Under the pieces are notes generated by a model, which saw nothing but the letters and a program-made list of their open reading frames with translations, had not been told where the DNA came from and did no database searches. From positions 26,175 to 90,174 of the forward strand of contig CAIKKG010000001.1 of NCBI GenBank assembly GCA_903827975.1: DNA of 64,000 bases, given 5' to 3'. Positions 1-64,000 of this stretch are shown here, piece by piece. This DNA is from an uncultured bacterium (GTDB lineage: Bacteria; Patescibacteriota; Minisyncoccia; UBA6257; GWB1-50-10). How positions within the stretch are numbered: position 1 is the first letter of the stretch; each line of letters opens with the position of its first letter. The position numbers were made by a program, and so were the translations under genes.

Positions 1-73
1 TAATAGGATCGTTGTAGATAACGAGCACTTATCAAGCGAATCCGAACGTATTAATTCACAGCAATTTTACGCA

Positions 74-436
74 GTGAGGGCGCGCATAGCAAAACAAGAG
101 GGCATACCTGAGGATGAGATATTAGATATATCAGAGAAAAAAAAGTCTTTTACAAGATTCGATTATTATTCCCAGAGAAGGGTGTTGAATTTTATTGTTG
201 ATGCTGTCTATGAAAATAATAAAGAGTCATTTCAAAGCAGGGATGAAATACTAAAACAATTTTTTAGGGCACATTTTCAAGGTAATATTGTTCCAATTGC
301 GAGACTTATCGAGAAAACATTTGGGGAGGGATCATTTAGATTTATTAGTGTGATGGGAGATAACGAAGGTAAGACCTCCAGCATGGTTATGGATTATCTT
401 GTGAAGCAGAAAGCTAGGATTGTGAAAACTGAATAA
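74..436 (+). CDS. hypothetical protein; may be 5'-truncated at the window edge, GTG start
   Basis: 120 aa ORF with no recognisable motifs, followed by a hairpin terminator at 484-508. Confidence 0.35.
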   Translation: MRARIAKQEGIPEDEILDISEKKKSFTRFDYYSQRRVLNFIVDAVYENNKESFQSRDEILKQFFRAHFQGNIVPIARLIEKTFGEGSFRFISVMGDNEGKTSSMVMDYLVKQKARIVKTE

Positions 437-483
437 CGGGTAATTAATTTTTCATGTGACCGTAATAGCTACTTCACATAATC

Positions 484-508
484 AAAAAAGCGCTTTCGCG
501 CTTTTTTC
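484..508. terminator. bidirectional rho-independent terminator (hairpin AGCGC-TTTC-GCGCT flanked by an A-run and a T-run)
   Basis: Perfect 5 bp GC stem with A6 upstream and T6 downstream, lying between a plus-strand ORF and a minus-strand tRNA. Confidence 0.5.
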
Positions 509-511
509 TTG

Positions 512-594
512 TGCCTGAGGTGGGACTCGAACCCACACAGGATTTACCTACACGATTTTGAGTCGTGCGCGTATACCAGTTCCGCCACTCAGGC
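512..594 (-). tRNA. tRNA-Leu (anticodon CAA), CCA not encoded
   Basis: Reverse complement folds as a type II tRNA: acceptor GCCTGAG/CTCAGGC, anticodon loop CT-CAA-AA, long variable arm, T-arm GGTTCGAGTCC. Confidence 0.8.
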
Positions 595-652
595 ATAATT
601 TGTATTCTATGCACATTGAGAATGCCACAGAAATACGATAGAGTAAAGAGTA

Positions 653-1636
653 ATGGCGAGAGTAATCGCGGTATATAACCAAAAGGGCGGTGTCGGAAAA
701 ACGACGACTGCTATGAACCTGGCAGCATATCTTGCAATACACGGGTATCGCACACTTCTTATAGATTTTGACCCGCAATTTAATGCGACGGTTGGACTTG
801 GAGTTCGTCACGCACCTGACGAAACAATTTATCATGCACTTCTAGCAGGACAAATTCCTGAGAGAGTTATAAAACCAACCCATCTTGCAAATCTTCATCT
901 AACCCCATCGTCAGGTGATCTTGCTGGTGCACTTGTCGAATTAGTAAACTTACCAGAGCGCGAGTTCTTTTTGAGAAATTTTGTAATGCATGTTAGACCG
1001 CGATACGATTTTATTTTTATTGATCTTCCTCCAAGTTTAAATTTGTTAACAGTAAACGGACTTTTGGCGGCGGACGAAATTATTGTTCCAGTTCAATGCG
1101 AATATTATAGCCTTGAGGGGATAGCGCAGTTGTTGCAGACAGTAGACCTAATTCGTAATAATGCAGGTCACCCAATTAAAGTGGGGGGTGCACTACTTAC
1201 CATGTACGATAAGCGCGAGCGATTGTCGCGCGAGATAGCCCGCGAGGTTAGAAGGAGGTTTCCTCATCATGTCTATGAAGTAGAGATTCCACGTTCAGTA
1301 AGTTTGGCTGAGGCGCCAAGCTTTCAAAAACCAGTTGCGCTGCACGCCCCTCACAGTTCTGGAGCAGAAGCATATGAGAAATTAGCAAGAGAGGTTGCAA
1401 CGCAATTCTCGACCAGCATTCCTGAGGTACCAAGAGTGATAGTTCCAAAAATTGAAATACCAACAATTGAAACGCAAAGGCAGGAAGTTATTGTGGAAAA
1501 TCTAATGCAGAATATTGAGGACATTCCGGTTAGACAATCATATTTTGAGGAAATTTCTGAGGAGCCATTCATGCTTTTTTCATTGGAAAATGATTCTGAA
1601 AATAATGAAGAAATATCCAGGTTTGGTCAAGTTTGA
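653..1636 (+). CDS. parA: ParA/Soj-family chromosome partitioning ATPase with an about 70 aa acidic C-terminal extension
   Basis: Deviant Walker A KGGVGKTTTAMNLAAYLA at the N-terminus and ParA-like core; 327 aa against about 255 typical. Confidence 0.85.
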   Translation: MARVIAVYNQKGGVGKTTTAMNLAAYLAIHGYRTLLIDFDPQFNATVGLGVRHAPDETIYHALLAGQIPERVIKPTHLANLHLTPSSGDLAGALVELVNLPEREFFLRNFVMHVRPRYDFIFIDLPPSLNLLTVNGLLAADEIIVPVQCEYYSLEGIAQLLQTVDLIRNNAGHPIKVGGALLTMYDKRERLSREIAREVRRRFPHHVYEVEIPRSVSLAEAPSFQKPVALHAPHSSGAEAYEKLAREVATQFSTSIPEVPRVIVPKIEIPTIETQRQEVIVENLMQNIEDIPVRQSYFEEISEEPFMLFSLENDSENNEEISRFGQV

Positions 1637-1956
1637 CACTAGTTTTTCTCAGTAATATTATTTTAAACAGTTCTCATCAGACCAAACCTCGAGATTTTTG
1701 TGCTTCTATATCGGCCGGTATCTTAGCATATTTTGATTGTTGTGAGGTGTGGTGTTGGGCTAACGTATACGTTTTTTAAAACAGAGGTAAGTCATGTAAG
1801 TAACTGGTAGCGCAATATTTTCGGATTTCGAGTTGTTCTTTCTTTAATATATTTTCACTCGAAATTAAACGAATGCGTGTATTAGTTGCTTATAAGGCAC
1901 CTCTGTTTTATTTATTAACTTTTGTTTTTTTGTGGTTAGTATAGAATTAAATAACT

Positions 1957-2988
1957 ATGTTAGGACGAGGACTTGAATCTCTAATTCCAAATAATAATAA
2001 TGGTGGTGCAGGCGATAAGGACGAGTTTTTTGCTCCACAAAAACCGAGTCAGCCTACAAGTGTGCCACAAGGTGCACCTCAACCATATCAACATGTTGCA
2101 CAGCAACACTCAAATTTTACTCAGAATAATAGCCACACAATACCAGTGAGGGTTCCACAACAAATTCATGAAGATACTCGCGCTAATTATGAGCCACGTG
2201 AAAAAGAGCAAAGAGAGTCGGTATTTTTAATAGAGGTAGAGAAAATAAAAGCTAACCCATACCAACCAAGACATGAGTTTGAGGCGGAGGCTCTTCAGGA
2301 GTTGGCGCAATCAATTCGTGAGTTTGGAATTATTCAGCCGATAACAGTTTCTAAGGTAATTAAAGAAGCGGAGACTGGTGCTGATGTCGAGTATCAACTA
2401 ATTGCAGGTGAGAGGCGTTTGCGCGCAGCAAAAATGGCAGGACTAGAAAGAGTTCCAGCTATAGTAAAAAAAATTGATTCTAGTCGCGCAAAATTAGAAA
2501 TTGCGCTTATAGAAAATATTCAGCGCAGTAATTTAAATCCTTTAGAATCTGCAAAAGCGTATGCGAGGTTACAAGATGAATTCGGACTTACTCAGAGAGA
2601 AGTCGCTGTGCGTGTAGGGAAGAGCCGTGAATCTGTTGCAAACACAGTTAGACTACTTAGCCTGCCGACGCAGATTCAAGATGCAATCTCTCAGTCCAGG
2701 ATAACGGAGTCACAAGGGAGAGCGTTACTTACAATGCAAGATCCAAACGAACAGATAAGAATGTTCGAGGAATTATTGCACAAACGAACAAGTGTTAAGG
2801 ATATTAGAGAGAGGTCTGCTCCACAGGATGATCCACAACAAAAGTTTTGGGAAAGAAAGCTTGAAGAAAAATTCGGAGCTCCAGTTAAAATTAAAAAACA
2901 GGGTGGTGGTGGAACAATAGGTATTCAGTATTATTCTAGGGAAGAACTACAGGGAATTTTGGAGCGCCTAATTGGCGAGGGGGACTAA
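1957..2988 (+). CDS. parB: ParB/Spo0J chromosome partitioning protein with an about 90 aa Q/P-rich N-terminal low-complexity extension
   Basis: ParB box LIAGERRLRAAKMAGL and an HTH region (GLTQREVAVRVGKSRESVANTVRLL). Confidence 0.85.
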   Translation: MLGRGLESLIPNNNNGGAGDKDEFFAPQKPSQPTSVPQGAPQPYQHVAQQHSNFTQNNSHTIPVRVPQQIHEDTRANYEPREKEQRESVFLIEVEKIKANPYQPRHEFEAEALQELAQSIREFGIIQPITVSKVIKEAETGADVEYQLIAGERRLRAAKMAGLERVPAIVKKIDSSRAKLEIALIENIQRSNLNPLESAKAYARLQDEFGLTQREVAVRVGKSRESVANTVRLLSLPTQIQDAISQSRITESQGRALLTMQDPNEQIRMFEELLHKRTSVKDIRERSAPQDDPQQKFWERKLEEKFGAPVKIKKQGGGGTIGIQYYSREELQGILERLIGEGD

Positions 2989-2998
2989 TTATATTTTA

Positions 2999-4702
2999 TT
3001 AAATGAAACGATATGTTACCTCACGGGTTCCCTGAGTTTTTTTTAGTTTTACAAGTAATTTAGCTACTTTTTGTTCTGGCAATGCGTCACACCTTATTGA
3101 TATAGTATCGAATGTTTTTCTTGGGTCACTCTGACCGTGAATAGAATTCATACTTATCTTAAATTCTGATAGTACAGCAGTTATCTCGTTTAAATAACCA
3201 TGTCTGGTTTGTCCGATAACTTTAAACTCAACATGAAGAGGGCCCGCCTTTTCCCGAAATGCTTTTGTCTTTTCTCTAAGGGCACTTCGTATGTGACCTT
3301 TAGCTTGTTCAGTTTTTACAAAGCGTAGCCAGTCCTCAGTAGGTTTCTTTCCTTTGTGAGTTATTATTTCAACGACATTTCCAGATTGTAACTCATAGTC
3401 TAGTGGAACTATCTTCTGGTCTACTTTCGCGCCAGTGCACTGATCTCCAATATCCGAGTGAATGCAATATGCAAAGTCTACTGGGGTCGCTCCCTTTGGA
3501 AGATCGATTATGTCATTATCAGGAGTCACCACAAATATTCTATCCTTAAAGAAATCAACTTTTAGTGATTGAACAAATTTTTCCTGGTCCGTGAAATTCT
3601 CCTGCCAATTTTTAAGTTGTTCAACCCAAAGCAATTCTCCGCTCTTTTTTATGCCACTCCAGTTTTGTGTATTATAACCCTTCTTATCGCGAGCCTGCTG
3701 ATATGCCCAGTGCGCTGCAATACCCATCTCTCCCTCCTCATGCATCTCTTCAGTTCTTATCTGAATCTCTGTGATCCTATTATCAACGCAGAATACGGTT
3801 GTGTGTAAGCTACGGTATCCATTTGGTTTTGGGCGGGCAATATAATCTTTAAAACGATTTGGAACGGGCGTCCAGAGGTGGTGGACTACTCCCAATACTG
3901 CGTAGCACTCCTCAATTGTTTTTACGATAATTCTAATTGCAATAAGGTCATGAATTTTTTCAATATCCATGTCGTAGCGTTGTAATTTTTTATAAAGACT
4001 TGAATAACGCTTTGCTCTTGAATCAACCTTAAGCGGGCGAATGTGATTTTCACTAAGTGCCCGCAATAGAATTGGGTTAACTTTTTCTGCATAGCGAATT
4101 CGGGAGCTATAGGAGTCTTTAACTGTTTCAACAAGCCACTTATATTCTTCTGGGTGAATAAATGGAAATGCAAGATCTTCAAGTTCACCAGAAAGTTTCT
4201 GCATACCGAGGCGGTAGGCTAGTGGTGCGTAAATTTCCGTAGTTTCCCACGCAAAGCGATTCTGACGTTCCTTAGTAAGGAATTTCAGTGTCTGCATATT
4301 GTGCAGACGATCCGCAAGTTTGATTATGACAACGCGAAGATCCTTTGTGAATGAAACGACAAACTTACGAAGACTCTCAACCTCCGTATATCTAGTATCC
4401 TCTGGATACTCAAGTGTATGAAGCTTCGTCAATCCATCAACAAGAAATGCAACCTCTACGCCAAAAAGTTTTTCTATCTCTGGTAATTCTGTTTTAGTAT
4501 CTTCTATAACATCGTGCAGGAGTGCGGCCGCAATTGAGGCCTCATCTAAGTGCCACTCGCAAACTGACTCAGCAACTTGTTCACAATGAGAAAAGTATGG
4601 CTCTCCGCTTGCGCGTGTCATGCCCTTGTGAGCTTGTTCTGCAAAAACATATGCTCTTCCCACCAGACTATTTGAATCAAATTGTTTTAATAGTGGAAAC
4701 AT
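2999..4702 (-). CDS. rel: bifunctional (p)ppGpp synthetase/hydrolase Rel (small RelA/SpoT homolog)
   Basis: HD hydrolase motif (LLHDVIEDT), synthetase domain, TGS region (VFVVTPDNDIIDLPKGATPVDFAY) and a C-terminal ACT-like segment. Confidence 0.85.
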   Translation of the reverse strand: MFPLLKQFDSNSLVGRAYVFAEQAHKGMTRASGEPYFSHCEQVAESVCEWHLDEASIAAALLHDVIEDTKTELPEIEKLFGVEVAFLVDGLTKLHTLEYPEDTRYTEVESLRKFVVSFTKDLRVVIIKLADRLHNMQTLKFLTKERQNRFAWETTEIYAPLAYRLGMQKLSGELEDLAFPFIHPEEYKWLVETVKDSYSSRIRYAEKVNPILLRALSENHIRPLKVDSRAKRYSSLYKKLQRYDMDIEKIHDLIAIRIIVKTIEECYAVLGVVHHLWTPVPNRFKDYIARPKPNGYRSLHTTVFCVDNRITEIQIRTEEMHEEGEMGIAAHWAYQQARDKKGYNTQNWSGIKKSGELLWVEQLKNWQENFTDQEKFVQSLKVDFFKDRIFVVTPDNDIIDLPKGATPVDFAYCIHSDIGDQCTGAKVDQKIVPLDYELQSGNVVEIITHKGKKPTEDWLRFVKTEQAKGHIRSALREKTKAFREKAGPLHVEFKVIGQTRHGYLNEITAVLSEFKISMNSIHGQSDPRKTFDTISIRCDALPEQKVAKLLVKLKKTQGTREVTYRFI

Positions 4703-4807
4703 ATCTTCCTAATAATGATAGTAAAATATGCTGAATTGCGCGAACGACCCCACTTTTGGTCAGTATGTTTGACAGCGTTTCAGCCACGCATATACTTATC
4801 TATGAAA

Positions 4808-4834
4808 TTAGCAATGGATAGTCGCCTTTGCTAA
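4808..4834 (+). promoter_or_regulatory. CIRCE-like HrcA operator variant upstream of groES (TTAGCAATG-N9-CTTTGCTAA)
   Basis: 9-N9-9 inverted repeat matching the CIRCE consensus TTAGCACTC-N9-GAGTGCTAA at 7 of 9 positions per arm; located 40 bp upstream of groES. Confidence 0.5.
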
Positions 4835-4872
4835 TAAAGACCACAAAAGTGGTCTCAATAAATTAAAATCAT

Positions 4873-5178
4873 ATGAAATTAAAACCACTATTTAATCGCG
4901 TGCTTATTGAGGCGGTATCAGATGAGGCAAAGGCCACAAAATCAGGGATAGTGCTACCAGATAGTGCTGAAAAGAAAAAGCAAAGCAAGGGCATTGTTGT
5001 GGCGGTTGGCGATGGGAGGTTAAGTGAAAAGGGTGAGCTTCAACCAATGAGTGTAAAAATAGGCGATAAGGTCCTATTTAAAGAACCATGGTCAGACGAA
5101 AGCAAGATTGAAGATAATGGTAAAAAACTTTTCTTGGTCGAAGAGGAAGACATATTAGCAACAATTATTGAGAATTAA
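4873..5178 (+). CDS. groES: co-chaperonin GroES
   Basis: MKLKPLFNRVLIE...GIVLPDSAEKK...GIVVAVGDG matches canonical GroES. Confidence 0.9.
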   Translation: MKLKPLFNRVLIEAVSDEAKATKSGIVLPDSAEKKKQSKGIVVAVGDGRLSEKGELQPMSVKIGDKVLFKEPWSDESKIEDNGKKLFLVEEEDILATIIEN

Positions 5179-5181
5179 ATT

Positions 5182-6819
5182 ATGGCAAAACAGATTTTAT
5201 TTAATGAGGAGGCGCGTATCGCAATGAAGAAGGGAATTGATAAACTTGCAGAGGCGGTAAAAATGACACTCGGTCCTCGCGGAAGAGCAGTTGTAATAGA
5301 AAAGGGATATGGAGCGCCACAAGTAACATTTGATGGAGTGACGGTTGCAAAAGAAATTGAGCTCGAAGATAAGTATGAAAATCTTGGTGCTGAGTTCATT
5401 AAACAAGCGGCAGACAAAACAAATGATAATGTAGGTGACGGAACAACAACATCTGTTGTTTTGGCACACGCAATGATAGAGGAGGGTGAGAAGGCAATTC
5501 GTGAAAAGGGGTTCAATGTAATAAGTCTTGCTGAAGAACTTAAAAAGGGAAGCAGTATTGTTATTAAAGCGTTAGAATCACAGAAGGAAGAAATAGACGA
5601 CAATAAAAAAATTCGCGAAGTTGCAACACTTTCAGCAAAAGATGCTGAGATTGGTTCACTTATTGCCGAGGTTATGGATAAGGTTGGGCGAGAGGGCGTT
5701 GTAACAGTTGAAGATTCAAATACGGTTGGAAATTCATACGAGCTTGTAGAGGGTATGCAGTTTAATAACGGATATATTTCTCAGTACATGGTCACAAATC
5801 AGGAGCGCATGGAGGCCTCACTTGATGAGCCGTATGTTCTAGTGACCGATAAAAAAATATCCTCAATACAGGAAATCTTGCCTGTTCTTGAAAAAATTGT
5901 TGCGAGTGGAAAAAAAGAACTTGTAATTATAGCTGAAGAAATTGACGGGGAGGCACTCGCCACACTGGTAGTAAATAAGATTCGTGGAATATTTAATGTA
6001 CTTGGCGTAAAAGCGCCTGGATATGGAGACCGTAAAAAAGAAATGTTACAGGACATTGCAGTTGTAACTGGAGCATCACTTATAACAGAAAGTCTTGGTA
6101 GGAAGTTCGAGAGCATTGAACTCTCTGATCTTGGCTCAGCACACAGAATTGTTTCTGAAAAAGATAAAACAACAATTGTCGGTGGTAGTGGAGAAAAGAA
6201 GGAGATTGATGAGCGCATTAAGCAATTAAAGGCGCAGATGAAGTCTGCCGATTCCGATTATGATAAAGAGAAGTTACAGGAGCGCCTTGGTAAGCTAGCA
6301 GGCGGTGTTGCTGTAATCAAAGTTGGTGCACCTACAGAATCTGCACAGAAGGAGCTGAAGCAGCGCGTTGATGATGCAGTTTTTGCAACAAAAGCAGCAA
6401 TGGAAGAGGGTATTATTCCAGGTGGAGGAATAGCACTTTTTAATGTTTTCTCATTAATTGAAAAAGCAGAAAAAAATTCAAACCCAGTCGCTGACGCAGC
6501 GCACATAATTCTTAAGCATGCTACCGAGGCACCGCTTATGGCGATCATAATGAATAGCGGAGAAAATCCAACAAAGGTTGTTGAGCAACTTAGTGCACGC
6601 ACAGAAAAAGATATTTGGAAAGGATTTAATGCATTCAAGAACGAGATTGATGATTTAAAGGCGGCCGGCATTATTGATCCACTTAAAGTTTCGAAGACGG
6701 CATTTATGAACGCGATCTCTGTAGCCGCAAACTATTTGACGATTGGAGCCGCAGTTACAGATATTCCAGAAAAGAAGGAAAAGACACAAGGAGGAATGCC
6801 TGGAATGGGTGATTACTAA
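5182..6819 (+). CDS. groEL: chaperonin GroEL
   Basis: MAKQILFNEEAR...GPRGR N-terminus, 545 aa, C-terminal GGMPGMGDY tail. Confidence 0.95.
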   Translation: MAKQILFNEEARIAMKKGIDKLAEAVKMTLGPRGRAVVIEKGYGAPQVTFDGVTVAKEIELEDKYENLGAEFIKQAADKTNDNVGDGTTTSVVLAHAMIEEGEKAIREKGFNVISLAEELKKGSSIVIKALESQKEEIDDNKKIREVATLSAKDAEIGSLIAEVMDKVGREGVVTVEDSNTVGNSYELVEGMQFNNGYISQYMVTNQERMEASLDEPYVLVTDKKISSIQEILPVLEKIVASGKKELVIIAEEIDGEALATLVVNKIRGIFNVLGVKAPGYGDRKKEMLQDIAVVTGASLITESLGRKFESIELSDLGSAHRIVSEKDKTTIVGGSGEKKEIDERIKQLKAQMKSADSDYDKEKLQERLGKLAGGVAVIKVGAPTESAQKELKQRVDDAVFATKAAMEEGIIPGGGIALFNVFSLIEKAEKNSNPVADAAHIILKHATEAPLMAIIMNSGENPTKVVEQLSARTEKDIWKGFNAFKNEIDDLKAAGIIDPLKVSKTAFMNAISVAANYLTIGAAVTDIPEKKEKTQGGMPGMGDY

Positions 6820-6840
6820 ATAAATTTATAACCCTATAAA

Positions 6841-6895
6841 TTGTGTAAACCCCGCACTATTTTAAAGAAGCGGGGTTTTACACACAATTTGAATT
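6841..6895 (+). terminator. rho-independent terminator after groEL (long imperfect hairpin TTGTGTAAACCCCGC...GCGGGGTTTTACACACAA)
   Basis: About 15 bp inverted repeat followed by a T-rich run. Confidence 0.55.
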
Positions 6896-6947
6896 TTTGA
6901 AGATTCAAGGGTAAAGTGAAAGGGTTCAATTTTGTAACTAAATACAC

Positions 6948-7952
6948 ATGTTTATACGAAAAATCGGCATTGATCTTGGAACTACAAATACATTGGTTTT
7001 CTTGCCTGAGAAAGGCATCGTTATAAACGAGCCTACTGTTGTGGCGCTCAGAAAGCCAGATAACACAGTGCTTGCTGTTGGGGCTGAGGCAAAGGAAATG
7101 GTTGGTCGCACACCTGATGATATAGTCACTTATCGTCCGCTTAAGGATGGAGTAATTGCAGAGTATTACATTACGCAGGCGATGCTCAAATATTTTATTT
7201 CAAAAAGCATAGGCTCTTTTAATATTATTCGTCCTGAGGTTGTAATCTCAGTACCTGCTGGAATAACGTCAACAGAACATCGCGCTGTTATGAATGCTGC
7301 AAAAGAAGCTGGTGCAAAAGAAGTCTATCTTGTAAAAGAACCACTACTCGCATCACTTGGTGCGGGAATTCCAATTCACTCAGCAGAAGGAAATATGATT
7401 GTAAATATTGGCGGAGGAACTACTGAGGTTGCTGTAATCTCACTCGGCGGAATTGTTACATGTTCAAGCTTGCGCGTTGCTGGAAATCGTTTTGACAATG
7501 CGATAAGTGAGTACATAAAGAAAAAGTATAACCTAGCGATAGGTGAGAATACCGCTGAGAATATAAAAATTACAATCGGAACAGCTATGCAGAATCGTAA
7601 TAAATTAGAGATGAAGATTCGCGGTCGCGACCTTCACTCCGGACTGCCTAAGGATATGATAATTAATTCTAATGAGGTTGCTGAGGCGATTAACGGACAT
7701 TTAGTGGATATTATGAATTCAGTTCAGGCAGTATTCAATGTGACACCTCCAGAACTAGCAGCTGATATTATGGAGAAGGGGATAATTCTCTCAGGTGGTA
7801 GCTCACAACTAAGAGATCTCGAGGAGTTCTTTAAGCGTTCACTTGGTGTGTCGGCATATGTTGCAGAGAATGCAATCCTATGTGTTGCAAACGGAACCGC
7901 AACAATCCTGAATCATTTAGATGTCTACAAGAGAACACTTTTGAGACGATAA
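6948..7952 (+). CDS. mreB: MreB/Mbl-family actin-like protein (paralog 1)
   Basis: [18 protein letters not shown] phosphate-1 motif and full-length MreB architecture. Confidence 0.8.
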   Translation: MFIRKIGIDLGTTNTLVFLPEKGIVINEPTVVALRKPDNTVLAVGAEAKEMVGRTPDDIVTYRPLKDGVIAEYYITQAMLKYFISKSIGSFNIIRPEVVISVPAGITSTEHRAVMNAAKEAGAKEVYLVKEPLLASLGAGIPIHSAEGNMIVNIGGGTTEVAVISLGGIVTCSSLRVAGNRFDNAISEYIKKKYNLAIGENTAENIKITIGTAMQNRNKLEMKIRGRDLHSGLPKDMIINSNEVAEAINGHLVDIMNSVQAVFNVTPPELAADIMEKGIILSGGSSQLRDLEEFFKRSLGVSAYVAENAILCVANGTATILNHLDVYKRTLLRR

Positions 7953-8716
7953 TGATAGGTCATGAATCAATACAAAAAGCATTTGAGAAACTTGAGCGTG
8001 AAGACTCATTGGGGCACGCATATCTTTTTTTTGGTGACTCTCAGATAGGAAAGGCTTCATTTGCGGAATGTGTCGCATCTTATATTGAAAAAGGCATTTT
8101 TGAAGTTTCAGAAACACAACTCATTGACTCCACTTTATTTCTACCAAACGAGAAAGGAAATATAGGAATTGATGAGGTCAGGAGTATCAGGAGATTTTTG
8201 TGGCAGACCCCACTCTCATCAAAAAAAAGAATAGCAATTATTGATGGAGCAGAGTCATTAACAAATGAAGCGCAAGGAGCAATTCTAAAAATTGTGGAAG
8301 AACCGCCAAAACATGGACTTATAATTTTTGTGACACACGATCCGAGCGCAATTGTGTCCCCACTAGTATCACGTTGTTCAAAGGTTTATTTTTCCAGACT
8401 AAGCACTCAGAAAATTGAAAACTATTTAATTGATGAGAAAAAAATATCAAAAACAGTTGCGCATGAAGTCGCACTAAGGTCATATGGAAGAATAGGTAGG
8501 GCACTAAGATTATTAAATAAAGAAACTAAATCTCCGGAAAACTTATCAGAAGAAATTATAGAAAGAATAATAGAACTTAGAGAGGCTGGCGTAGAGAAGA
8601 ATAGCTCTAAATTAGCATGGTTACTGGAGCGCGAGTCACTAATTGCCAGATTTAATGTAAATCCAAACATTCAAAAGAAGGCGGTTGAATATGTTGCCAG
8701 TCATTCCTATAATTGA
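7952..8716 (+). CDS. holB: DNA polymerase III clamp-loader delta' subunit
   Basis: AAA+ fold with a degenerate P-loop (GDSQIGKAS) and the SRC motif (LVSRCSK). The true start is probably the ATG at 7952 (MIGHESIQKAFEKL), overlapping the mreB stop as TAATG; the 7880 start in the ORF track is an in-frame upstream extension. Confidence 0.6.
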   Translation: MIGHESIQKAFEKLEREDSLGHAYLFFGDSQIGKASFAECVASYIEKGIFEVSETQLIDSTLFLPNEKGNIGIDEVRSIRRFLWQTPLSSKKRIAIIDGAESLTNEAQGAILKIVEEPPKHGLIIFVTHDPSAIVSPLVSRCSKVYFSRLSTQKIENYLIDEKKISKTVAHEVALRSYGRIGRALRLLNKETKSPENLSEEIIERIIELREAGVEKNSSKLAWLLERESLIARFNVNPNIQKKAVEYVASHSYN

Positions 8717-8723
8717 ACTATAT

Positions 8724-9272
8724 ATGAATCCATTAGAAGAATTTAAAGCAGGAATAGCAGGCGCGATACAAGAACTCAAAAAGGAGGTTGGTGGGGTGCG
8801 CGCGAATCGTCCATCGTCAGCTCTTTTAGAAGATATAAAAGTAAATTATTATGGACAACTTACACCAATGAAACATGTTGGTACTGTTTCAGTTGCGCCA
8901 CCACGCGAGCTTATCATACAGCTCTGGGACACGAATGCAGTTCAACCAGCAGCGAAAGCAATTGAGAGTGCGGCACTTGGACTCACTCCAAACACAGAAG
9001 GAAATACAATTCGCATTTTTCTTCCAGAACTTAGTTCCGAGAGACGCGATGAGTTAAAAAAATATGTAAAAAAGATTGCTGAGCAATTTAGAATTCAGGT
9101 GCGTCAGTTAAGGGATGCAGCAAATAAACAAATCGAGTTGCAGTTCGGCGAAGGGGAGATTGGAGAGGACCAGAAATTTAAACTCAGGGAAGACGTACAG
9201 AAACACACAGAAGCCACCAATAAGGATATAGAAAAAATTGTTGACGCAAAGATTGTTGAAATAGACGAATAA
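8724..9272 (+). CDS. frr: ribosome recycling factor
   Basis: RRF core ELIIQLWDTNAVQPAAKAIESAALGLTPNTEGNTIRIFLPELSSERRDELKK. Start is ambiguous (8685 or 8724). Confidence 0.8.
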   Translation: MNPLEEFKAGIAGAIQELKKEVGGVRANRPSSALLEDIKVNYYGQLTPMKHVGTVSVAPPRELIIQLWDTNAVQPAAKAIESAALGLTPNTEGNTIRIFLPELSSERRDELKKYVKKIAEQFRIQVRQLRDAANKQIELQFGEGEIGEDQKFKLREDVQKHTEATNKDIEKIVDAKIVEIDE

Positions 9273-9275
9273 TAA

Positions 9276-10355
9276 ATGATCCCATTAATTGTAATATTAG
9301 GTTTAATAATTCTTATTCTCGCTCATGAGTTCGGGCATTTTATAGCCGCAAAAATATTTGGCGTTAAAGTTGAAGAATTTGGTATTGGATATCCGCCACG
9401 CCTTTTTGGGAAGAAAATTGGAGAGACGACTTATAGTGTAAATCTTCTACCACTTGGTGGCTTTGTTCGCATTCATGGTGAGGACGAAAAAGAAGAGTGC
9501 ACTGAAAATGATAAATTAGATAAGGAATCAAATAGTAGGAGTTTCGCAAGTCAAAAAATTTGGAAGAGAACTATTATTTTAATAGCTGGGGTTACCATGA
9601 ATATGTTTGTTGGCTGGATTATTTTCTCTGGTATTTTTATGTTTGGAAGTCCAGAACATCTTGTAATAACTGAGGTTGCAAAGGAGTCACCTGCTTATGT
9701 TGCTGGATTAAAATCTAATGATTTTATAGTTGGTGCGCGACTTGGTGATGTCACACTTTCTGACCCGATTAAAGGTGATGATTTTATTAGTAATATAAAG
9801 AAAGTTGCGGGGCAGAAGGTTTCTATTGATGTTATACACGAGGGTAAGACATCAACAATCGAAATAACTTCTAGATTGAATCCTCCAGCAGGCCAGGGAT
9901 CTCTTGGTGTATCACTTGCAGATGCCGGTGTAAAAAGCGAACCATTTTTTAAAAGTATTAAAAGTGGATTTATTGCAACGGCCTCAATCTTTTGGCTTAC
10001 TTTAAACGGATTTTTCTCACTTATAATTGGAATATTCACATCACCGGGAACAGCTCTTAGCGGTGTCGCCGGCCCAGTTGGTGTTTTTGGAATCGCATCT
10101 GAAACTGGAAAGATGGGTTTGGTCTACCTATTTCAGTTGGTTGCCTTAATCTCAGTTAATCTTGCGGTAATAAATCTTATACCTTTCCCAGCGCTAGATG
10201 GCGGTAGAGTTCTCTTCTTACTTATTGAGAAATTTAAAGGCTCGCCAGTTTCAGCAAATACTCAGAGAGTTGTAAATATGGTCGGCTTTATAGCGCTTAT
10301 TATTTTAATGGTGTTCGTAACAATTCATGATGTCGGTAAAATTATAAGCAATTAA
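9276..10355 (+). CDS. rseP: RIP site-2 metalloprotease RseP (M50 family with a PDZ domain)
   Basis: HEFGHFIAAK zinc motif near the N-terminus, a central PDZ-like region and the C-terminal LDGGRV motif. Confidence 0.8.
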   Translation: MIPLIVILGLIILILAHEFGHFIAAKIFGVKVEEFGIGYPPRLFGKKIGETTYSVNLLPLGGFVRIHGEDEKEECTENDKLDKESNSRSFASQKIWKRTIILIAGVTMNMFVGWIIFSGIFMFGSPEHLVITEVAKESPAYVAGLKSNDFIVGARLGDVTLSDPIKGDDFISNIKKVAGQKVSIDVIHEGKTSTIEITSRLNPPAGQGSLGVSLADAGVKSEPFFKSIKSGFIATASIFWLTLNGFFSLIIGIFTSPGTALSGVAGPVGVFGIASETGKMGLVYLFQLVALISVNLAVINLIPFPALDGGRVLFLLIEKFKGSPVSANTQRVVNMVGFIALIILMVFVTIHDVGKIISN

Positions 10356-10412
10356 ACTAATGGTCTGATAGAAGCTGTTAAAACTAAGTAAATAAATAAA
10401 AACCATAAAAGC

Positions 10413-12116
10413 ATGAGACAATCCAAATATTTTTTAAAAACAAGCAAGACATTTTCAGAAGAAGACAAAATAACCTCAGCCAGACTTTTAAAGCAGGCCG
10501 GATTTATTCAAGAGTCGGTTGCGGGCAGATACTACTTTTTACCAATAGGGCATAAGGTACAACAGAGAATAGTCAGTTTAATAAAAGATGAGATGGATTC
10601 TGTCGGCGCACAGGAGATGATTGTACCTACGCTACACCCACTCGAATTATGGAAGGAGACAAACAGAACAAGCACAACTGGGTTTGAGCTTATGAGAGTT
10701 AAGGATCGACGTGGTTCTGAATTTGCACTTGGTGGAACGGCAGAAGAGATGTTCGTTGATTTGGTTAGAAAGTATCAGATAAGTTATAAAGATCTTCCAT
10801 TTCAGCTTTATCAGTTTTCAAATAAATTTCGTGATGAGTTGCGCGCGCGCGGAGGATTATTACGCGTTAGAGAATTCATAATGAAGGACTCCTACTCATT
10901 TCATAGGGATGAGGAGGATTTCAAAAAAACATATGAGGAGATGAAAAGTACCTATAGTAGAATTTTTGAAAGGCTTGGTCTTAAAACTATCGCAGTTGAG
11001 GCTGATAATGGATATATAGGAGGTGAGTATAGCCATGAGTTTATTGTTGAGTCAGAAATTGGAGAGAGTAGATATTTCGTTTCTGATGATGGTGAATACG
11101 CAGCACATGAAGACGTGGCTAAATTCAAAAGAAGTCCAGCTAATCTTGGCGAAGAAGTTAAAGAATTGGAAATAATAGAACAACCAGAGTGGGTTCAGAC
11201 GATGGATGACAACCTAAAGCATTATGGTAAGCCAAAAAATAATTTTCTAAAAAACGTTGTTTATAAAAACAGCAATAACGGAGAAATTATTATTGCTGTA
11301 GTTACTGGGGATCTGGAGGTTAATAAGACTAAACTTGAAAATGTGTTGGGTGCCGTTGGGCAACTTGTTCCTGCTGAGGATGGAGATTTGTCCGCAATGG
11401 GAACGAAGAGTGGGTATGTGCATTGTTGGGGGCATAAAGGAGCAAGGTATATAGGAGATATAGTCTTGAAGGATTCTCGCAACCTAATAGGCGGGCAGAA
11501 AGAAGAGAAGACAGATTCAGTAAATGTTAATTATGGAAGAGATTTTACTTGTGAGATTTTGGGAGACATCTCAATGGCAAAACCAGGAGATCTTTCAGAA
11601 AATGGAAGTGAATTGAAGGAAGGTCGTGGAATAGAGGTTGGAAATACATTTCAGCTTGGATTCCATTACACAAAACTAATGAAGGGCGCATCATATCGCG
11701 ATGAGGACGGAGTAGAAAAGCCTTATTATATGGGTTGTTATGGCATTGGCATCGGACGAACAATGGCGGCTCTTGTTGAAAGATTTAATGATGAAAAGGG
11801 TATTATCTGGCCGAGGAGCGTTTCTCCATTTGACGCACACATCATTTTACTTGGTAATATAACACCTGATTTGAAAAATGCAGCAGAAGGGTTATATACT
11901 ACGCTTAGAAGTAATAAAGTTGATGTTCTTTTTGATGATAGAGATGGGCTGTCTGCTGGTGAGAAGTTTTCTGATGCTGACCTAATTGGAATTCCATTTA
12001 GAATTGTTATCAGCGCTAAGACACTTGCTGGTGGTAAGTTTGAGGTTAAGATAAGGGGTGAGAAAGAAGCCAATCTTGTTACTGAAGATGAGTTATTAGA
12101 GCTTATTAAAAAGTAG
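10413..12116 (+). CDS. proS: prolyl-tRNA synthetase
   Basis: Class II motif FRDELRARGGLLRVREFIMKDSYSFH and a C-terminal anticodon-binding domain; 567 aa. Confidence 0.9.
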   Translation: MRQSKYFLKTSKTFSEEDKITSARLLKQAGFIQESVAGRYYFLPIGHKVQQRIVSLIKDEMDSVGAQEMIVPTLHPLELWKETNRTSTTGFELMRVKDRRGSEFALGGTAEEMFVDLVRKYQISYKDLPFQLYQFSNKFRDELRARGGLLRVREFIMKDSYSFHRDEEDFKKTYEEMKSTYSRIFERLGLKTIAVEADNGYIGGEYSHEFIVESEIGESRYFVSDDGEYAAHEDVAKFKRSPANLGEEVKELEIIEQPEWVQTMDDNLKHYGKPKNNFLKNVVYKNSNNGEIIIAVVTGDLEVNKTKLENVLGAVGQLVPAEDGDLSAMGTKSGYVHCWGHKGARYIGDIVLKDSRNLIGGQKEEKTDSVNVNYGRDFTCEILGDISMAKPGDLSENGSELKEGRGIEVGNTFQLGFHYTKLMKGASYRDEDGVEKPYYMGCYGIGIGRTMAALVERFNDEKGIIWPRSVSPFDAHIILLGNITPDLKNAAEGLYTTLRSNKVDVLFDDRDGLSAGEKFSDADLIGIPFRIVISAKTLAGGKFEVKIRGEKEANLVTEDELLELIKK

Positions 12117-12122
12117 AGCAAT

Positions 12123-13145
12123 ATGATATTAAAGAAATACATTGGAATAGATTTAGGAACCGACACAACGCAGATTTATTTAAAAGGCGTTGGAGTTGTT
12201 GTTAATGAGCCAACAATTGTTGCTTTTAATAACAGGACGGATCGCGTTGTTGCAGTTGGTACAGAGGCAAAGAAAATGCTTTCTCGTACGCCATCACACA
12301 TCACAGCAAGTCGTCCAATTAGTAACGGAGTAATTGCGGACTTTGATATGGTAAAAGAGATGCTTCAGCATTTTCTTAAAAATGAGAAAATCCCATGGTC
12401 CTGGATGACACACACAATCGTAAGCGTTCCAACAAACCTAACAGAGGTTGAGCGAAAGTCCGTTGAAGATTTATTGAAGGAGAGTGGCGCAAACTCGGTT
12501 CATCTAATCGAACAACCGCTCGCTGCGGCATTTGGAAGCAGGTTGGATATTAATCTACCGTCTGCGTTTTTGGTTGTAGACATTGGCGCTGGTACAACTG
12601 ACATGGCAATTATTTCAATGAATGGCGTTGTTGTTTCAAAACGTCTTAAGATAGCTGGAGATTTTCTTAATAATGAAATAATTAAGGGTGTGCGTGATGA
12701 ACTAAGGTTGCACATCGGAGAGCCGACAGCAGAAGAAATAAAAATTGCAGTTGGGTCAGCAATTCCAACGGGGGAGAGACTAGAAATAGTTATTCGCGGA
12801 CGCGATGTCGGAAATGGACTACCTAGAGAAATCGCTATTCGTGATACGCAAGTACGAATGTGGCTTGTTCGTCCGCTGAAGTTAGTAATTGAAGCGCTAA
12901 AAGATTTGATCGAGTCAGCCCCACCCGAGCTCGTTGGAGATATTTATAAGAATGGAATGTATTTTTGTGGCGGTGGGAGTTTATTGCGTGGCATAGATCA
13001 GGTTGCTGAAAAGGAAATCGGAGTTAAGGTGCAAATAGTTGAGGATCCACTGGCTTGTGTTGCGCGCGGAACCGGCCTAATTTGCGAACATTTTGAAGAG
13101 CACAAACAGTTGCTTAATAATTTTTCGCGATTGAAGTTAAATTAA
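12123..13145 (+). CDS. mreB: rod shape-determining protein MreB (paralog 2, encoded with mreCD-mrdA)
   Basis: GIDLGTDTTQIY N-terminus with MreB-like core; followed directly by mreC, mreD and PBP2. Confidence 0.85.
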   Translation: MILKKYIGIDLGTDTTQIYLKGVGVVVNEPTIVAFNNRTDRVVAVGTEAKKMLSRTPSHITASRPISNGVIADFDMVKEMLQHFLKNEKIPWSWMTHTIVSVPTNLTEVERKSVEDLLKESGANSVHLIEQPLAAAFGSRLDINLPSAFLVVDIGAGTTDMAIISMNGVVVSKRLKIAGDFLNNEIIKGVRDELRLHIGEPTAEEIKIAVGSAIPTGERLEIVIRGRDVGNGLPREIAIRDTQVRMWLVRPLKLVIEALKDLIESAPPELVGDIYKNGMYFCGGGSLLRGIDQVAEKEIGVKVQIVEDPLACVARGTGLICEHFEEHKQLLNNFSRLKLN

Positions 13146-13193
13146 ATTAACTTACGCTGATCTCCTGTGGTGCAAAACGCAGAATTGTAAACA

Positions 13194-13883
13194 ATGAAAA
13201 CACTACGAGGTTTTTTTAAAGCATTTATTCTCATTGCTTTTTTTGTAGCAATGTTTTTTTTCAGAAACAATATGACTGGCGCATTTTCAGGGGCGCGAGG
13301 TTTTTTTGTTAGTTTTTTTCATTCAGCAGACTACAGAACATTTGTAGATATGAGATTGGAGAATGCATCACTGAAAAAAGCAGTTGAGAGGCTTAGTGCT
13401 ATTGAGGCAAGCAAAAAGGCCGATTTATTAGAGGCGCGCATTTATTCGCAATACCCATTTAGTTACAAAAATATAATAGTGGTTGATAAGGGTAGCGCAG
13501 ATGGAGTGTCTATTGGAATGCCGGTTCTTGTTAAGGAAAACATACTTCTCGGAAAGGTTAAGAAGGTGGGAAAATTTCAAAGCGAGGTTATTACAATTTT
13601 TGACCCAGATTGGAAATCAAGTGTATCCATAGGTGATGGCAAGATAAAGGCTGTTTTTCATGGTGCAAATACACCCATTGCAGAACTAATTCCAAAAGAT
13701 GCTCTAATAAAGTCCGGAGATAACGTACAAAACATAACAAAAGAATTGCCACTAGGACTATCAATGGGCTTAATCAGTTCTACCTCAACCGATGAGAAAA
13801 AAGTATGGCAGATTGGTAACATAGAGACCGACTTTTCAATTGAAGATATAAGCTCGGTTTTTATAATGACCAATTTTAATTGA
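13194..13883 (+). CDS. mreC: rod shape-determining protein MreC
   Basis: N-terminal transmembrane segment, coiled-coil and beta-rich C-terminal domain; located between mreB and mreD. Confidence 0.6.
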   Translation: MKTLRGFFKAFILIAFFVAMFFFRNNMTGAFSGARGFFVSFFHSADYRTFVDMRLENASLKKAVERLSAIEASKKADLLEARIYSQYPFSYKNIIVVDKGSADGVSIGMPVLVKENILLGKVKKVGKFQSEVITIFDPDWKSSVSIGDGKIKAVFHGANTPIAELIPKDALIKSGDNVQNITKELPLGLSMGLISSTSTDEKKVWQIGNIETDFSIEDISSVFIMTNFN

Positions 13884-13884
13884 T

Positions 13885-14346
13885 ATGATGAGCTCATTTA
13901 ATAGATTCTTTATATTATTCCTATTAGCAACCCTTGCAATTTTTATTCAGCGGGGCGGTTTTTTAAATATATATGGTATAGTGCCAAATCTTGTGATGGT
14001 CTTTTTTATTTCAAGAATTATTTCCGGAGAAGGATTCAGCATGATTGCAACAGTATTTCTTGCTGTTATCGCATCAGCATTTATTGTAGATCCATTTTGG
14101 ATTTCAGAATTTAGCATAATGGGGGCCATAATATTAATAGTTTTTGGTCTTAGAAAGAGATTTACTGGAAACGCTATTACAGATCTTTTTATAATGACAT
14201 TTTTAGCAGAACTACTTTTTTATGGGTCTATAAGATTACTCAACATAACATCATCATTCTCAGTAATTACGGTTGCATTTGAGTTTTTGTATACAATATT
14301 AGTCGGTGTGCCAATACTGGTATTAAGCAGGCGGTATTTTAAATAA
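13885..14346 (+). CDS. mreD: rod shape-determining protein MreD (polytopic membrane protein)
   Basis: 153 aa hydrophobic protein between mreC and PBP2; assigned by synteny only. Confidence 0.5.
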   Translation: MMSSFNRFFILFLLATLAIFIQRGGFLNIYGIVPNLVMVFFISRIISGEGFSMIATVFLAVIASAFIVDPFWISEFSIMGAIILIVFGLRKRFTGNAITDLFIMTFLAELLFYGSIRLLNITSSFSVITVAFEFLYTILVGVPILVLSRRYFK

Positions 14347-16205
14347 TGAGGAATAATATACAGTTCGAGGATATTCTAAGTGACGGTGGGGTAGAGGAAA
14401 ATTTACGTGAGGTGCCAATACCTCGCTCTTCATTTTTTTCGCTAATATTAATTTCATGCATAATAATTTTTATTGCATTCGCACAACTACTAAATCTCAA
14501 TATCTATAAGGGTTCTCTGTATTCTGAGCGAGCACTTGATAATGTTAGCGACGCAAAGGTTAAAGTTGCCCCACGTGGAATTATTGAGGATAGATTAGGG
14601 AAGCCAATAGCTGAGAATGCGCCGTCATTTAACATATTTTTATATCCACGCTTATTATCTAAAGATATAACAGTAAGAGATGCGGAATTAAGAGAGCTTG
14701 GAACTATTATTAAAATTAATTACGAAGAGATTCTACAAAAACTAGCTGAGCGAGATTGGAGCCTTAGCGATAGGATATTACTAACCAATGATATTTCTCA
14801 GGAGGAGCTTGTGGCACTGAGCGCCAGGGATGACCTCGGTATTAAAATTGAGGAGGGATTTAAGCGCAGCACGTCTCCCGCATTTTCACAGATTGTTGGT
14901 TACACTGGACTTGTTGGTAAGGATGATCTTGATGTAAATAAAAAACTCTCGCTTGATGACCAGATAGGTAGGAGCGGTTTAGAATCATATTACGACCTGT
15001 TTATTAGGGGAGAGAATGGAAAGGACGTCACATTTAAAAGTGCAAGCGGCGAGATTAAGGGTGAGATGGTTGAGAAGGAATCCAAGGCCGGTAAAAATAT
15101 TCACACCTACATAGATAAGGAGTTTCAGGATTATTTTTATAATCGAATCGCAGACCAGTTGAAATCAATGGGCCGTGAGGTTGGACTTGGAATTGCTATA
15201 GACCCAAGAAATGGTGAGATACTTGCACTTGTTAATGTGCCTGGATTTGATGTAAATAAAATTGGATCCGCGATGATAGATTCTAGAAGGCCGCTTTTTA
15301 ACCGCGCAATTAGTGGCGTATATAGCCCTGGCTCAACAATAAAACCACTTGTTGCAATAGCGGCGTTAACAGAAAAAGTTATTGATCCAAAAAAGCAGAT
15401 TCTTTCGATTGGTTATATAGAACTTCCAAATCCATACAACCCAGATAAGCCAAGTAGATTTCTCGATTGGAAAGCGCAGGGATGGGTTGATGTTTATTCT
15501 GCCTTAGCCCGTTCGTGCGATGTTTATTTTTATGAGGTTGGTGGCGGGTTTAAGGATCAGAAAGGACTTGGTATTTATAAGTTAAAAGAATGGTGGGATA
15601 TATTTGGTCTTGCAAATAAAACAGGTATAGATCTTCCTGGTGAGAAGGTGGGATTTCTTCCAGATCCAGAATGGAAGCAGAAAAAAACAGGTCAGCCTTG
15701 GAGGATTGGTGATACATATAACGTTTCAATAGGTCAGGGGGATTTCATGATTACCCCAATTGAGCTAATTAATTACATAGCATCGGTTGCAAATGGTGGC
15801 GTGATTTATAAGCCGCGTATAGTTGAGTCAATAAGTGATTCAAAAGGTAAGGAGATTTTGCGAACATATCCAAGTATTAATACTGACATTACTGAAAAAA
15901 TAAAAGATGCCATTCCAGATGTTCAGCAGGGCATGAGGGATGTTGTAAGTAAGCCATATGGAACAGCTAGCTTATTGGGCAATCTTCCGTTTGAGGCCGC
16001 TGGTAAGACGGGAACTGCACAGATTGAGAACAATGCAAAAACAAATGCATTCTTTGTTGGATATGCGCCATACAAGGATCCAAAAATCGCAGTACTTGTT
16101 CTGATTGAGAATTCTCTTGAGGGCGGCTCAAACACCATTCCGGTAGCCAAGGACGTAATGCTATGGTACTATAATAACCGCTTAAAGGACGGGACAAAAA
16201 ACTAA
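14346..16205 (+). CDS. mrdA: penicillin-binding protein 2 (elongasome transpeptidase)
   Basis: SXXK (SPGSTIKP), SXN and KTG (KTGTAQ) motifs; N-terminal transmembrane segment; follows mreBCD. Confidence 0.8.
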   Translation: MRNNIQFEDILSDGGVEENLREVPIPRSSFFSLILISCIIIFIAFAQLLNLNIYKGSLYSERALDNVSDAKVKVAPRGIIEDRLGKPIAENAPSFNIFLYPRLLSKDITVRDAELRELGTIIKINYEEILQKLAERDWSLSDRILLTNDISQEELVALSARDDLGIKIEEGFKRSTSPAFSQIVGYTGLVGKDDLDVNKKLSLDDQIGRSGLESYYDLFIRGENGKDVTFKSASGEIKGEMVEKESKAGKNIHTYIDKEFQDYFYNRIADQLKSMGREVGLGIAIDPRNGEILALVNVPGFDVNKIGSAMIDSRRPLFNRAISGVYSPGSTIKPLVAIAALTEKVIDPKKQILSIGYIELPNPYNPDKPSRFLDWKAQGWVDVYSALARSCDVYFYEVGGGFKDQKGLGIYKLKEWWDIFGLANKTGIDLPGEKVGFLPDPEWKQKKTGQPWRIGDTYNVSIGQGDFMITPIELINYIASVANGGVIYKPRIVESISDSKGKEILRTYPSINTDITEKIKDAIPDVQQGMRDVVSKPYGTASLLGNLPFEAAGKTGTAQIENNAKTNAFFVGYAPYKDPKIAVLVLIENSLEGGSNTIPVAKDVMLWYYNNRLKDGTKN

Positions 16206-16206
16206 T

Positions 16207-16677
16207 ATGATGGCAACACAAAATAAAAATTATCTATCAAAAGAGCGCCGTGACGAGATTACAGCCGAGGTCGCTAAATTGAAGACAGCCGGCCGTAAGG
16301 ATGTGGCAGAGCGCTTAAAACAAGCAAAAGACCTAGGTGATTTGTCAGAAAACTCAGAATATCAGGAGGCTCGCGAGGAGCAATCCAGACTCGAAGTCCG
16401 CATTAATGAGCTCGAGGACATTCTTCGCACATCAGAAATTATAAAAAAAGAAGTCGGTGGAGTCTCAGTTCGTATTGGCTCCGTTGTAAAGGTGAAAAAG
16501 GGCTCAACAATTATCTCATATACAATTGTTGGCTCAAATGAAGCAAAACCACTAAACGGACTCGTTTCAAATGAATCACCGATTGGCCGCGCATTGCTCG
16601 GCAAGAAGGCGGGGGATGCTGTAAATGTTAGTGCTCCAAGCGGAATAATAAAGTATGAGATTATAGAAATCGGATAA
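16207..16677 (+). CDS. greA: transcription elongation factor GreA
   Basis: Coiled-coil N-terminus (NSEYQEAREEQSRLEVRINELE) and FKBP-like C-terminal domain. Confidence 0.85.
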   Translation: MMATQNKNYLSKERRDEITAEVAKLKTAGRKDVAERLKQAKDLGDLSENSEYQEAREEQSRLEVRINELEDILRTSEIIKKEVGGVSVRIGSVVKVKKGSTIISYTIVGSNEAKPLNGLVSNESPIGRALLGKKAGDAVNVSAPSGIIKYEIIEIG

Positions 16678-16684
16678 TATTTAT

Positions 16685-18133
16685 ATGTTAGAAGAAATAT
16701 TAGAAGAACGCCGCAAAAAACTTGAGAAATATAAAGAGACGGCAGACCCGTATCCAGCGGAAGCGAGGCGCGATATGTCGCTCTCGGAACTTTCTGAGCA
16801 ATTTAATGAACTAGTTGAAAAAGGCGGCTCACTCGATATTGTCGGGCGTGTAAGTGCATGGCGGGACCAAGGAAAGATAATTTTTTTAGATATTAAAGAT
16901 GAGCTAGGAAAGTTTCAGATAGTACTAAGCGAAACAGAATGCGCTGATTTTGTGCGTGCGCAGGAAACAACCGATATCGGAGATTTCGTTGAGGCGTCCG
17001 GAATAGTTTTTAAAACAAAAAGGGGGGAACAAAGCCTACAAGCAAAGAATTTTAGAATCATATCTAAAAATTTACGACCACTGCCTTCAGAGTGGTATGG
17101 CATTGAGGACATAGAGCTAAAGTTGCGAAAGCGCTACCTTGACTTAGCATTAAATCCTGAGGTGCGCGAAATGTTTATTAAAAAAGATATTTTCTGGAAC
17201 ACCATCAGAGAGTTTTTGAAAAAGGAAAAGTTTCATGAAGTAGAAACATCAGTTCTAGAGGCCGTGCCTGGCGGCGCTGAGGCGGAGCCCTTCGTTACTC
17301 ATCACAATGCACTTGATCAGGATTTCTTTCTACGCATCTCATTGGAGTTGCCACTCAAAAGACTTCTAGTAGGTGGATTTGAAAAAGTATTTGAGATTGG
17401 TCGCATTTTTAGAAATGAGGGAATAGACAGAGAGCACCTACAGGACTACACACAGATGGAGTGCTATTGGGCATACGCAAATTACGAGGACATGATGAGG
17501 CTTACACGTGAAATGTATCAGCTCGTAATAAAGAATATGTTTGATTCTCTTGTAACTCATCGTGGCGATATGGATATAAACTGGGGAGGTGAGTGGCCAA
17601 AAGTTGATTACTATGAGGCATTCAATCGCGAGGCTGGAATAGATTTAACATCCGCAACTGTTGATGATTTGAAAAAGAAGGCAATAGAATTAGGCGTAAG
17701 ACTTGAACCAAATCTAGGAAGGGGACGCCTAATTGATCTTGTATATAAGAAAACTGTTAGACCTACTTTATTACAACCATGTTTCTTAGTTAATCCTCCG
17801 GCTGATATTGAGCCATTAGCAAAGCGTTTGGTAAATGATCATCACAGAGTCGCTAGGTTTCAAATAATAGCGGGTGGAACTGAGCTTGGAAAAGGATTCT
17901 CTGAGTTAAATGATCCAATTGATCAAAGAGAAAGATTCGAAGATCAAATGAAACTACGAGAGGCAGGTGATCAGGAGGCCCAGATGATTGATGAGGACTT
18001 TGTTGAGGCATTGGAATATGGTATGCCACCAGCAGCAGGATTCGGAATGTCAGAGCGCCTTTTCGCAGTTCTAATGGATAAACCAGTTAGAGAGACTGTG
18101 ATATTTCCACTCATGCGTCGAGAAGAAAAATAA
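16685..18133 (+). CDS. lysS: lysyl-tRNA synthetase (class II)
   Basis: OB-fold N-terminus (GRVSAWRDQGKIIFLDI) and the motif FEIGRIFRNEGIDREHLQDYTQMECYWAY. Confidence 0.9.
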   Translation: MLEEILEERRKKLEKYKETADPYPAEARRDMSLSELSEQFNELVEKGGSLDIVGRVSAWRDQGKIIFLDIKDELGKFQIVLSETECADFVRAQETTDIGDFVEASGIVFKTKRGEQSLQAKNFRIISKNLRPLPSEWYGIEDIELKLRKRYLDLALNPEVREMFIKKDIFWNTIREFLKKEKFHEVETSVLEAVPGGAEAEPFVTHHNALDQDFFLRISLELPLKRLLVGGFEKVFEIGRIFRNEGIDREHLQDYTQMECYWAYANYEDMMRLTREMYQLVIKNMFDSLVTHRGDMDINWGGEWPKVDYYEAFNREAGIDLTSATVDDLKKKAIELGVRLEPNLGRGRLIDLVYKKTVRPTLLQPCFLVNPPADIEPLAKRLVNDHHRVARFQIIAGGTELGKGFSELNDPIDQRERFEDQMKLREAGDQEAQMIDEDFVEALEYGMPPAAGFGMSERLFAVLMDKPVRETVIFPLMRREEK

Positions 18134-18147
18134 AATAATTTTTAATT

Positions 18148-19404
18148 ATGATTGATATAACATTTATTAGAGAAAATTCAGAAAAGGTAAAGAAGGGAAT
18201 GGAGAGTAAGAGACAGGACCCTAAAATTATTGATAAATTTTTACGCCTCGATGAGGAGTGGCGCGCAAAAACATCCGCATATGACCAAATGAAGGCGGAG
18301 CAAAATACTCTAAGCAAAGAAATGTCAGCTGGGCAGAGCGAGAACTTATTAAGCAAGGCGCAGTTTCTTAAAAAGAGACTTTCTGAGATTGAGTCAGAGC
18401 AGGATGATTTAAAGAAAAGCCGCGAGGATTTATTATCTAGAATCCCAAACATACCCTTTGATGATGTGCCTGCTGGGCGCAATGAGGAAGAAAACAAAGT
18501 GCTCCGAGAGGTAGGGAAAAAACCAGAGTTTGATTTTACTCCAAAGGATTATCTTACAATTGGTGAGAAACTAGGCCTTATTGATGTAAAAAGAGCTTCT
18601 GAGGTTTCAGGAAGTAGGTTCGGATATATTTTGCGTGATGCAGCACTTTTAGAGTTTGCGTTAATTCAGCTCGCATTTGATACATTAACAAAGAAAGGAT
18701 TCATTCCAGCAGTTCCTCCAGTAATGATAAAGCCAAAGGTATATGAGGGAATGGGACGTCTCGCAGCGGATCAGAAAGAAGAGAGATACTATTTTGAAAA
18801 AGATGATGTTTATCTTGTTGGAAGCTCTGAGCACACAATGGGTCCTATACACATGAATGACGTGTTTGAGGAAGAGAACCTACCAAGAAGATATGTAGCG
18901 TTCTCAACATGCTTCAGGCGCGAGGCAGGCTCATACGGAAAGGATACTAAGGGCATCTTGCGTGTACACCAATTTGATAAAGTTGAAATGTTTTCTTTTG
19001 CGCATCCTGATAAGTCTGAGGAGGAACACAAATTTTTACTATCATGCCAGGAAGAACTTATGCAGAAGCTGGAGATTCCGTATAGAGTTGTTGAGATTTG
19101 TACTGGAGATATGGGGTGGACAGATGCACGCCAGTTTGATGTGGAGACGTGGTTCCCTGGTCAGGGTAGCTATCGCGAAACAAACTCATGTTCAAATACA
19201 ACAGATTTTCAGTCGCGTGGGATGAATATTAAATACAAGACTAAGGATGGTAAAAAAGCACTTGTTCACATGCTTAATGCAACCGGATTTGCTATAGGTA
19301 GGGTGCTAATAGGAATAATAGAAAACAACCAGACTAAAGAGGGTAATATAAGGGTCCCTAAGATATTGCAGGCATATGTTGGCAAGGAAGAGATAACAGG
19401 GTAA
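18148..19404 (+). CDS. serS: seryl-tRNA synthetase
   Basis: N-terminal coiled-coil arm and class II motifs (FRREAGSYGKDTKGILRVHQFDKVE). Confidence 0.9.
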   Translation: MIDITFIRENSEKVKKGMESKRQDPKIIDKFLRLDEEWRAKTSAYDQMKAEQNTLSKEMSAGQSENLLSKAQFLKKRLSEIESEQDDLKKSREDLLSRIPNIPFDDVPAGRNEEENKVLREVGKKPEFDFTPKDYLTIGEKLGLIDVKRASEVSGSRFGYILRDAALLEFALIQLAFDTLTKKGFIPAVPPVMIKPKVYEGMGRLAADQKEERYYFEKDDVYLVGSSEHTMGPIHMNDVFEEENLPRRYVAFSTCFRREAGSYGKDTKGILRVHQFDKVEMFSFAHPDKSEEEHKFLLSCQEELMQKLEIPYRVVEICTGDMGWTDARQFDVETWFPGQGSYRETNSCSNTTDFQSRGMNIKYKTKDGKKALVHMLNATGFAIGRVLIGIIENNQTKEGNIRVPKILQAYVGKEEITG

Positions 19405-19417
19405 GGCAATAAGTAAA

Positions 19418-19446
19418 AGTCCGCCATTAGGCGGATTTTTGTTTTT
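19418..19446 (+). terminator. rho-independent terminator after serS (TCCGCC-ATTA-GGCGGA followed by a T-run)
   Basis: Perfect 6 bp GC stem followed by T-rich sequence. Confidence 0.6.
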
Positions 19447-19470
19447 TAATAGAAAAATTCTTGTGCTACA

Positions 19471-20130
19471 ATGAAAATAATGGAGTTTATAAAAAAAGTT
19501 CTCTGGGTAGTAATAACAATAGCAGTTATTTATTTCGGATATCTCGCGTATATAAATTGGTGGAATGCCGGCTCCTCACTTGATGCAAAAAAACAGGCAG
19601 CAGAGCAATATGTCGCACAAAAAAAAGATGAGGTTATAAAAACTGTTGGAGATAAAACAAATGAGTATACAGGCGTTGTTGTTCAGGAAGCAAAGAAGGG
19701 TGTGCTTGATTATGTGAAGGGTAAAATTTCAGATGGGTTAACAAGTGTTGGAGATGGGTTAATTAATTCCGCAGAGTCTCTTCTTGGTGCAAGCTCAACA
19801 GAACTTTTGCGCCCAGTTACTGTAAACTCGGTTTCGGGTAACGACGCAGGAAAACTCCCAATCCCCACAGGAGCGGGATTTTTAACACCAGCATCACCAG
19901 CAACAATAACAACTAAAATTGGAGCACAAATTATATTTTCAATAAATCGCGGGGCGACGTATTCTGTTGATTGGGGGGATGGAGTAAAAGATCAGGGAAG
20001 TGTAGAGACTGAGTCAGTAAAGCTTGTAAGTCATGCGTGGCAAAAAGAAGGCGACTTCAGCATTAAAATATTAGTTCGTGGTAGCGGTGTATCACAGGAT
20101 TATACATTTCCTATTCGCGTTTACCCATAA
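19471..20130 (+). CDS. membrane-anchored hypothetical protein with a C-terminal PKD-like domain
   Basis: N-terminal transmembrane helix; the C-terminus contains DWGDG...VSHAW...G.F.IKILV, resembling the PKD WDFGDG fold signature. Confidence 0.4.
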   Translation: MKIMEFIKKVLWVVITIAVIYFGYLAYINWWNAGSSLDAKKQAAEQYVAQKKDEVIKTVGDKTNEYTGVVVQEAKKGVLDYVKGKISDGLTSVGDGLINSAESLLGASSTELLRPVTVNSVSGNDAGKLPIPTGAGFLTPASPATITTKIGAQIIFSINRGATYSVDWGDGVKDQGSVETESVKLVSHAWQKEGDFSIKILVRGSGVSQDYTFPIRVYP

Positions 20131-20135
20131 AAAAT

Positions 20136-20936
20136 ATGCCACATTTTTCTGAACCAAATGAAATGCTTACACCTTCTAAGCGAAAGATAAGAAGGCGTCA
20201 TCTAATTATTTTTTGGTCAATATTTTTGACGTCAGTTTTTATTATTAGTGCGACCGTTTATTTTGTATTTTTTTCCCAAATAATCAAGGTTCAAAAATTC
20301 TCAATAGACGGCAATAGGGTAGTGGGGAGAAGCGAACTTGAGGAACTGATAATAAAGAAACTTAATTCAAGGGGGTGGTTCGTAAGAAAAATAGGTGAGA
20401 ATAATATTTTATATTGGTTTGGGGTTAAGGAGATTAGGGATTCGGGAATTGCTGCAGCAGATGAGGTCCTTGTTCATACAAATCTAACAGACAGAACCGT
20501 AGCAGTTGAAATAAAAGAAAGGGTATTTGCTGGTATCTGGTGTGGGGATAGCTGTTTCGGATTCGACTCTAATGGGGTTGCATACTTTTTAGCGCCAGAT
20601 ACAGAGGGTTCACTAATACTAAAGATTAAGGATGAAAATAATGTGGGCCTAACTCTTGGACAACCAGTAATAGCAGACGAAAAAGTTCTTAGTAATATAT
20701 TTAAGACAATTGCAATAATAAAAGAAAACAATATTTTAATTGATGGGGTTACAATAAAGGACGCTACACTTCGTGAGTGGGAGCTAAAGAGCACGAAGGG
20801 AACGCAGTTTAAATTTAGTCTCGACTTTGTTCCTGATAAGTTAAAGAGCGTTATTGATAATCTCAAAGGTAGGACAAAACTAGAGGCATTAAATTATATA
20901 GATTTTAGGGTACAGAACAGGGTCTACTTTAAGTAA
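20136..20936 (+). CDS. ftsQ: FtsQ/DivIB-like cell division protein (transmembrane + POTRA + beta domain)
   Basis: Basic N-terminus, a single transmembrane segment, IDGNRVV POTRA-like start, and the VAVEIKERVFAGIWC motif typical of FtsQ. Confidence 0.5.
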   Translation: MPHFSEPNEMLTPSKRKIRRRHLIIFWSIFLTSVFIISATVYFVFFSQIIKVQKFSIDGNRVVGRSELEELIIKKLNSRGWFVRKIGENNILYWFGVKEIRDSGIAAADEVLVHTNLTDRTVAVEIKERVFAGIWCGDSCFGFDSNGVAYFLAPDTEGSLILKIKDENNVGLTLGQPVIADEKVLSNIFKTIAIIKENNILIDGVTIKDATLREWELKSTKGTQFKFSLDFVPDKLKSVIDNLKGRTKLEALNYIDFRVQNRVYFK

Positions 20937-20942
20937 TGTGTT

Positions 20943-21782
20943 ATGATTAATATATTGAAGTGGTTTAAGCAATACATTATGGATGAGAGAGGGGGCTTTA
21001 CATTAGTTGAGCTTCTTCTTTATGCTGTAATTTTTGCAATTAGTTCGGTATTTCTTGTAAATATTCTGACATCCATAACACAGACAGAGGTAAGACAGAA
21101 TTCAATAAATGGCGTGAGTCAGCAGGTATCATTTGTTGCAGACACAATTCAGCGCATTGTGCGTCAGTCTAGTCTTATAGAAAATCCTGCGGGGGTTGCA
21201 AGCACAACGCTCGCTCTTCGTATGACCTCAACCTCGACAGACAGAACATCTATTTATATGGATGCTTCTTCAACCGGAATATTTTTGAAGCAGATTGATG
21301 CGAATGGTATTACAAATATAGTTCCTCTTACAGATAGCAGTGTTACGGTCGGAAATTTTTCAGTTACTAAATTCGAACCTGCTGGTGGCCAGGCGATAGT
21401 TAGGGTTGATTTAACATTGAATTACAATACGGCCGTTGAACGCGCAAAGGTTGCGCGAACCTGGAGCGGTGCAATTTCAAGAATATCCGCGGCAACTTTT
21501 GATTCAACTCTCACACCTAACTCCACAAACACGTACGACCTTGGAGGCTCTGGGTATCAGTGGAAGAACGGGTTTTTTTCAGGGAATGTTTCCATATCTG
21601 GAAACATAGGTCTTGGTGGAGCGGATCCTGCAGCAACAACGGCAAAGATTAAATCGAGTGGAGATATTATGGTAACGAACTCAGCATCTGGACTAATACT
21701 CACAGCATCCAACGGTTCATGTTTTAGAATAGGTGTTAGTACTGCTGGAGCGCTAACAACCTCAACTGTATCCTGTCCGTAA
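20943..21782 (+). CDS. type IV pilin/pseudopilin-like protein with an unusually long (17 aa) leader
   Basis: Prepilin cleavage/methylation motif G|FTLVELL (Glu at +5) followed by a hydrophobic helix. Confidence 0.65.
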   Translation: MINILKWFKQYIMDERGGFTLVELLLYAVIFAISSVFLVNILTSITQTEVRQNSINGVSQQVSFVADTIQRIVRQSSLIENPAGVASTTLALRMTSTSTDRTSIYMDASSTGIFLKQIDANGITNIVPLTDSSVTVGNFSVTKFEPAGGQAIVRVDLTLNYNTAVERAKVARTWSGAISRISAATFDSTLTPNSTNTYDLGGSGYQWKNGFFSGNVSISGNIGLGGADPAATTAKIKSSGDIMVTNSASGLILTASNGSCFRIGVSTAGALTTSTVSCP

Positions 21783-21794
21783 TAGAAGAAATAT

Positions 21795-21826
21795 AAAACC
21801 CCCGCATTACGCGGGGGGATTTTCAT
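21795..21826. terminator. bidirectional terminator between convergent genes (CCCCCGC-ATTAC-GCGGGGG)
   Basis: Perfect 7 bp GC stem with an A-run upstream and a T-run downstream. Confidence 0.6.
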
Positions 21827-22191
21827 TTAGTGAAGGCCCAGGCAACTAATCGAGAGCCAGATAGACTGAGGTTCGCAATCATTATCCCTGGGAGTAGTCC
21901 ACTAGCAGATTTTATCGATACGAATCCAATTATGCAAAATATGATGCCGAGAATTAATGATATGAATATGGCACCGAGTGAGATTATATCATCTGGTATA
22001 AGGCCGTCATCATTTATGTCGTAGACGGTAAAGAAGGCCTCAAGCCCGAAGAATATTGCGCCGAACGAAACTAAAAATATCGAGGCGGGACTTTGCATTT
22101 TCACAAAGGATGCAATAACGGCTGAAAGCATGCTTCCGGTCAAAAGCATAATCAGGGCTCCGAAGATCCTATTTTTCATGAACACGTGCAT
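21823..22191 (-). CDS. small polytopic membrane protein A (122 aa, 3-4 transmembrane helices), hypothetical
   Basis: Hydrophobic ORF with AAGGAGG RBS, its own promoter and terminator. Confidence 0.5.
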   Translation of the reverse strand: MHVFMKNRIFGALIMLLTGSMLSAVIASFVKMQSPASIFLVSFGAIFFGLEAFFTVYDINDDGLIPDDIISLGAIFISLILGIIFCIIGFVSIKSASGLLPGIMIANLSLSGSRLVAWAFTK

Positions 22192-22211
22192 TTAACACCT
22201 CCTTAAGGGCT

Positions 22212-22246
22212 GGCAGTAAATTAAACCATTTTTACGGTATTGTCAA
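22212..22246 (-). promoter_or_regulatory. sigma70-like promoter for membrane gene A (minus-strand TTGACA-17-TAATTT)
   Basis: Plus-strand TGTCAA at 22241-22246 and AAATTA at 22218-22223; consensus -35 with 17 bp spacer. Confidence 0.4.
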
Positions 22247-22254
22247 TGTGAGAC

Positions 22255-22292
22255 ATAAAAAATCCCCACACCATGATGCACAGTGTGGGATT
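22255..22292 (-). terminator. terminator of membrane gene B (hairpin CCCACAC...GTGTGGG followed by a T-run on the minus strand)
   Basis: 7 bp stem; the A-run on the plus strand is a T-run on the minus strand. Confidence 0.55.
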
Positions 22293-22295
22293 ATA

Positions 22296-22544
22296 TTATT
22301 TGCGCTCAAGTGATCTAAGTATTAGTAATGTAAAATATGCCACTACGGGCACCTCAGTCATACCAAGAAAGAAATTACTTGAGATAGCGCTTAATGTGAG
22401 ACCACCCAAAATTCCTGAGAAGATTGAGAATCCGATATTACGCTTATGCTCATTGAGGGTACCTCTTTTTTTGATAATGACTACCTCAGTAATGAAGAGA
22501 GCCAGGGCCAAAAAAGAGATTAGGAAAATGAGGAAATAAATCAT
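22296..22544 (-). CDS. small membrane protein B (82 aa, 2 transmembrane helices), hypothetical
   Basis: Hydrophobic ORF with AGGAGG RBS, its own promoter and terminator. Confidence 0.5.
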   Translation of the reverse strand: MIYFLIFLISFLALALFITEVVIIKKRGTLNEHKRNIGFSIFSGILGGLTLSAISSNFFLGMTEVPVVAYFTLLILRSLERK

Positions 22545-22574
22545 GTAGCACCTCCTATTTAAGTTGCTAAAAAT

Positions 22575-22603
22575 AAATTAAATTATATTTCAGATTCTGT
22601 CAA
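22575..22603 (-). promoter_or_regulatory. sigma70-like promoter for membrane gene B (TTGACA-17-TAATTT on the minus strand)
   Basis: Plus-strand TGTCAA at 22598-22603 and AAATTA at 22575-22580; same architecture as the gene A promoter. Confidence 0.45.
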
Positions 22604-22612
22604 TTAAGCGTG

Positions 22613-22652
22613 GTAAAAAAAGTCCCCACACCGCGCGTACGCAGTGTGGGGT
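22613..22652 (-). terminator. terminator of membrane gene C (CCCCACAC-N12-GTGTGGGG followed by T7 on the minus strand)
   Basis: Perfect 8 bp stem; same CCCCACAC arm sequence as the gene B terminator. Confidence 0.6.
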
Positions 22653-22660
22653 TGTTACCT

Positions 22661-23014
22661 CTACCTCTGGTCAACTGCCTCAAGAATGATGAGGCAAACG
22701 AGGGCGATCAGCGGCGCGATGCCGAATAATACCCACGTTTCCTGAAAGAGGGCTAGGAGCCCGCCACTTAGGACGCCCAGCAGGCTGGCAACTAATACTG
22801 CCCAGCCTGTGCCTTCTTGCGGCCTCTCCTTCACGAAGGAGGCAGACTCAACCACGAAGCCGGCAAGGCCGACTCCAGCAACAACTGCCAGCCAGGCAGC
22901 TGTAAATACTGTGGCGTGCATCACCAACGCGACGCACCAGATTGCTAGTGCTGTCGAGAATAAAACTACGGCGGTGGTGGCCATTCTTACTTGCGTTGCA
23001 AGTGAGTAAAGCAT
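22661..23014 (-). CDS. small polytopic membrane protein C (117 aa), hypothetical; GC-rich relative to its surroundings
   Basis: Hydrophobic ORF with Ala/Gly/Val-rich GC-rich codons, AAGGAG RBS, its own promoter and terminator. Confidence 0.5.
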   Translation of the reverse strand: MLYSLATQVRMATTAVVLFSTALAIWCVALVMHATVFTAAWLAVVAGVGLAGFVVESASFVKERPQEGTGWAVLVASLLGVLSGGLLALFQETWVLFGIAPLIALVCLIILEAVDQR

Positions 23015-23071
23015 TTTTCTTTCTCCTTTTTGGCGCAGATGCGCGTGGGTTGTTGTAAGGGAACTGGTATA

Positions 23072-23100
23072 ATTAAAACCTATTTATGCCATTTTGTCAA
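23072..23100 (-). promoter_or_regulatory. candidate promoter for membrane gene C (-35 TTGACA; weaker -10)
   Basis: Plus-strand TGTCAA at 23095-23100; AT-rich -10 candidates (TTTAAT/TAATTA) 17-19 bp downstream on the minus strand. Confidence 0.35.
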
Positions 23101-23150
23101 TAGGATACTTTCCGCTTAAAATGACAATAATACGCGGGTAAAGTGCTAAT

Positions 23151-23177
23151 TTAGCACTTGACTCGCATGAGTGCTAA
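23151..23177 (+). promoter_or_regulatory. CIRCE operator (TTAGCACTT-GACTCGCAT-GAGTGCTAA) for hrcA-grpE-dnaK, with an extra half-site GTGCTAA directly upstream
   Basis: 9-N9-9 inverted repeat closely matching the canonical CIRCE; it overlaps the GTG of the long ORF call, which supports the downstream ATG start for hrcA. Confidence 0.8.
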
Positions 23178-23194
23178 TTCTATACTTTACTCTG

Positions 23195-23905
23195 ATGAAG
23201 GATCGTACACGAGAAATTCTTGAATTTGCAGTTAAAGATTTCATAAGGGTCGGGAAGCCGATTACGTCGGAATATCTTTATGAACTGCACAATTTTGGTA
23301 TTAAGCCAGCAATGATTCGTTGGGAACTTAATGATTTATCAGAAAACGGATTTTTCTTCCAGACACATCCGTCAGGTGGTAGGTTTCCAACTAATAAAGC
23401 ATATCAGTTTTTTGTGAATGAGCTTCTTTCAAGTGAGAATGATGAGCAGTCCGCGGGTAGTGATTTAACCGATAGTTTTTTTGAAAATAATACAAAGGTG
23501 ATGGTTCATAGAATATCAGAATATCTTGAGGGGTTGAGCGTTGGGTATGACCTCTACTCTCATGAGGTTTATGGAAGTGGGTTAAATGATTTGTTGTCAC
23601 ATCTTGAAACAAACGCAAAAGAAGAGTTAGTAAATGTTGTTAAGGATTTTGAAATGTTAGAGGAAAGACTTCAGAAGAAGAGTGACTGGTGGAAAGGCGA
23701 GGAATTATGGCCGCGCGTTTTTATAGGGGAGAGTCCTGTTACAAAAAGTGAACATCTTTCGGTTGTTGTCGGAAGATATTTTTGTGAGGGTAGGGATGTA
23801 TTACTTTTTTCAATTGGGCCAACTAGGATGGATTATAAAAAGTCAGTCAACCTATTCAAAACATTTACAAAGTCGCGAACAGAAAAGCAGAAGAAACAAA
23901 AATAA
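23195..23905 (+). CDS. hrcA: heat-inducible transcription repressor HrcA
   Basis: N-terminal wHTH (REILEFAVKDFIRVGKPITSEYL); heads a grpE-dnaK operon and is preceded by CIRCE. Start placed at ATG 23195 rather than GTG 23171. Confidence 0.8.
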   Translation: MKDRTREILEFAVKDFIRVGKPITSEYLYELHNFGIKPAMIRWELNDLSENGFFFQTHPSGGRFPTNKAYQFFVNELLSSENDEQSAGSDLTDSFFENNTKVMVHRISEYLEGLSVGYDLYSHEVYGSGLNDLLSHLETNAKEELVNVVKDFEMLEERLQKKSDWWKGEELWPRVFIGESPVTKSEHLSVVVGRYFCEGRDVLLFSIGPTRMDYKKSVNLFKTFTKSRTEKQKKQK

Positions 23906-23907
23906 TT

Positions 23908-24411
23908 ATGGATGAAGAAATAAAAAAAGAAGAAGAGGTGGTTATAGAAGAAACAGAGTTGGATAGGTGTAGTAAAGAGAGGGAAGAGTATTTAGATGGA
24001 TGGAGAAGGGCGAAAGCCGACCTCATAAATTTTAAAAAGGAGGAGGCCGGAAGATTAGCTGGGTTTCTGAAAAACGGGAATGAGAATATCATAAAGGATC
24101 TTATTACAGTACTGGATAGTTTTGAGCTTGGAATTGCAGCAACAACAGAAGTAAATCCAGAAGTAATGAAGGGAATGATACTGATTAAAAATCAACTTGA
24201 AGACGCACTAAGAAGGCATGGAACAGAAAAACTAGAGGTTAAAAAGGGGGAGATGTTTGACCCCGCACGCCACGAAGCAATAGGAGAGATGCACTCAGAG
24301 TATCCAGATGGTTCAGTAGTGGAGGAGGTGGAGGGTGGGTATCTGCTCTACAATAAAGTAATAAGAGCATCAAAGGTTAGACTTTCAAAAGGCGAAATAA
24401 ATAATAAATAA
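23908..24411 (+). CDS. grpE: nucleotide exchange factor GrpE
   Basis: Acidic N-terminus, the WRRAKADLINFKK coiled-coil motif and a C-terminal beta domain. Confidence 0.85.
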   Translation: MDEEIKKEEEVVIEETELDRCSKEREEYLDGWRRAKADLINFKKEEAGRLAGFLKNGNENIIKDLITVLDSFELGIAATTEVNPEVMKGMILIKNQLEDALRRHGTEKLEVKKGEMFDPARHEAIGEMHSEYPDGSVVEEVEGGYLLYNKVIRASKVRLSKGEINNK

Positions 24412-24421
24412 TTAAAAAAAT

Positions 24422-26317
24422 ATGGCAAAAATTTTAGGAATTGATCTCGGTACAACAAATTCAGCAATGTCAGTAATGGACGGTGGAGAGCCTACGGTAT
24501 TAGAAAATCAGGAGGGGAATAGAACAACACCATCTATTGTCGCGATGAGTAAGACGAATGAACGTCTCTCTGGGCTTTTAGCAAAGCGTCAGGCTGTTGT
24601 TAATCCAAAGAATACAATATTCTCAGTTAAGCGCTTAATAGGAAGAAAGTTTAGTGATGTGGAGGTTCAGCGCGACAGTAAATGGCTTCCGTACGAGATT
24701 AAGGAATCTGCGTCGGGGGGCGTAGACGTAAAAATGGGTGATAGGTGGTACACACCAGAAGAAATCTCATCAATGATTTTGCAGAAGCTTAAGGCTGATG
24801 CGGAGGCAAAGTTGGGTGAGAAAATAGATGAGGTAGTTATTACAGTGCCTGCCTATTTTGATGATAGCGAGAGACAGGCAACAAAAAACGCTGGTGAGAT
24901 TGCCGGATTCAAAGTGCGTCGAATTATCAATGAGCCGACTGCGGCTGCATTCGCATACGGAGCAAATAAAATGAAGAATGAGAAGATTGCAGTTTATGAT
25001 TTCGGTGGTGGCACATTTGATATTTCAGTTTTAGAAATTGGATATGATGCGGAGTCAAAAGAACAGACGGTTGAGGTTCGCGCGACTGGTGGAGATACAC
25101 ATCTCGGCGGTGATGATCTTGATAAGCGCGTAATCGATTATTTGGTCTCCGAATATAAGAAGCAGGAAGGAATAGATGTATCAAAGGATCCTCTTGCTAC
25201 GCAAAGATTAAAAGAGGCTGCGGAGCGCGCAAAGCATGAGCTCTCAACATCTCTCGAGACTGAGATTAACATTCCGTATATTACTTCAGATGCTACAGGG
25301 CCGAAGCACTTCCTAATAAAACTTACCCGCGCAAAATTAGAAGATCTTGTGCGCGATCTTATTGACCGCTCCATAGAACTTGTTAAAGAGGCGGTTACAG
25401 CGCAAGCCCCAAAGGGTGCTGGTATGAAACTAGAGGATATAAATGAGATTCTACTTGTTGGCGGACAGACAAGAATGCCAGCGATTCAGGAGGCTGTTAA
25501 AAATTTATTTGGTAAGGAGCCCCACAAAGGAATTAATCCTGATGAAGTAGTTGCAATGGGAGCATCAATTCAAGCGGGCATTCTTCAGGGAGATGTAAAA
25601 GACATTCTTCTTCTTGATGTGACTCCATTATCTCTTAGCATTGAAACCATGGGTGGCGTTGCTACGCCGATGATTCAGAAGAATACAACAATGCCTACGG
25701 CAAAGACTCAGGTCTTCTCAACGGCGGCAGACAATCAGACCTCAGTAGAGATTCATATTGGTCAGGGAGAGCGACCAATGATGGCGGATAACAAAACACT
25801 CGCACGTTTTATTTTGGATGGAATTCCACCATCTCCACGCGGAATGCCGCAAGTTGAGGTTACATTTGATATTGATGCAAATGGAATTTTGAGTGTTTCT
25901 GCAAAAGATAAAGCATCTGGAAAATCACAATCAGTAAAGATTGAGGCATCAACAAGTCTTAATAAAGAAGAGATTGAAAGATTGAAGCAGGAGGCTGCAG
26001 CGCATGCAGCAGAAGATGAGAAGCGTCGAATAATTATTGAGATAAAAAATCAGGCGGAATCTATGATTTACGTTTCTGAAAAAGGAGTTCGCGATGCTGG
26101 AGAAAAGGTACCAGCCGAATTAAAAGAGAGTATAGAAAAGAAAATTGCTACACTAAAGGAGGTAAAAGAAAAAGATGATGCGGATGCAATTAAAAATGCA
26201 ACGCAGGATCTTTCTGCAGAGCTTCAAAAGATCGGCGAAATAATGTATAAAGATAATAAGGAGACACCTGCCGCAGGTGAGCCAAAAGATGCGGGCGAGG
26301 AACAGGGGACACAATAA
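24422..26317 (+). CDS. dnaK: molecular chaperone DnaK (Hsp70)
   Basis: [17 protein letters not shown] and other Hsp70 signatures; 631 aa. Confidence 0.95.
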
Positions 26318-26318
26318 A

Positions 26319-27362
26319 ATGAATTTTAACGAGACATCAATAGATAGACAATCAAAAGTAGAGGAGGTTGATTTTAGTGCTCTAAAAATATTGATACTCA
26401 CGTTTCTTTCTGTCGCAGCCAGCATGGCAATGATATATGAGTTCAGCGCATTCTCAATATCATTAAATTATTTGTCTTTGTGGCTCGGACTTTCAGCACT
26501 CTTCATATTTACAGTCCTAAACATATTGAATGCATTCTTTATCAAGCACATTTCTATGTTAGCTGGAATTGCATTTCTTGAAACATGTCTTCCTATCGTG
26601 TTTTATCCTAATCAGATATTTTCTATAAACATGGTTGGATTTCTATTGTTTTTTGCATTTGTATTGTACGGATTACTCGCAGGCCGAAATCATTTGATGA
26701 ACAGTATAAAGATTAGGTTCTTTTCAGTTGTAAGCTTAATAACACCAAAGATAGTTACTGGCGCATTAATTTGCATGAGTATGCTATTTTTTACGAACTG
26801 CCTCTCTTATGGAAATGGAGTCTGCACTGAAAGCTTTGGTAAGAGTATCGTGAATAATGCATTAGATGCGTCGACACCAATTGTTAATATTTGGATTCCA
26901 GGTGTTTCGGCTGATCAGACAGTAAGCGATTTTTTTAACAGTTTTGCAATTTCCCAAATGAGCAAGGTAAAACTTGGAGATGGATTTCCTGAAAATATTA
27001 ACCTAAGTACCGGCATTTCTGAAATTCCTAAATTATTGCGTGAAAAAATAATAAATAAATTTTCAAGCGATATAAGGAGTGCGTTTGAACAAACGACTGG
27101 ACCATTAGACTCAAATAAAAGTGTTAAGAGCGAGGTATTCAGAATTATCTCGGAATATGTGAAGAAGTTTTCAGATAAAACAAAGGCAATAGCATCTATT
27201 GGTCTAGCCGTTCTAATTTTCTTTTCACTTAAAGGAATTGCATTCCTAACTTATTGGTTGGTAAATCTGGTCGCGTTTCTAGTATATAAACTATTAATTG
27301 CAGCTAATTTTGCCGTAGTTAATTATGAAACACGAAACAGAGAGTTTGTAATTCTACCGTAA
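26319..27362 (+). CDS. uncharacterised polytopic membrane protein encoded between dnaK and dnaJ
   Basis: 347 aa; 4-5 N-terminal transmembrane helices, a soluble middle region and a C-terminal transmembrane pair. Likely start is the ATG at 26319, directly after the dnaK stop. Confidence 0.5.
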   Translation: MNFNETSIDRQSKVEEVDFSALKILILTFLSVAASMAMIYEFSAFSISLNYLSLWLGLSALFIFTVLNILNAFFIKHISMLAGIAFLETCLPIVFYPNQIFSINMVGFLLFFAFVLYGLLAGRNHLMNSIKIRFFSVVSLITPKIVTGALICMSMLFFTNCLSYGNGVCTESFGKSIVNNALDASTPIVNIWIPGVSADQTVSDFFNSFAISQMSKVKLGDGFPENINLSTGISEIPKLLREKIINKFSSDIRSAFEQTTGPLDSNKSVKSEVFRIISEYVKKFSDKTKAIASIGLAVLIFFSLKGIAFLTYWLVNLVAFLVYKLLIAANFAVVNYETRNREFVILP

Positions 27363-27365
27363 ATA

Positions 27366-28478
27366 ATGGCAAAAGATTTCTACTCAACCTTAGGCGTTTT
27401 AAAAAACGCCTCAGAGGAAGATATAAAAAAAGCATATCGCAAATTAGCACATCAATTTCACCCAGATAAGCCTGGTGGTGATGAGGCAAAGTTTAAGGAG
27501 GTCAATGAGGCCTACCAGGTTTTGTCGCACAAAGAAAAGCGTGCTCAGTACGATCGTTTTGGTCGCGTGTCTGATGCACCAAATGGTGGTGGTGCGCAGG
27601 GTTGGGATGGATTTAATGGGTTTGGAGGAAATGGCGCGCAGTGGAATGTGAATTTTGGAGAGGATATGGGAGACCTCGGTGATATTTTTGAAACATTTTT
27701 TGGTGGCGGTATGGGAGGCGTTGCACAGAAGCCCGCACATAAGAGAGGTGCAAACATTGAGGCACATGAGCGCATAACCCTTGAGGAGGCCTTTAGTGGT
27801 ACAAAGAGGGTACTTAGATTTGAAACATATGTTGATTGTCCACAATGTAAGGGAATCGGATATGAAAAAAGTAAGGGCGTAACAAAGTGTGTAAAATGTA
27901 ACGGAAAGGGAGAGACGCAGGAAGAACGAAGAACTGTATTCGGCAGTTTTGTACAAAAAAAGGTTTGCACAGAGTGTAGGGGAAGGGGTGAAGTACCAAA
28001 AGAAAAATGTACTGAATGCAAAGGAAGTGGAAGAAAATTAAGCACACGCGAGGTGGACGTTGAGATTGCAAAGGGTGTGGAGGATGGTCAAGTTATTAAA
28101 ATAACGGGCATGGGTGAGGCTGGAGAGCTTGCAAGTGGCACTGGAGATTTGTATGTGGTAGTGCGTGTTAAGCCTCACACACATTTTGAGAGACACAAGG
28201 AAGATCTTATAACAGAGAAAGAAATTAAAGTTACTGAGGCGCTTTTGGGTAAGGAAATTGAAATGGTTGATATTGATGGAGAGAAATACAAAATACTTAT
28301 TCCAACGGGTTTTAATTTAAACGAACCATTGAGGGTTCCTGGACGCGGAATGCCAAAGTTTGGCATATTTGGTTCATCATCTCGCGGAAATCTACACGTT
28401 CGTCTTAATGCTAAACTTCCAAAATCACTTTCACACAAAGCTAAAAAGCTTTTAGAGGATCTCGATAAAGAGCTTTAG
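27366..28478 (+). CDS. dnaJ: co-chaperone DnaJ
   Basis: J domain ([12 protein letters not shown]), Gly/Phe-rich linker and four CxxCxGxG zinc-finger repeats. Confidence 0.9.
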
Positions 28479-28485
28479 AGATTCG

Positions 28486-28514
28486 TTGACATTTCAGTGA
28501 GATTCGGTATTATA
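28486..28514 (+). promoter_or_regulatory. sigma70 promoter of the rplJ-rplL operon (TTGACA-16-TATTAT)
   Basis: Consensus -35 with a near-consensus -10 upstream of a 160 nt leader. Confidence 0.5.
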
Positions 28515-28674
28515 TGTGAGCAATCCGTAGAAAGTAGGTGTCGAGATAAAATGACATAAGTCCTACCGAGGAGTAACCCTATTTTGGGCAAATCTCTCTG
28601 CGGCAAAGGTCGCGGTTTTTTATTGGTCGCACAGCAATGTGAGAGCAGTAAAACGAGCCGGAAGTTAAAATGAT
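28515..28674 (+). promoter_or_regulatory. rplJ 5' leader (probable L10-L12 autoregulatory leader RNA)
   Basis: Long structured untranslated region between the promoter and rplJ. The L10 leader is a known cis-regulatory element in many bacteria; the structure was not verified. Confidence 0.35.
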
Positions 28675-29166
28675 ATGAAAACAAAAGCACAAAAATTATC
28701 ACAAATAGAAGCAGGTGCAAAAGAACTTAAGACAAGTCAGACGGTGGTAATCACTGATTTCACAGGTCTTACAGCGAACGAGTTAAATGCGTTCCGTAAA
28801 GAAGTCTTTGCGCTTGGCGGTACAATGAGCGTTATTAAAAAACGTCTCTTGAAATATGTGTTTGAGAAAGAGGGAATAGAGTTTGATCCTAAACAATTTG
28901 AAGGCCAGACCGGTGTCGTATTTTCTCCAAAAGATATGGTGGAAACTGCGGGTACTGCGTATAAATTTTCAAAGCAAAATAAGCTTTTCAAAATTCTTGG
29001 CGGATATGAGGTTAGCGAGAAGAAGTTTGTTCCTGCGACTGAGGTTGTAATGATAGGACAGTTGCCTTCAAGAGAGGTTCTCTTGGGTCAGTTGGTCTAC
29101 ATGCTTGGCAGCCCAATTCGCTCATTTCTCTATGTATTAAGTGAAAAGTCGAAACAAACAAAATAA
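28675..29166 (+). CDS. rplJ: 50S ribosomal protein L10
   Basis: Characteristic L10 N-terminus (KAQKLSQIEAGAKELKTSQTVVITDFTGLTANELNAFRKEV). Confidence 0.9.
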   Translation: MKTKAQKLSQIEAGAKELKTSQTVVITDFTGLTANELNAFRKEVFALGGTMSVIKKRLLKYVFEKEGIEFDPKQFEGQTGVVFSPKDMVETAGTAYKFSKQNKLFKILGGYEVSEKKFVPATEVVMIGQLPSREVLLGQLVYMLGSPIRSFLYVLSEKSKQTK

Positions 29167-29172
29167 TTAACT

Positions 29173-29532
29173 ATGGAAAAATTTAACGATATTATCACAA
29201 AGGTTGAATCAATGTCTGTATTGGAACTTTCAGAATTGGTAAAAGCTTTGGAGGAGAAGTTTGGAGTATCTGCGGCTGCTATGGCAGTTGCCGGTCCTGC
29301 AGCAGCTGTTGCAGAAGAGAAGACATCTTGGGATGTAGTTCTCACAAGCGGCGGAGAGCAGAAAATCAACGTCATCAAAATCGTGAAGGAAGCAACTGGA
29401 TTGGGACTCAAGGAGTCAAAGGATCTAGTTGATGGAGCTCCGAAGGAGGTGAAGAAAGGATTGAAGAAGGAAGAGGCAGAAGAGTTGAAGAAGAAGCTCG
29501 AAGATGCAGGAGCAGTAGTAGAACTCAAGTAA
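29173..29532 (+). CDS. rplL: 50S ribosomal protein L7/L12
   Basis: N-terminal dimerisation helix, Ala-rich hinge and C-terminal domain ending ...GAVVELK. Confidence 0.9.
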
Positions 29533-29542
29533 ATAGTTCTAT

Positions 29543-29574
29543 TAAAAAACACCCCTCACGGGGTGTTTTTTGTT
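29543..29574. terminator. bidirectional terminator (AACACCCC-TCAC-GGGGTGTT flanked by an A-run and a T-run)
   Basis: Perfect 8 bp hairpin between convergent genes. Confidence 0.6.
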
Positions 29575-29580
29575 TGTAGA

Positions 29581-30270
29581 TTATTCAGTAGCCGGAAGAA
29601 ATTTACTAAAATATTTAAATATTAATTTCTCATACAAAATGTAGTAACCGAAATATCCCATTGCTACTCCTCCCAATAGACCAATGAATGTATGAAACTT
29701 CAGTAATACTGTGCCGGACACACCAAAAACAGCGAAGGGTAAAAACATCCAGAACAATGAGCGCCAGTGTTTATAAAGAAATAATGATATGAAGACCATT
29801 GGTATGACGTGTAGGCTAGGAAAATCGCCAAGAGGAGTACTTGATCCGTATAAATTTTGTAATACACGGAACATTCCGTCATTCATTATTACAGGATTAA
29901 AAGAGGTAATCATGACGCCATTAGCCGTAGTCGGAAAAACTAAGTAAATCGCGTAAGTAACAAAATATATAAATATCGCAGAAAAATAAAATGAAACTAG
30001 CTGTATCGTGCTAATTCTTCGATTGAAAGCGTAAAATATTCCCAAAATCGGAAGATAAAAAAGACAAAGAATATATGGGTAGATTATGTAGATATTGAAT
30101 GGTATCCAATCATCAACGAATGTTTTGAGTGAGACTGCTTCACGCAGAACACCTCCCAAATTACAAACCGCCTCATACTGTATCATTATCACCAATAGGA
30201 GAAATATAAGCGGAATGAGTAAAATAAGCTGGAACCAAATGCTATTATTGAGTTTTTTTGATAACCTCAT
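29581..30270 (-). CDS. polytopic membrane protein, possibly PAP2-like phosphatase superfamily
   Basis: 229 aa, 6 or more transmembrane helices, PSLH and KFH motifs reminiscent of PAP2 motifs; weak assignment. Confidence 0.3.
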   Translation of the reverse strand: MRLSKKLNNSIWFQLILLIPLIFLLLVIMIQYEAVCNLGGVLREAVSLKTFVDDWIPFNIYIIYPYILCLFYLPILGIFYAFNRRISTIQLVSFYFSAIFIYFVTYAIYLVFPTTANGVMITSFNPVIMNDGMFRVLQNLYGSSTPLGDFPSLHVIPMVFISLFLYKHWRSLFWMFLPFAVFGVSGTVLLKFHTFIGLLGGVAMGYFGYYILYEKLIFKYFSKFLPATE

Positions 30271-30301
30271 TATATTTATGAGTTAATAATTTTTAGATTT
30301 G

Positions 30302-30375
30302 TGGGCAATACTGGATTCGAACCAGTGACCTTTGCAATGTGAATGCAACGCTCTAACCAACTGAGCTAATTGCCC
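30302..30375 (-). tRNA. tRNA-Val (anticodon CAC)
   Basis: Reverse complement GGGCAAT-TA-GCTC-AGTTGGTTA-GAGC...anticodon loop TT-CAC-AT...T-arm ACTGGTTCGAATCCAGT...ATTGCCC-A. Confidence 0.85.
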
Positions 30376-30415
30376 TGTATGAATATTTATAACAGTCAAA
30401 ATATAAAAACGCAAT

Positions 30416-31696
30416 TTAGAGTCCCATTCCAAGTGTGACAAACAATAGAATGGCCGAGACACCCATTAATACAAATGTTGCCCAAACAAAAGTGTTTGAA
30501 AGGGTTCCACTTCTATAATCTCCCATAATTTTTTTGTTTCGCGCAATAAGCGCAATTATAAATATTAACGGAACCGCGGCAACTCCATTAAATACAGCAG
30601 TAAATACAAGTGCCTTCATCGGGTCTATTCCAATAAAATTAATTGCGAGTCCAATGAGCGTTGCAATTGTTATGATGCCGTAAAATCCGTGTGCTTTTTT
30701 AAGCTTTAAATTAAGGCCCTCCTTTAGATTAAGTGTTTCAGATAGGGCGTACGAAGCTGATGCAGATAGTACAGGGATGCCTAGAAGCCCAAGACCGATT
30801 ATGCCTGTTGAAAAAATAATTTTTGCAATCATTCCAGCATTAGGGAATGTATTTACCAATGGCTCAAGTGCTTTTGCAGCATCAGCTGCTGTACGAATAT
30901 CTAAAATTCCATTTGAATGCAACACAGTCGCAGCAACAACGATAATACACCACGTCGCAATCTCCGATGACAGCATTCCAAAGAATGTATCCAATCGAAC
31001 CGCGCGCATAAATTGTTTTGTTATGCTAGGTTTTCCATCATGAATCATGTGCATTTTCTTTTCTTCCTCAACTTCTTCTGATGCCTGCCAAAAAAACATG
31101 TATGGTGAAATTGTTGTTCCAAATACTCCGGTAATTATGAAAAGAAATGAGAAATTTAGATCTACGTGTGGAATAAATGTTGCCTTAAGTAATTCTCCCC
31201 ATGGTTGCTTAACAAGAAACACAGTAAGTGGATAAGAAATTAGAGAGAGTGCAAACCATTTTAAAATTTTAGAGTAAGTTTTATATGAAATAAAAATCTC
31301 TAATACCAAAATTAAAGCAGTAAAGAAAAGAACAAGCACACCGAAGGGGAGCGGTATTATGAGTTGCGCAGCAGCGCCCATGGCCCCAAGGTCCGCGCCT
31401 ATGTTTATTGTGTTTGCTATTACAACAAGACCGACCATCGCATAAAGAATCTTTTTACTATAATTTTCTTTTACAACGGCGGCGATTCCTTTTCCCGTGA
31501 CGGCGCCTATTCGCGCACAAGCCTCCTGTATGGCAATCATGAACGGTAAAAGAGCTGCAGCAGTCCATAACTGCGCATATCCAAACTGAGCACCAGTCTG
31601 TGAGTAGGTCGCTATTCCTGACGGATCATCATCAGCTGCGCCAGTTATAATCCCAGGTCCGGCAGTTTTAAATAAATTTCGTGCGCCTTTAAACAT
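30416..31696 (-). CDS. mntH: NRAMP-family divalent metal (Mn2+/Fe2+) transporter
   Basis: NRAMP signature GPGIITGAADDDPSGIATYSQTGAQFGYAQLW and about 11 transmembrane helices. Confidence 0.7.
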   Translation of the reverse strand: MFKGARNLFKTAGPGIITGAADDDPSGIATYSQTGAQFGYAQLWTAAALLPFMIAIQEACARIGAVTGKGIAAVVKENYSKKILYAMVGLVVIANTINIGADLGAMGAAAQLIIPLPFGVLVLFFTALILVLEIFISYKTYSKILKWFALSLISYPLTVFLVKQPWGELLKATFIPHVDLNFSFLFIITGVFGTTISPYMFFWQASEEVEEEKKMHMIHDGKPSITKQFMRAVRLDTFFGMLSSEIATWCIIVVAATVLHSNGILDIRTAADAAKALEPLVNTFPNAGMIAKIIFSTGIIGLGLLGIPVLSASASYALSETLNLKEGLNLKLKKAHGFYGIITIATLIGLAINFIGIDPMKALVFTAVFNGVAAVPLIFIIALIARNKKIMGDYRSGTLSNTFVWATFVLMGVSAILLFVTLGMGL

Positions 31697-31940
31697 AAAT
31701 ATATTAAATAATTATTCAATTATATCAGTAGCTCACGTTTACTGCTAATTAATTTCCACACGTAGTAACATAATTTTTATTATTTTAAGCCAATCTCCCT
31801 CTATCTAATCGAGGTGGGGAAGGGTAATAAAGAACAAATAGAAGATTTATCAAAATACGATTGTGCATAACTTCCTGAAACCTAAAAAATACGTAGTAAA
31901 TAAAGGGTTAATTAGGCATTTTATATCTTATCTGGTGTTT

Positions 31941-31968
31941 TTGACTGCATTTCGCCTGGTGGTATACT
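31941..31968 (+). promoter_or_regulatory. mraZ promoter (TTGACT-16-TGgTATACT, extended -10)
   Basis: Near-consensus sigma70 elements about 80 bp upstream of mraZ. Confidence 0.5.
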
Positions 31969-32040
31969 GATGTGGAGATGTGGGGCAAAGTGGATAAACG
32001 TGTGGATAAGCCCTGATTCTGGGGATAAGTAGCTAAAAAC
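31969..32040 (+). promoter_or_regulatory. direct GTGG[A/G] repeats (candidate MraZ binding boxes) between the promoter and mraZ
   Basis: GTGGAGAT / GTGGGGCAAA / GTGGATAAAC / GTGTGGATAA / TGGGGATAA spaced about 10 bp apart. MraZ is known to bind GTGGG-like direct repeats. Confidence 0.35.
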
Positions 32041-32047
32041 AACGACA

Positions 32048-32479
32048 ATGTTATTAGGAGAATTCAAACATAACGTAGATGAAAAGAATCGCCTGGCAGT
32101 TCCAGCGAAGTTTCGTGAGCTATTTACTAATGGCGCTATTGTTACGCGTGGTTTAGACCACTGTCTTTTTGTTTTTAGTTTGCATGAGTGGGAAAATCTG
32201 GCTAATAAACTTATTGCACTTCCGCTAGCACAGGCAAATTCACGTGCATTTGCGCGACTCATGCTTGCAGGCGCAACAGACGTGAAGGTTGATGTTCAGG
32301 GTAGAATCCTCGTACCAGACTATCTCCGCAAATACGCGGGGCTAAAAAAACAAGTGGTTGTAGCAGGTCTGTATAACCGCCTTGAAATCTGGGATGCGGA
32401 TAAGTGGGAAGAGTATAAAGCGAAAACAGAATCCGCGTCGGATGAAATCGCTGAAAAGCTCGGCGAGTTAGGAATTTAG
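32048..32479 (+). CDS. mraZ: division/cell-wall cluster transcriptional regulator MraZ
   Basis: MLLGEFKHNVDEKNRLAVPAKFRE and a duplicated DXXXR-like MraZ fold; heads the rsmH-ftsL-ftsI-murF cluster. Confidence 0.85.
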   Translation: MLLGEFKHNVDEKNRLAVPAKFRELFTNGAIVTRGLDHCLFVFSLHEWENLANKLIALPLAQANSRAFARLMLAGATDVKVDVQGRILVPDYLRKYAGLKKQVVVAGLYNRLEIWDADKWEEYKAKTESASDEIAEKLGELGI

Positions 32480-32480
32480 T

Positions 32481-33362
32481 ATGACGATTCACAAGCCAGT
32501 TCTTTTACACGAAACAATAGAGATTCTTAGTCCTCAGTCAGGAGAATTTTTCATAGATGGAACGCTGGGGGGTGGAGGTCACGCAAATGCGATTCTGGAT
32601 AGAATCGGAAAGAGCGGAACACTTCTTGGTATTGATTGGGATGCAGATGCAATCTCAAGATTTGAAAAAACAAACGAAGGACGAGCAAAAATTTTTGTAC
32701 GTAATTCAAATTACAATTCAATTCCAAAAATTCTAACAGATGAGAAAATGCCTAAGGCGGATGGTTTACTTCTTGATCTAGGGTTTTCTTCATTCCAAAT
32801 AGAAGATGCAAGCAGGGGGTTTAGCTTTCAGTCCGATGGGCCACTAGACATGAGGTATTCAAGAGAAGGCCTAACAGCTGCTGAAGTAGTGAATGGATTT
32901 AGAGAAGAAGAGCTAGCAGATATATTTTGGAAGTTCGGAGATGAGAGTTTTTCGCGACAGATTGCAAAGAAAATTGTCGAAGAGAGGAGAAAGGAAAGAA
33001 TATTAACAACTGGAAGGTTAAGAGATGTAGTCGTTGAGGCATTCCCAGTCAGATTCAGGAATGGAAGGGTTAGTCCAGCGACTAAGGTGTTTCAGGCGCT
33101 TAGGATATATGTAAACAAGGAATTCGAGAACATAGAATCAATATTGGGAAATCTTTCGGAGTGTGTTAAGTCGGGTGGTCGGGTTGCAGTGATAACGTTT
33201 CACTCATCGGAAGACGGAATAGTAAAAAAAGCATTTCAAGGATTGGTGAAGTCGGGTATCGCGGAACTTATTAATAAAAAACCGATAGCACCGACACGAG
33301 AAGAGGTACTTGAAAATCCAAGAAGTCGTTCAGCAAAACTTAGAGCAATAAAACTAAAATAA
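32481..33362 (+). CDS. rsmH: 16S rRNA (cytosine1402-N4)-methyltransferase RsmH (MraW)
   Basis: HKPVLL...DGTLGGGGHA SAM-binding motif; position after mraZ. Confidence 0.9.
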   Translation: MTIHKPVLLHETIEILSPQSGEFFIDGTLGGGGHANAILDRIGKSGTLLGIDWDADAISRFEKTNEGRAKIFVRNSNYNSIPKILTDEKMPKADGLLLDLGFSSFQIEDASRGFSFQSDGPLDMRYSREGLTAAEVVNGFREEELADIFWKFGDESFSRQIAKKIVEERRKERILTTGRLRDVVVEAFPVRFRNGRVSPATKVFQALRIYVNKEFENIESILGNLSECVKSGGRVAVITFHSSEDGIVKKAFQGLVKSGIAELINKKPIAPTREEVLENPRSRSAKLRAIKLK

Positions 33363-33377
33363 TTTTTAAAAAATAGA

Positions 33378-33668
33378 ATGACCATTATTTGTCCACAGAA
33401 AAAAAAGAATATTAAATATTTTCTAATAACACTTTTTGCGTTAGTATTAGTGGGCGGAGCATTTTATATTATTCAAACTGGAGCAATAGTTGAAAAGCGA
33501 CACGAGTTGGAGGCATTAAAAAAACAACTCAATGAACTAAAGACTGCTAATGCAGACCTAAAGAATAAATATTATCGCATTGTTGACCCTGCAAAATTAG
33601 AAGAGGTTGCGAGTGCTTCCGGTCTGACACTTGAAAAGCGCCCGATGTATATAACAAGCACTCAATAA
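33378..33668 (+). CDS. ftsL: FtsL-like cell division protein (single transmembrane helix plus coiled-coil)
   Basis: 96 aa with a transmembrane helix followed by leucine-zipper-like ELEALKKQLNELKTANADLKNK; position between rsmH and ftsI. Confidence 0.5.
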   Translation: MTIICPQKKKNIKYFLITLFALVLVGGAFYIIQTGAIVEKRHELEALKKQLNELKTANADLKNKYYRIVDPAKLEEVASASGLTLEKRPMYITSTQ

Positions 33669-33776
33669 ATCCCGTATAGAGGCGGGGTATTACGGCGCAA
33701 GCAAGTAAAAGATATATTCTGAGTAAAAACAAAATGACGCGTCGATATACAAAAAAATTAAGTCGCCTCTAACTGG

Positions 33777-35384
33777 ATGAAAAAAAGGTTTTTCATACTG
33801 TTTAGTTTTTTTGGCATTCTATACATCCTTTTGGGATGGAAAATGTACACCCTTCAAATAGACAAGGGTGCTTCTTTTTCAAAAAAGGTAGCTGCGCGAG
33901 ATGAACTTGCTGAGCATCAGGTATTAAGGCGCGGGCAGATATTATTTACAGACAAAAACGGGGCAAATATTCAGGTTGCATTAAATAAAGAGTTTTCGCA
34001 TATAGTAGCAATACCAAAGGAAATTATAGATGCTACAAGTACTGCAAAATTATTGGCTCCAATTGTTGAAATAAATGAGGCCCGATTAGCATCGGCATTT
34101 TCGGATAAGAGTTCTCTTTATTACTCTCTAGTAGATAAGGCGAGTGATGAAACAGTTGATGCTATTAAGGCACTTAATATAAAAGGTGTCGATTTTAGAG
34201 ATACGCAATATAGGTATTATCCTTTTGAATCACTCGCAGCACAGTTATTGGGTTTTGTCGGTAAAACAGAAAATAATCCTGAGGCTGTGGGTCTGTATGG
34301 AATTGAGAAGCTGGATGACGCCAAGCTTACATTAGGTGAGGACGTCCAATTAACGATTGACCGCAATCTGCAGGCTGAGTCAGAACGAATACTTTCAAAA
34401 TTAATAACCGAGCACAGTGCAGAGGGTGGAACAATAATTATTCAGGATCCAAAAACAGGCAAAATACTGGCTTTAGCTAGTGCGCCATCTTTTGACCCAA
34501 ACATATACGGCAAATCTAGTTATAAGAATTTTTTAAATCCAGCAGTACAGGCTATTTATGAGCCAGGCTCAGTTTTCAAACCACTTACAATGGTTGCCGG
34601 AATTGATTCAGGAATATTTACTCCAGACACGACATATGTAGATACTGGCCACGTTACGTTAAACGGTAAAACCGTTACTAACTGGGATCATAGTGCACAT
34701 GGGAAAATAACAATGACTGGGGTTATTGAAGACTCAGTGAATACTGGTGCTATCTGGGCAGAACAAAAAATCGGAAGAAAAATATTTTATGATTACCTAA
34801 AAAAGTTTGGATTTGGCGAATACACAAGTATAGATTTACCAGACGAGGTAAGTGGAAGTTTAAGTAACCTTGAGCGCAAGAATGCACAGGATATTGATTA
34901 TGCAACAGCATCTTATGGACAGGGCACGAGCGTAACGCCAGTTCAACTTGTTTCTGCATTTTCGGCAATTGCAAATGGAGGTCTTCTTATGCGACCTTAT
35001 ATACATGCGAGCGGTGAGCCATATGTTGTGCGTCGTGTTATGTCAGGAGAGACGGCCACAAAGGTTACAAAAATGATGGAGTCAGCAGTAATAAAGAATA
35101 TATTAGCAGCAATACCCCAGTACAGGATTGCAGGAAAGACTGGAACAGCATTTATCCCTGAAAACGGAAAATATTCAATGACAGATCTAATACATTCATA
35201 TATGGGATTTGCTCCAGCTGAAGATGCAAAATTTGTGATTCTTATGAAGTTAGAAAAACCTGACAAACCTCTTGCAGGACAGACAGTTGTACCAAAGTTT
35301 AAAGAGCTCGCACAATTTGTGTTAAATTATTACAACATTCCGCCTGATGCTTTGGTTGAGGCGACATCAACAAAATCACAGTAG
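33777..35384 (+). CDS. ftsI: penicillin-binding protein FtsI/PBP3-like transpeptidase
   Basis: N-terminal transmembrane helix, SVFKP (SXXK), SVN (SXN) and KTGTA (KTG) motifs; located in the dcw cluster. Confidence 0.8.
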   Translation: MKKRFFILFSFFGILYILLGWKMYTLQIDKGASFSKKVAARDELAEHQVLRRGQILFTDKNGANIQVALNKEFSHIVAIPKEIIDATSTAKLLAPIVEINEARLASAFSDKSSLYYSLVDKASDETVDAIKALNIKGVDFRDTQYRYYPFESLAAQLLGFVGKTENNPEAVGLYGIEKLDDAKLTLGEDVQLTIDRNLQAESERILSKLITEHSAEGGTIIIQDPKTGKILALASAPSFDPNIYGKSSYKNFLNPAVQAIYEPGSVFKPLTMVAGIDSGIFTPDTTYVDTGHVTLNGKTVTNWDHSAHGKITMTGVIEDSVNTGAIWAEQKIGRKIFYDYLKKFGFGEYTSIDLPDEVSGSLSNLERKNAQDIDYATASYGQGTSVTPVQLVSAFSAIANGGLLMRPYIHASGEPYVVRRVMSGETATKVTKMMESAVIKNILAAIPQYRIAGKTGTAFIPENGKYSMTDLIHSYMGFAPAEDAKFVILMKLEKPDKPLAGQTVVPKFKELAQFVLNYYNIPPDALVEATSTKSQ

Positions 35385-36698
35385 ATGAAAAAAATTCTTC
35401 TAAAAATATTGCAACTTAATCTGAAGTTCCTTGCACGTGCAACCCTTGCGCGTTATTCACCTGGAATAGTTGGTATTACTGGAAGCGTAGGCAAAACATC
35501 GACAAAAGAAGCGGTTAGAACTGTACTAGCCTCAGAGCGTACAGTAAGGGCGCCAGCAAAAAATTTTAATAATGAACTTGGTCTTCCACTAGCAATATTG
35601 GGTGACTGGGAAACAACTGGAGGCGTTTTCTTTTGGTTAAAAGTTTTACTTGTCTCAACTTGGAGATTAATTATTAAATCGAGTGATTATCCAGAGATAC
35701 TAATTCTTGAATATGCAGTAGATAAGCCAGGGGACATGAGGTATCTTCTTGAGATTGCAAGGCCTCATATAGGAATTTTTACAGCAATGGGCGAGATTCC
35801 AGTGCACGTTGAATTTTTTACAGGTCCCGAGGCTATCATGCGTGAAAAGTCGCGACTTATAAGTCAGTTACCAGCAACAGGATTTGCAATTTTAAATGCG
35901 GATGATGAGTTGGTTATGGAGGCAAAGTCACAGACACGTTCGCAGGTTATGACGTTTGGATTTGATGAGAAGGCAGATTTGAGAATAAGTAATTTCACTA
36001 ATAATTTTGACGGTAAGTCCGGTGGAATTGCATGTAAACTTACATACGGTGGGAGCGTGGTACCAGTTAGGATTGATCGTGCATTGGGAAAGGCTCAGGC
36101 ATATTCGATTGGAGCAGCTGCAGTTACTGGACTTATCTTTGGACTAAATCTTGTAAAAATTGCTGAAGCACTTTCCGCATATGAGGCGCCAGCAGGAAGG
36201 TTGAAATTAATTCGAGGAGTAAGAGAAAGTTTTTTGATTGATGATACATATAATGCTGCTCCGACAGCGATGCATTCTGCACTCGATACATTAAAGTCAC
36301 TTAATGCAAAAAGAAAAATTGCTGTGCTGGGTGATATGTTGGAAATCGGAAAATATACGCTTGAGGTTCATGAGGGCGTTGGTAAATCATTAAAGAAATT
36401 AGGCGTTGATATGCTTATAACAGTTGGGATAAGGGGAAAGCTAATTGCTGAAGCGGCTATTAGAGGTGGATTATCTGAGAAGGTAGTATTCACATTTATG
36501 GATGTGAATGAGGCGGCTACATTTTTAGAGTCAGAGATTCAGAAGGGAGATTTAATACTTGTTAAGGCGTCGCAGGGTGTAAGACTAGAGAAATTAGTAA
36601 AAGAGGTAATGGCTGAGCCAACGCGGGCTAAGGAGTTATTAACAAGACAAGATGATGAGTGGGTTAAAAGATTGGGTATGTATGAGAGTAGTGAATAA
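35385..36698 (+). CDS. murF: Mur ligase, probably UDP-MurNAc-tripeptide--D-Ala-D-Ala ligase
   Basis: GITGSVGKTSTKE P-loop and Mur ligase central/C-terminal domains; position after ftsI. Confidence 0.7.
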   Translation: MKKILLKILQLNLKFLARATLARYSPGIVGITGSVGKTSTKEAVRTVLASERTVRAPAKNFNNELGLPLAILGDWETTGGVFFWLKVLLVSTWRLIIKSSDYPEILILEYAVDKPGDMRYLLEIARPHIGIFTAMGEIPVHVEFFTGPEAIMREKSRLISQLPATGFAILNADDELVMEAKSQTRSQVMTFGFDEKADLRISNFTNNFDGKSGGIACKLTYGGSVVPVRIDRALGKAQAYSIGAAAVTGLIFGLNLVKIAEALSAYEAPAGRLKLIRGVRESFLIDDTYNAAPTAMHSALDTLKSLNAKRKIAVLGDMLEIGKYTLEVHEGVGKSLKKLGVDMLITVGIRGKLIAEAAIRGGLSEKVVFTFMDVNEAATFLESEIQKGDLILVKASQGVRLEKLVKEVMAEPTRAKELLTRQDDEWVKRLGMYESSE

Positions 36699-36745
36699 TT
36701 TGAGGTTGCACTTTACTATAAAATACGTACAATAATTCTTGCTAT

Positions 36746-36816
36746 GGCCTTATCGTCTAGTGGTAGGACAATGCCCTCTCACGGCATAAACAGGGGTCCG
36801 ATTCCCCTTGGGGCTA
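36746..36816 (+). tRNA. tRNA-Glu (anticodon CTC) with three G-U pairs in the acceptor stem
   Basis: GGCCTTA-TC-GTCT-AGTGGTA-GGAC-A-ATGCC-CT-CTC-AC-GGCAT-AAAC-AGGGG-TCCGATT-CCCCT-TGGGGCT-A; close to canonical bacterial tRNA-Glu apart from the acceptor wobbles. Confidence 0.7.
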
Positions 36817-36990
36817 CATGATTAAAAATACCCTACTGATTAAGTAGGGTATTTTTAATCATCATATCTTATTAGGGGAAGCGGACAGTGGAGGGGGTCG
36901 GGGAACCGCGTTCGGTTCCCCGTGTAGGAAAATATTAAAAACCGAGGGTTTTTAAAAGCGGAACCAGTCTTACTTGTGAAGCGCGTTCGC

Positions 36991-37008
36991 TTCCCCTTGG
37001 GGCTACAT
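36991..37008 (+). repeat. direct repeat copying the tRNA-Glu 3' end (TTCCCCTTGGGGCTACAT, 18/18 identical to 36802-36819)
   Basis: Exact 18 bp repeat 189 bp downstream of the original; a further degenerate copy (TTCCCCGTGTAGG) lies at 36914-36928; each copy is followed by a hairpin. Confidence 0.6.
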
Positions 37009-37209
37009 TAGTAAAAACAACTCCATGCTAGGGGTTGTTTTTAATTTTCAATAAACAATTTTAAATTTTAAAACTGGTAACTAGACAAGTAGACTGCATA
37101 AAAGCATGGAAATCCATTTTTAAAATTTACTATAATCTACGTAAAATAGTGTGGATTTTGCAGCATTGTGCTTACTCTAATTTTTCTGTATCTTGTATGT
37201 ATATAATCG

Positions 37210-37872
37210 ATGTTTAATGAATTAATTTCACAAATCACTCCTCTTATTCAACACTACGGCGCGTGGGGTGTTTTCTTTATTTCCGCCATTGAAGAAATAA
37301 TTGTGCCAATTCCGTCTTCATTCTCGCTCCTTGCTGCGGGTTTTTTCTTAGTTCCTGTTGGCGCAGCTCTTGGAGACTCGATGCTAGTGCTTATTTTAAA
37401 AGTAGTTATTCCTGCTGGACTTGGATTTGCAATCGGATCACTATTTCCATATGCGCTCGCTTATCTTGGTGGCGAGCCGATTATAAATAGATGGGGAAAA
37501 TGGATAGGAGTTTCTTGGAAAGATGTTGAAAAAATTAATAGATTTTTTAATGGGACGTATAAAGATGAGTTAGTATTAGTAGGATTACGATCAATTCCTG
37601 TTGTACCAAGCGGACTAATTTCAGTTGCGTGTGGCGTAGTGAGATATCCAATAAAACATTTTTTCCTTACAACATTTTTCGGTTCAGCGCTACGCTCTTT
37701 CTTTATGGGGCTCCTAGGGTGGTCACTTGGCGAGGCGTTTGTTATTTATGCCGACCAGATTTCAGAATTCGGTATGTATGTTGTTTATATTGTGACTGGC
37801 TTAGTGGCAATTCTGGTAGTAGCATTTTTAGTCAGGAAATGGCTAAAAAAACATAGGCACAAAGCGCATTAA
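37210..37872 (+). CDS. dedA: DedA/VTT-family membrane protein
   Basis: DedA core FISAIEEIIVPIPSSF; 220 aa with multiple transmembrane helices. Confidence 0.7.
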   Translation: MFNELISQITPLIQHYGAWGVFFISAIEEIIVPIPSSFSLLAAGFFLVPVGAALGDSMLVLILKVVIPAGLGFAIGSLFPYALAYLGGEPIINRWGKWIGVSWKDVEKINRFFNGTYKDELVLVGLRSIPVVPSGLISVACGVVRYPIKHFFLTTFFGSALRSFFMGLLGWSLGEAFVIYADQISEFGMYVVYIVTGLVAILVVAFLVRKWLKKHRHKAH

Positions 37873-37983
37873 ATACACATTATCCACGAAACCAAGTAAT
37901 TGTTTTTGGGGAAATTTAATGCTATAATTCATTTATAAGTGAAGCTACTCTGGCTTCATTTTTGATGAGAAACAAACAAATTT

Positions 37984-39906
37984 ATGGCTGAAAAAATAAA
38001 AAAAGAACAAGCATCATATAGTGCAAAAGACATTCAGGTTTTGGAGGGTCTAGACCCTGTTCGAAAGAGGCCGGGAATGTATATCGGTACAACAGGACCT
38101 GACGGACTTCACCACCTTGTGTGGGAAATTATAAATAACTCAATTGACGAGGCTATGGCAGGCTCGGCAAATTATGTGAAGGTTGAACTCCTTCATGACG
38201 GTGGAGTTTCTATAACTGATAATGGTCGCGGAATTCCTGTTGATATTCACCCAAAGACAAAAAAGTCCGCACTTGAAACGGCACTTTGTACGTTGCACGC
38301 TGGAGGAAAATTTGCAGAAGGTTCATATAAAGTATCAGGTGGTCTACACGGTGTTGGTGTATCTGTCGTGAATGCACTTTCAACAAAAATGAAGGCGGAG
38401 GTTTGGCGCGATGGCGGTGCATACATGCAGGAATATAAAATCGGTGTTCCGCAGTACAACGTAAAGAAAGTTGGAAAGGCAGATAATACTGGTACTCGTA
38501 TAACATTTTATGCGGACCCAACAATTTTTTCTGTAATTGAGTATGACCTAAAAAAGATTTTGGATTATTTGAGAAACCAGGCATACCTTACGAAGAGTAT
38601 TCGCATTGATTTAGTTGATGAGCGTGGCGAGATACCATCCTATTACGGATTTTATTTTGAGGGGGGATTACTTTCATTACTCGCGCATCTATTAGGAGAG
38701 AGACAGCCAGTTCACAACACATTATTTTATGCGCAGAAAGAAGTTGATGGAATCGACATAGAAACCGCATTCGCATACACGGGTGATACGGATGTTGAGG
38801 AGTTAAGTTTTGCTAATAATATTTACACGCCAGATGGTGGAACCCATCTTACTGGTCTTCGCTCCGCACTTACTCGCACATTGAATGATTTTGCGCGTCG
38901 CGAGGGTTATTTGAAAGAATCAGAAGAGAATTTGACTGGAGATGACGTGCGCGAAGGACTTGTGGCTGCAGTTTCTATTAAAATTAGAGAACCACAATTC
39001 GAAGGTCAGACAAAGGCGCGACTTGGTAATACAGAGGCTCGTGCAGCTGTAGAGTCAGCAGTCTCCGAGAACCTAAAAGAATTTTTAGAAAGATATTCAG
39101 GAGATGCAAGGAAGATTATAGAGAAGAACCTCTTGGCTGCGAAAGCAAGAAAGGCCGCTAAAGCAGCGAAGGATACGGTAATGCGCAAAGGAGCTTTCGA
39201 GGGGCTCACGCTTCCAGGCAAGCTAGCTGATTGTAGTTCACGCAGACCAGACGAGTCAGAACTATTTATTGTTGAGGGAGATTCCGCAGGAGGTTCATGT
39301 AAGCAGGGAAGGGATAGGCGCACCCAGGCCGTACTTCCACTCAAAGGAAAAATTTTAAATGTGGAGAAGGCGCGCATTGATAAGATGTTGTTGAACAAAG
39401 AAATTCGTTCACTTGTTGTTGCACTTGGAACTGCTATTTCAGATCAGTTTGATATTGAAAAACTTAGATATCACAAAGTTATTTTGATGACAGATGCTGA
39501 TGTTGACGGCGCTCACATCCGAACCTTGTTACTCACACTTTTTTACCGATACTTCCCACAGATTGTAAACGGCGGATTCCTATATATTGCACAACCACCA
39601 CTTTTTAGAGTTCAGAAGGGTAAGGAGGTTCAGTATGTTTTCAATGAGGATAAGCTTCAGGAGGTATTAAAGGTATATGGAAAGGAGTCAGTAAACATTC
39701 AGCGATACAAAGGTCTTGGAGAGATGAACCCAGAACAGCTCTGGGAGACCACTCTAAACCCAGGAAATCGTGTTTTAAAGCAGGTTAATGTGGAGGATGC
39801 AGTCCAGGCTGATAAAATGTTTGATATTCTTATGGGTGAGGCAGTTGAACCACGCAAGAACTTCATTCAGGCCCACGCGGCATCAGTGAAGAACCTTGAC
39901 GTCTAG
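37984..39906 (+). CDS. gyrB: DNA gyrase subunit B
   Basis: [18 protein letters not shown] ATPase, TOPRIM (EGDSAGGS) and a C-terminal tail; 640 aa. Confidence 0.95.
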
Positions 39907-39955
39907 ACCTTGATTTAGTGGTAAATTAAATGGTATAGTTGATTTCGTAACATTT

Positions 39956-40150
39956 ATGTCAAATATTATTGAACGAATGAGAGTGTTTTGGCAGGAGTCA
40001 CGCCAAGAACTTAAAAGGGTAAATTGGCCAACGCGCGAAGAGACAATTCGCTACACATTATTTGTGGTGGGATTTTCAATTTTCTTTGCGATATTTTTGG
40101 GCATAATAGATTACGGATTCGTAAGAATACTTGAAAAAATAATCTCATAA
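39956..40150 (+). CDS. secE: preprotein translocase subunit SecE
   Basis: 64 aa with a single C-terminal transmembrane helix; immediately upstream of nusG. Confidence 0.7.
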   Translation: MSNIIERMRVFWQESRQELKRVNWPTREETIRYTLFVVGFSIFFAIFLGIIDYGFVRILEKIIS

Positions 40151-40153
40151 TTC

Positions 40154-40711
40154 ATGAGCGAAAAAAAAGAACAAATGATTAATCACGAGCGTCGCTGGTA
40201 TGCGGTGCATACGTATGCCGGATACGAGGACGCTGTCTCTCGCTATCTTAAACAACGCGTAGAATCGATGTTTATGTCAGATAAAATCTTTAATGTCATT
40301 GTTCCTAAAGAAACAAAGATTAAGGTTAAGGGCGGAAAGCGCTACACAATAGAAGAGAAGACATTCCCTGGTTATGTATTAGTTGAGATGATATTGGATC
40401 ATGATTCATGGTCAGTAGTCCGAAACACACCACGCGTAACAGGATTCGTTGGTTCAGATAGTACGACACCAACACCACTTTCAGACGAAGAAATTAAATC
40501 ACTTCTCATGAAAATGAGTGGAGAGGAGACAAAGTACACAATCGATATTAAGGTGGGTGAGATAGTAAAGATTACAGACGGTCCATTTAAGGAGCAGGAG
40601 GGCAAGGTTGCTGATATTGATGAGGAGCATGGTAAGGTAAAGGTCTTGGTTCCAATCTTTGGTCGCGACACACTTCTTGAGCTAGACTCATTGCAAGTAC
40701 AGAAAATTTAA
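40154..40711 (+). CDS. nusG: transcription termination/antitermination factor NusG
   Basis: NGN domain (WYAVHTYAGYE) and a C-terminal KOW (VGEIVKITDGPFKEQEGKV). Confidence 0.9.
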   Translation: MSEKKEQMINHERRWYAVHTYAGYEDAVSRYLKQRVESMFMSDKIFNVIVPKETKIKVKGGKRYTIEEKTFPGYVLVEMILDHDSWSVVRNTPRVTGFVGSDSTTPTPLSDEEIKSLLMKMSGEETKYTIDIKVGEIVKITDGPFKEQEGKVADIDEEHGKVKVLVPIFGRDTLLELDSLQVQKI

Positions 40712-40727
40712 GGTATAAAATAACTCT

Positions 40728-41153
40728 ATGGCGAAACCGATAAAAACAGTATTAAAACTCCAGATTGAGGCGGGAAAGGCAAATCCAGCGCCTCCGATCG
40801 GACCTGCACTTGGTCAGCATGGTGTAAATATCCAGCAGTTCTGTCAGCAGTTTAATGCTGCAACGCAGGAGATGGTTGGGGATATCATTCCAGCTGAGAT
40901 AACCATTTACGAGGACCGCACATTTGATTTCAAATTGAAGACATCTCCTTCCTCAGCTCTTTTGAGAAAGGCTGCGGGAATTGCAAAGGGTTCAGCAACA
41001 CCACAATCAGTTAAGGTTGGTAAGGTGACGCGAGCACAGCTCCGCGATATCGCAGAGAAGAAGATGATTGATCTGAATGCGAATGATGTTGAGGCTGCGA
41101 TGAAAATCATCGAAGGCAGCGCTCGTAATATGGGAATTGAAATAGTAGACTAA
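40728..41153 (+). CDS. rplK: 50S ribosomal protein L11
   Basis: Canonical L11 N-terminus ([34 protein letters not shown]). Confidence 0.9.
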
Positions 41154-41154
41154 G

Positions 41155-41180
41155 AAAAAGACCCGAAAGGGTCTTTTTTT
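41155..41180 (+). terminator. rho-independent terminator after rplK (GACCC-GAAA-GGGTC followed by T7)
   Basis: Perfect stem and T-run; notable because rplA/rplJ do not follow. Confidence 0.6.
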
Positions 41181-41243
41181 AATTTACGTATTCTTATTTT
41201 TAAATATATATATGTTAAACTAAATTAAATAACCTCAATCAAC

Positions 41244-43319
41244 ATGAACTCAAGAAGCAAAGCAGGATTCACATTGGTTGAACTCCTTATTGTAATCGCA
41301 ATTCTCGCAATACTTTCGGTCGCGGCAATCTTAGTTATAAACCCAGCACAACTCCTAAAGCAGGGAAGAGATGCCACTCGTCTATCTGATATGGCTGCTC
41401 TTAACTCAGCTCTCGCGCTTTACAATACTGACGCAGCTAACGGTTTCATGGGAACTTCAACGTATATTTATGTTTCAATTCCTGACTCCAGTCCAACGTG
41501 TGCAAATCTCGGTCTACCAACACTTCCAAGTGGTCAGTACAGTTGTGTTGCCTCCTCAACTCTCAGAAAGACTGATGGCACGGGATGGGTTCCTGTGAAT
41601 TTCAGTAGTCTAACATTTGGAAATCCATTACCGAATCTCCCTATCGATCCAATTAACGCAACTTCAACTGGAACATACTACACATACGCAGGAGGAAGCT
41701 GGGCCCTTTCTGCTGTTATGGAATCCACCAAGCAGGCCGTTGTAATGGCATCTGACGGAGGACGAAGTGCATACGCATATGAGGTTGGCTCTAATCTTAC
41801 GCTTACTCCAACATCAACACTTAGAAGGGCGATGCCAGTTGTTGCTCTTACAATAAACGCACCAGCACTTACAACATCAAAGGTGTATGACGGAAACACA
41901 TCTGCTGTGGTTGCTGCTGGCACACTTTCCGGAGTTGCAAGTGGAGATGTGGTTACAGTGTCTGCAACTGCAACTTATAATTCAGCTACAATCGAAACAG
42001 GAAAAACAATCACGGTTGTATATACGCTCGGAGGAGCTGACGCCGCTCAATATTCAGCTCCAACAAATTATGTTGTAAATACGGGCGCAATTACAACCGT
42101 TCAGTTATCAATAGGTAATCCAACAATTACAACATCAAAGACATATGACAGGACTACGTCCGCCGGGGTTACTGCTAGCACGCTTTCTGGAGTTGCTAAC
42201 GGTAATACAGTTACGGTGTCCGCAACTGCAACGTATGATTCAGCATCTGTTGGCACAGGAAAAACAATAACCGTTGTATACACATTGGGAGGTGCAAATG
42301 CATCGAATTATACGGCTCCAACAAATTATGTTGTTAATACTGGAGTTGTTTCAGCCATAGAACTACAAATAGGTAGCCCAACGGTCACAACATCAAAGAC
42401 ATATGATGGCACAAAATCCGCTGCGGTCACTGCTGGTTCACTCACGGGAGTTATTAGTGGTGACACGGTTACAGTATCCGCAACCGCAACATATGATTCA
42501 GCATCTGTTGGAACTGGAAAAACAATAACCGTTGAATATACATTGAGCGGAGCGAGTTCTGGAAATTATTCAGCTCCAGGAAATTATATTTTGAATACTG
42601 GAATAATAGTTTCAAATATTGCTAACACAACTTGTAAGGCAATTTTGGATGCTGGTTCTTCTACTGGTAGCGGCGTCTATACAATAGATCCGAATGGAGG
42701 TTCGAATGCTGACGCATTTCAGGCGTATTGCGATATGACTACTGATGGCGGTGGATGGGCGCTTGTGGCATTACCAACTGATTCGTACAGCATTTTTAGT
42801 GAGCCAACGGGTCTTCTCGATCCTACGGCATCGCTTGGAGCAAGAAATTCAAATTATTGGAGCTCGGGTTCAACAAATACATTTACTCAGATTAGATTTA
42901 CTGACTCTTGGCCTTCTCGCTCGTATTATGATATCGCGACGTTTGGTTCAGCTGTATCAATGTCGAGTCTCATGACTTCCTACCCAACATATTCTCAGTA
43001 TCCAGTAGCAACAACAAATATATCATCAAGTATTGGGTCAACATGCTTCATAGTTAGGGGGAAGAGTTCCGCTGATATGCAATGGAGTGACGGAGCCGAT
43101 TGGTTATTTATGGGATTCCATTCTCTTTGTTCGGTGCCAATATCCAATACAGATGCTTGGGATGTGTACAGTTACTCCAATCAGTGGGTGGTAGGCGCGA
43201 GAGATAACAGTGGCGATCCACAAAGTAACCCAACGGCTGTCGGGCGCATGACGGGCGGTTGTCATTGGAACGCAAATTCCTGTCCAGCAACAAATAGAAC
43301 CATAATCTGGGTTAGATAA
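41244..43319 (+). CDS. large type IV pilin-like protein with three tandem YDG-type (MBG-like) repeats and a C-terminal fibrinogen-related domain; candidate pilus-tip adhesin
   Basis: Prepilin motif KAG|FTLVELLIVIAILAIL; three about 82 aa repeats (TTSKVYDGNTSA...TITVVYTLGGA...YSAPTNYVVNTG); C-terminus GVYTIDPNGGSNADAFQAYCDMTTDGGGWALVA matches the fibrinogen C-terminal domain signature. Confidence 0.6.
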   Translation: MNSRSKAGFTLVELLIVIAILAILSVAAILVINPAQLLKQGRDATRLSDMAALNSALALYNTDAANGFMGTSTYIYVSIPDSSPTCANLGLPTLPSGQYSCVASSTLRKTDGTGWVPVNFSSLTFGNPLPNLPIDPINATSTGTYYTYAGGSWALSAVMESTKQAVVMASDGGRSAYAYEVGSNLTLTPTSTLRRAMPVVALTINAPALTTSKVYDGNTSAVVAAGTLSGVASGDVVTVSATATYNSATIETGKTITVVYTLGGADAAQYSAPTNYVVNTGAITTVQLSIGNPTITTSKTYDRTTSAGVTASTLSGVANGNTVTVSATATYDSASVGTGKTITVVYTLGGANASNYTAPTNYVVNTGVVSAIELQIGSPTVTTSKTYDGTKSAAVTAGSLTGVISGDTVTVSATATYDSASVGTGKTITVEYTLSGASSGNYSAPGNYILNTGIIVSNIANTTCKAILDAGSSTGSGVYTIDPNGGSNADAFQAYCDMTTDGGGWALVALPTDSYSIFSEPTGLLDPTASLGARNSNYWSSGSTNTFTQIRFTDSWPSRSYYDIATFGSAVSMSSLMTSYPTYSQYPVATTNISSSIGSTCFIVRGKSSADMQWSDGADWLFMGFHSLCSVPISNTDAWDVYSYSNQWVVGARDNSGDPQSNPTAVGRMTGGCHWNANSCPATNRTIIWVR
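41862..42600 (+). repeat. three tandem about 246 bp coding repeats inside the pilin-like gene
   Basis: Near-identical protein repeat units visible in the translation (aa about 207-452). Confidence 0.6.
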
Positions 43320-43362
43320 AATAATTTTAATTTTTTCTAATATAATTTTTCTACTAGTGTAT

Positions 43363-43388
43363 AAAAAAACGCCCGATGGGCGTTTTTG
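43363..43388 (+). terminator. terminator after the pilin-adhesin gene (CGCCC-GAT-GGGCG followed by T5)
   Basis: GC hairpin preceded by A7 and followed by a T-run. Confidence 0.55.
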
Positions 43389-43414
43389 ACAAAGCTGGTG
43401 GTAAGCGTTATTTT
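43386..43414 (+). promoter_or_regulatory. sigma70-like promoter (TTGACA-17-TATTTT) for the small Cys-rich gene and tmk
   Basis: Consensus -35 overlapping the terminator T-run; GGAGGA RBS 7 nt before the GTG start at 43450. Confidence 0.45.
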
Positions 43415-43449
43415 TCTACAGGCACCTTAACATATATGGAGGATAGAAA

Positions 43450-43722
43450 GTGAATAAAATTGTTTTATCTGATTATGGCGATGCAACGCATCATAGCTTC
43501 GCAGACGATTATAAGCTAGTTGATAGAATAGGGAATCACAATAAATGTGGTGGTGAGATGTGCATCATTCCAATTCACACACGCAGGATAATCTTGTGTT
43601 ATAAATGTGGATGGATGAGTGACGTATTGCAAAGCAATGTAAAAACAATCGGGGCACTAAGAGATTATTTTTGGTGCTACAATAATAAAATAGGAGGAAC
43701 TGATGAGCAACAAGAAAAATAA
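43450..43722 (+). CDS. small Cys-rich (zinc-ribbon-like CxxxxC...CxxC) hypothetical protein, GTG start, translationally coupled to tmk
   Basis: 90 aa; CGGEMC...CYKCGW; strong RBS; 3' end overlaps the tmk start by 20 nt. Confidence 0.45.
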   Translation: MNKIVLSDYGDATHHSFADDYKLVDRIGNHNKCGGEMCIIPIHTRRIILCYKCGWMSDVLQSNVKTIGALRDYFWCYNNKIGGTDEQQEK

Positions 43723-44509
43723 AAAAAGGGGGAAGTTCATTCTTTTAGAAGGAATTTCCGGTTGCGGAAAATCAACACTCGCAAAGCGCTTAGTTAGTTA
43801 TCTTGTGGAGCGCGGAGTAGAAGTGGTTCTCAATGCTGAGCCAACCAAAACGAGTTCGTTCGGCAAGACTGTTCGCGCTGTTATTGAGGGGAACGAGGTA
43901 TCTTCAGAAGATTTGTTGAAGCTAAAAACAGATACAATGTTTCTTGAGGTAATGTGCGGTAGCACCGTAGATATTAAGAAGTTCTGTGGAATTCTAGATC
44001 GCGTACCGAGAAAGTTATTAATTGGAAAAGAATTGACCGAGCTGGAACGTCAGGCATTATTTATTGCCGACAGATTCACTGACATTGTTGAGACCATAAT
44101 CCCAGCACTCGACGCGGGTAAGTGGGTTGTTCAGGACAGATATGATCTATCCAATTTTGCGTATGGTTCTGCGCACGGAGTCGCACTCGCAGAATTATCA
44201 AGATGGCATGATATTGTACTTGAAGATGAGTATATTATTCCTGACATAACATTTTTGATTGATATTGGACCAGCGGAGGCGGTAGAACGTCTTAAGAAGT
44301 CTGGTAAGCCAATAGACCTACACGAAGGGCTTGAGAGCCTTACGGCTATTCGTAACGAATATGACGTGGTTATAAAGGCCCAAGCCTCATTGGCCGACGA
44401 GGGCAAGGAGGCCCACAGCGTAGTCATTTTGGACGGAGATCAGCCAGTTCACGAGGTATTTGAAGACATGAAGGGTAAGCTTATTAAATATCATATTCTC
44501 AAAAAGTAA
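43703..44509 (+). CDS. tmk: thymidylate kinase-like P-loop kinase with an about 50 aa insertion
   Basis: GKFILLEGISGCGKST P-loop, the DRY motif region (VVQDRYDLSNFAYG) and a lid-like PDITFLIDIGPAEAVERLKK; 268 aa against about 210 typical. Confidence 0.55.
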   Translation: MSNKKNKKRGKFILLEGISGCGKSTLAKRLVSYLVERGVEVVLNAEPTKTSSFGKTVRAVIEGNEVSSEDLLKLKTDTMFLEVMCGSTVDIKKFCGILDRVPRKLLIGKELTELERQALFIADRFTDIVETIIPALDAGKWVVQDRYDLSNFAYGSAHGVALAELSRWHDIVLEDEYIIPDITFLIDIGPAEAVERLKKSGKPIDLHEGLESLTAIRNEYDVVIKAQASLADEGKEAHSVVILDGDQPVHEVFEDMKGKLIKYHILKK

Positions 44510-44522
44510 TTAATTTATACCA

Positions 44523-44548
44523 GACCCCCGCTTATGCGGGGGTTTTTG
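44523..44548 (+). terminator. terminator after tmk (CCCCCGC-TTAT-GCGGGGG followed by T5)
   Basis: Perfect 7 bp GC hairpin; it overlaps the upstream ATG of the long gatB ORF call, which argues for the downstream start. Confidence 0.6.
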
Positions 44549-44587
44549 CGTTATGTTAATCCTCTGCTATTATTGAATAGAAATACT

Positions 44588-46024
44588 ATGTATATCCCCA
44601 CAATCGGACTCGAGATTCATATGATAGCAAAAACGCGCACCAAGATGTTTTGTGCGTGTCCAAATAGTTTTGACGAGAATAATCCAAACGCAAATACTTG
44701 CCCAGTCTGTCTAGCGCACCCAGGCGCACTACCCGTTGCAAACGAGGAGGCTGTTAAGGGTATAGTAAAACTCGGTCTTGCTCTAAACGGACAGATTGCA
44801 AAACGCTCTCACTTTGATAGGAAGAGTTACTTCTATCCCGATCTTCCAAAAGGATATCAGATTTCACAATTCGATAGTCCATTTGTTCAAGGCGGAAATC
44901 TAAAAGGTGTTCGAATTACTCGCGTACATCTTGAAGAAGATGCTGGAAGATCTCTTCACGAACTTCCGGGTGGTGTTAAAACAAAAGATAGCGCAACCTA
45001 CATTGATTACAATCGCGGTGGTTCTCCGCTTTTTGAGTTAGTAACTGAGCCCGATATCAAAACATCAGATCAGGCCGTTGTCTTTGCAAAAGAGTTACAA
45101 CTTATTTTACGTTATCTTGGATTGTCTGACGCCGATATGGAAAAGGGTCATATGCGCGTTGAGGCAAATATTTCAATAAGTAAAAAAGATGGCGAGCTCG
45201 GAACTAAGGTTGAGGTAAAAAATATCAATTCATTTAGGGCGGTGCACGATGCAATTGAATTTGAATTAAAGCGACAGGAAGAAGTTCTTGAGTCAGGAGG
45301 AAAAATTATTCAAGAGACTCGTGGATGGAATGATGTTAAACACATCACAGAAAGTCAGCGCTCAAAAGAATCAGCACATGATTATCGTTATTTCCCTGAA
45401 CCTGATTTGCCAGAGATAGATCTGAGTGATTGGGATCTGGACGCAATGCGAAAAGAGCTACCAGAGCTTCCAGAGGAAAAGCGCGTTCGTCTTGTTGCTT
45501 CATTTGGCCTTACATCAGAACAGGCTGAGTCTCTTGTTGAGGATAAACAACTTGCACAATTTTTTGAGGAGTCGGCTTCAGAACTTGCGGATAAAACAAA
45601 GCCAGCGAATTTTCAATTGTTGCTTAATTACATAACGAGCGATTTACGTGGACTTTTAAATACGCGCGGACTCGCACTTTCAGATACGAAAATAAACCCA
45701 GAACATTTTGCGCACCTAGTTGCACTTGTTTCTGACGAAACACTCTCAAGTAGACTCGCAAAAGATTTATTGGTGAATATGTCTGAAACAGGAGAGGATC
45801 CAGAGTCTCTTATGAATGCATCAGGTATACGCGTAATTGGAGGGGAGGATGAGCTTGGAACAATTGCAGATGAAATAATTGGTAAAAATCCGAAAGCTGT
45901 TGAGGATTTTAAAAAAGGAAAAGAAAATGCTCTTCAGTTTCTTGTTGGACAGGGAATGGCAAAAACAAAAGGCCAGGCAAGTCCTGATAAACTTCGGGAA
46001 GTATTCTCCAAAAAACTTAAGTAA
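44588..46024 (+). CDS. gatB: Asp/Glu-tRNA amidotransferase subunit B
   Basis: IGLEIHMIAKTRTKMFCACPNSF...NTCPVCLAHPGALPVANEEAV and a C-terminal YqeY-like domain; start placed at MYIPTIGLEIH. Confidence 0.85.
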   Translation: MYIPTIGLEIHMIAKTRTKMFCACPNSFDENNPNANTCPVCLAHPGALPVANEEAVKGIVKLGLALNGQIAKRSHFDRKSYFYPDLPKGYQISQFDSPFVQGGNLKGVRITRVHLEEDAGRSLHELPGGVKTKDSATYIDYNRGGSPLFELVTEPDIKTSDQAVVFAKELQLILRYLGLSDADMEKGHMRVEANISISKKDGELGTKVEVKNINSFRAVHDAIEFELKRQEEVLESGGKIIQETRGWNDVKHITESQRSKESAHDYRYFPEPDLPEIDLSDWDLDAMRKELPELPEEKRVRLVASFGLTSEQAESLVEDKQLAQFFEESASELADKTKPANFQLLLNYITSDLRGLLNTRGLALSDTKINPEHFAHLVALVSDETLSSRLAKDLLVNMSETGEDPESLMNASGIRVIGGEDELGTIADEIIGKNPKAVEDFKKGKENALQFLVGQGMAKTKGQASPDKLREVFSKKLK

Positions 46025-46056
46025 ATAAAAAAGCGCCCCATTTGGGGGCGCTGAAA
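46025..46056. terminator. bidirectional terminator (AGCGCCCC-ATTT-GGGGCGCT)
   Basis: 8 bp GC stem flanked by an A-run and a T-rich run between convergent genes. Confidence 0.6.
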
Positions 46057-46437
46057 TTAAACACGGTTCCTATTGCCGTGACCATCGGCCTCATAGATAT
46101 AGGCGAGGGTCGCGACAACCGAAACCGTCACGAAAACCAAGAGGAAGATTGCTCCGTGGAGCCCATAGAGATGACCAGTTGTCACCTCAAAGAACCCAAC
46201 GAAGCTTAAGAGAAAGGCGATAAAGGCCGATGCCCTCATCTTCTCGATCCCCACTTGGTATGAGACAACCAGTAGCAGGCCAATTATAATGCCTGCGTCT
46301 GGACTGTGCGTGATTTCACCAACCCCATTCCTGAGGTGGTGAAACATTGAGTATGTCAGGCCTATGGTGAGACCCATAAGCGGGCCAGCCCCGAGGGCCA
46401 GAACTATTCCGGCCAGCATCTGCCTTAAGTTACTCAT
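46057..46437 (-). CDS. small polytopic membrane protein (126 aa), hypothetical; GC-rich relative to its surroundings
   Basis: 4 predicted transmembrane helices; GC-rich codon usage; its own strong promoter and an AAGGAG RBS. Confidence 0.5.
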   Translation of the reverse strand: MSNLRQMLAGIVLALGAGPLMGLTIGLTYSMFHHLRNGVGEITHSPDAGIIIGLLLVVSYQVGIEKMRASAFIAFLLSFVGFFEVTTGHLYGLHGAIFLLVFVTVSVVATLAYIYEADGHGNRNRV

Positions 46438-46464
46438 AAATCTCCTTTGTGAATGAGCACTAAC

Positions 46465-46493
46465 AATCTACAACAAAAAGAGTATAATGTCAA
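46465..46493 (-). promoter_or_regulatory. strong sigma70 promoter (minus-strand TTGACA-17-TAGATT) for the GC-rich membrane gene
   Basis: Plus-strand TGTCAA at 46488-46493 and AATCTA at 46465-46470; followed on the minus strand by AAGGAG and ATG. Confidence 0.5.
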
Positions 46494-46496
46494 TAA

Positions 46497-47390
46497 CTAT
46501 TTTAAAAATACTCTCGCAAGTTTTTCCGCTTCTGCGGACTTTGTAACCCAGTGAATTCGTATGTCAGGCTTAAACCAGGTAATCTGTCGCTTTGAGTAAT
46601 CAAGAATCTGCTTTGTAAGTTCATGTATAAAAGTCTCCTTATTAATCTTATTTTGTAATAAAAGAGCGGTATAGCGATATTCAAGGCCAAACGATTCAAG
46701 TTTTTTCCAAGATAAGCCACCGGCATGAAGCTTTTTTATTTCCGCGAGCATTCCAAGTTGAATTCTCTTCTCTAATCTTTTAATTACAAGATTTTTTAAT
46801 AATTCCTGCTTTTTAGAAATACCAATAAAGAGCGTTGGATATGGAAGTGGATTTTTTTTAATTTCAGGAACCCTACCAAGAGCATCTATAATTTCAAGTG
46901 CGCGAATAAGACGCCTTGGATTTTTAGAATCAATTGTTGAGGCTCTCCCAGGATCTTTTTCCTTGAGAATTTTAAATAATTCATCATTTGTTTTCTTCTC
47001 TAACTCCTTGCGAAGTTTTGCGTTTGGTTTAGCATCAGGAATAACTAGCCCGTCAACAAGCGCACGAATATAAAATCCTGTTCCTCCACAAACGATTGGT
47101 GTTTTTCCACGACGAACAATATCTTTAATGACTTTACCGCCGAGCCTTGCGTAGTGAGATGCTGTAAATGTGCGTTTTGGATCTGCAACGTCCAACATGT
47201 GGTGGGTGATACCATCCATTTCCTTTTTTGTAACCTTACCTGAGCCAAGATTAAATCCACGGTAAACCTGGCGAGAGTCTGCTGAGACAACCTCACCATT
47301 AAATTTTTTGGCAAGCAAAACCGCAAGCGAACTTTTACCACTTGCGGTCGGACCTACAACTACTATGAGTTTGGGAGTCAGTTCGTTCAC
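46497..47390 (-). CDS. miaA: tRNA dimethylallyltransferase
   Basis: IVVVGPTASGKSSLAVLLAKKFNGEVVSADSRQVYRGFNLGSGK P-loop/DMAPP-binding N-terminus. Confidence 0.85.
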   Translation of the reverse strand: MNELTPKLIVVVGPTASGKSSLAVLLAKKFNGEVVSADSRQVYRGFNLGSGKVTKKEMDGITHHMLDVADPKRTFTASHYARLGGKVIKDIVRRGKTPIVCGGTGFYIRALVDGLVIPDAKPNAKLRKELEKKTNDELFKILKEKDPGRASTIDSKNPRRLIRALEIIDALGRVPEIKKNPLPYPTLFIGISKKQELLKNLVIKRLEKRIQLGMLAEIKKLHAGGLSWKKLESFGLEYRYTALLLQNKINKETFIHELTKQILDYSKRQITWFKPDIRIHWVTKSAEAEKLARVFLK

Positions 47391-49156
47391 AGAGCTTTTT
47401 CTTGTACTGCAATAACAATGTCCTCTACAAATGCATCTATTGATTTAACCTCACTCATCTTGTTGCCGTGCTTTCTTATGGAGACGGTTCTATCGGAAAC
47501 CTCCTTATCACCAATAACTATTGTAAGCGGAATTTTTCTAAGTTCGGCCTCACGTACGCGTTTCCCAAGCGTTTCATTTGCTGGAGAAAGTTCGGCGCGA
47601 ATTGATGCTTCTTTTAGTGTGCTCAATAATGCTTTTGCATATTCAGCATGAACATCATTTATTGGAACTATCATAACCTGAACTGGTGCAAGCCAGAAAG
47701 GAAATAGACCTGCGGTATGTTCAATTAGAATTGATAGGAAGCGCTCTATTGAGCCCATTACGGCCGCGTGAATCATCACAATGCCTTCTTTCTTACCCTC
47801 TTCATTTACACAGCTTAAATCAAACCTCTCAGGCATATTCATATCCAATTGGATAGTCGCAACCTGCCACTCTCGTCCAAGTGAATCCTTTGCAAGAAAA
47901 TCGAGCTTAGGTCCATAAAATGCAGCCTCACCAAGTCCGTCAATTGCATTAACCTTCTTCTCATCAGCGATTGATTTGAGCATTGACTCAGCCATTTTCC
48001 AGCGCTTTGAATCACCAAGATATTTTTCTGGGTGCTTTGGGTCGTGTCTTGAAAGACGAACATTAAGGTTGAATCCAAATTTCGGATAAAACTCATGTAT
48101 GATGTCCCAGATTTTCAAAAACTCTTCTCTTACCTGATCCATGCGACAGAAGACGTGTGCATCGTCCTGCGCAAATGCACGTACGCGCGAAAGACCGGAA
48201 AGCTCTCCAGACTGCTCATCTCTGTAGCACATCGTGGTGTTTGCGTATCGCTGAGGAAGTTCACGATAGCTCCACTGCTTACGCGCATAAATCTGAGTGT
48301 GGTGTGGGCAGTTCATCGGCTTCATTGCAAACTCATGTCCCTCACGAGTTCTTACGTGGAACAAATCATCTTTATATTTATCCCAGTGTCCGCTTTTTAT
48401 ATATAAATCCTTTTTCGTTATGTGAGGAATCTCTACGCGTTCGTAACCGTGTTTTTCGCGAAGCTCCCAAACAAAATCATCAAGAAGCATGCGAACCAAT
48501 GTTCCTCTTGGTGTCCAAAGGGGGAGTCCGCTACCAACAAGGTCAGAAAATGTAAAAAGATCCAACTGCGGTCCCAATATTTTGTGGTCACGTTTTTTTG
48601 CCTCCTCCTGCATGGTGACAAAATCATCAAGCTCTTTTTTAGTTTCAAAAGCCAACCCGTAAATGCGAGTTAACATTTTATTTTTCTCACTTCCTCTCCA
48701 GTATGCTCCGGCAAGTGTCGTGAGTTTAAATCCATCAGGATTTATTTCAGAAGTATTTTTTACGTGAGGTCCTGAGCAGAGGTCAAAAAATACTACTTTT
48801 TTAGCCTTTCCCTTACCGCTCGCTGTTTCAAATATAGAAATTGATGCTTTCTTCTTTTTAAGCTCTGCGATTAGTTCTTTCTTATAGGGCTCTTTCTTAA
48901 AAGAATTTGAAGCCTGAATAGGAGTTATTATCTTCTTACTAAATGATAGTTTCTCCCTTGCTAGTTCGCGTACGCGCTTCTCGAGCACCTTTACGTCAGC
49001 CTCTGAAATAGGTTCCTGAAATTCAAAGTCATAATAAAAGCCGTTTTCGATTACGGGACCTATGCCAAGCTTTGTTTTTGGGTATTTTTCCAAAACCGCG
49101 GCCGCCAAAAGGTGCGAGAGTGAGTGTCGCACATTGAACATTTTATCCGTTTTCAT
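47387..49156 (-). CDS. thrS: threonyl-tRNA synthetase (short form lacking the N-terminal TGS/N1 domains)
   Basis: Begins with the second editing-like domain (HSLSHLLAAAVLEKYP), class II catalytic core and a C-terminal anticodon-binding domain; 589 aa. Confidence 0.85.
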   Translation of the reverse strand: MKTDKMFNVRHSLSHLLAAAVLEKYPKTKLGIGPVIENGFYYDFEFQEPISEADVKVLEKRVRELAREKLSFSKKIITPIQASNSFKKEPYKKELIAELKKKKASISIFETASGKGKAKKVVFFDLCSGPHVKNTSEINPDGFKLTTLAGAYWRGSEKNKMLTRIYGLAFETKKELDDFVTMQEEAKKRDHKILGPQLDLFTFSDLVGSGLPLWTPRGTLVRMLLDDFVWELREKHGYERVEIPHITKKDLYIKSGHWDKYKDDLFHVRTREGHEFAMKPMNCPHHTQIYARKQWSYRELPQRYANTTMCYRDEQSGELSGLSRVRAFAQDDAHVFCRMDQVREEFLKIWDIIHEFYPKFGFNLNVRLSRHDPKHPEKYLGDSKRWKMAESMLKSIADEKKVNAIDGLGEAAFYGPKLDFLAKDSLGREWQVATIQLDMNMPERFDLSCVNEEGKKEGIVMIHAAVMGSIERFLSILIEHTAGLFPFWLAPVQVMIVPINDVHAEYAKALLSTLKEASIRAELSPANETLGKRVREAELRKIPLTIVIGDKEVSDRTVSIRKHGNKMSEVKSIDAFVEDIVIAVQEKAL

Positions 49157-49227
49157 ACCAGTATATTATAAGGCAGATTTATAGGATTTGCGAGAAATTA
49201 AAATAAAGCACGTCAGGCGCAAGTAAT

Positions 49228-52200
49228 TTAATTTTTTGGTTCTACAAGAATGCGAACCTCATCACAAATAAACTTCTGCTCGTCATTTTTGAATGAAACC
49301 CTTCCTGCAATTGCTATACATTTACCAACCTCCCACGCTAATGGTGTTTTTTTCATTGACTCTTCGAACACAAGAACCTCAATTTTTTCAGTGTGATCTT
49401 CTATTGTTACAAAAAGCATGGGCGTTCCCTTTTTTGTAGTAATCTTCTCAATAATAGTTACCGCTCCAGCAACCCATTCACGTGGACCGCCCTTACGCTC
49501 GAACTTTACTGGTGGGAGTGCGAGTACAACCTTAATAGGTTTTATCTTGCCGCGCAAAAGAGGAATAAATGGTTCAAACGGGTGACCAGTAATATATAGG
49601 CCCAATAATTCCTTCTCCCATTTTAGTATTGTATTTTTATCTACTGGCGGAGCAGGTTTGATTCGTAATTTTGAAACATGAGCGTCTGCGCCAAACAGAG
49701 AGTTCTGGTTTGCTAATCTGCTACGCTTTGCAGTCTGGTTGAATTGCAAAATCTCCTCAATGTTTGCAATTATATCTCCGCGTGTAACTCCGAAAGAATC
49801 AAATGCTCCAGCCATCGCAAGGTTTTCAAAAGACTTCTTATTCAAATCTTTGTGCTGAATCCTGTTTATGAAGTTTGTTAAATCAGAATATGGACCGTTG
49901 CTATTTCGTTCCTCAATTATATATTGAACAATATTTGCGCCGACATTCTTTATTGCCATTAGACCAAAGCGAATATTCGGGCCATCGACAGCAAAATCCT
50001 GAGCGCTCAGATTTATGTCAGGAGGTAATACTTTTATATTTAAATGCTTCGCCTCGCTTACAAGGAAATTAATTCTATCAATGTCAGTTCCTGAAACATT
50101 AAGAAGGCTTGCGGTGAACTCAACAGTATAGTGAGCCTTTAGGTATGCAGTCTGATAACTTATTGTCGCATAGCATGCCGCGTGACTGCGGTTAAAACCG
50201 TATCTAGCAAATGGAGGGAAGAGTTCCCAGATTTCTTTCGCAATCTTTTCACTAATACCATTCTTAACCATTCCATCAATTAATTTTCCACGTTGTTCCG
50301 CCAAAAGCTCCTTAATCTTTTTTCCTATTGCCTTACGAAGCGTATCGGCTTCTGCAAGTGTGAATCCTGCAAGGTCGCGCGCGATTCTCATCATTTGCTC
50401 CTGATACACACCAACTCCGTATGTTTTTCTTAAAATTGGTTCAAGTCGTGGATGTATGTATTCCACTTCTTCCTTGCCATGCTTACGCAAAATATATGAT
50501 GGAATAAGTTCCATCGGCCCAGGACGGTAAAGAGAAATCATAGCAATAATATCTTCTAACTCAGTTGGTACGAGATCTTTAAGATAATGTCGCATGCCAG
50601 AAGACTCAAGTTGGAATACACCAGTCGTATCGCCAGCACGAAGAAGCTCAAATGTTTTCTGGTCATCAAGTGGAATTGCATCAATATCAATTTTGACCCC
50701 ATGAAGCTCATTGATAATACGAAGTGTCTTTTCAATAATCGTAAGATTTTTTAGTCCCAAAAAGTCCATCTTTAGAACACCCAAGTCTTCAACTGCGTGC
50801 ATTTCGCACTGCGTAACAATAGAGTCCTCGCCCTGAGGAGCTCTCTGTAGTGCCATGTAGTTCGTAAGAGGTTCTGCAGAAATAACAACGCCACAAGCAT
50901 GGACAGATGCGTGGCGGGCAACACCCTCTAATTTTTTTGCAGCATCAATTAGTTTTTTAGCGTCAGGGTTCTTATCGTATATTGCTTTTAATTCTGGTAT
51001 GGCCTGTAAGCTCGCATCAAGCCAACCCGTTTTCATTCCTTGTGTTGGGTTGAAGGGGATTAACTTTGCAATCTCATCACAAAGACCGTATGAAAGTCCA
51101 AGTGCGCGACCAGCGTCACGAATTGCAGCGCGTGCCGCCATTGTTCCAAATGTAATAATCTGCGCAACACGGTCATTACCATATTTTTCTCGCACATAAG
51201 AAACTACCTCGTCACGACGAATATCAGTAAAGTCTGTATCAACGTCGGGAGTCTGTATGCGGTCAGGGTTTAGGAAACGCTCAAAAAGTAGGTCATATTT
51301 TATGGGGTCAATATTTGTAATGCGCAAAATATATGCGATAACGCTGCCAGCAGCAGAACCTCTTCCTGGGCCCACAACAATTCCATGGTCCTTTGCCCAA
51401 TTTATGTAATCCTGAACAATTAAGAAGTAATCAGAGAAGCCAGTCTTTTCAATTACGCCGAGCTCCATTTCAAGTCGCGCCTCTATTTCTGGAGTCATCT
51501 CTGGGTATCGCGTTCCTATCCTCTCATTAATTAGTTGCTTCAGATATTCAAATGAAGTCGAAATACCATCAGGTGGCTCGAATCTAGGAAGAAGAGTTTT
51601 ACCAAGAACAATTTCTAGATTGCACGCATCTGCAATACGATATGTATTTTCAATTGCCTGTGGAATATCTTTAAATATTTCTACCATCTCTTCTTCTGGG
51701 CGGAGCGACAAATCATATTTCTTTAATGTGAGACGGTCCTCATCATCAAGTTTTGTAGATGTCTGTACGGCAAGAAGTATTTCATGAACCGGTCTGTCTT
51801 CAAGTTTTGCGTAGTGCGTGTCTTGTGTTGCAACAACGGGAATGCCGAGCTCATGAGAAAGTTTTAAAAGTGGCGCATGTAGTTCAGGTGAGTGTGGTTG
51901 TAGTTCTAAATAAAAATCATTACCAAAAAGATTCTGATACCAGCGCGCAGCCATTTTTGCCTCATCGATTTTCTTTTCAGCTATAAGTTTTGAAACCTCA
52001 CCACCGTAACATCCGGAAAGACAAATTATTCCTTCGTGATGCTCTTCTAATAATTCTTTATCAATGCGTGGTTTGTAATAAAATCCATCAAGGTTTGATT
52101 TCGTAACGAGCTGAATAATGTTTAGCCAACCCTCAGTATTTTTTGCTAGAAGTATTAAGTGATAGCGCTTCTCATCAACGCCTACGCGTTTATTTAGGCG

Positions 52201-52422
52201 ACCATACGGAGCCATATATGCCTCAACGCCGAGTATTGGTTTTATTCCAGCCTTCTTGGCTGCTTTATAAAATTCAATTGCGCCATAAAGATTGCCATGA
52301 TCGGTGAGTGCTAGAGACTCCATTCCTAATTCCTTTGCGCGAGATACAAGGTCATTCACTTTTGCGAGACCATCAAGAAGAGAGTAATGAGAGTGAACAT
52401 GGAGATGTACGAATTTATTCAT
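49228..52422 (-). CDS. dnaE: DNA polymerase III alpha subunit
   Basis: PHP domain start MNKFVHLHVHSHYSLLDG, polymerase core and OB fold; the ORF call includes a 13-codon upstream extension to 52461. Confidence 0.9.
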   Translation of the reverse strand: MNKFVHLHVHSHYSLLDGLAKVNDLVSRAKELGMESLALTDHGNLYGAIEFYKAAKKAGIKPILGVEAYMAPYGRLNKRVGVDEKRYHLILLAKNTEGWLNIIQLVTKSNLDGFYYKPRIDKELLEEHHEGIICLSGCYGGEVSKLIAEKKIDEAKMAARWYQNLFGNDFYLELQPHSPELHAPLLKLSHELGIPVVATQDTHYAKLEDRPVHEILLAVQTSTKLDDEDRLTLKKYDLSLRPEEEMVEIFKDIPQAIENTYRIADACNLEIVLGKTLLPRFEPPDGISTSFEYLKQLINERIGTRYPEMTPEIEARLEMELGVIEKTGFSDYFLIVQDYINWAKDHGIVVGPGRGSAAGSVIAYILRITNIDPIKYDLLFERFLNPDRIQTPDVDTDFTDIRRDEVVSYVREKYGNDRVAQIITFGTMAARAAIRDAGRALGLSYGLCDEIAKLIPFNPTQGMKTGWLDASLQAIPELKAIYDKNPDAKKLIDAAKKLEGVARHASVHACGVVISAEPLTNYMALQRAPQGEDSIVTQCEMHAVEDLGVLKMDFLGLKNLTIIEKTLRIINELHGVKIDIDAIPLDDQKTFELLRAGDTTGVFQLESSGMRHYLKDLVPTELEDIIAMISLYRPGPMELIPSYILRKHGKEEVEYIHPRLEPILRKTYGVGVYQEQMMRIARDLAGFTLAEADTLRKAIGKKIKELLAEQRGKLIDGMVKNGISEKIAKEIWELFPPFARYGFNRSHAACYATISYQTAYLKAHYTVEFTASLLNVSGTDIDRINFLVSEAKHLNIKVLPPDINLSAQDFAVDGPNIRFGLMAIKNVGANIVQYIIEERNSNGPYSDLTNFINRIQHKDLNKKSFENLAMAGAFDSFGVTRGDIIANIEEILQFNQTAKRSRLANQNSLFGADAHVSKLRIKPAPPVDKNTILKWEKELLGLYITGHPFEPFIPLLRGKIKPIKVVLALPPVKFERKGGPREWVAGAVTIIEKITTKKGTPMLFVTIEDHTEKIEVLVFEESMKKTPLAWEVGKCIAIAGRVSFKNDEQKFICDEVRILVEPKN

Positions 52423-52574
52423 TGAGTTTCGGAATAGTTGCCCCGACCTATGCAAGCCCATCGAGGGAAATTAATTTCCTTCTCATTCTACTTTTCTATT
52501 CAGAATGAAACAATGTGTGGATAGTGAGATTTGTGGCATAGTAGGGGAGCAATATCTTGTCAACAATTAAGGTT

Positions 52575-52604
52575 TTACGTAAAAATACGTAAATATGCTA
52601 TAAT
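52575..52604 (+). promoter_or_regulatory. lexA promoter region: TATAAT -10 at 52599-52604, 7 nt before the ATG (leaderless), overlapped by tandem palindromes TTACGTAA-AAA-TACGTAA (candidate LexA operator)
   Basis: Perfect -10 hexamer and no room for an SD; two self-complementary TACGTA motifs occupy the -35/spacer positions. Confidence 0.35.
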
Positions 52605-52610
52605 TTAGCC

Positions 52611-53270
52611 ATGCATCAAATACAGGAATCACTTTTAAAACTTGCAGGCGAAAAAAATCTCGGTCAGTTCACACTCCGAGAAATAGGCGCATTTATAGGT
52701 GAGGATTCACCACAAAAAGTTAAACATCATATTCAGCAGTTACAACAGAAAGGATTAATTAAAATTGATAAAGTGAAAGGAACAATACAAAAAACAAAAC
52801 AAGAGTGGGAGAAAAGTCTTTTGGGTGCTGTGAGACTTCTATCTATTCCTATTCTGGGTGCGGTGAACGCGGGGCCTGCGCAGATTTTTGCAGAAACAAA
52901 TATTGAGGGATTTTTGAAGGTCTCTAGTGCACTTCTCGACAATACACCTCGCGATGTACAGACATTTTTAGCACTTAAGGTTGTAGGCCCGAGCATGAAC
53001 CGCGCGGAGATAAACAAAAAGCGAATTGAGGACGGGGATTATGTGATTGTGGATATTGGTGACAGGAATGTCAGTGATGGAGATATAGTTTTATCTATCA
53101 TTGATGGCATGGCCAACATAAAAAGATTCCGCCACGATAAGGAGAATGGTCATGTTGTCCTTATGTCAGAATCAACAAAAGATTTCCCACCTATCTATAT
53201 TCATGAGAACGATAATTTCATGATTAACGGTAAGGTTATTCAGGTTATTAAAAAACCTATGTTTGGCTAA
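52611..53270 (+). CDS. lexA: LexA repressor (wHTH plus S24 peptidase)
   Basis: N-terminal HTH, Ala-Gly cleavage region (VNAGPA), and catalytic Ser (VGPSM) and Lys (NIKRF) of the S24 fold. Confidence 0.8.
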   Translation: MHQIQESLLKLAGEKNLGQFTLREIGAFIGEDSPQKVKHHIQQLQQKGLIKIDKVKGTIQKTKQEWEKSLLGAVRLLSIPILGAVNAGPAQIFAETNIEGFLKVSSALLDNTPRDVQTFLALKVVGPSMNRAEINKKRIEDGDYVIVDIGDRNVSDGDIVLSIIDGMANIKRFRHDKENGHVVLMSESTKDFPPIYIHENDNFMINGKVIQVIKKPMFG

Positions 53271-53341
53271 AAGTCATTTTTATCTTCTAAAAATATAACT
53301 ATGCAATTTCACGGCATTCACTGTATGCTGAAATTATATAG

Positions 53342-54007
53342 ATGAGAAAAATTAAGAGTGGTAAGTGGATCATAGGAATAGATGAAGTTGGGCGTGGCGC
53401 ACTCGCCGGACCGGTTACAGTCGGTATTTTTGCAATACACTCAAAAAATTCAAAATTAATTAAATCATCTGGTCTTACGCTTAGAGATTCAAAAAAGTTG
53501 TCAGCACTTCAGAGGGAGGTATGGGTAAGGCATATGAACTTATGGAAGAAGGAGGGGCGGGATGTATATTTTGCAACGTGCAGTATGTCTCACAAGGTTG
53601 TAGATAAGATTAATGTTGCTGAGGCAGCAAATAAGGCAGCAACAAGGGCACTAGATAAACTTCTTATAGATTCCGCAATAAATCCGAATAATGCTAAAGT
53701 TTTTTTGGACGGCGGACTATACATAAAAGACAAGTATCTGATTAAAAACAGGGGCATGGCCAGAAAACTTCCAAAATCAGAAACACTCATTAAAGGTGAC
53801 GAGAATGTGCCAGTTATTGCACTCGCATCTATCCTTGCTAAGGTTACTAGGGACAGAAAACTAACTAAGTTGGATGCAGAGTACCCAGTATATAAGTTCG
53901 CAACCCATAAGGGGTATGGTACTAAGGTTCATATACGCGCAATTAAGGCCAATGGTATTTCCGATATTCACAGATTGACCTTCACGAAGAAATGGGCTAA
54001 TATCTAA
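53342..54007 (+). CDS. rnhB: ribonuclease HII
   Basis: IIGIDEVGRGALAGPV catalytic motif; 221 aa. Confidence 0.85.
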   Translation: MRKIKSGKWIIGIDEVGRGALAGPVTVGIFAIHSKNSKLIKSSGLTLRDSKKLSALQREVWVRHMNLWKKEGRDVYFATCSMSHKVVDKINVAEAANKAATRALDKLLIDSAINPNNAKVFLDGGLYIKDKYLIKNRGMARKLPKSETLIKGDENVPVIALASILAKVTRDRKLTKLDAEYPVYKFATHKGYGTKVHIRAIKANGISDIHRLTFTKKWANI

Positions 54008-54012
54008 CCGAT

Positions 54013-54207
54013 ATGTCAAGAACAAGTCATCACGCAAAATCAAAAGTTGGCAGAAGGCGTTCCCAGTTGGCAAGAAAGCCACAACACCTTACAGCATGTG
54101 TAAACTGTGGAGGACCTACACTCGCACACAAAGCATGCCCACAGTGCGGAACGTATAAGAAAGCCGAAAAGAAAGTTGTAGCGAAAGTTAGCAAGGTGGC
54201 GAAGTAA
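54013..54207 (+). CDS. rpmF: 50S ribosomal protein L32 (zinc-ribbon form)
   Basis: Basic N-terminus (SRTSHHAKSKVGRRRSQ) and CxxC...CxxC (CVNCG...CPQCG). Confidence 0.7.
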   Translation: MSRTSHHAKSKVGRRRSQLARKPQHLTACVNCGGPTLAHKACPQCGTYKKAEKKVVAKVSKVAK

Positions 54208-54258
54208 TTCGCCCCCTTTTGTTTTTTATTAGATAATTTACAATTATATAAGTAACCT

Positions 54259-54723
54259 ATGGCTACCAGACACCTTGTAAGAACAATAGTTTTACAGTCC
54301 CTTTACGAGTGGGATTTTTATAAGCAGCAAACCGACCTTACAAAGATCGTTGAGAGAAACATAGTCGAATTTGGACCCGGCATTGATGAGCCGGATTTTG
54401 TTTGGCGCACTGTTAAGGGCGTTATTGAGCATTTACCAGCAATTAACAAAGTAATTGAAAAAGCAGCACCAGAGTGGCCGCTTGAGCAGATTGCAATAAT
54501 CGATAGAAATGTACTAAGAATAGGGCTTTATGAACTGCTTTTTGCAGACAAGGCCGAGGTGCCAGCAAAAGTCGCAATTAACGAGGCGATAGAAATTGCA
54601 AAAGCATATGGCGGGGTGAACTCACCTAAGTTTATTAATGGCGTACTAGGCACTGTTTATAGGGAGATAACCGGAGATGTCGGAGAGGAAAAGAAGGAGG
54701 AAGAAAAAACAACTAAAGAATAG
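54259..54723 (+). CDS. nusB: transcription antitermination factor NusB
   Basis: All-helical NusB fold; [14 protein letters not shown]-terminus. Confidence 0.85.
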
Positions 54724-54746
54724 TATTTGCATTTCGCAGAGTTTCA

Positions 54747-55451
54747 ATGAAAAAACCGAAAGACTTGGAAGAGAAATTAAATATTGTTTTCAATAATCAG
54801 GATTTATTGAAAGAAGCGCTCACTCATCGTTCATATTTGAATGAAAATCAATCCTGGGGATACAAGAACAATGAGCGTTTGGAATATCTTGGCGATGCTG
54901 TACTCGAGCTAATTGTTACAGAAAATTTATTTTCACGTTTCCCAGACTTTCAAGAGGGTTATTTAACAAGTCTTAGGGCGGCACTCGTTAATTATCAGAT
55001 GCTCGGACGCGTTGCAAAGGAGATTACACTTGATAAATATCTATATCTTTCTAAAGGAGAGTCTAAGGATTTTGGTAAGGCACGAGAAGTTATTCTTGCA
55101 AACGCAATCGAGGCACTCTTCGGTGCAATATATCTTGATAGAGGTTACGACGTAACACGAGATTTTGTTATTCGCATCTTACTATCACATCTAGATGAGG
55201 TTATTGAGAAGAGACTATATCTTGACCCAAAGAGCCTACTTCAGGAATTCGTGCAGGATAAGTATAAACTAACTCCGACATATTCCGTTATTAAAGAAGA
55301 GGGTCCAGATCACCAGAAAATATTTTTAGTTGGCGTGTTTATTGGAGACAAAAAAGCAGCGGAAGCGACTGGTTCGTCGAAGCAGGAGGCAGAAACAAAA
55401 TCAGCGCTTGTGGCACTAGATGAATTTGAAGTAAAAAAAGTAAGTAACTAA
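54747..55451 (+). CDS. rnc: ribonuclease III
   Basis: RNase III signature ERLEYLGDAVLEL and a C-terminal dsRBD. Confidence 0.9.
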   Translation: MKKPKDLEEKLNIVFNNQDLLKEALTHRSYLNENQSWGYKNNERLEYLGDAVLELIVTENLFSRFPDFQEGYLTSLRAALVNYQMLGRVAKEITLDKYLYLSKGESKDFGKAREVILANAIEALFGAIYLDRGYDVTRDFVIRILLSHLDEVIEKRLYLDPKSLLQEFVQDKYKLTPTYSVIKEEGPDHQKIFLVGVFIGDKKAAEATGSSKQEAETKSALVALDEFEVKKVSN

Positions 55452-57641
55452 ATGCAGACCTTTTTAAAAAAATTGGAGTTGCAGGGATTTAAATCATTCG
55501 CACAGAAAAGCGACTTTGAATTTCCATATAGAGTTGTTGGTATTGTGGGTCCAAACGGCTCAGGTAAATCAAATGTAATCGACGCATTACGTTGGGTTCT
55601 TGGCGAAAGAGAGGCAAAACAACTTCGCGGAGATACGCTTGGTAATTTAATTTTTGCTGGTACACCGAAGCGCGCGGCCGTAGGATTCGCAAAGGTTACT
55701 TTATATTTTGATAATCGCGAGAGACTTTTTCCTATTGATGCGCCAGAGGTAATGCTTTCGCGCAGAATTGATAGGTCTGGAAACTCACAATTCTTTCTGC
55801 AAGACGCAGAAATTAGATTGAAAGATTTACAACCAATACTTGCAAGAGCAAAGTTGGGGGCCAGAGGTCTTACTATGATAGGTCAGGGGCAGAGCGATCT
55901 TTTTGTGCGAGCAACTCCAGATGAGAGAAGATTAATGATTGAGGAGATTTTGGGACTTAGAGAATTTCGTCTGAAGAAAAACCAGGCAGAAAGACAGCTT
56001 GCATCGAGTGAGGTAAATATGGAAAAGGTTGCGGCCATGCTCGAGGAGATAGCTCCGCACCTCAAATTTTTAAGAAAACAGAAATCACGTTTTGAAAAGA
56101 GATCTGAGATAGAAAAAGACCTACGCACATTTGAAAATACGTATTTTTCACATCGTTTTCAGGCGCTACATAGGGATATAAGCGTCACAGAAAAACCATT
56201 TGCTGAAGCAGAGGATGCGCGCAATATAAAAGAAAAAGAGGTAAGTGAATATGAAAGAGAATTAAAAGCGGTTAGTGGAGGTGAGACGCATGATGCAGAA
56301 CACGCAAAGAAACTTCGCTCAATACTCTCAGAGTTTTTCACAAAGCGTGCAGAGATTGAAAAATTACTCGCTCGTGCTGAGGCAAAGTTGGAATTTTTAT
56401 CAGCAACACCAACACACGCAGAACGCTCATCAATCGAAATGAAGGCGATTCTTGAAGCACTTGAGCAGGAAATTCGCGTAATGGATGAATGGCATGAGTT
56501 AGACAAGATTAAAAACTCATTAAAAACTATGGCTGTTCGAATCTCAGATTTTTTCAAAACTGAGCCAAAGGCTGATACAAAACCATTTGAGGCAGAAATC
56601 GAAAAACTAAGAAGTGAATTGCGTTTTGTTGAGGCAGAAATCGCCAAATCAAGAATAGAGGAGGAGAGAGTTGCTGAAGAGCAACAAAGTTCTAATAAAG
56701 AATTTAGAACCAAAGTAGAGGCACTCGAAATTAAGAAAAATGAGTTGAGAAAATTAGATCAACTCGTTCAGCAGTTAAAGTTTGATAGAGAGAGGTTAAA
56801 AATTAAAATGGAAGAGTTAGAGAGGGACTGGGCAATTCTAGGCCGCTCTATGGACGAGTTGCACACAATTGGAGAGGTTAGAGATATTGTGGAATTTAGT
56901 GATCTTGAACGTAAGATGCTACGTTTGCGCGGAGAACTAGCCGCAATTGGAGAAATAGACGAGACGCTTGTAAAAGAGGCGACTGAGACCGAAACAAGGT
57001 TTGAATTTTTAACCAAAGAACTCGAGGATCTAAGAAATGCAGTCTCTGATTTGCGTTCACTAATCAAGGAGTTGGATCATAAGATTCATATGAATTTTAA
57101 GAGTGCCTTCTCTGCAATAAGCGATGAGTTTAATAATTATTTTCAGCTTATGTTTGGAGGTGGCAAGGCAAAGATGAAGTTGAAAATGCCAGAGGTACAG
57201 ATTCAGGACATAATTCCTATAACAGCTGAGGATTCTGTGAATACGGAAACTGGAGAAGTAAAAGAAGAAAAGAAGGAAAAACTATCAGAGCTTTCAGCTG
57301 GAGTTGAGATAGAGATATCAATACCTCGTAAGAAGATTGGTAGTCTTGATATGTTGTCTGGAGGAGAGAAGAGTTTGGTTTCGTTAGCAGCACTTTTTGC
57401 GCTCATCTCGGTAAGTCCGCCACCATTTTTAGTATTGGATGAAATTGACGCACCTCTTGATGAAGATAATGCGCGTAGATTTTCTGATTTAGTAAAAGAA
57501 TTCTCAAAGAAGACTCAGTTTATTATTGTGACGCATAATCGTACAACAATGGAGTCAGCAGATATCCTGTATGGAGTAACCATGGGTGATGATGGCGTGT
57601 CTAAAACACTATCTCTTAAGCTAGATACCGCAAAAAGCTAA
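55452..57641 (+). CDS. smc: SMC-family chromosome segregation ATPase (short, 729 aa)
   Basis: N-terminal Walker A (GPNGSGKSN), long coiled coil, C-terminal signature LSGGEKSLVSLAALFAL and Walker B/D-loop (FLVLDEIDAPLD). Confidence 0.8.
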   Translation: MQTFLKKLELQGFKSFAQKSDFEFPYRVVGIVGPNGSGKSNVIDALRWVLGEREAKQLRGDTLGNLIFAGTPKRAAVGFAKVTLYFDNRERLFPIDAPEVMLSRRIDRSGNSQFFLQDAEIRLKDLQPILARAKLGARGLTMIGQGQSDLFVRATPDERRLMIEEILGLREFRLKKNQAERQLASSEVNMEKVAAMLEEIAPHLKFLRKQKSRFEKRSEIEKDLRTFENTYFSHRFQALHRDISVTEKPFAEAEDARNIKEKEVSEYERELKAVSGGETHDAEHAKKLRSILSEFFTKRAEIEKLLARAEAKLEFLSATPTHAERSSIEMKAILEALEQEIRVMDEWHELDKIKNSLKTMAVRISDFFKTEPKADTKPFEAEIEKLRSELRFVEAEIAKSRIEEERVAEEQQSSNKEFRTKVEALEIKKNELRKLDQLVQQLKFDRERLKIKMEELERDWAILGRSMDELHTIGEVRDIVEFSDLERKMLRLRGELAAIGEIDETLVKEATETETRFEFLTKELEDLRNAVSDLRSLIKELDHKIHMNFKSAFSAISDEFNNYFQLMFGGGKAKMKLKMPEVQIQDIIPITAEDSVNTETGEVKEEKKEKLSELSAGVEIEISIPRKKIGSLDMLSGGEKSLVSLAALFALISVSPPPFLVLDEIDAPLDEDNARRFSDLVKEFSKKTQFIIVTHNRTTMESADILYGVTMGDDGVSKTLSLKLDTAKS

Positions 57642-57789
57642 AAAGCGAGCTCACCGTCTTTAGTCCCATAGCAATAGAGTGCGTGGGGCTTTTTAATGCT
57701 ATTTATTGTTGACTTGAATTGGTTTTGGTGGCATTTTTATTCAAGCACAAACGATAGGAGGCACGTCGTCTCCAAAACAAGGAGGATTT

Positions 57790-57945
57790 GTGGAACAGGT
57801 GAAGATTTTTGAATCAAGGATGCGCAATGAAATTGAGGCGCAGATAAATACCTGGCTTGCTGAGAACCCAGCTCTCGAGATTACTCGGAGAACTCAGTCG
57901 GCGGACTCAAACAGGCTCGTAATCGCTATCTGGTATAAGGCATAG
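57790..57945 (+). CDS. candidate small protein (51 aa, GTG start), not in the ORF track
   Basis: AAGGAGG RBS 4 nt upstream of GTG; the ORF VEQVKIFESRMRNEIEAQINTWLAENPALEITRRTQSADSNRLVIAIWYKA ends 20 nt before a strong hairpin terminator; it sits in an otherwise empty 390 bp gap. Confidence 0.35.
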   Translation: MEQVKIFESRMRNEIEAQINTWLAENPALEITRRTQSADSNRLVIAIWYKA

Positions 57946-57964
57946 TAATATTTTATAAAATATT

Positions 57965-57991
57965 TACCCCGGAGAATATCCGGGGTTTTTA
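57965..57991 (+). terminator. rho-independent terminator (CCCCGGA-GAATA-TCCGGGG followed by T5)
   Basis: Perfect 7 bp stem and T-run immediately before the rpsP promoter. Confidence 0.6.
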
Positions 57992-58020
57992 GTTGACAAT
58001 ATTTCGTATAGCATTTAATC
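57992..58020 (+). promoter_or_regulatory. promoter of the rpsP-KH-trmD operon (TTGACA-17-TAATCT)
   Basis: Consensus -35 and an acceptable -10 about 12 bp upstream of the rpsP RBS. Confidence 0.45.
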
Positions 58021-58031
58021 TGTAGAAGATT

Positions 58032-58316
58032 ATGTTAGCTATAAAACTTAAACGAGTAGGAAAAAAGGGGCAGGCAACATTTAGAGTTGTTGTAAACGAA
58101 AAGCGCTCAAAGGTTCAGGGTAAATTTAATGATGACCTTGGATGGTATAACCCACACACAAATGAGGTTAAATTAGACGCAGTAAAAGCTGCTGATTGGA
58201 TGAAAAAAGGCGCACAGCCGACAGAGACGGTGCACAATCTTTTAGTACGAACAGGAGCCATTAAAGAGCATAAGGTTGCACTACATGTGAAACCTGTTAA
58301 GGCGAAAAAGAAATAG
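58032..58316 (+). CDS. rpsP: 30S ribosomal protein S16
   Basis: MLAIKLKRVGKKGQATFRVVV matches the S16 N-terminus. Confidence 0.9.
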   Translation: MLAIKLKRVGKKGQATFRVVVNEKRSKVQGKFNDDLGWYNPHTNEVKLDAVKAADWMKKGAQPTETVHNLLVRTGAIKEHKVALHVKPVKAKKK

Positions 58317-58361
58317 TAGTTTTGTATAATAAATTAATAAGAAAGGTCGGGAACACAGAAA

Positions 58362-58664
58362 TTGATTTTACGAACGAATATGGTATCTGACCAAGAATTT
58401 TTGGAAAAATTGGTGAAGGCAATCGTTGACCATCAGGATGATGTGAAAATTGACCGAAAGGTTGATGAGATGGGTGTTTTACTCACTCTTCATGTTAATG
58501 CCGCAGATATGGGTCAGGTTGTTGGTCGCCAGGGCGTGACAGCGAAAGCTATTCGCACACTTCTCAGAATTATCGGAGTAAAAAATAATGCTCGAGTGAA
58601 TTTGAAGATTGAAGAGCCAGAAGGTTCAACAAGAGGCGAACACAGAGCAGAGCCAGTAGTATAA
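58362..58664 (+). CDS. KH-domain RNA-binding protein (KhpA/YlqC-like, UPF0109)
   Basis: GxxG KH loop (VVGRQGVTAKAIRTLLRI); conserved position after rpsP. Confidence 0.7.
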   Translation: MILRTNMVSDQEFLEKLVKAIVDHQDDVKIDRKVDEMGVLLTLHVNAADMGQVVGRQGVTAKAIRTLLRIIGVKNNARVNLKIEEPEGSTRGEHRAEPVV

Positions 58665-58736
58665 TTAATTAAAACTCCGTCATAGAAATATGGCGGTGTT
58701 TTTGTTTTGATGCTACGATTGTGTTTAAGAAGATAT

Positions 58737-59393
58737 ATGAAAAAGTTTCACGTCATATCACTATTTCCAGAGTCACTTGAGTCTTATATAAACGCCTCAA
58801 TAATAGGACGGGCTATAAAAAGTAAATTAATCGCAATAAATCCTATTGCGCTTCGTCCATTTGGCATCGGAAAGCACAAAGTAACAGATGAACCTCCTTA
58901 TGGCGGTGGTCCAGGCATGGTTATGAAAGTTGAGCCAATTTACGCGGCACATAAAAAAGTACTAAGTAAAATTAAAAGTGGTAAGACCAGAACTATTTTA
59001 TTTTCAACACGCGGAAAGGTATTTACTAATACTGACGCAAAGCGTCTTTCAAAATACGATAATATAATTTTAATTTGCGGACGGTATGAGGGTGTGGATG
59101 AGCGCGTCGCTGACTATATAGCAGATGAGGAGGTATCAATCGGAGACTTTGTGCTTTCGGGAGGTGAGCTTCCAGCACTCGTTCTAATTGATGCAATTTC
59201 ACGCCAGATTCCCGGGGTTCTTGGGAAAACTGATTCACTCGAGGAGATTAAAGGTTCATACCCAGTATATACAAAGCCTGCTGAATTCACGCTTAATCTT
59301 CCTGGAAAGAAGAAAAAGGTCTGGAAGGTTCCTGATGTTCTCCAGTCTGGAAATCATAAGCTAATAGAGGAGTGGCGCTCTGGTAATGCATAG
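58737..59393 (+). CDS. trmD: tRNA (guanine37-N1)-methyltransferase
   Basis: SPOUT/TrmD motifs (FHVISLFPE...PYGGGPGMVM...ICGRYEGVDERV). rimM is absent between the KH gene and trmD. Confidence 0.85.
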   Translation: MKKFHVISLFPESLESYINASIIGRAIKSKLIAINPIALRPFGIGKHKVTDEPPYGGGPGMVMKVEPIYAAHKKVLSKIKSGKTRTILFSTRGKVFTNTDAKRLSKYDNIILICGRYEGVDERVADYIADEEVSIGDFVLSGGELPALVLIDAISRQIPGVLGKTDSLEEIKGSYPVYTKPAEFTLNLPGKKKKVWKVPDVLQSGNHKLIEEWRSGNA

Positions 59394-59515
59394 GGTATTG
59401 GCATACCAAAAGAACTAGGAATATGGGTGATGGGGTTAGTTAATAAGGGGTTTACAAAATAATCGTTATTGTATACAGTAGAACGTGGACAAAACATATG
59501 ACCAAAGAAAAGGAA

Positions 59516-60226
59516 ATGACTAGTGAAATAGTGTCAGAACTCGTATCAGCCGGCGTTATCGCGGGCCATAAGCGTTCAAAGACACATCCAAAGATGAAAC
59601 CGTTTATCGCGTTGAACCGCAACGAGATAGATTTTTTGGATCCTGATTCAACAATCTCAAGCATCGATGATGCTGTAGAGTTTATTGCAGGAAGACTCGG
59701 CCCAGAAGATTTTATGTTGTGTATTGGAACAACTGTTCCTGCACGCGAAACACTTCTTGCGTTTGCTGAGCACTTTCAGTTCCCATATGTTATTACAAGA
59801 TGGCTTGGTGGAACACTAACAAACTTCAAGGTCATTAATGACAGAATGAAGTATTATGTTGATCTAAAAGCAAAGAAAGAGAAGGGTGAGTTAGATAAGT
59901 ATACAAAGAAAGAACAGCTTAAGTTTTCCGAAAAGATTATAAAGCTTTCAGTATCGTTTGATGGTTTGTTAAAAATGACAAAACTTCCTGCGATTGTATT
60001 CGTTATCGACCCAGCAGTAAACGACACAGTAGTTAAGGAGGCAAAACTTTTGAAGATTCCTGTAGTAGCAATCCTTGATACGAACGATAATCCTAAGGAA
60101 ATAAACAAACCGATTTTTGCCAACGATCACACAAAGCAAAGCATCGAGTGGGTAATGAATAAGATAAAGACTGGTGTTGATGCTGCAAAGATTGAGATGA
60201 TGAAGAAGGAGACGGTTATCAAATAA
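59516..60226 (+). CDS. rpsB: 30S ribosomal protein S2
   Basis: LVSAGVIAGHKRSKTHPKM matches the S2 N-terminal signature; AAAGGAA RBS before the ATG at 59516. The ORF track start at 59498 is an in-frame extension. Confidence 0.9.
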   Translation: MTSEIVSELVSAGVIAGHKRSKTHPKMKPFIALNRNEIDFLDPDSTISSIDDAVEFIAGRLGPEDFMLCIGTTVPARETLLAFAEHFQFPYVITRWLGGTLTNFKVINDRMKYYVDLKAKKEKGELDKYTKKEQLKFSEKIIKLSVSFDGLLKMTKLPAIVFVIDPAVNDTVVKEAKLLKIPVVAILDTNDNPKEINKPIFANDHTKQSIEWVMNKIKTGVDAAKIEMMKKETVIK

Positions 60227-60248
60227 ATAATATTTTAAATATACATAT

Positions 60249-60689
60249 ATGAGCGACGACATTAAGAAGTTGCGTGAGATGACGGGCGTAGGTGTCATGG
60301 AGTGCAAGAAAGCACTTGATGACGCAGGAGGCGATTTTGATAAGGCAATAGCACTTATTAACGAGAGAGGTATTGCAAGAGCTGATTCAAAAGCACACAG
60401 AACTGCAGGCGCAGGAATGTTGAAGTCATATATTCACAACGGACGCGTAGCAGTCTTGCTACAGATTCACGCAGAGACAGATTTCGTTTTGAAATCAGAT
60501 CCTTTCCAGGAACTAGCACATGATGTAGCAATGCATATTGCTGCAATGAATCCGGATTCAGTGGAAACTCTTCTTACTCAGCCATTCGTAAAGAATGAGT
60601 CAGTTGTCATTGGTGATCTTATAAAAGGCGTAACAGCAAAAGTAGGTGAGAATATTAAGGTAGAGCGTTTCTGCAGATACGAAGTATAA
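60249..60689 (+). CDS. tsf: elongation factor Ts (short single-core form, 146 aa)
   Basis: UBA-like N-terminus (LREMTGVGVMECKKALDDAGGDFDKAIALI) and a single dimerisation core. Confidence 0.8.
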   Translation: MSDDIKKLREMTGVGVMECKKALDDAGGDFDKAIALINERGIARADSKAHRTAGAGMLKSYIHNGRVAVLLQIHAETDFVLKSDPFQELAHDVAMHIAAMNPDSVETLLTQPFVKNESVVIGDLIKGVTAKVGENIKVERFCRYEV

Positions 60690-60711
60690 TTATTCGTAAA
60701 AATTACGAGGC

Positions 60712-61038
60712 ATGTTCACATTTCTTCTCCAAATTACAATGGTGGTATGTCTCGGTTTTATAGTGTATCTTTTTGGCAGGGTAGTGCCGCGTATTAGCGA
60801 CGCGGATATTGAAAAAGCAAAAGAGCAATCACTATTCCATTGGCTTGTTGGTTATTTCGAACAGGTTGATGTATGGCTTCTCGGGCTTTTCGAAAAGTTC
60901 TTGAGGAGATTTCACGTAGCAATTTTGAAAGTTGATAATGTTGTTACAAAGAAACTTGGACGTTTTAGAAGAGATGCAGATAAGCAGACAGGGTTTGCAG
61001 TTGAGGAGAAGAAGGAGGAAGAGGCTAGTGATAAGTAA
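60712..61038 (+). CDS. hypothetical membrane-anchored protein with an acidic C-terminus
   Basis: N-terminal transmembrane helix; no recognisable motifs. Confidence 0.35.
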   Translation: MFTFLLQITMVVCLGFIVYLFGRVVPRISDADIEKAKEQSLFHWLVGYFEQVDVWLLGLFEKFLRRFHVAILKVDNVVTKKLGRFRRDADKQTGFAVEEKKEEEASDK

Positions 61039-61142
61039 CTAGGAATTGTATAGCGCATACAACTCGTGGTATTGTTGCAGAAGTAAGATTTTTAAAAAAT
61101 ATGCGCAGCCACCGCCTATGGCGGGGTCTCGTCAGAACGAGA

Positions 61143-61192
61143 GTGACAGAGTGGTCAATTGTACCCCGCTGTAAGCGGGGCGCCTTCGAAGG
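61143..61192 (+). other. tRNA-Tyr-like partial element: D-arm identical to the downstream tRNA-Tyr, an anticodon arm with different stem sequence but preserved pairing and GTA anticodon, and a variable-arm-like hairpin; no T-arm or acceptor 3' half
   Basis: GTGACAGAGTGGTCAATTGTA is 21/21 identical to 61441-61461; the stem CCCCG/CGGGG replaces ATAGA/TCTAT around the loop CTGTAAG; CGCCTTCGAAGG resembles the CGCCTTCGGGC variable arm. Confidence 0.5.
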
Positions 61193-61195
61193 AAT

Positions 61196-61444
61196 ATGTG
61201 GTTTGTCTACATTTTAAAAAGTTTGAAGGATGGGCGATATTATATCGGATCAACTTCCGATATTGAAAAGCGAGTAGAGCGCCATAATCATGGGGGTAAC
61301 GTTTCTACAAAAAATCGTAGACCACTTGAATTAGTTTATTTTGAATCATACAATACACGTGTAGATGCTACTCATCGCGAGAGAGTAATAAAGAGCTACA
61401 AAGGCGGCGAGGCGTTTGGCAAATTAGTTAATATGCGCAGGTGA
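61196..61444 (+). CDS. small GIY-YIG nuclease-superfamily protein (UPF0213/YhbQ-like)
   Basis: FVYILKS...GRYYIGSTSDIEKRVERHN matches GIY-x10-YIG plus the conserved Arg and Glu; 82 aa; the stop overlaps the first 10 nt of tRNA-Tyr. Confidence 0.75.
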   Translation: MWFVYILKSLKDGRYYIGSTSDIEKRVERHNHGGNVSTKNRRPLELVYFESYNTRVDATHRERVIKSYKGGEAFGKLVNMRR

Positions 61445-61517
61445 CAGAGTGGTCAATTGTAATAGACTGTAAATCTATCGCCTTCGGGCTACGGAGGTTC
61501 GAATCCTCCCCTGCGCA
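61435..61517 (+). tRNA. tRNA-Tyr (anticodon GTA), type II with a long variable arm
   Basis: GCGCAGG-TG-ACAG-AGTGGTCAA-TTGT-A-ATAGA-CT-GTA-AA-TCTAT-CGCCTTCGGGCTAC-GGAGG-TTCGAAT-CCTCC-CCTGCGC-A. Confidence 0.85.
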
Positions 61518-61526
61518 CAAATATAA

Positions 61527-61556
61527 TAAAAACTTCCTAATCAGGAAGTTTTTATT
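61527..61556 (+). terminator. terminator after tRNA-Tyr (ACTTCCT-AATC-AGGAAGT followed by T5)
   Basis: Perfect 7 bp stem with A5 upstream and a T-run downstream. Confidence 0.55.
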
Positions 61557-61638
61557 ATATCTAGTATTGGAGGATTCGAACCGCGGGCCGCAGTCCCCGA
61601 AGAGGGGACGCAGGTTTCGAGTTCAGTAGAACGAGAGG

Positions 61639-61670
61639 CGAATCCTCCCCTGCGCACAAATGTAATAAAA
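61639..61670 (+). repeat. direct repeat of the tRNA-Tyr 3' end plus trailer (CGAATCCTCCCCTGCGCACAAAT[A/G]TAATAAAA; 31/32 identical to 61500-61531)
   Basis: Exact 23 bp core repeated 139 bp downstream of the original. Confidence 0.6.
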
Positions 61671-61695
61671 CCCCCGCGAAAGCGGGGGTTTGTTA
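61665..61695. terminator. bidirectional terminator (CCCCCGC-GAAA-GCGGGGG)
   Basis: Perfect 7 bp GC hairpin flanked by an A-run and a T-rich run; serves the convergent GH1 gene and the tRNA region. Confidence 0.6.
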
Positions 61696-61704
61696 TTAAA
61701 TAAA

Positions 61705-63093
61705 CTATTTATAATCATTCAGCATTTTTTCCGTAACGCCATTTGCACTAATAATGTCACGATAGAGATATGCGGATTTGCGCACCGTCCGCACATTCGT
61801 GCGAGTATTAACGGCAATCAATCCGAATGCTGAGACATGGAACTTCTCCCACTCGAAATTATCTGCAAGCGTCCAGTAGAAGTAACCAATAATTGGTGAT
61901 GCAGTATTTTTCAACTCTTCGGATACCACATGTAGTTCACGAAGGTGATCAATAATGAATTTGCCACGCAACTTATCGGTTCGGTCACCAATTCCATTTT
62001 CAGTAATGATGATTGGTTTACCGTACTTCTTATATCGCATTGCAAGAAGGCGAATTCCCTCAGGGAAGACAACCATGCCTTCCTCCGTGACTTTTCCTTT
62101 CGGTCTGTGATATGAGGCCGCTATTGGCATGTTATTGCGCCCAGGAGCTATCTCACTATATGCGACGACGCACGGACTGTAATAATTAATTCCGATATAT
62201 TCGACGTGATCACAAAGCGCATCCATCATTGCCCGCCCCTTGGCATCAAGAAGCTCAGCAACACGAACGTCATCGCGATCATTACTATTGCGTGGAATAT
62301 ATAGATGGTCAAAATATGCTACACCAACCTCAGGCTTTATGAACGCAGTATTTAACTCTCGATGAATTTCCTTATAGGCAAGCTTATGAGCGCGAATAAT
62401 ATTCCACTCGGCTCGATTTGCTCCAGCAATGTCCATTTTCTTAAGTGGAGGCCAGAGCCCATTCAGATATCCCATCTCAATAGGAACCATAGGCTCATTG
62501 AATGTCATCCACCGTTTAATTTTTAAAGGGCGCATTTTTGCGGCAACTCGTTTTGCATATATAGAGAAAAGAGCGGGGAAATTTTCGCTTTCAAGTCCAC
62601 CCTTATCAGCAACCCATTTTGGTATGGTAAGGTGATGAAGGTTTATGAGTGGTCGTATTTTCTGACTCTCAATTTCTAAAGCAAGATCATAATAGCGACT
62701 AAGTTCCTTCTCATCCCACAAGCCTTCCTGTGGCTCTACGCGAGCCCACTCAATAGAAAAGCGTAACTCTTGAATTCCAATTTCTCTTGCATGCTTAATG
62801 TCTTCTTTTGTGAGACCTGGGTGAGTGGGGTGAGATTTTTTGTACTTACTCCAAGCATCCCAGTCAGTTTTTCCATTTCCGCCGTCAGTCTGGAATGCAG
62901 ATGTGGCGACACCCCAGGTAAAATTCTCAGAGAAAATAAGATCGTTTTTTGAAGCTTTGTTTTCACGCACCGAGATATTTGGAAGTGATTTAGTAGAATT
63001 GACGCGGCTATGAGAGGGACAATATTTCAGAGGAATAAGAAGAACAAGAACAAGCAAAAGAAAGTGCACTCTTGAGCGGTTGAAGAATTTCAT
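61705..63093 (-). CDS. secreted glycoside hydrolase family 1 enzyme (beta-glucosidase/beta-galactosidase-like)
   Basis: N-terminal signal peptide; GH1 motifs ENFTWGVATSAFQTDGG, catalytic acid/base TFNEP and nucleophile IITENG. Confidence 0.8.
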   Translation of the reverse strand: MKFFNRSRVHFLLLVLVLLIPLKYCPSHSRVNSTKSLPNISVRENKASKNDLIFSENFTWGVATSAFQTDGGNGKTDWDAWSKYKKSHPTHPGLTKEDIKHAREIGIQELRFSIEWARVEPQEGLWDEKELSRYYDLALEIESQKIRPLINLHHLTIPKWVADKGGLESENFPALFSIYAKRVAAKMRPLKIKRWMTFNEPMVPIEMGYLNGLWPPLKKMDIAGANRAEWNIIRAHKLAYKEIHRELNTAFIKPEVGVAYFDHLYIPRNSNDRDDVRVAELLDAKGRAMMDALCDHVEYIGINYYSPCVVAYSEIAPGRNNMPIAASYHRPKGKVTEEGMVVFPEGIRLLAMRYKKYGKPIIITENGIGDRTDKLRGKFIIDHLRELHVVSEELKNTASPIIGYFYWTLADNFEWEKFHVSAFGLIAVNTRTNVRTVRKSAYLYRDIISANGVTEKMLNDYK

Positions 63094-63288
63094 TTCTTCT
63101 CCTTTTTGTTTGAATGTTTTTTAGTTCTAGAAGTAGATTAATGATTGTATCGCATTTGGCGATAAAAAAGGTTGGTAAATATCTGACCATATATTAGGAT
63201 TTTGTGGAGAATACTTCAATGGGGTGTGGTATATTCTGAGTATTGCGGTGTTTGATAAAATTTGATAAATTTACCTATGTATTTACTT

Positions 63289-63360
63289 GCCACCTTAGCT
63301 CAGCGGTAGAGCAACGCTTTTGTAAAGCGTGGGTCCTCGGTTCAAATCCGAGAGGTGGCT
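63289..63360 (+). tRNA. tRNA-Thr (anticodon TGT)
   Basis: GCCACCT-TA-GCTC-AGCGGTA-GAGC-A-ACGCT-TT-TGT-AA-AGCGT-GGGTC-CTCGG-TTCAAAT-CCGAG-AGGTGGC-T. Confidence 0.85.
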
Positions 63361-63505
63361 CACTTAGATTTTGCCACACGTAGTGTTCGCAAAATAAAGT
63401 GCCCCGAAGAAGCGAAGCGTAAGCGGGGCATTGAAAGGATTTGAACCACTAATACTTGCTATTAACAGTACCGCATAAGAGGGTATAATTAGTTTGATAT
63501 ACATT

Positions 63506-64000
63506 ATGGAAAGACCAATAATCGAAGTAAAAAATCTCGTAAGAAAATTTGATGAATTAATAGCCGTGAACGACGTCTCATTCGATGTGAAGAAAGGTGA
63601 GATTTTTGCATTCCTAGGGCCAAACGGTGCGGGCAAGTCAACGACAATTAAAATACTTACGACACTACTTAATCCAACTTACGGAAGTGTAAGGGTAAAT
63701 GGATTCGATGTGGTGAATAATGAGGATGATGTACGTCATTCATTTGGAATCGTATTTCAGGATCCAAGCCTAGATGATGAACTTACCGCGTGGGAGAACA
63801 TGGAATTTCATGGCGTGCTTTATGGTGTTCCTAAGGCGATTAGAAATAGTAAAATCGAGGAGCTTATGAAGTTCGTCGAACTGTGGGACCGTAAAGACGA
63901 GATAGTAAAGAATTTTTCAGGAGGAATGAAGCGGCGCTTAGAAATCGCACGTGGACTTTTGCATCACCCAAAGATTTTATTTTTAGATGAACCAACGCTT
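63506..64000 (+). CDS. ABC transporter ATP-binding protein (3' end truncated at the window edge)
   Basis: Walker A GPNGAGKST, Q-loop, signature LSGGMKRRL variant (FSGGMKRRLEIA), Walker B ILFLDEPT; TATAAT 17 nt upstream of the ATG. Confidence 0.8.
   Translation, partial: MERPIIEVKNLVRKFDELIAVNDVSFDVKKGEIFAFLGPNGAGKSTTIKILTTLLNPTYGSVRVNGFDVVNNEDDVRHSFGIVFQDPSLDDELTAWENMEFHGVLYGVPKAIRNSKIEELMKFVELWDRKDEIVKNFSGGMKRRLEIARGLLHHPKILFLDEPTL

Follow-up and report, generated by a model that had tools for sequence, protein, structure and literature searches.

The three small genes that lie between a pilin-like gene and hrcA in the 64,000-nucleotide stretch of DNA analysed here (the window) probably form a lineage-specific accessory insert, positions 21783-23150, composed of three autonomous cassettes that encode orphan membrane proteins and are served by a copied expression module. 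The organism is a member of Candidatus Jorgensenbacteria (CPR/Patescibacteria), and the insert, 1.4 kb long, appears to split an ancestral junction between the pilin-like gene and an hrcA promoter that is itself embedded in a CIRCE element. The genes, termed A, B and C, are head-to-tail on the minus strand at 21823-22191, 22296-22544 and 22661-23014, and specify 122, 82 and 117 amino acids respectively, that for C being counted from its first ATG; in these respects the initial annotation was accurate.

In each cassette a small ORF would be preceded by a sigma-70-type promoter, its -35 box perfect, and by a short 5′ UTR containing a strong Shine-Dalgarno (SD) site, and would be followed by a strong intrinsic terminator. 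Such self-containment, with a -35 box, an SD and a terminator for every gene, is atypical for this genome, as had been pointed out. A perfect TTGACA is present upstream of all three genes. For A it is at 22246-22241 with a -10 TAATTT at 22223-22218, and for B at 22603-22598 with the same -10 at 22580-22575, the 17-nt spacing being identical, so that TTGACA-17-TAATTT extends over 22246-22218 and 22603-22575 on the minus strand. The earlier description of these promoters as near-consensus is an overstatement: the -35 boxes are perfect, but the -10 boxes are weak, TAATTT matching TATAAT at only three of six positions (-12T, -11A and -7T are kept), and that of C is weaker still. In the minus-strand segment comprising the C promoter and 5′ UTR (23015-23100), the -35 TTGACA at 23100-23095 is followed 17 nt away by a best -10, TTTAAT at 23077-23072, that lacks -11A and is less convincing than its counterparts for A and B. 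The pattern TTGACA-N16-18-TAnnnT occurs eight times in the window against an expectation of 2.7, while promoter-like sites generally are no more frequent than in shuffled sequences. Use of these promoters, and with it transcription of A, B and C as three separate RNAs, is predicted from the sequence. The SD sites, AAGGAGG for A (22204-22198), AGGAGG for B (22556-22551) and AAGGAG for C (23028-23023), are 6-8 nt before the first ATG, 6 nt for A and B, and merit the designation strong that they had been given; they are in A-rich surroundings and appear unpaired, a judgement made by inspection and not by folding. The C 5′ UTR also has a small hairpin, GCGCatctGCGC, at 23044-23033.

Dedicated hairpin terminators had been proposed for each gene, and three of the approximately eight strong terminator hairpins recovered from the 64 kb by a stricter scan do belong to the trio. 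In a scan of 14 kb, which yielded 21 sites with 9.9 expected from shuffles, the best three were directly 3′ of A, B and C. Their stems, of 8-12 pairs, lie 5-9 nt past the stop codons and run into 4 T's for A, 6 for B and 7 for C, features that characterize intrinsic terminators. The terminators of B (22264-22290) and C (22624-22651) have the arms CCCACACTG...GGTGTGGGGA in common, in agreement with the reported sharing of an arm by two of the genes, and this repeated hairpin motif is confined to the trio. The B arm begins with T in this window but with C in other strains. The terminator at 21799-21817, CCCCCGCGTAATGCGGGGG with a T-run on each strand, is bidirectional and ends both gene A (minus) and the convergent pilin-like gene at 20943-21782 (plus).

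At the other end, the right-hand boundary of the insertion is marked, outside the trio, by plus-strand sequence at 23151-23186 that contains CIRCE and then the hrcA -10. The CIRCE element (23151-23177) has one mismatch to the consensus and is the sole copy in the window; the -35 box of hrcA, TTGACT at 23158-23163, is inside it and the -10, TATACT, is at 23181-23186. An alternative hrcA promoter overlapping the C -35 box, TTGTCA-17-TAAAAT (23094-23122), was discarded as relatives place the hrcA promoter inside CIRCE. The adjacency of the cluster to the CIRCE-controlled operon is as first described, but the link is one of position alone. About 58 bp separate the conserved hrcA promoter from the C -35 box, CIRCE is at least 51 bp upstream of that box and on its far side, and A and B are without a CIRCE. 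Judged by operator position, the trio would not be part of the HrcA/CIRCE heat-shock regulon.

The minus-strand intergenic segments repay closer comparison. That from B to A (22192-22295) contains the B terminator, the A promoter and the A SD, and that from C to B (22545-22660) the C terminator, the B promoter and the B SD; the two are about 70% identical (z about 15). The promoter and UTR region upstream of C is also homologous to the B to A segment (z=6.9), which relates the C promoter to that of A. The architecture common to the three genes, noted from the outset, is real, and sequence comparison identifies it as duplication of a terminator-promoter-SD module of about 105-116 bp and not convergence. 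The expression signals of B and C would then derive from copying of one such module and not from copying of genes. Were A, B and C instead paralogues, the whole cassette would have been tandemly duplicated twice, with the ORFs then diverging beyond recognition and the regulatory modules being held alike by gene conversion or selection. The homology of the modules would fit this, as would the small size and multi-helix membrane character of all three products, the very fast evolution of A (about 31% identity over 42 residues to its counterpart in the nearest other species, L003, compared with 81% for HrcA) and a weak alignment (p about 0.03) of the last 39 residues of B with those of C, which abut the homologous modules. 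Yet neither BLASTP, Smith-Waterman comparison with shuffled controls, DNA-level comparison nor frame-shifted comparison detected significant similarity among A, B, C and another small membrane-protein gene at 46057-46437, even though the modules retain their approximately 70% identity. Lengths (82, 117 and 122 amino acids for B, C and A) and GC contents (37%, 56% and 42% in the same order) differ strongly, and C is under purifying selection instead of undergoing runaway divergence. Paralogy is consequently considered unlikely, and copying of the module between unrelated ORFs is the preferred reading.

Whether the trio is conserved as a unit was addressed with a comparison set of 16 relatives. 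Near-identical loci of Jorgensenbacteria MAGs carry all three genes, and synteny identifies the block as a lineage-specific addition. In L004, L005, L006, L008, L011 and L017 only 30-320 bp separate the pilin-like gene from hrcA, and L003 alone among the 16 has a small divergent membrane ORF at the junction, so that the trio is confined to a species-level group and L003 has a single cassette. The L003 ORF (5484-5870) is a probable positional orthologue of A, the similarity of the proteins being marginal (pairwise E=0.005, with 43 of 2000 shuffles reaching the score), and the hairpin that follows the L003 cassette is orthologous to the terminator of A (z=9.5). The last common ancestor with the nearest sampled species would already have had the A cassette and the bidirectional terminator, the B and C cassettes being inserted later between A and hrcA. 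The junction hosts different insertions in other lineages. A horizontally acquired genomic islet is expected to be missing where sister lineages preserve the same syntenic junction, as the trio is; a donor or homologues, mobility genes and insertion scars, which would also be expected, were sought without success. Annotation of the flanks, about 10 kb on each side, includes neither an integrase nor a transposase, no tRNA gene or flanking repeats were found near the trio, and the neighbours are cellular housekeeping genes, none of which encodes a cognate toxin, a transporter or a phage protein.

The sampled strains hardly differ in A and B, while the 5′ half of C (about 23060-22845) is a hot spot of mosaic polymorphism. 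Over codons 1-62 two C alleles have a dS of about 1.2 with a dN/dS of about 0.15, and 33 of their 57 differences are at codon position 3. By this pattern of substitution C is demonstrably protein-coding and under purifying selection. Its possible identity as a structured non-coding RNA (RNase P RNA, tmRNA, 6S RNA or an intron fragment) was rejected because the substitutions are codon-periodic; a search of Rfam with C gave no match at the gathering score or at E<=10, ARAGORN found no tmRNA, and the RNAalifold covariation term, -0.69, is negligible, there being only two effective alleles. Diversification of the C 5′ half by a diversity-generating retroelement was rejected also, as the changes are mostly synonymous third-position substitutions of all types and not adenine-specific.

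For A and B, being nearly invariant, the case for coding is built on the spacing of the SD sites, the conservation of the ORFs and the counterpart in L003. One or both could in principle be chance ORFs in a non-coding spacer whose hairpins and boxes serve, for example, to insulate hrcA, as the near-invariance precludes a substitution test of coding and gene callers differ on the start of A (93, 108, 118 or 122 amino acids). That is extremely unlikely given the canonical SD that precedes the first ATG of each by 6 nt, the exact fit of both ORFs to the space between promoter and terminator, their strong hydrophobicity with segments of helix length and a C3-rich codon usage like that of C. L003, moreover, keeps an A-like ORF of corresponding size, orientation and position despite near-total sequence turnover. 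A and B are therefore regarded, with C, as genes.

The composition of C attracted attention initially. Its GC content of 56.2% is indeed an outlier among the 59 genes of the window (z=+4.3), though against a background of 40.2% and not the approximately 36% first given, and its GC3 of 0.61 (z=+4.1) compares with a genome mean of 0.35. To regard the third gene alone as foreign is too narrow, however, since the ranking of the 59 genes by C3 is headed by A, B, C and the small membrane gene at 46057-46437. Neither strand bias nor hydrophobicity accounts for the C3 excess, other minus-strand genes and other hydrophobic genes having normal C3. The atypical nucleotide and codon composition is a further property of a horizontally acquired genomic islet, and the GC content of C does not fall within the gene-to-gene variance, nor do the three products belong to housekeeping families in a conserved operon, the two outcomes named in the initial annotation as telling against it.

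Horizontal acquisition had been suggested for C. In its explicit form, C alone came recently from a GC-rich donor, such as the host bacterium or a mobile element, and is still unameliorated. Its GC and GC3 values would be accommodated, as would the lack of the gene in L003 and all other relatives and the openness of the junction to different insertions elsewhere. Against this, the protein, metagenome, viral, plasmid and phage collections searched contain no homologue of C, the vicinity has neither an integrase, a transposase or a tRNA gene nor flanking repeats, the C promoter was copied from that of A, already resident, and the C3 bias is common to A and B. The two C haplotypes, diverged to a dS of about 1.2, are both GC3-rich (0.57 and 0.71), which speaks against a one-off unameliorated import and would require either repeated imports or long-term maintenance. 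Simple recent acquisition, for which neither a homologue or donor nor nearby mobility genes were found, seems rather unlikely; instead C appears persistently GC- and C3-rich, with mosaic and deeply diverged alleles, within a lineage-specific insert.

At the RNA level, the coding sequence of C is predicted to fold more stably than dinucleotide and synonymous-codon shuffles (z about -4), and that of the gene at 46057-46437 considerably more so (z -7 to -8 with the same shuffles). It is conceivable that the products are membrane-damaging peptides, type I toxin-like or holin-like, whose expression is restrained by structured mRNAs. The small size and hydrophobicity of the proteins would be in keeping with this, as would their monocistronic, strongly terminated units, and such restraint, if it operates, would explain the GC-rich stable folds of C and 46057-46437. 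Type I toxins, though, are typically of fewer than 60 amino acids with one helix, and the 82-122 amino acids and 3-4 helices predicted here exceed this. No plus-strand promoter-like site that might direct an antisense RNA is predicted within 21823-23014, the SD regions seem accessible, not sequestered, A has no excess of RNA structure and C ranks only third of 111 background gene segments in fold stability. The holin-like role entertained initially finds no backing either, nor does a phage origin, there being neither a significant PHROG match nor a match by tblastn to 50,697 phage records, and no endolysin or phage genes nearby. A membrane-damaging role is, on balance, very improbable, and the lineage-specific accessory insert remains the favored interpretation.

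The products themselves would be orphan integral membrane proteins with three to four helices. All three are hydrophobic and, as first described, small and devoid of recognizable motifs. AlphaFold2 gives four helices each for A and C with low confidence (pLDDT 54-58), A having an acidic loop, YDINDDGLIPDD; B has two to three hydrophobic segments, predicted to be helical, and a basic loop, KKRGTLNEHKRN. Comparison of the A and C models with the PDB by Foldseek retrieved only generic helical (four-helix) bundles at E>3, and no family match was obtained for A, B or C in Pfam, NCBIfam, PHROGs, PADLOC or the sequences of the PDB. The sole PHROG hit, that of B to phrog_19590 (function unknown), has E=0.0098, covers one helix and is not significant. 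A full HMMER scan of 1.84 billion representative proteins with C returned no homologue, though three spurious repeat or PPR proteins also came up, and none was found among 5.8 billion clusters searched by shared words. Searches of metagenome, viral contig, plasmid and phage collections gave only self or near-identical matches, and nothing specific was found in the literature. No feature of the sequence indicates a particular biochemical role, and the functions first suggested (transporter, holin, immunity or stress) are guesses. The products are probably neither transporters nor housekeeping components. A tentative guess is that they are dispensable, fast-evolving accessory proteins of the envelope involved in strain-level interactions, perhaps immunity-type protection or surface modulation.

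CPR bacteria have very many unannotated small membrane proteins, and the origin and expression of such orphan genes in them are poorly documented. The present locus is a clean and datable case, with empty, one-cassette and three-cassette states all sampled, in which a regulatory module has been copied, the ORFs it serves are unrelated and one orphan, C, is demonstrably under purifying selection. Alone it reveals no new mechanism, settles no open question and is otherwise ordinary; it can serve as a case study and may furnish strong promoters and terminators as candidate parts for use in Patescibacteria. A more far-reaching proposal, which we regard as improbable, is that C and 46057-46437, and less so A and B, represent a distinct CPR class of small four-helix membrane proteins with C3- and GC-rich mRNAs of exceptional fold stability and a copied adaptor. 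If that were correct, the composition would be kept by selection at the RNA level, for very stable or dual-function mRNAs, or alternatively by recurrent import from the GC-richer genome of a partner, for instance the host, and the copied module would serve as a scaffold for recombination, taking up new ORFs and expressing them with no integrase involved.

Several known systems invite comparison. Integron cassettes have attC sites, an adjacent intI integrase and no promoters of their own. The trio resembles integron arrays in its tandem, short and unrelated ORFs of one orientation, with an imperfect inverted repeat after each and repeated sequence between, but its hairpins with T-runs are ordinary terminators and not attC sites, a predicted promoter and an SD accompany every cassette, and no integrase is called in the annotated flanks of about 10 kb on either side, so the features that define integron gene cassettes are not those of the trio. 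With type I toxins the trio has in common monocistronic hydrophobic ORFs, strong terminators and, for C, a stable predicted mRNA fold, and differs in size and number of helices, in its apparently unsequestered SD sites and in having no antisense signal that could be seen; the under 60 or so amino acids, single helix, antisense RNA gene and sequestered SD of type I toxin-antitoxin loci do not describe it, nor do the holin family match and adjacent endolysin or phage genes of a lysis cassette. Bacteriocin and toxin immunity proteins are small, polytopic and often strain-variable, and arrays of their genes are matched here by tandem small multi-helix proteins with predicted promoters of their own, by the mosaic C alleles and by the accessory distribution; adjacent toxin, bacteriocin precursor, ABC exporter and secretion-system genes are missing, however, and no immunity family resembles the products in sequence or profile. 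Lineage-specific orphan genes for small membrane proteins, and accessory islets, are commonly reported from CPR/Patescibacteria genomes, and with such ORFan islets the trio shares short hydrophobic ORFs that belong to no family and are limited to one species-level lineage, a variable junction and an atypical codon composition. It is distinguished from them by its lack of mobility genes, by expression signals that were copied as a module and by C having old mosaic alleles under purifying selection.

The three minus-strand ORFs reported by the initial annotation, gene A (21823-22191, 122 aa), gene B (22296-22544, 82 aa) and gene C (22661-23014, 117 aa), are present, and each does have its own terminator, a strong hairpin with a T-run 5-9 nt past the stop codon (21799-21817, 22264-22290 and 22624-22651, respectively). 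Of the terminator-like sites detected over 14 kb these hairpins rank as the top three, and a stricter scan finds only about 8 comparable sites across the entire 64 kb window. The terminator of A is bidirectional and also ends the convergent pilin-like gene at 20943-21782, which bears an N_methyl motif. The strong SD sites that had been described, AAGGAGG (A), AGGAGG (B) and AAGGAG (C), are 6-8 nt ahead of the first ATG. Upstream of A and of B is TTGACA-N17-TAATTT, earlier considered a near-consensus promoter; its -35 is perfect, but its -10 fits the consensus at just 3 of 6 positions. The window contains 8 occurrences of TTGACA-N16-18-TAnnnT, where 2.7 would be expected. Upstream of C, TTGACA (23100-23095) is separated by 17 nt from TTTAAT, in which the key -11 A is missing.

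The promoter and terminator architecture that the genes were said to share is that of a copied module. The intergenic terminator-promoter-SD regions between C and B (22545-22660) and between B and A (22192-22295) align end to end, through hairpin, T-run, -35, -10 and SD, with approximately 70% identity (z about 15 against shuffles), and the C promoter and 5′UTR are homologous to their A counterparts (z=6.9). The hairpin motif has no further copy in the window or in the loci of other species. The ORFs of A, B, C and a fourth similar gene, D, lack mutual similarity at the protein, DNA or frame-shifted level; the sole hint of any is that B and C give a marginal alignment over their last 39 residues that reaches both C-termini (p about 0.03). 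It is thus the regulatory signals that were duplicated, and the ORFs are either unrelated or have diverged far faster than their flanks.

Gene D, which encodes 126 aa on the minus strand between miaA and gatB (46057-46437, in the region 46010-46510), is a stand-alone small membrane ORFan, the fourth of its sort. Its expression signals, a TTGACA-17-TAGATT promoter, an SD site and a strong terminator, are its own, and its hydrophobic product has, as judged from sequence, about four hydrophobic segments. Eight strain variants retain the ORF; in one of them an indel of 2 codons leaves the reading frame intact.

A, B and C have no significant match in Pfam, NCBIfam, PHROG or PADLOC and no PDB sequence match, and when a C alignment was run in full through HMMER against 1.84 billion representatives, only C itself and three spurious repeat/PPR proteins came back. 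Among 5.8 billion protein clusters the only relatives are near-identical hypothetical proteins of Candidatus Jorgensenbacteria MAGs, and metagenome, viral, plasmid and phage searches yielded nothing new. AlphaFold2 gives, with low confidence, four helices each for C (pLDDT 58) and A (pLDDT 54), for which Foldseek against PDB finds only generic helical bundles (E>3). Neither an Rfam family nor a tmRNA maps to the trio region, and D has no matching Rfam family. The coding RNA of D is much more stably folded than shuffled versions (z=-7 to -8). With dinucleotide and synonymous-codon shuffles, respectively, the values are -8.3 and -8.0 for D, -3.9 and -4.2 for C, -1.7 and -2.5 for B and +0.45 and +0.09 for A; D ranks first, as the most extreme, C third and B sixth among 111 background gene segments (mean -0.53, sd 1.3). 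Most of the excess stability of C is in its invariant 3′ half (z=-3.6) and is retained in all alleles; with just two effective alleles, the covariation evidence is negligible. This excess is not taken as proof of RNA-level function.

In composition C is indeed deviant, with 56.2% GC and a GC3 of 0.61 that is outside the gene-to-gene variance (mean 0.35, sd 0.064 over 59 genes; z=+4.1), although the window has 40.2% GC rather than the background of about 36% initially given. D is a second such outlier (52% GC, GC3 0.61). The description of the third gene as compositionally foreign holds in that C is the most extreme, but not in singling it out: in cytosine content at third codon positions the top four genes are C and D (0.34 each), then A (0.32) and B (0.26), against a background mean of 0.146 (sd 0.056), and so the codon anomaly is common to the whole trio. 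The bias is not seen in other minus-strand genes, other hydrophobic proteins or the ribosomal-protein gene rplL. A 113-aa minus-strand ORF in the mechanical ORF list (31921-32262) overlaps an opposite-strand 143-aa ORF (32048-32479) that fits, by size and position upstream of an Nramp gene, the mraZ called in the strain-level MAG contig L001. The 113-aa ORF is without a gene call there and is probably a shadow ORF slightly inflating the codon-statistics background.

Among strains A, B and the modules are approximately 100% identical, and in 3.9 kb compared with contig L002, 65 of 93 differences are within 22600-23199, comprising C, its 5′UTR and promoter. Codons 1-62 of C have dS of about 1.2 and dN/dS of about 0.15, third positions accounting for 33 of 57 differences. 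Synonymous changes also in codons 1-10 indicate that C starts at the first ATG (23014, giving 117 aa) and not at the MAG-annotated 107-aa start; contigs L021 and L022 lack 4 bp of the spacer from the SD site to this ATG. The divergent tract (23060-22845) comprises the 5′UTR and 40-62 codons, with end points that differ between L002 and L021/L022. Two deeply diverged haplotypes, with mostly synonymous changes and high GC3 in both (0.57 and 0.71), are set in otherwise approximately 100% identical DNA, and the C alleles are, on this sequence evidence, mosaics from recombination with an unsampled diverged copy. Recent acquisition of C alone by simple horizontal transfer is possible but unproven, and fits poorly with its promoter of resident type, with the position-3 bias being also in A and B, with the two old GC-rich haplotypes and with the complete absence of donors.

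The trio is conserved as a unit, being intact in all strain-level contigs fetched (L001, L002 and L020-L024) in the same context of serS, two unknown genes, the pilin-like gene, the trio and hrcA-grpE-dnaK. With HrcA as query and one genome per species, 16 loci with 81-44% HrcA identity were obtained. In six (L004, L005, L006, L008, L011 and L017) the pilin-like gene has the same orientation as hrcA and ends 30-320 bp before it, CIRCE follows immediately, and there is no divergent small membrane ORF at the junction. Only L003 (81% HrcA identity) has one, a minus-strand hydrophobic ORF of 128 aa (5484-5870) with TTGACA-17-TATAAT, AAGGAGG and a hairpin, CCCCCGC...GCGGGGG, orthologous to the A terminator (z=9.5). 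Between its protein and A there is weak similarity at corresponding positions (31% over 42 residues, LE.F..YD in both; pairwise E=0.005, a score reached by 43 of 2000 shuffles). The comparison points to 21783-23150 being an insertion, in which the A cassette is probably the older, B and C having been gained afterwards in the present species. In other Patescibacteria (L013, L014 and L016) this junction holds unrelated insertions of 0.8-4.6 kb, and so looks like a recurrent insertion site. In L014 (4125-6000) the insertion encodes a protein of 596 aa whose N-terminus has a hydrophobic segment, in L016 (1418-6000) it is 4.6 kb long with about half a dozen unrelated ORFs, and in L013 (5186-6000) its 0.8 kb include no clear gene.

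The cluster does adjoin hrcA, but there is no link beyond position, CIRCE overlapping the hrcA promoter and being upstream of, and outside, that of C. CIRCE (23151-23177, one mismatch) is the sole copy in the window. The hrcA promoter sits within it, TTAGCAC-TTGACT-...-GTGCTAA-N3-TATACT, where the inverted repeat encloses the -35 TTGACT and ends 3 nt short of the -10 TATACT, an arrangement conserved across eight related species; hrcA probably starts at ATG 23195 (236 aa) and not at GTG 23171 of the mechanical ORF list. The Pfam-confirmed groES and groEL (4769-6819) have a TTGACA-16-TATACT promoter and no nearby CIRCE within 3 mismatches. Inside the heat-shock operon, between dnaK and dnaJ, is a 361-aa hydrophobic ORF (26277-27362) with no Pfam family, where the L001 MAG calls a gene (347 aa). 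The product of 41244-43319, a pilin-like protein of 691 aa, combines a methylation motif at its N-terminus with three YDG domains and a short stretch resembling a fibrinogen/collagen C-terminal domain; GC2 is unusually high at 0.56.

The feature as initially annotated is real and was accurately observed, its interpretation being right in part only. The best-supported reading is that the trio is a lineage-specific accessory insert of three autonomous cassettes for predicted orphan 3-4-helix membrane proteins, whose expression signals spread by module duplication. From the small size, absence of catalytic or transport motifs, rapid turnover, strain mosaicism and accessory distribution, we infer that envelope accessory or immunity-type roles are favoured; the same five traits speak against a housekeeping function, a transporter, a holin or a type I toxin. 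Rather than a new kind of system, the trio is a tidy case of a CPR genome accreting orphan genes.

Follow-up and report, generated by a model that had tools for sequence, protein, structure and literature searches.

Why is the 3′ end of a tRNA gene repeated a short distance downstream of the gene itself, with hairpins in between, at two places on one bacterial contig? The question is raised by the tRNA-Glu and tRNA-Tyr loci in a 64,000-nucleotide stretch of DNA from an uncultured member of the Patescibacteria. This whole stretch is called the window here; coordinates are those of the window, and features lie on its plus strand unless stated otherwise. Members of this phylum have very small genomes, in which mobile elements are considered scarce. 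The preliminary description of the window considered either a lineage-specific small element that targets tRNA 3′ ends or scars left by the excision of larger elements. In our analysis, both loci are best read, with a probability of roughly 60%, as carrying integrated small, non-coding, structured insertion elements of a superfamily that is widespread in Patescibacteria. The best-supported reading also takes these elements to be non-autonomous and to carry a replacement gene end, and the other explanations that we weighed fit less well.

Direct and Inverted Copies of the tRNA-Glu 3′ End

The intact target gene, tRNA-Glu(CTC), was located at 36746-36817 by ARAGORN and by the Rfam tRNA model (58.1 bits). 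The 18-mer TTCCCCTTGGGGCTACAT from its 3′ end has exactly two copies in the window, at 36802-36819 and 36991-37008. They are perfect and 189 bp apart, as first described, and shuffled sequences gave 0.06 matches with 3 mismatches permitted. The similarity in the flanks is also real and reaches further than the about 24 nt originally reported, the complete repeat being 33 nt at 88% identity. Its upstream member, copy A (36796-36828), comprises the 3′ part of the tRNA from the T-loop and the start of the trailer, while copy C (36985-37017) is the displaced duplicate. The T-loop, TCCGATT in the gene, is degenerate in copy C (GTTCGCTT), and the same GTTCGCTT variant was found in the related locus L001.

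The hairpins listed in the preliminary description all exist. Two are terminator-like: T1, with a 20-bp stem, lies directly 3′ of tRNA-Glu (36818-36862), and T3 lies 3′ of copy C (37012-37043). The third, formed by the arms GGGGAACC and GGTTCCCC at 36899-36922, is named P1 below. In addition, we found an inverted copy of the T-loop and the 3′ strand of the T-stem at 36874-36886 (AGGGGAAGCGGAC). This arm B is 13 nt long and is 92% complementary to copy A and likewise to copy C. In the predicted fold from B to C, a 13-bp closing stem encloses the internal hairpins and leaves the 3′ strand of the tRNA acceptor as a single-stranded tail.

Two further features of this locus were observed. The T-loop TCCGATT has a C at the position of the near-universal U55 (36796-36808); this loop is common to the window, L001, L002, L026, and L078, and TTCAATT is found in L003 and L004. 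A 23-nt promoter-like sequence, TTTACTATAAAATACGTACAATA, lies upstream of tRNA-Glu (36712-36734), and a second copy with 87% identity (37126-37148) lies 3′ of the Glu element, where it overlaps the best promoter-like site before dedA.

A Structured Core Shared by a Large Family

Between arm B and copy C lie a core (36886-36964), which is matched by the covariance model R1 with 82 bits (E = 6e-19), and a P3 region (36965-36984), which spaces the core from copy C and differs in length and sequence across the family. The Glu core reads, in order, GGAG-GGGGTC, hairpin P1 (36899-36922), GTGTAGGAA, hairpin P2 (36935-36955, loop CCGAGGG), and AAAAGCG, with GTGNNGGAA between P1 and P2. The stretch at 36910-36942, previously taken for a weak third copy of the tRNA end, has to be reassigned. 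It consists of the 3′ strand of P1 and the motif CCCGTGTAGGAA and, since this motif is invariant in 76 family members beside unrelated tRNA and protein genes, it is not a tRNA-end copy.

The family pattern of the Glu core (GGGGTCGGG, then CCCG, then AAYCGWGGG) was found at no fewer than 120 loci when metagenomes were scanned (>=120). Model R1, built from an alignment of 76 cores (A1), gave 93 matches at E <= 0.001 among the 100 metagenome loci listed from the pattern scan. Among the 81 genome sources it gave 9 matches at E < 1e-4, spread over the window and 7 other loci (8 sources), with two matches in L035. Nearly all pattern matches were retrieved by R1, the exceptions being G+C-rich coding false positives. 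The search for the module beyond the window was successful: at the least, 86 loci in metagenomes and 8 in genomes have the family-1 core. Lineages in which MurF is only 53-60% identical are among those that have it. In contigs of the viral database IMG/VR, the strict pattern had 0 matches and a loose pattern had 10, none of them confirmed by R1, and a viral origin was rejected on this basis.

Covariation in hairpins P1 and P2 is strong. In the 76-core alignment, the paired fraction of cells is 96%, a percentage that is inflated by the choice of members for having stems. Cells changed on both sides numbered 218 compared with 69.5 in shuffles, none of the 500 shuffles reached 218, and controls with slid alignments stayed far below the observed covariation. 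The core is under clear structural constraint. Counts of G-U versus A-C pairs gave no indication of RNA versus DNA or of the functional strand. In L120, three model matches were seen in one locus (8424-8773 and 5064-5159), one of them with a tRNA-like fragment within P1; an element may have inserted into an element here.

A core of this kind could instead be a structured RNA that benefits the host after tRNA and housekeeping genes, through processing, termination, or a decoy function, with the duplicated gene end and arm B being required for its folding or action. The strong covariation and the invariant loop nucleotides would be expected of such an RNA, and a host function could equally well underlie the strong purifying selection on both hairpins and the loops. 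The conservation across lineages with MurF 53-60% identical and the stable folds sitting between terminators also fit. However, no promoter-like site was found between T1 and B, and the core has no match to an Rfam family: with Rfam 15, only tRNAs reached the gathering threshold, and nothing credible appeared at E <= 10 across 36600-37250. Likewise, no convincing likeness to hammerhead, HDV-like, hairpin, or twister ribozymes, tmRNA, SRP RNA, or RNase P RNA was seen in a comparison by eye. Together with the distribution of the elements, discussed below, these results make a host RNA an unlikely explanation.

Layout of the Elements and Their Targets

The elements have a fixed order: an intact gene ending in copy A, a linker or terminator, arm B, the core, the variable P3, and copy C. 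They are uniformly small (about 140-190 bp) and non-coding. Arm B reads as the reverse complement of 10-24 nt at the start of A, and 4-9 nt, often GGAR, separate it from the core. Its complementarity to the repeat boundary of the intact gene was found in 33 of 38 elements versus 0.3% of shuffled controls. Of the 73 cores among the matches listed that could be evaluated, 38 follow a tRNA on the same strand at a distance of 25-80 nt, with nearly every isotype represented. The remaining cores are at protein genes, for example at the 3′ end of rplL, rplR, and the gene for a small membrane protein and at the 5′ end of dnaK and trxB. The same covarying core of ~80 nt is carried by more than 35 different tRNA and protein-gene targets. 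The small lineage-specific element first proposed therefore stands as far as an element at tRNA ends is concerned, but the family spans Patescibacteria and also occupies protein-gene ends.

In every case, the direct repeat agrees with the gene at its own locus. It is 15-83 nt long (median, 20 nt; longer in diverged form), and it is not detectable for about one-third of the cores. For tRNA targets, the repeat boundary is in the T-loop in most cases, and the T-loop remnant before C is mostly altered, with GTGA for GTTC or with AGCGAAGCG inserted. The P3 region is purine- and G+C-rich and variable; it has GCGAAGC in 11 of 38 elements. We also observed that this motif often occurs as AGCGAAGCG directly before C or within the T-loop remnant (for example, in L106, L111, L138, L146, L162, and L108). 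The oligonucleotide d(GCGAAGC) forms an unusually stable DNA mini-hairpin.

In all cases the intact gene lies on the side of B, regardless of its strand. A core at a 3′ gene end is therefore downstream in sense orientation, and one at a 5′ gene end (dnaK, trxB) is upstream in antisense orientation. This orientation argues for a logic at the DNA level and speaks against a host RNA.

In the elements at tRNA genes, A, T1, and B make up a single long quasi-palindrome of the kind expected from hairpin-driven template switching. The repeats might then have arisen without a mobile element, terminator hairpins having caused errors of replication (template switching or fold-back priming) that duplicated sequence locally. 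We regard this as very improbable. The conserved core common to ~100 unrelated loci is left unexplained, and B is not contiguous with the palindrome at protein genes; in L114, for example, where the repeat is 73 nt long, B corresponds to no more than its first 15 nt. Moreover, the copies of C at protein genes, which are diverged yet coding, indicate alleles of different lineages.

An Unoccupied Site, Serial Insertions, and Coding Copies

The order murF, tRNA-Glu(CTC) is kept in most of 80 related genome loci. In the close relative L002, whose MurF is 85% identical to that of the window, tRNA-Glu is followed by one terminator and then by dedA. This is an unoccupied site, for which the preliminary description had proposed a comparison of syntenic loci. 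L001 (MurF 86%) and L004 (77%) are occupied and have a near-identical core, and the first terminators are completely different, T1 having nothing in common among the window, L001, and L004. Since the T3 of L001 is the best match to the empty-site terminator of L002 (34/44), C and T3 are probably the original gene end, and the distal part of A, T1, B, and the core would be the insertion; the evidence for C as the resident copy is mainly this one terminator comparison. For the window, we infer that T1 arrived with the insertion and that T3 is probably the original terminator of tRNA-Glu.

A copy of the gene's own 3′ end lies 120-180 nt downstream in about 14 of 66 tRNA-Glu loci, and an inverted copy is often present 45-75 nt downstream. 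The copies at these loci follow the local tRNA sequence always, and one tRNA-Pro locus has the same pattern. The grounds for reading the repeats as those of a small element are the presence of the same core by nearly all tRNA isotypes, the empty site of L002, and the match of C to the local tRNA. In L108, L158, L170, L141, and L024, elements of different core families have been inserted in series after one tRNA. From their distribution alone, we infer that the elements are mobile. The close relative without an element, the multi-copy occurrence, the serial insertions, and the existence of several core families all speak against a host RNA.

At protein genes, copy C stays coding. The 4 differences between the rplL copies are all synonymous, the trxB copies read MIYDLIIIGGGPAG... 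and MTYDLLLVGGGPAG..., and the dnaK and rplR copies behave similarly. As the C copies still code, both copies come from functional alleles, which would imply import from a diverged donor and not decay in place.

A direct repeat of a gene 3′ end a short distance downstream, followed by a hairpin, is also what the template and variable repeats of a diversity-generating retroelement, or another retro-copy of a mature tRNA, would look like. Patescibacteria are said to be rich in diversity-generating retroelements. Against such an origin, which we consider the least probable of all, the mismatches between A and C are not adenine-specific and no reverse transcriptase was found nearby. In addition, C keeps the gene's own non-CCA trailer (CCA was gained in only 2 of 20) and was thus copied from DNA and not from a mature tRNA.

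Inversions were observed at the same loci. The tRNA-Glu cassette is inverted with respect to murF in 8 of ~68 loci (L001, L011, L016, L030, L031, L036, L042, and L075); 4 of these 8 have an element versus roughly 10 of 60 in the usual orientation. The inverted cassette of L001 consists of promoter, tRNA, and element.

The tRNA-Tyr and tRNA-Thr Loci

The same pattern had been reported at tRNA-Tyr, and it was recovered here. The second target gene, tRNA-Tyr(GTA), was located at 61435-61518 by ARAGORN and Rfam, and a perfect repeat of 23 nt links 61500-61522 to 61639-61661, 139 bp apart, with 0 expected by chance. Its full extent is 32 nt at 97% identity, copy A (61500-61531) running from the T-loop to the trailer and copy C occupying 61639-61670. 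The architecture is that of the Glu element. A T1 hairpin with an 18-bp stem (61521-61560) is followed by arm B (61569-61582, GGAGGATTCGAACC), which is a perfect inverted copy of GGTTCGAATCCTCC (14/14 complementary) and is 10/10 complementary to copy C. The Tyr-type core (61583-61638; fold z = -3.6) has a hairpin at 61590-61611, a small hairpin at ~61616-61636, and the 3′ motif ACGAGAGGC. A T3 hairpin with a 10-bp G+C-rich stem lies 3′ of copy C (61668-61691, no strand assigned). In the fold from B to C, a 10-bp closing stem encloses the internal hairpins. The inverted T-arm copies at 36874-36886 and 61569-61582, which provide the closing stem of each element, had been missed in the preliminary description.

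The Tyr element was not detected by the family-1 model R1. When the Glu and Tyr modules were compared, the architecture and a few motifs proved to be shared, but the sequence was not. The motif ACGAGAGGCGA of the Tyr element is common to a second core family (L026, L158, L120), the members of which also have ACGAGAGGC, and L031 is a related variant of this second family. It has in common with family 1 the succession GGAR, then P1, then GTGAGGCGG, then CCGAG. The ties of the Tyr element to the family are limited to its architecture and these short motifs.

Truncated relatives of the Tyr core were found 3′ of tRNA-Tyr in L214 and L215, abutting an inverted tRNA-Thr(TGT) (L214 2860-3000); these junctions suggest a rearrangement between T-loop copies. 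In the window, direct reading revealed a candidate at 63362-63450, after tRNA-Thr(TGT) (63289-63361). It has two hairpins, AGCGAAGCG, and an inverted T-loop copy, GGATTTGAACC; a core and a copy C are absent from it, and R1 had zero matches there. This is probably a truncated element.

Further observations concern the surroundings of tRNA-Tyr. An ORF of 82 amino acids of the GIY-YIG nuclease family (61196-61444) ends within the first bases of tRNA-Tyr, and the gene order rpsB, tsf, small ORF, GIY-YIG, tRNA-Tyr is kept in relatives. Some contigs from close relatives stop precisely at the 3′ end of tRNA-Tyr or the last base of the repeat (L211, L212), and others inside B (L005, L006), as is expected at repeats or strain-variable sites if these confuse assemblers.

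Absence of Enzyme Genes near the Elements

The statement that no integrase lies nearby was borne out for the window and for more than 70 loci. Pfam searches of 40 ORFs of the window revealed no recombinase or integrase, transposase, or reverse transcriptase domain; 34 ORFs have housekeeping or other unrelated domains and 6 are without a match. Similarly, when 515 ORFs around the cores of more than 70 loci were clustered, no protein family occurred in more than 3 loci. Judged by eye, these neighbors look like ordinary housekeeping genes, such as those for r-proteins or a secY-like protein. No long-range repeats that would mark autonomous copies were found, and no 12-mer links the sequence after the core to DNA upstream of the local copy A. 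As a side observation, a 691-amino-acid protein of the window (41244-43319) has an N-terminal pilin-type methylation motif, three YDG domains, and short collagen- or fibrinogen-like matches, an unusual pilin-like architecture.

These results bear on the second possibility of the preliminary description, scars from the excision of larger elements, which found no support. In its most explicit form, integrase islands or prophages would have left attL and attR and been internally deleted to about 150 bp. Direct repeats of the tRNA 3′ end that start in the T-loop are the textbook att signature, and a relative has the empty site. However, the elements are of small and constant size, and the same conserved, covarying core of ~80 nt recurs at more than 35 targets, both tRNA and protein genes. 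Moreover, att sites have no counterpart of arm B, and neither long-range repeats nor recombinase genes accompany the elements in the window or at more than 70 loci. We consider such scars improbable, more so than a host RNA.

Comparison with Known Systems

The elements appear to be an undescribed family: we found no description of them in the full-text literature and preprints searched, the coverage of which is incomplete. The closest kinds are tRNA-targeting integrative elements with their integrase-less derivatives, MITEs, folded single-strand recombination sites, and guided insertion systems, and for each of these at least one of the defining features tested is missing.

With tRNA-targeting integrative elements and cis-mobilizable elements (CIMEs), the family shares insertion in the region of the T-loop, a replacement 3′ end that leaves the gene intact, and a displaced end that appears as a direct repeat, as well as empty sites in relatives and arrays made by serial insertion. 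Repeats of the tRNA 3′ part and an unoccupied site were both found, but no integrase inside or adjacent. The present elements have only 140-190 bp and no cargo genes, and a single core family is found at dozens of targets, among them protein genes, at the 5′ or the 3′ end. They further have a target-complementary arm B and a covarying hairpin core, both absent from att sites.

MITEs are likewise small, non-coding, multi-copy, non-autonomous, structured, and intergenic. Their ends are conserved, however, while the inverted arms described here (B and the start of C) are target-derived and different at each locus. The target-site duplication of MITEs is short and fixed; here it is variable, of 15-83 nt or more, and the insertion restores the gene end. 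REP and BIME sequences are also intergenic hairpins, often after genes, in alternating orientation and high copy number, but REPs are conserved palindromes without target-derived arms or gene-end duplications, in contrast to arms that vary by locus.

Among folded recombination sites, the hairpins of integron attC and CTX phage attP (XerCD) resemble the elements in that the stem sequence varies and the structure is conserved. They act as a folded single strand, and the B:A stem would, hypothetically, mimic a double-stranded target site in the same way. As in CTX phage, the recombinase is not encoded in cis. Unlike attC, the elements have no conserved core site of the GTTRRRY type before C, the flank of B being GGAR-GGGGTC, and unlike integrons they have no platform, no array beside an integrase and attI, and no dif-like target, and they lie among housekeeping genes.

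Finally, the IS110 bridge RNA and group II introns also place a conserved structured scaffold by a short target-complementary segment, which gives an easily changed specificity. No IS110-type recombinase, intron-encoded protein, or adjacent ORF family was found with the elements, their scaffold is far smaller than that of a group II intron, and those systems do not make long gene-end duplications; guidance by B would be hypothetical here.

Proposed Mechanism

We rate the elements as of the site-specific integrative kind that restores its target. The mobile unit would consist of the replacement gene end, the terminator, B, the core, and P3. It would enter the target gene at the left edge of A, which is the T-loop in tRNA genes, with the gene remaining intact and its original end being displaced downstream as C. 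Such a layout is that of single-crossover (Campbell-type) integration of a small circular intermediate. For the Glu element, the junction of the predicted circle (P3 to the start of A) would read ...GAAGCGC, then GTCCGATTCCCC..., and then T1. The enzyme would be encoded elsewhere in the genome. Since B spans the crossover point of the intact target, it may specify or stabilize the choice of target.

A possible but doubtful further reading is that they represent the non-autonomous part of an insertion system that is guided by nucleic acid and can be reprogrammed. In that case, the core would be the scaffold for an enzyme encoded elsewhere and B a guide of 10-24 nt across the crossover point. 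The attached copy of the gene end would repair the target on insertion, and the system might act through a small folded single-stranded circle. If true, such a system could move among all tRNA T-loops and the ends of conserved protein genes with no harm done.

Significance for Patescibacteria

Read as small insertion elements, these sequences of ~150 bp at the ends of tRNA and essential genes, which they do not inactivate, would represent a novel means of persistence for selfish DNA where genomes are streamlined. They would also account for partial tRNA matches, contig breaks at tRNA genes, and local inversions in assemblies. With one covarying scaffold and a target-complementary arm at dozens of targets, guided harmless insertion becomes directly testable, and the pattern of scaffold plus arm points to an enzyme worth finding. 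If the core were a host RNA instead, it would constitute a new and abundant class of structured RNA in an uncultured phylum.

Follow-up and report, generated by a model that had tools for sequence, protein, structure and literature searches.

Gene content and organization of the locus

The analysed 64-kb stretch of DNA (hereafter the window) carries on its + strand an intact open reading frame (ORF) at 41244..43319 (stop codon included), which on ORF reading encodes 691 aa. The ORF and its profile matches identify it as the CDS of a modular type IV pilin, whose product consists, in order, of a class III (prepilin) signal peptide, a pilin module, three YDG repeats and a C-terminus that resembles fibrinogen-related domains (FReDs) and intelectins. 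An N-terminal pilin module is here joined to independent, non-pilus domains (N_methyl plus YDG x3 plus Fibrinogen_C/GGGWT_bact), and the Pfam and NCBIfam matches bear out the pilin-YDG-FReD-like fusion that an earlier note on this DNA had claimed. The protein does not qualify as a non-pilin tip adhesin of the PilY1/PilC type, since it has no PilY1 Pfam match and starts with a class III signal peptide. The source cell is a tiny, probably host-dependent member of Candidatus Jorgensenbacteria (Paceibacteria/Parcubacteria, CPR); its host-associated lifestyle is assumed from CPR bacteria generally.

The gene is delimited by two intrinsic terminators on the + strand. The first (41154..41180; GAAAAAGACCC-GAAA-GGGUCUUUUUU, -14.5 kcal/mol, z -4.76) is the rplK terminator, which is orthologous in L009/L012 and forms the left cassette boundary; the second (43365..43387; -13.4 kcal/mol, z -3.74) is the gene's own and forms the right boundary. 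Folding confirms the terminators that had been claimed on both sides, and the gene is autonomous and monocistronic, as proposed earlier. A consensus promoter/terminator scan had missed both + strand terminators and was set aside, because direct reading and folding give two clear hairpins. The lineage-specific cassette between these boundaries (~2.2 kb; 41181..43387, +) consists of an AT-rich promoter/leader, the gene and its terminator, and ~20 related loci do not contain it. By direct reading, its AT-rich 5' region (41181..41243, +) is a putative promoter/leader with no clear Shine-Dalgarno sequence. At the right edge, the hyp90-tmk unit has a promoter-like site, TTGACA-17-TATTTT (43386..43414, +; consensus scan), which is pre-existing and has an ortholog in L009/L012; 'TTTTGACA' is conserved in the junction alignment. 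An Rfam scan of the window returned five tRNAs only and no RNA element near the gene.

In the ~20 related loci, (hyp90)-tmk-gatB comes next after rplK, at a distance of ~100 bp. This indicates that the 691-aa gene is a lineage-specific insertion and that the cluster was already split beforehand. The suggestion that the gene had inserted into the ribosomal cluster thus holds relative to these relatives, but not as a disruption of the rplA-rplJ-rplL order, because that break is ancestral in the group; disruption of an E. coli-type ribosomal cluster by this gene was rejected on the same ground. The rplJ-rplL pair lies at 28675-29532, 12 kb upstream of the gene, and no rplA was found when essentially all ORFs of at least 100 aa in the window were searched against Pfam; ribosomal protein L1 is missing in a Parcubacteria subgroup. 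No ORF for an integrase or a transposase accompanies the insertion, and apart from chance matches in AT-rich sequence we found neither flanking direct or inverted repeats nor terminal repeats or target duplications.

Absence from this site in all ~20 related genomes, a GC content of 44% compared with 40% for the window and a GC skew unlike that of the flanks would be in keeping with a non-functional or chimeric gene (a product of misassembly, or a recent insertion in decay). However, the shift in composition may reflect Thr/Ser/Ala/Gly-rich sequence, the gene comes with a promoter-like leader and a terminator of its own, and the intact ORF recurs in several samples, on at least 13 contigs that were assembled independently, its product being either unchanged or an A420V variant. 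Furthermore, P0002, an ortholog from another organism (51% GC contig), has the same full architecture with two YDG repeats; it has also kept the pilin N-terminus, a point that the earlier note had singled out for checking. We consider it very improbable that the gene is non-functional or chimeric.

Pilin module and pilus locus

The class III leader (MNSRSKAG, residues 1-8; 41244..41267, +) has a predicted cleavage site between G8 and F9. In the motif KAG/FTLVE, the residues G8 (-1), F9 (+1) and E13 (+5) are directly readable, and the region is matched by Pfam N_methyl (residues 4-29, E 3.6e-8, 33.1 bits against a cut-off of 21.2) and by TIGR02532 (E 3.2e-7, 29.9 bits against a cut-off of 16.3). 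Both profiles and the direct reading confirm the prepilin cleavage/methylation motif noticed earlier. The mature pilin module (residues 9-187; 41268..41804, +) comprises a hydrophobic alpha1N with E13 (+5), a long alpha1 helix, a beta-sheet globular domain and C86/C101; it is predicted to adopt the 'lollipop' shape, with a hydrophobic alpha1N of ~20 residues leading into the long alpha1 on an antiparallel beta-sheet. The linker that follows (residues 188-201, TPTSTLRRAMPVVA; 41805..41846, +) is modelled at pLDDT 60-73, and stand-alone paralogues stop just before it, at about residue 187.

Residues 1-187 form a complete pilin, which over its full length shares 51-54% identity with three tandem pilins of ~185 aa. 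These paralogues belong to a pilus locus on the same contig, ~66 kb from the 691-aa gene and found through paralogue P0443, where they are followed by PilB (MshEN+T2SSE), PilC (T2SSF) and a LamG modular pilin. Over residues 8-60 the protein comes close to identity with the pilins beside PilB/PilC, and its alpha1 helix, the driver of polymerisation, is nearly the same as theirs. The module is thus homologous to pilins encoded with a PilB ATPase and a PilC platform in the same genome. It is a paralogue of the major-pilin-type subunits of this genome and not of tip-complex minor pilins, and placement at the pilus tip had therefore been overstated. Within the window, comparison of essentially all ORFs of at least 100 aa with Pfam revealed housekeeping genes and no pilus machinery, and no PilD gene was found in the window or in L006. 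The window holds a second orphan prepilin-like ORF at 20943..21782.

Alternatively, the pilin-like N-terminus could do no more than anchor the protein in the membrane or contribute to a short pseudopilus, so that stalk and head would project from the envelope without a long pilus. This would suit an orphan gene located 66 kb from the pilus locus, as well as a head subfamily that is mostly found on ordinary Sec-secreted stalk proteins. It would also suit the bulky C-terminal extension of 500 aa, given that Raynaud et al. saw steric clashes when modelling a modular pilin in the filament body (PMC8179133). However, near-identity over residues 8-60 together with 51-54% identity over the globular module exceeds what simple anchoring should require, and modular pilins tested so far enter pili (PMC8179133, PMC11623550). 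Display without a long pilus is thus unlikely, and we favour a pilin that is taken up by the pilus machinery.

This pilin module also carries payloads other than the FReD-like head. Whereas 57 of its 128 homologues are stand-alone, others bear Laminin_G_3, FGE-sulfatase, BNR/Sortilin, CBM_4_9, TIG or Fibrinogen_C domains. A homologue search with the module returned 798 hits. The last 38 nt of the 5' region and the pilin module together share 76% DNA identity with the P0046 gene, which has a BNR payload. Different payload alleles at one shared locus were considered and rejected, because P0046 and P0002 lie in other genomic contexts and the relatives have no such gene here. A carrier with varied payloads, combined with a lineage-specific insertion, makes the family look like a set of exchangeable adhesin cassettes.

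YDG repeats and C-terminal head

Three tandem YDG repeats (residues 202-287, 288-373 and 374-455; 41847..42608, +) follow the linker with a period of 86 aa or 258 nt. They belong to the Pfam YDG family (PF18657; three stretches, E 2.5e-44, 149.9 bits against a cut-off of 25), and TRF gives a period of 258 with 2.7 copies (repeat family D1). Their number and type agree with the earlier description, but the period is not about 82 aa, and the copies are not near-identical, as they share only 66-72% identity in protein and 69-76% in DNA. Elsewhere, YDG repeats are part of surface proteins that are SLH-anchored, annotated as haemagglutinins or peptidoglycan-binding.

The globular FReD/intelectin-like head spans residues 456-691 (42609..43316, +). 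Its YCDxxxxGGGW core (residues 463-508; 42630..42767, +) matches NCBIfam NF040941, the 'fibrinogen-like YCDxxxxGGGW domain' (E 6.2e-19, 67.8 bits against 30), and gives partial matches to PF00147 and PF01410; of the 221 positions of the Pfam Fibrinogen_C profile (PF00147; 28.7 bits, cut-off 22), only 4-48 are aligned. The FReD A-subdomain signature (C...YCDMxxxGGGW) is present together with its disulfide pair, C464 and C496 (domain C15 and C47), which is invariant in the subfamily. The HMM check that had been asked for thus upholds the claimed fibrinogen C-terminal signature over the first ~50 residues, where NF040941 and Fibrinogen_C both exceed their cut-offs.

A whole FReD of ~220 residues with B and P subdomains was not recognized by Pfam or by the subfamily profile A4. 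Compared with PDB FReDs, A4 aligns over positions 9-73 only and is significant for the first ~50-55 residues, with XEEL as its best sequence match in the PDB (6.4e-12); a broader and heterogeneous bacterial profile (A1) extends over the whole tenascin-R FReD (7e-18). Since only the first ~50 head residues match canonical FReDs, the canonical Ca2+/acetyl site is unrecognisable by sequence: A4 gives no significant alignment in the P-subdomain Ca2+/acetyl-pocket region, and 'RDNSGDP' and 'GGCHW' are hand-picked candidate motifs. The supposed likeness of GGCHWNANSCP to the FReD ligand-binding subdomain is without statistical support, as the segment aligns to tenascin 'KGAWWYKNCH' at a negative score; both of its Cys residues occur in only 4 of the 16 subfamily members, while its W675 is invariant. 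The invariant Asp/Trp set among these 16 members consists of D616, D619, D640, D654, W639, W648 and W675.

The predicted overall 3D fold of the head is FReD/intelectin-like, and the closest structure to the model is glycan-binding intelectin-1. With a pLDDT of 71, four segments <50 and Foldseek TM-scores of at most 0.43, the model is moderate in quality, and the C-terminus of the head is shorter than in canonical FReDs. The same head subfamily caps Ig-like stalks (Big_9, Invasin_D3 and Filamin), LamG and DUF4842 proteins and the unrelated pilin P0248. It sits at the C-terminal end of these stalks, which is typically the place of binding heads.

Animal FReDs include protein binders (i.e. fibrinogen, angiopoietin and tenascin), so that 'lectin' is one option among others. 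A pilus-displayed head could accordingly bind protein, a mineral or polymer surface or sister cells (in aggregation, biofilm formation or nutrient capture), or be mainly structural, rather than act as a host-glycan lectin. Fibrinogen, angiopoietins and tenascin are among the top matches of the head, and the unrecognisable sugar/Ca2+-binding subdomain points in the same direction. The near-invariance of the protein across samples (a single A420V) likewise gives no sign of diversification in this population. These observations have to be set against the best structural match (intelectin-1), the best A4 profile match (XEEL) and the sister payloads, which are mostly carbohydrate-binding folds (LamG/ConA-like, CBM_4_9 and BNR). 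Moreover, the invariant Asp and Trp residues would fit a Ca2+/aromatic sugar site. A pilus module with a head of another kind therefore seems to us a fairly remote prospect, and we prefer a head that binds a surface glycan.

Comparison with known systems

The 691-aa protein belongs to a described class, the modular pilins, and is not a new kind of system. Modular pilins combine an N-terminal pilin module with an extra domain that is not specific to pilus biology (PMC8179133). A fusion of a FReD to a pilin had been thought undescribed; however, the N_methyl-Fibrinogen_C combination (IPR012902-IPR002181) is listed in Dataset S1 of Raynaud et al. 2021 for 8 proteins and for 2 more with an extra domain (PMC8179133), and NCBI names 'fibrinogen-like YCDxxxxGGGW domain-containing proteins' with a pilin start in Ca. 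Pacebacteria. Apart from this supplementary table, a search of literature text for the pilin-FReD combination, bacterial FReD/intelectin homologues and YDG adhesins gave nothing relevant.

The modular pilins of S. sanguinis are PilB, with a vWA module, and PilC, with a ConA-like lectin module (PMC8179133, PMC9934059); the module is proposed to mediate adhesion, as has been shown for PilB (PMC8179133). By contrast, the protein described here (i) has a three-repeat YDG stalk between pilin and head, (ii) has a pilin module that is a full-size paralogue of putative major pilins instead of a small minor pilin and (iii) comes from a CPR bacterium. In Saccharibacteria (TM7x), the CPR minor pilins PilX1 and PilX2 have lectin-like C-termini (a beta-jelly-roll and a 7-bladed propeller), and PilX2 is required for efficient host binding, in which host glycans are implicated (PMC11623550). 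Unlike PilX1/PilX2, which have no predicted PilD signal peptide and are encoded inside pilus loci, the 691-aa protein has a textbook signal peptide, is encoded by an orphan insertion and carries a FReD/intelectin-like payload in Paceibacteria, another phylum-level lineage. CofB, found in the type IVb pili of enterotoxigenic E. coli (summarised in PMC8179133), is part of a diderm T4b system; its stalk and head folds are unrelated to those of the protein described here, with which it shares no sequence similarity.

NF040941 (GGGWT_bact) proteins have the YCDMTTDGGGW core in common with the 691-aa protein, and several of them begin with a prepilin motif. The pilin-bearing members include P0131 and P0140 of Ca. 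Pacebacteria and also P0112, P0204, P0207, P0211 and P0248. They have no YDG stalk and mostly contain another pilin module and another C-terminal head half; among those compared, the full pilin-YDG-FReD architecture is common only to P0002.

Animal FReD/X-type lectins (intelectin-1/XEEL, ficolins, tachylectin-5A and FIBCD1) are terminal heads on oligomeric stalks and bind microbial glycans or acetyl groups. In intelectins (X-type lectins), a Ca2+-coordinated ligand site in the C-terminal half binds exocyclic diols. These lectins have the A-subdomain signature, the disulfide and, according to the model, the overall fold in common with the head described here, but significant sequence similarity stops after the first ~50 residues. 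Furthermore, the head is carried by a pilin in this case and by a collagen-like or coiled-coil stalk in the animal lectins.

Proposed function and significance

We think it rather probable that the protein is a modular pilin that is taken up by the pilus machinery and whose stalked head binds a surface ligand. Its adhesin function is putative, as is a location at the pilus tip, and the head may possess lectin activity and serve in host attachment. Prepilin peptidase would cut after G8, and the same type IV pilus machinery would take up the subunit, either infrequently or when assembly begins. As a rigid, beta-rich stalk, the YDG repeats would keep the head off the filament, and the head would bind a ligand on the surface of a host cell or substrate, a glycan or an acetylated sugar being the likeliest. 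The pilus would in this way serve a probably cell-attached organism as a grappling line.

A wider scenario, possible yet distinctly more tentative, is that one conserved Paceibacteria/Jorgensenbacteria pilin carrier takes interchangeable heads (FReD/intelectin-like, LamG, FGE-sulfatase-like, BNR propeller and CBM). These would travel in self-contained promoter-gene-terminator cassettes that can land in any intergenic site. Head swaps would then set the host range, much like the exchange of phage receptor-binding proteins, and the FReD-like head would be a bacterial X-type lectin for host envelope glycans.

Host recognition and attachment in ultrasmall CPR bacteria outside Saccharibacteria are largely unknown. 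The 691-aa protein is a concrete and clonable adhesin candidate for Paceibacteria, with a canonical prepilin signal, a stalk, a lectin-like head and a defined pilus locus on the contig. If the head binds glycans, this would (i) extend the 'modular pilin' principle to a fibrinogen/intelectin-like fold, (ii) provide the first functional handle on the widespread, uncharacterised bacterial YCDxxxxGGGW family (>4,000 representative clusters) and (iii) make cassette gain, as between rplK and tmk, a candidate mechanism by which host specificity shifts.

Domain architecture of the 691-aa protein

The ORF at 41244..43319 (+) is unbroken and encodes a product of 691 aa. At least 13 contigs, assembled independently from several samples, encode the same protein or a variant with the single substitution A420V, and a non-functional gene is very unlikely. 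The NCBI entry for this protein places the organism in the CPR, among the Parcubacteria/Paceibacteria. The window has 40% GC and a gene content of housekeeping functions.

The prepilin motif, YDG repeats and fibrinogen-like signature proposed in the earlier note are each borne out by curated models: (i) Pfam N_methyl (residues 4–29, E 3.6e-8) and the N-terminal prepilin model TIGR02532 (E 3.2e-7); (ii) Pfam YDG in three stretches (E 2.5e-44); and (iii) the NCBIfam model NF040941, "fibrinogen-like YCDxxxxGGGW domain" (residues 463–508, E 6.2e-19). Pfam Fibrinogen_C and COLFI match only partially. The repeats do number three, but their period is 86 aa (258 nt) and their identity 66–72%, rather than the near-identical units of about 82 aa first described.

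The pilin module and a pilus locus in the same genome

Structure prediction indicates that residues 1–187 are a whole pilin, beyond a mere motif: the AlphaFold model (129 homologues in the alignment; pLDDT 93.1) begins with a helix of 50 residues and continues with a beta-sheet. A search with this module returned 798 relatives, and 57 of the 128 that were aligned are stand-alone pilins of ~180–200 aa, the remainder carrying C-terminal extensions. Numerous sequences of this CPR pilin family have Ser or Ala, not Gly, just before the cleavage site (marked /), at position -1 (e.g. ...RRS/FTLIELL and ...SS/FTLVELL); the 691-aa protein has the canonical Gly, and a prepilin peptidase would process it.

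One stand-alone relative (P0443) shares its contigs with the gene under study; there it closes a tandem array of three pilin genes (186, 187 and 185 aa) in a type IV pilus locus (L006 8619..16229) with PilB, PilC and two LamG proteins. The pilins are directly followed by a PilB-type ATPase (MshEN + T2SSE) and then a PilC-type platform protein (T2SSF); further on lie a 393-aa N_methyl + Laminin_G_3 modular pilin and a 466-aa Toxin_R_bind_N+LamG protein. On contig NODE_40 (ERZ4200879), this locus (~44–49 kb) and the pilin-YDG-FReD gene (111.9–114.0 kb; FReD, fibrinogen-related domain) are separated by ~66 kb. The first two pilin genes are identical over ~70 nt upstream, which points to a recent duplication in tandem; the GCA_026396755.1 annotation calls both as shorter ORFs (119 and 124 aa).

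The pilin module is paralogous to the three locus pilins, being 51–54% identical to them over the full length and near-identical over residues 8–60, and their C-termini coincide with the start of the linker in the 691-aa protein. Judged from these alignments, the best description of the protein is a major-pilin-type subunit extended by 500 residues at its C-terminus. Such a subunit would be incorporated into a type IV pilus; a rival possibility is that it is displayed at the membrane with no long pilus involved. If incorporated, its position in the filament may not be restricted to the tip. Modular pilins are thought to be located there owing to steric clashes (PMC8179133); however, the module resembles major subunits, and the stalk might relieve such clashes.

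A second orphan prepilin-like ORF (20943..21782 (+), 279 aa, ...ERGG/FTLVELL, N_methyl E 2e-4) lies directly 3' of an FtsQ-like ORF (20136..20936). With just 23% identity to the pilin module, it is a different pilin type.

The YDG repeats and the C-terminal head

The closest relatives of the YDG repeats are surface proteins from many phyla, including SLH-anchored Paenibacillus proteins, proteins annotated as haemagglutinins and CPR proteins with peptidoglycan-binding domains. We infer that the repeats form a stalk, which would project the head.

We modelled the C-terminal 242 residues from an 86-sequence alignment (pLDDT 70.9, pTM 0.77, four low-confidence loops). The best 50 Foldseek matches are all FReD proteins with a probability of ~1.0, although TM-scores are just 0.27–0.43. 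A broad bacterial family profile covers whole tenascin-R FReDs (E 7e-18), whereas the profile of the close subfamily (16 sequences) resembles animal FReDs and XEEL over the first ~55 residues only. Taken together, these comparisons indicate a head that is FReD/intelectin-like in fold and A subdomain, with a strongly diverged remainder. The fibrinogen-related domain proposed earlier thus holds for these two aspects, while the subfamily profile gives no significant alignment for the canonical Ca2+/acetyl pocket. The head would bind a glycan or an acetylated molecule, carried by a host or by another surface; alternatively, its ligand could be a non-glycan.

Invariant residues in the subfamily are C464, C496, D616, D619, W639, D640, W648, D654, W675 and W689. 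Two optional Cys pairs (C601/C629 and C673/C680) are each present or absent together, which implies that they form disulphides.

The YCDxxxxGGGW family is a large one in bacteria, comprising 4,199 representative clusters at E <= 1e-3. Close relatives of the head are located C-terminally, as is typical of binding heads, on proteins with ordinary signal peptides and Ig-like stalks (Big_9, Invasin_D3, Filamin), LamG or DUF4842; one sits on an unrelated pilin (P0248). Many giant bacterial proteins (P0217–P0365; as long as 5,517 aa) have the ~50-aa YCDxxxxGGGW sub-domain alone, in as many as 15 copies, so it can occur as a repeat in its own right, separate from the remainder of the FReD-like fold.

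Homologues and possible exchange of payloads

The homologue P0002 (609 aa, 68% identical, two YDG repeats), from another organism, retains the pilin N-terminus and the whole pilin-YDG-head layout in another genomic context, on a 51% GC contig. Stalkless pilin-head fusions use other pilin modules (P0112, P0131, P0140, P0203, P0204, P0207, P0211 and P0248); NCBI annotates two of these as fibrinogen-like YCDxxxxGGGW domain-containing proteins. Conversely, the same carrier module bears other payloads, i.e. Laminin_G_3, FGE-sulfatase, BNR/Sortilin propeller, CBM_4_9 and TIG. Among these, P0046 (L005 180..1724; scaffold_2937 of the same metagenome) is 80% identical to the gene under study in protein and 76% in DNA across the 5' leader (38 nt before the ATG) and pilin module. 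The two are alike as far as residue ~192; from there on, P0046 has a BNR/Sortilin beta-propeller instead of the YDG-FReD part, and from these alignments it looks like a payload-swapped paralogue.

Insertion between rplK and tmk

We compared the gene neighbourhood across 29 loci, retrieved with the window's NusG against one genome per species. The order VTT-gyrB-secE-nusG-rplK-(hyp90)-tmk-gatB...miaA is kept in about 20 of them, and in none of these is rplK separated from hyp90/tmk by a gene. The two closest genomes (L009 and L012; NusG 95% identical) have a spacer of ~100 bp, in which a TTGACA promoter-like site comes immediately after the rplK terminator. Up to that terminator, the left flank of the window matches these relatives, and its right flank does so from 'TTTTGACA' on. 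Since both flanks align with gene-free junctions, this lineage has gained ~2.2 kb (41181–43387) by insertion, a segment that comprises the gene together with an AT-rich leader and a terminator of its own. Neither repeats nor mobility genes that would account for the insertion were found around it. The terminators noted on both sides of the gene were confirmed as hairpins of -14.5 and -13.4 kcal/mol, which no shuffled sequence equalled and which a consensus terminator scan had missed. Inside the gene (41250..42500), GC skew is ~0 or negative, compared to +0.1 to +0.3 in flanking + strand genes, and GC in the gene region is 44% versus 40%; both shifts are compatible with recent acquisition, or merely with a Thr/Ser/Ala-rich composition.

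An insertion had been suspected, but as one into the ribosomal cluster; that part fails, because rplK is followed by tmk-gatB rather than rplA-rplJ-rplL in the same approximately 20 of 29 loci. None of the 29 has rplJ-rplL within the searched flank. In the window, the usual secE-nusG-rplK-rplA-rplJ-rplL cluster is split, rplJ-rplL (28675–29532) lying 12 kb upstream of secE-nusG-rplK (39956..41153), and rplA is absent from its 64 kb. This fits the L1 loss described in one Parcubacteria subgroup (bioRxiv 10.1101/2022.01.07.475337).

Downstream, a 90-aa Cys-rich ORF (43450..43722 (+); ...HNKCGGEMC...CYKCGW...) has zinc-ribbon-like spacing, overlaps the tmk start by 20 nt and has no Pfam match; it is kept between rplK and tmk in both closest genomes (43–57% identity). 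Elsewhere, the window contains two MreB paralogues (6948..7952 and 12123..13145), the second followed by MreC and a PBP2-type transpeptidase.

Known systems and implications

Raynaud et al. (2021) defined the "modular pilin" class with 264 architectures (PMC8179133). Our literature search found no paper that discusses a pilin-FReD protein, nor one on a FReD/intelectin-like lectin from bacteria. However, a pilin-anchored fibrinogen-related domain, of which the earlier note knew no description, is already catalogued: Dataset S1 of that study lists eight proteins with IPR012902-IPR002181 (pilin-fibrinogen C-terminal domain) and two with IPR012902-IPR013545-IPR002181. The modular pilin principle and the simpler fusion are thus already known; the new details are the combination of a major-pilin-like carrier, YDG stalk and FReD-like head, and the cassette-like insertion. 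CofB of ETEC shares the pilin-stalk-head layout, but its folds are unrelated (PMC8179133). Experiments in Saccharibacteria have tied host binding to the modular minor pilins PilX1 and PilX2, which are lectin-like (PMC11623550). For experiments on how Paceibacteria recognise a host, the 691-aa protein is a good candidate.
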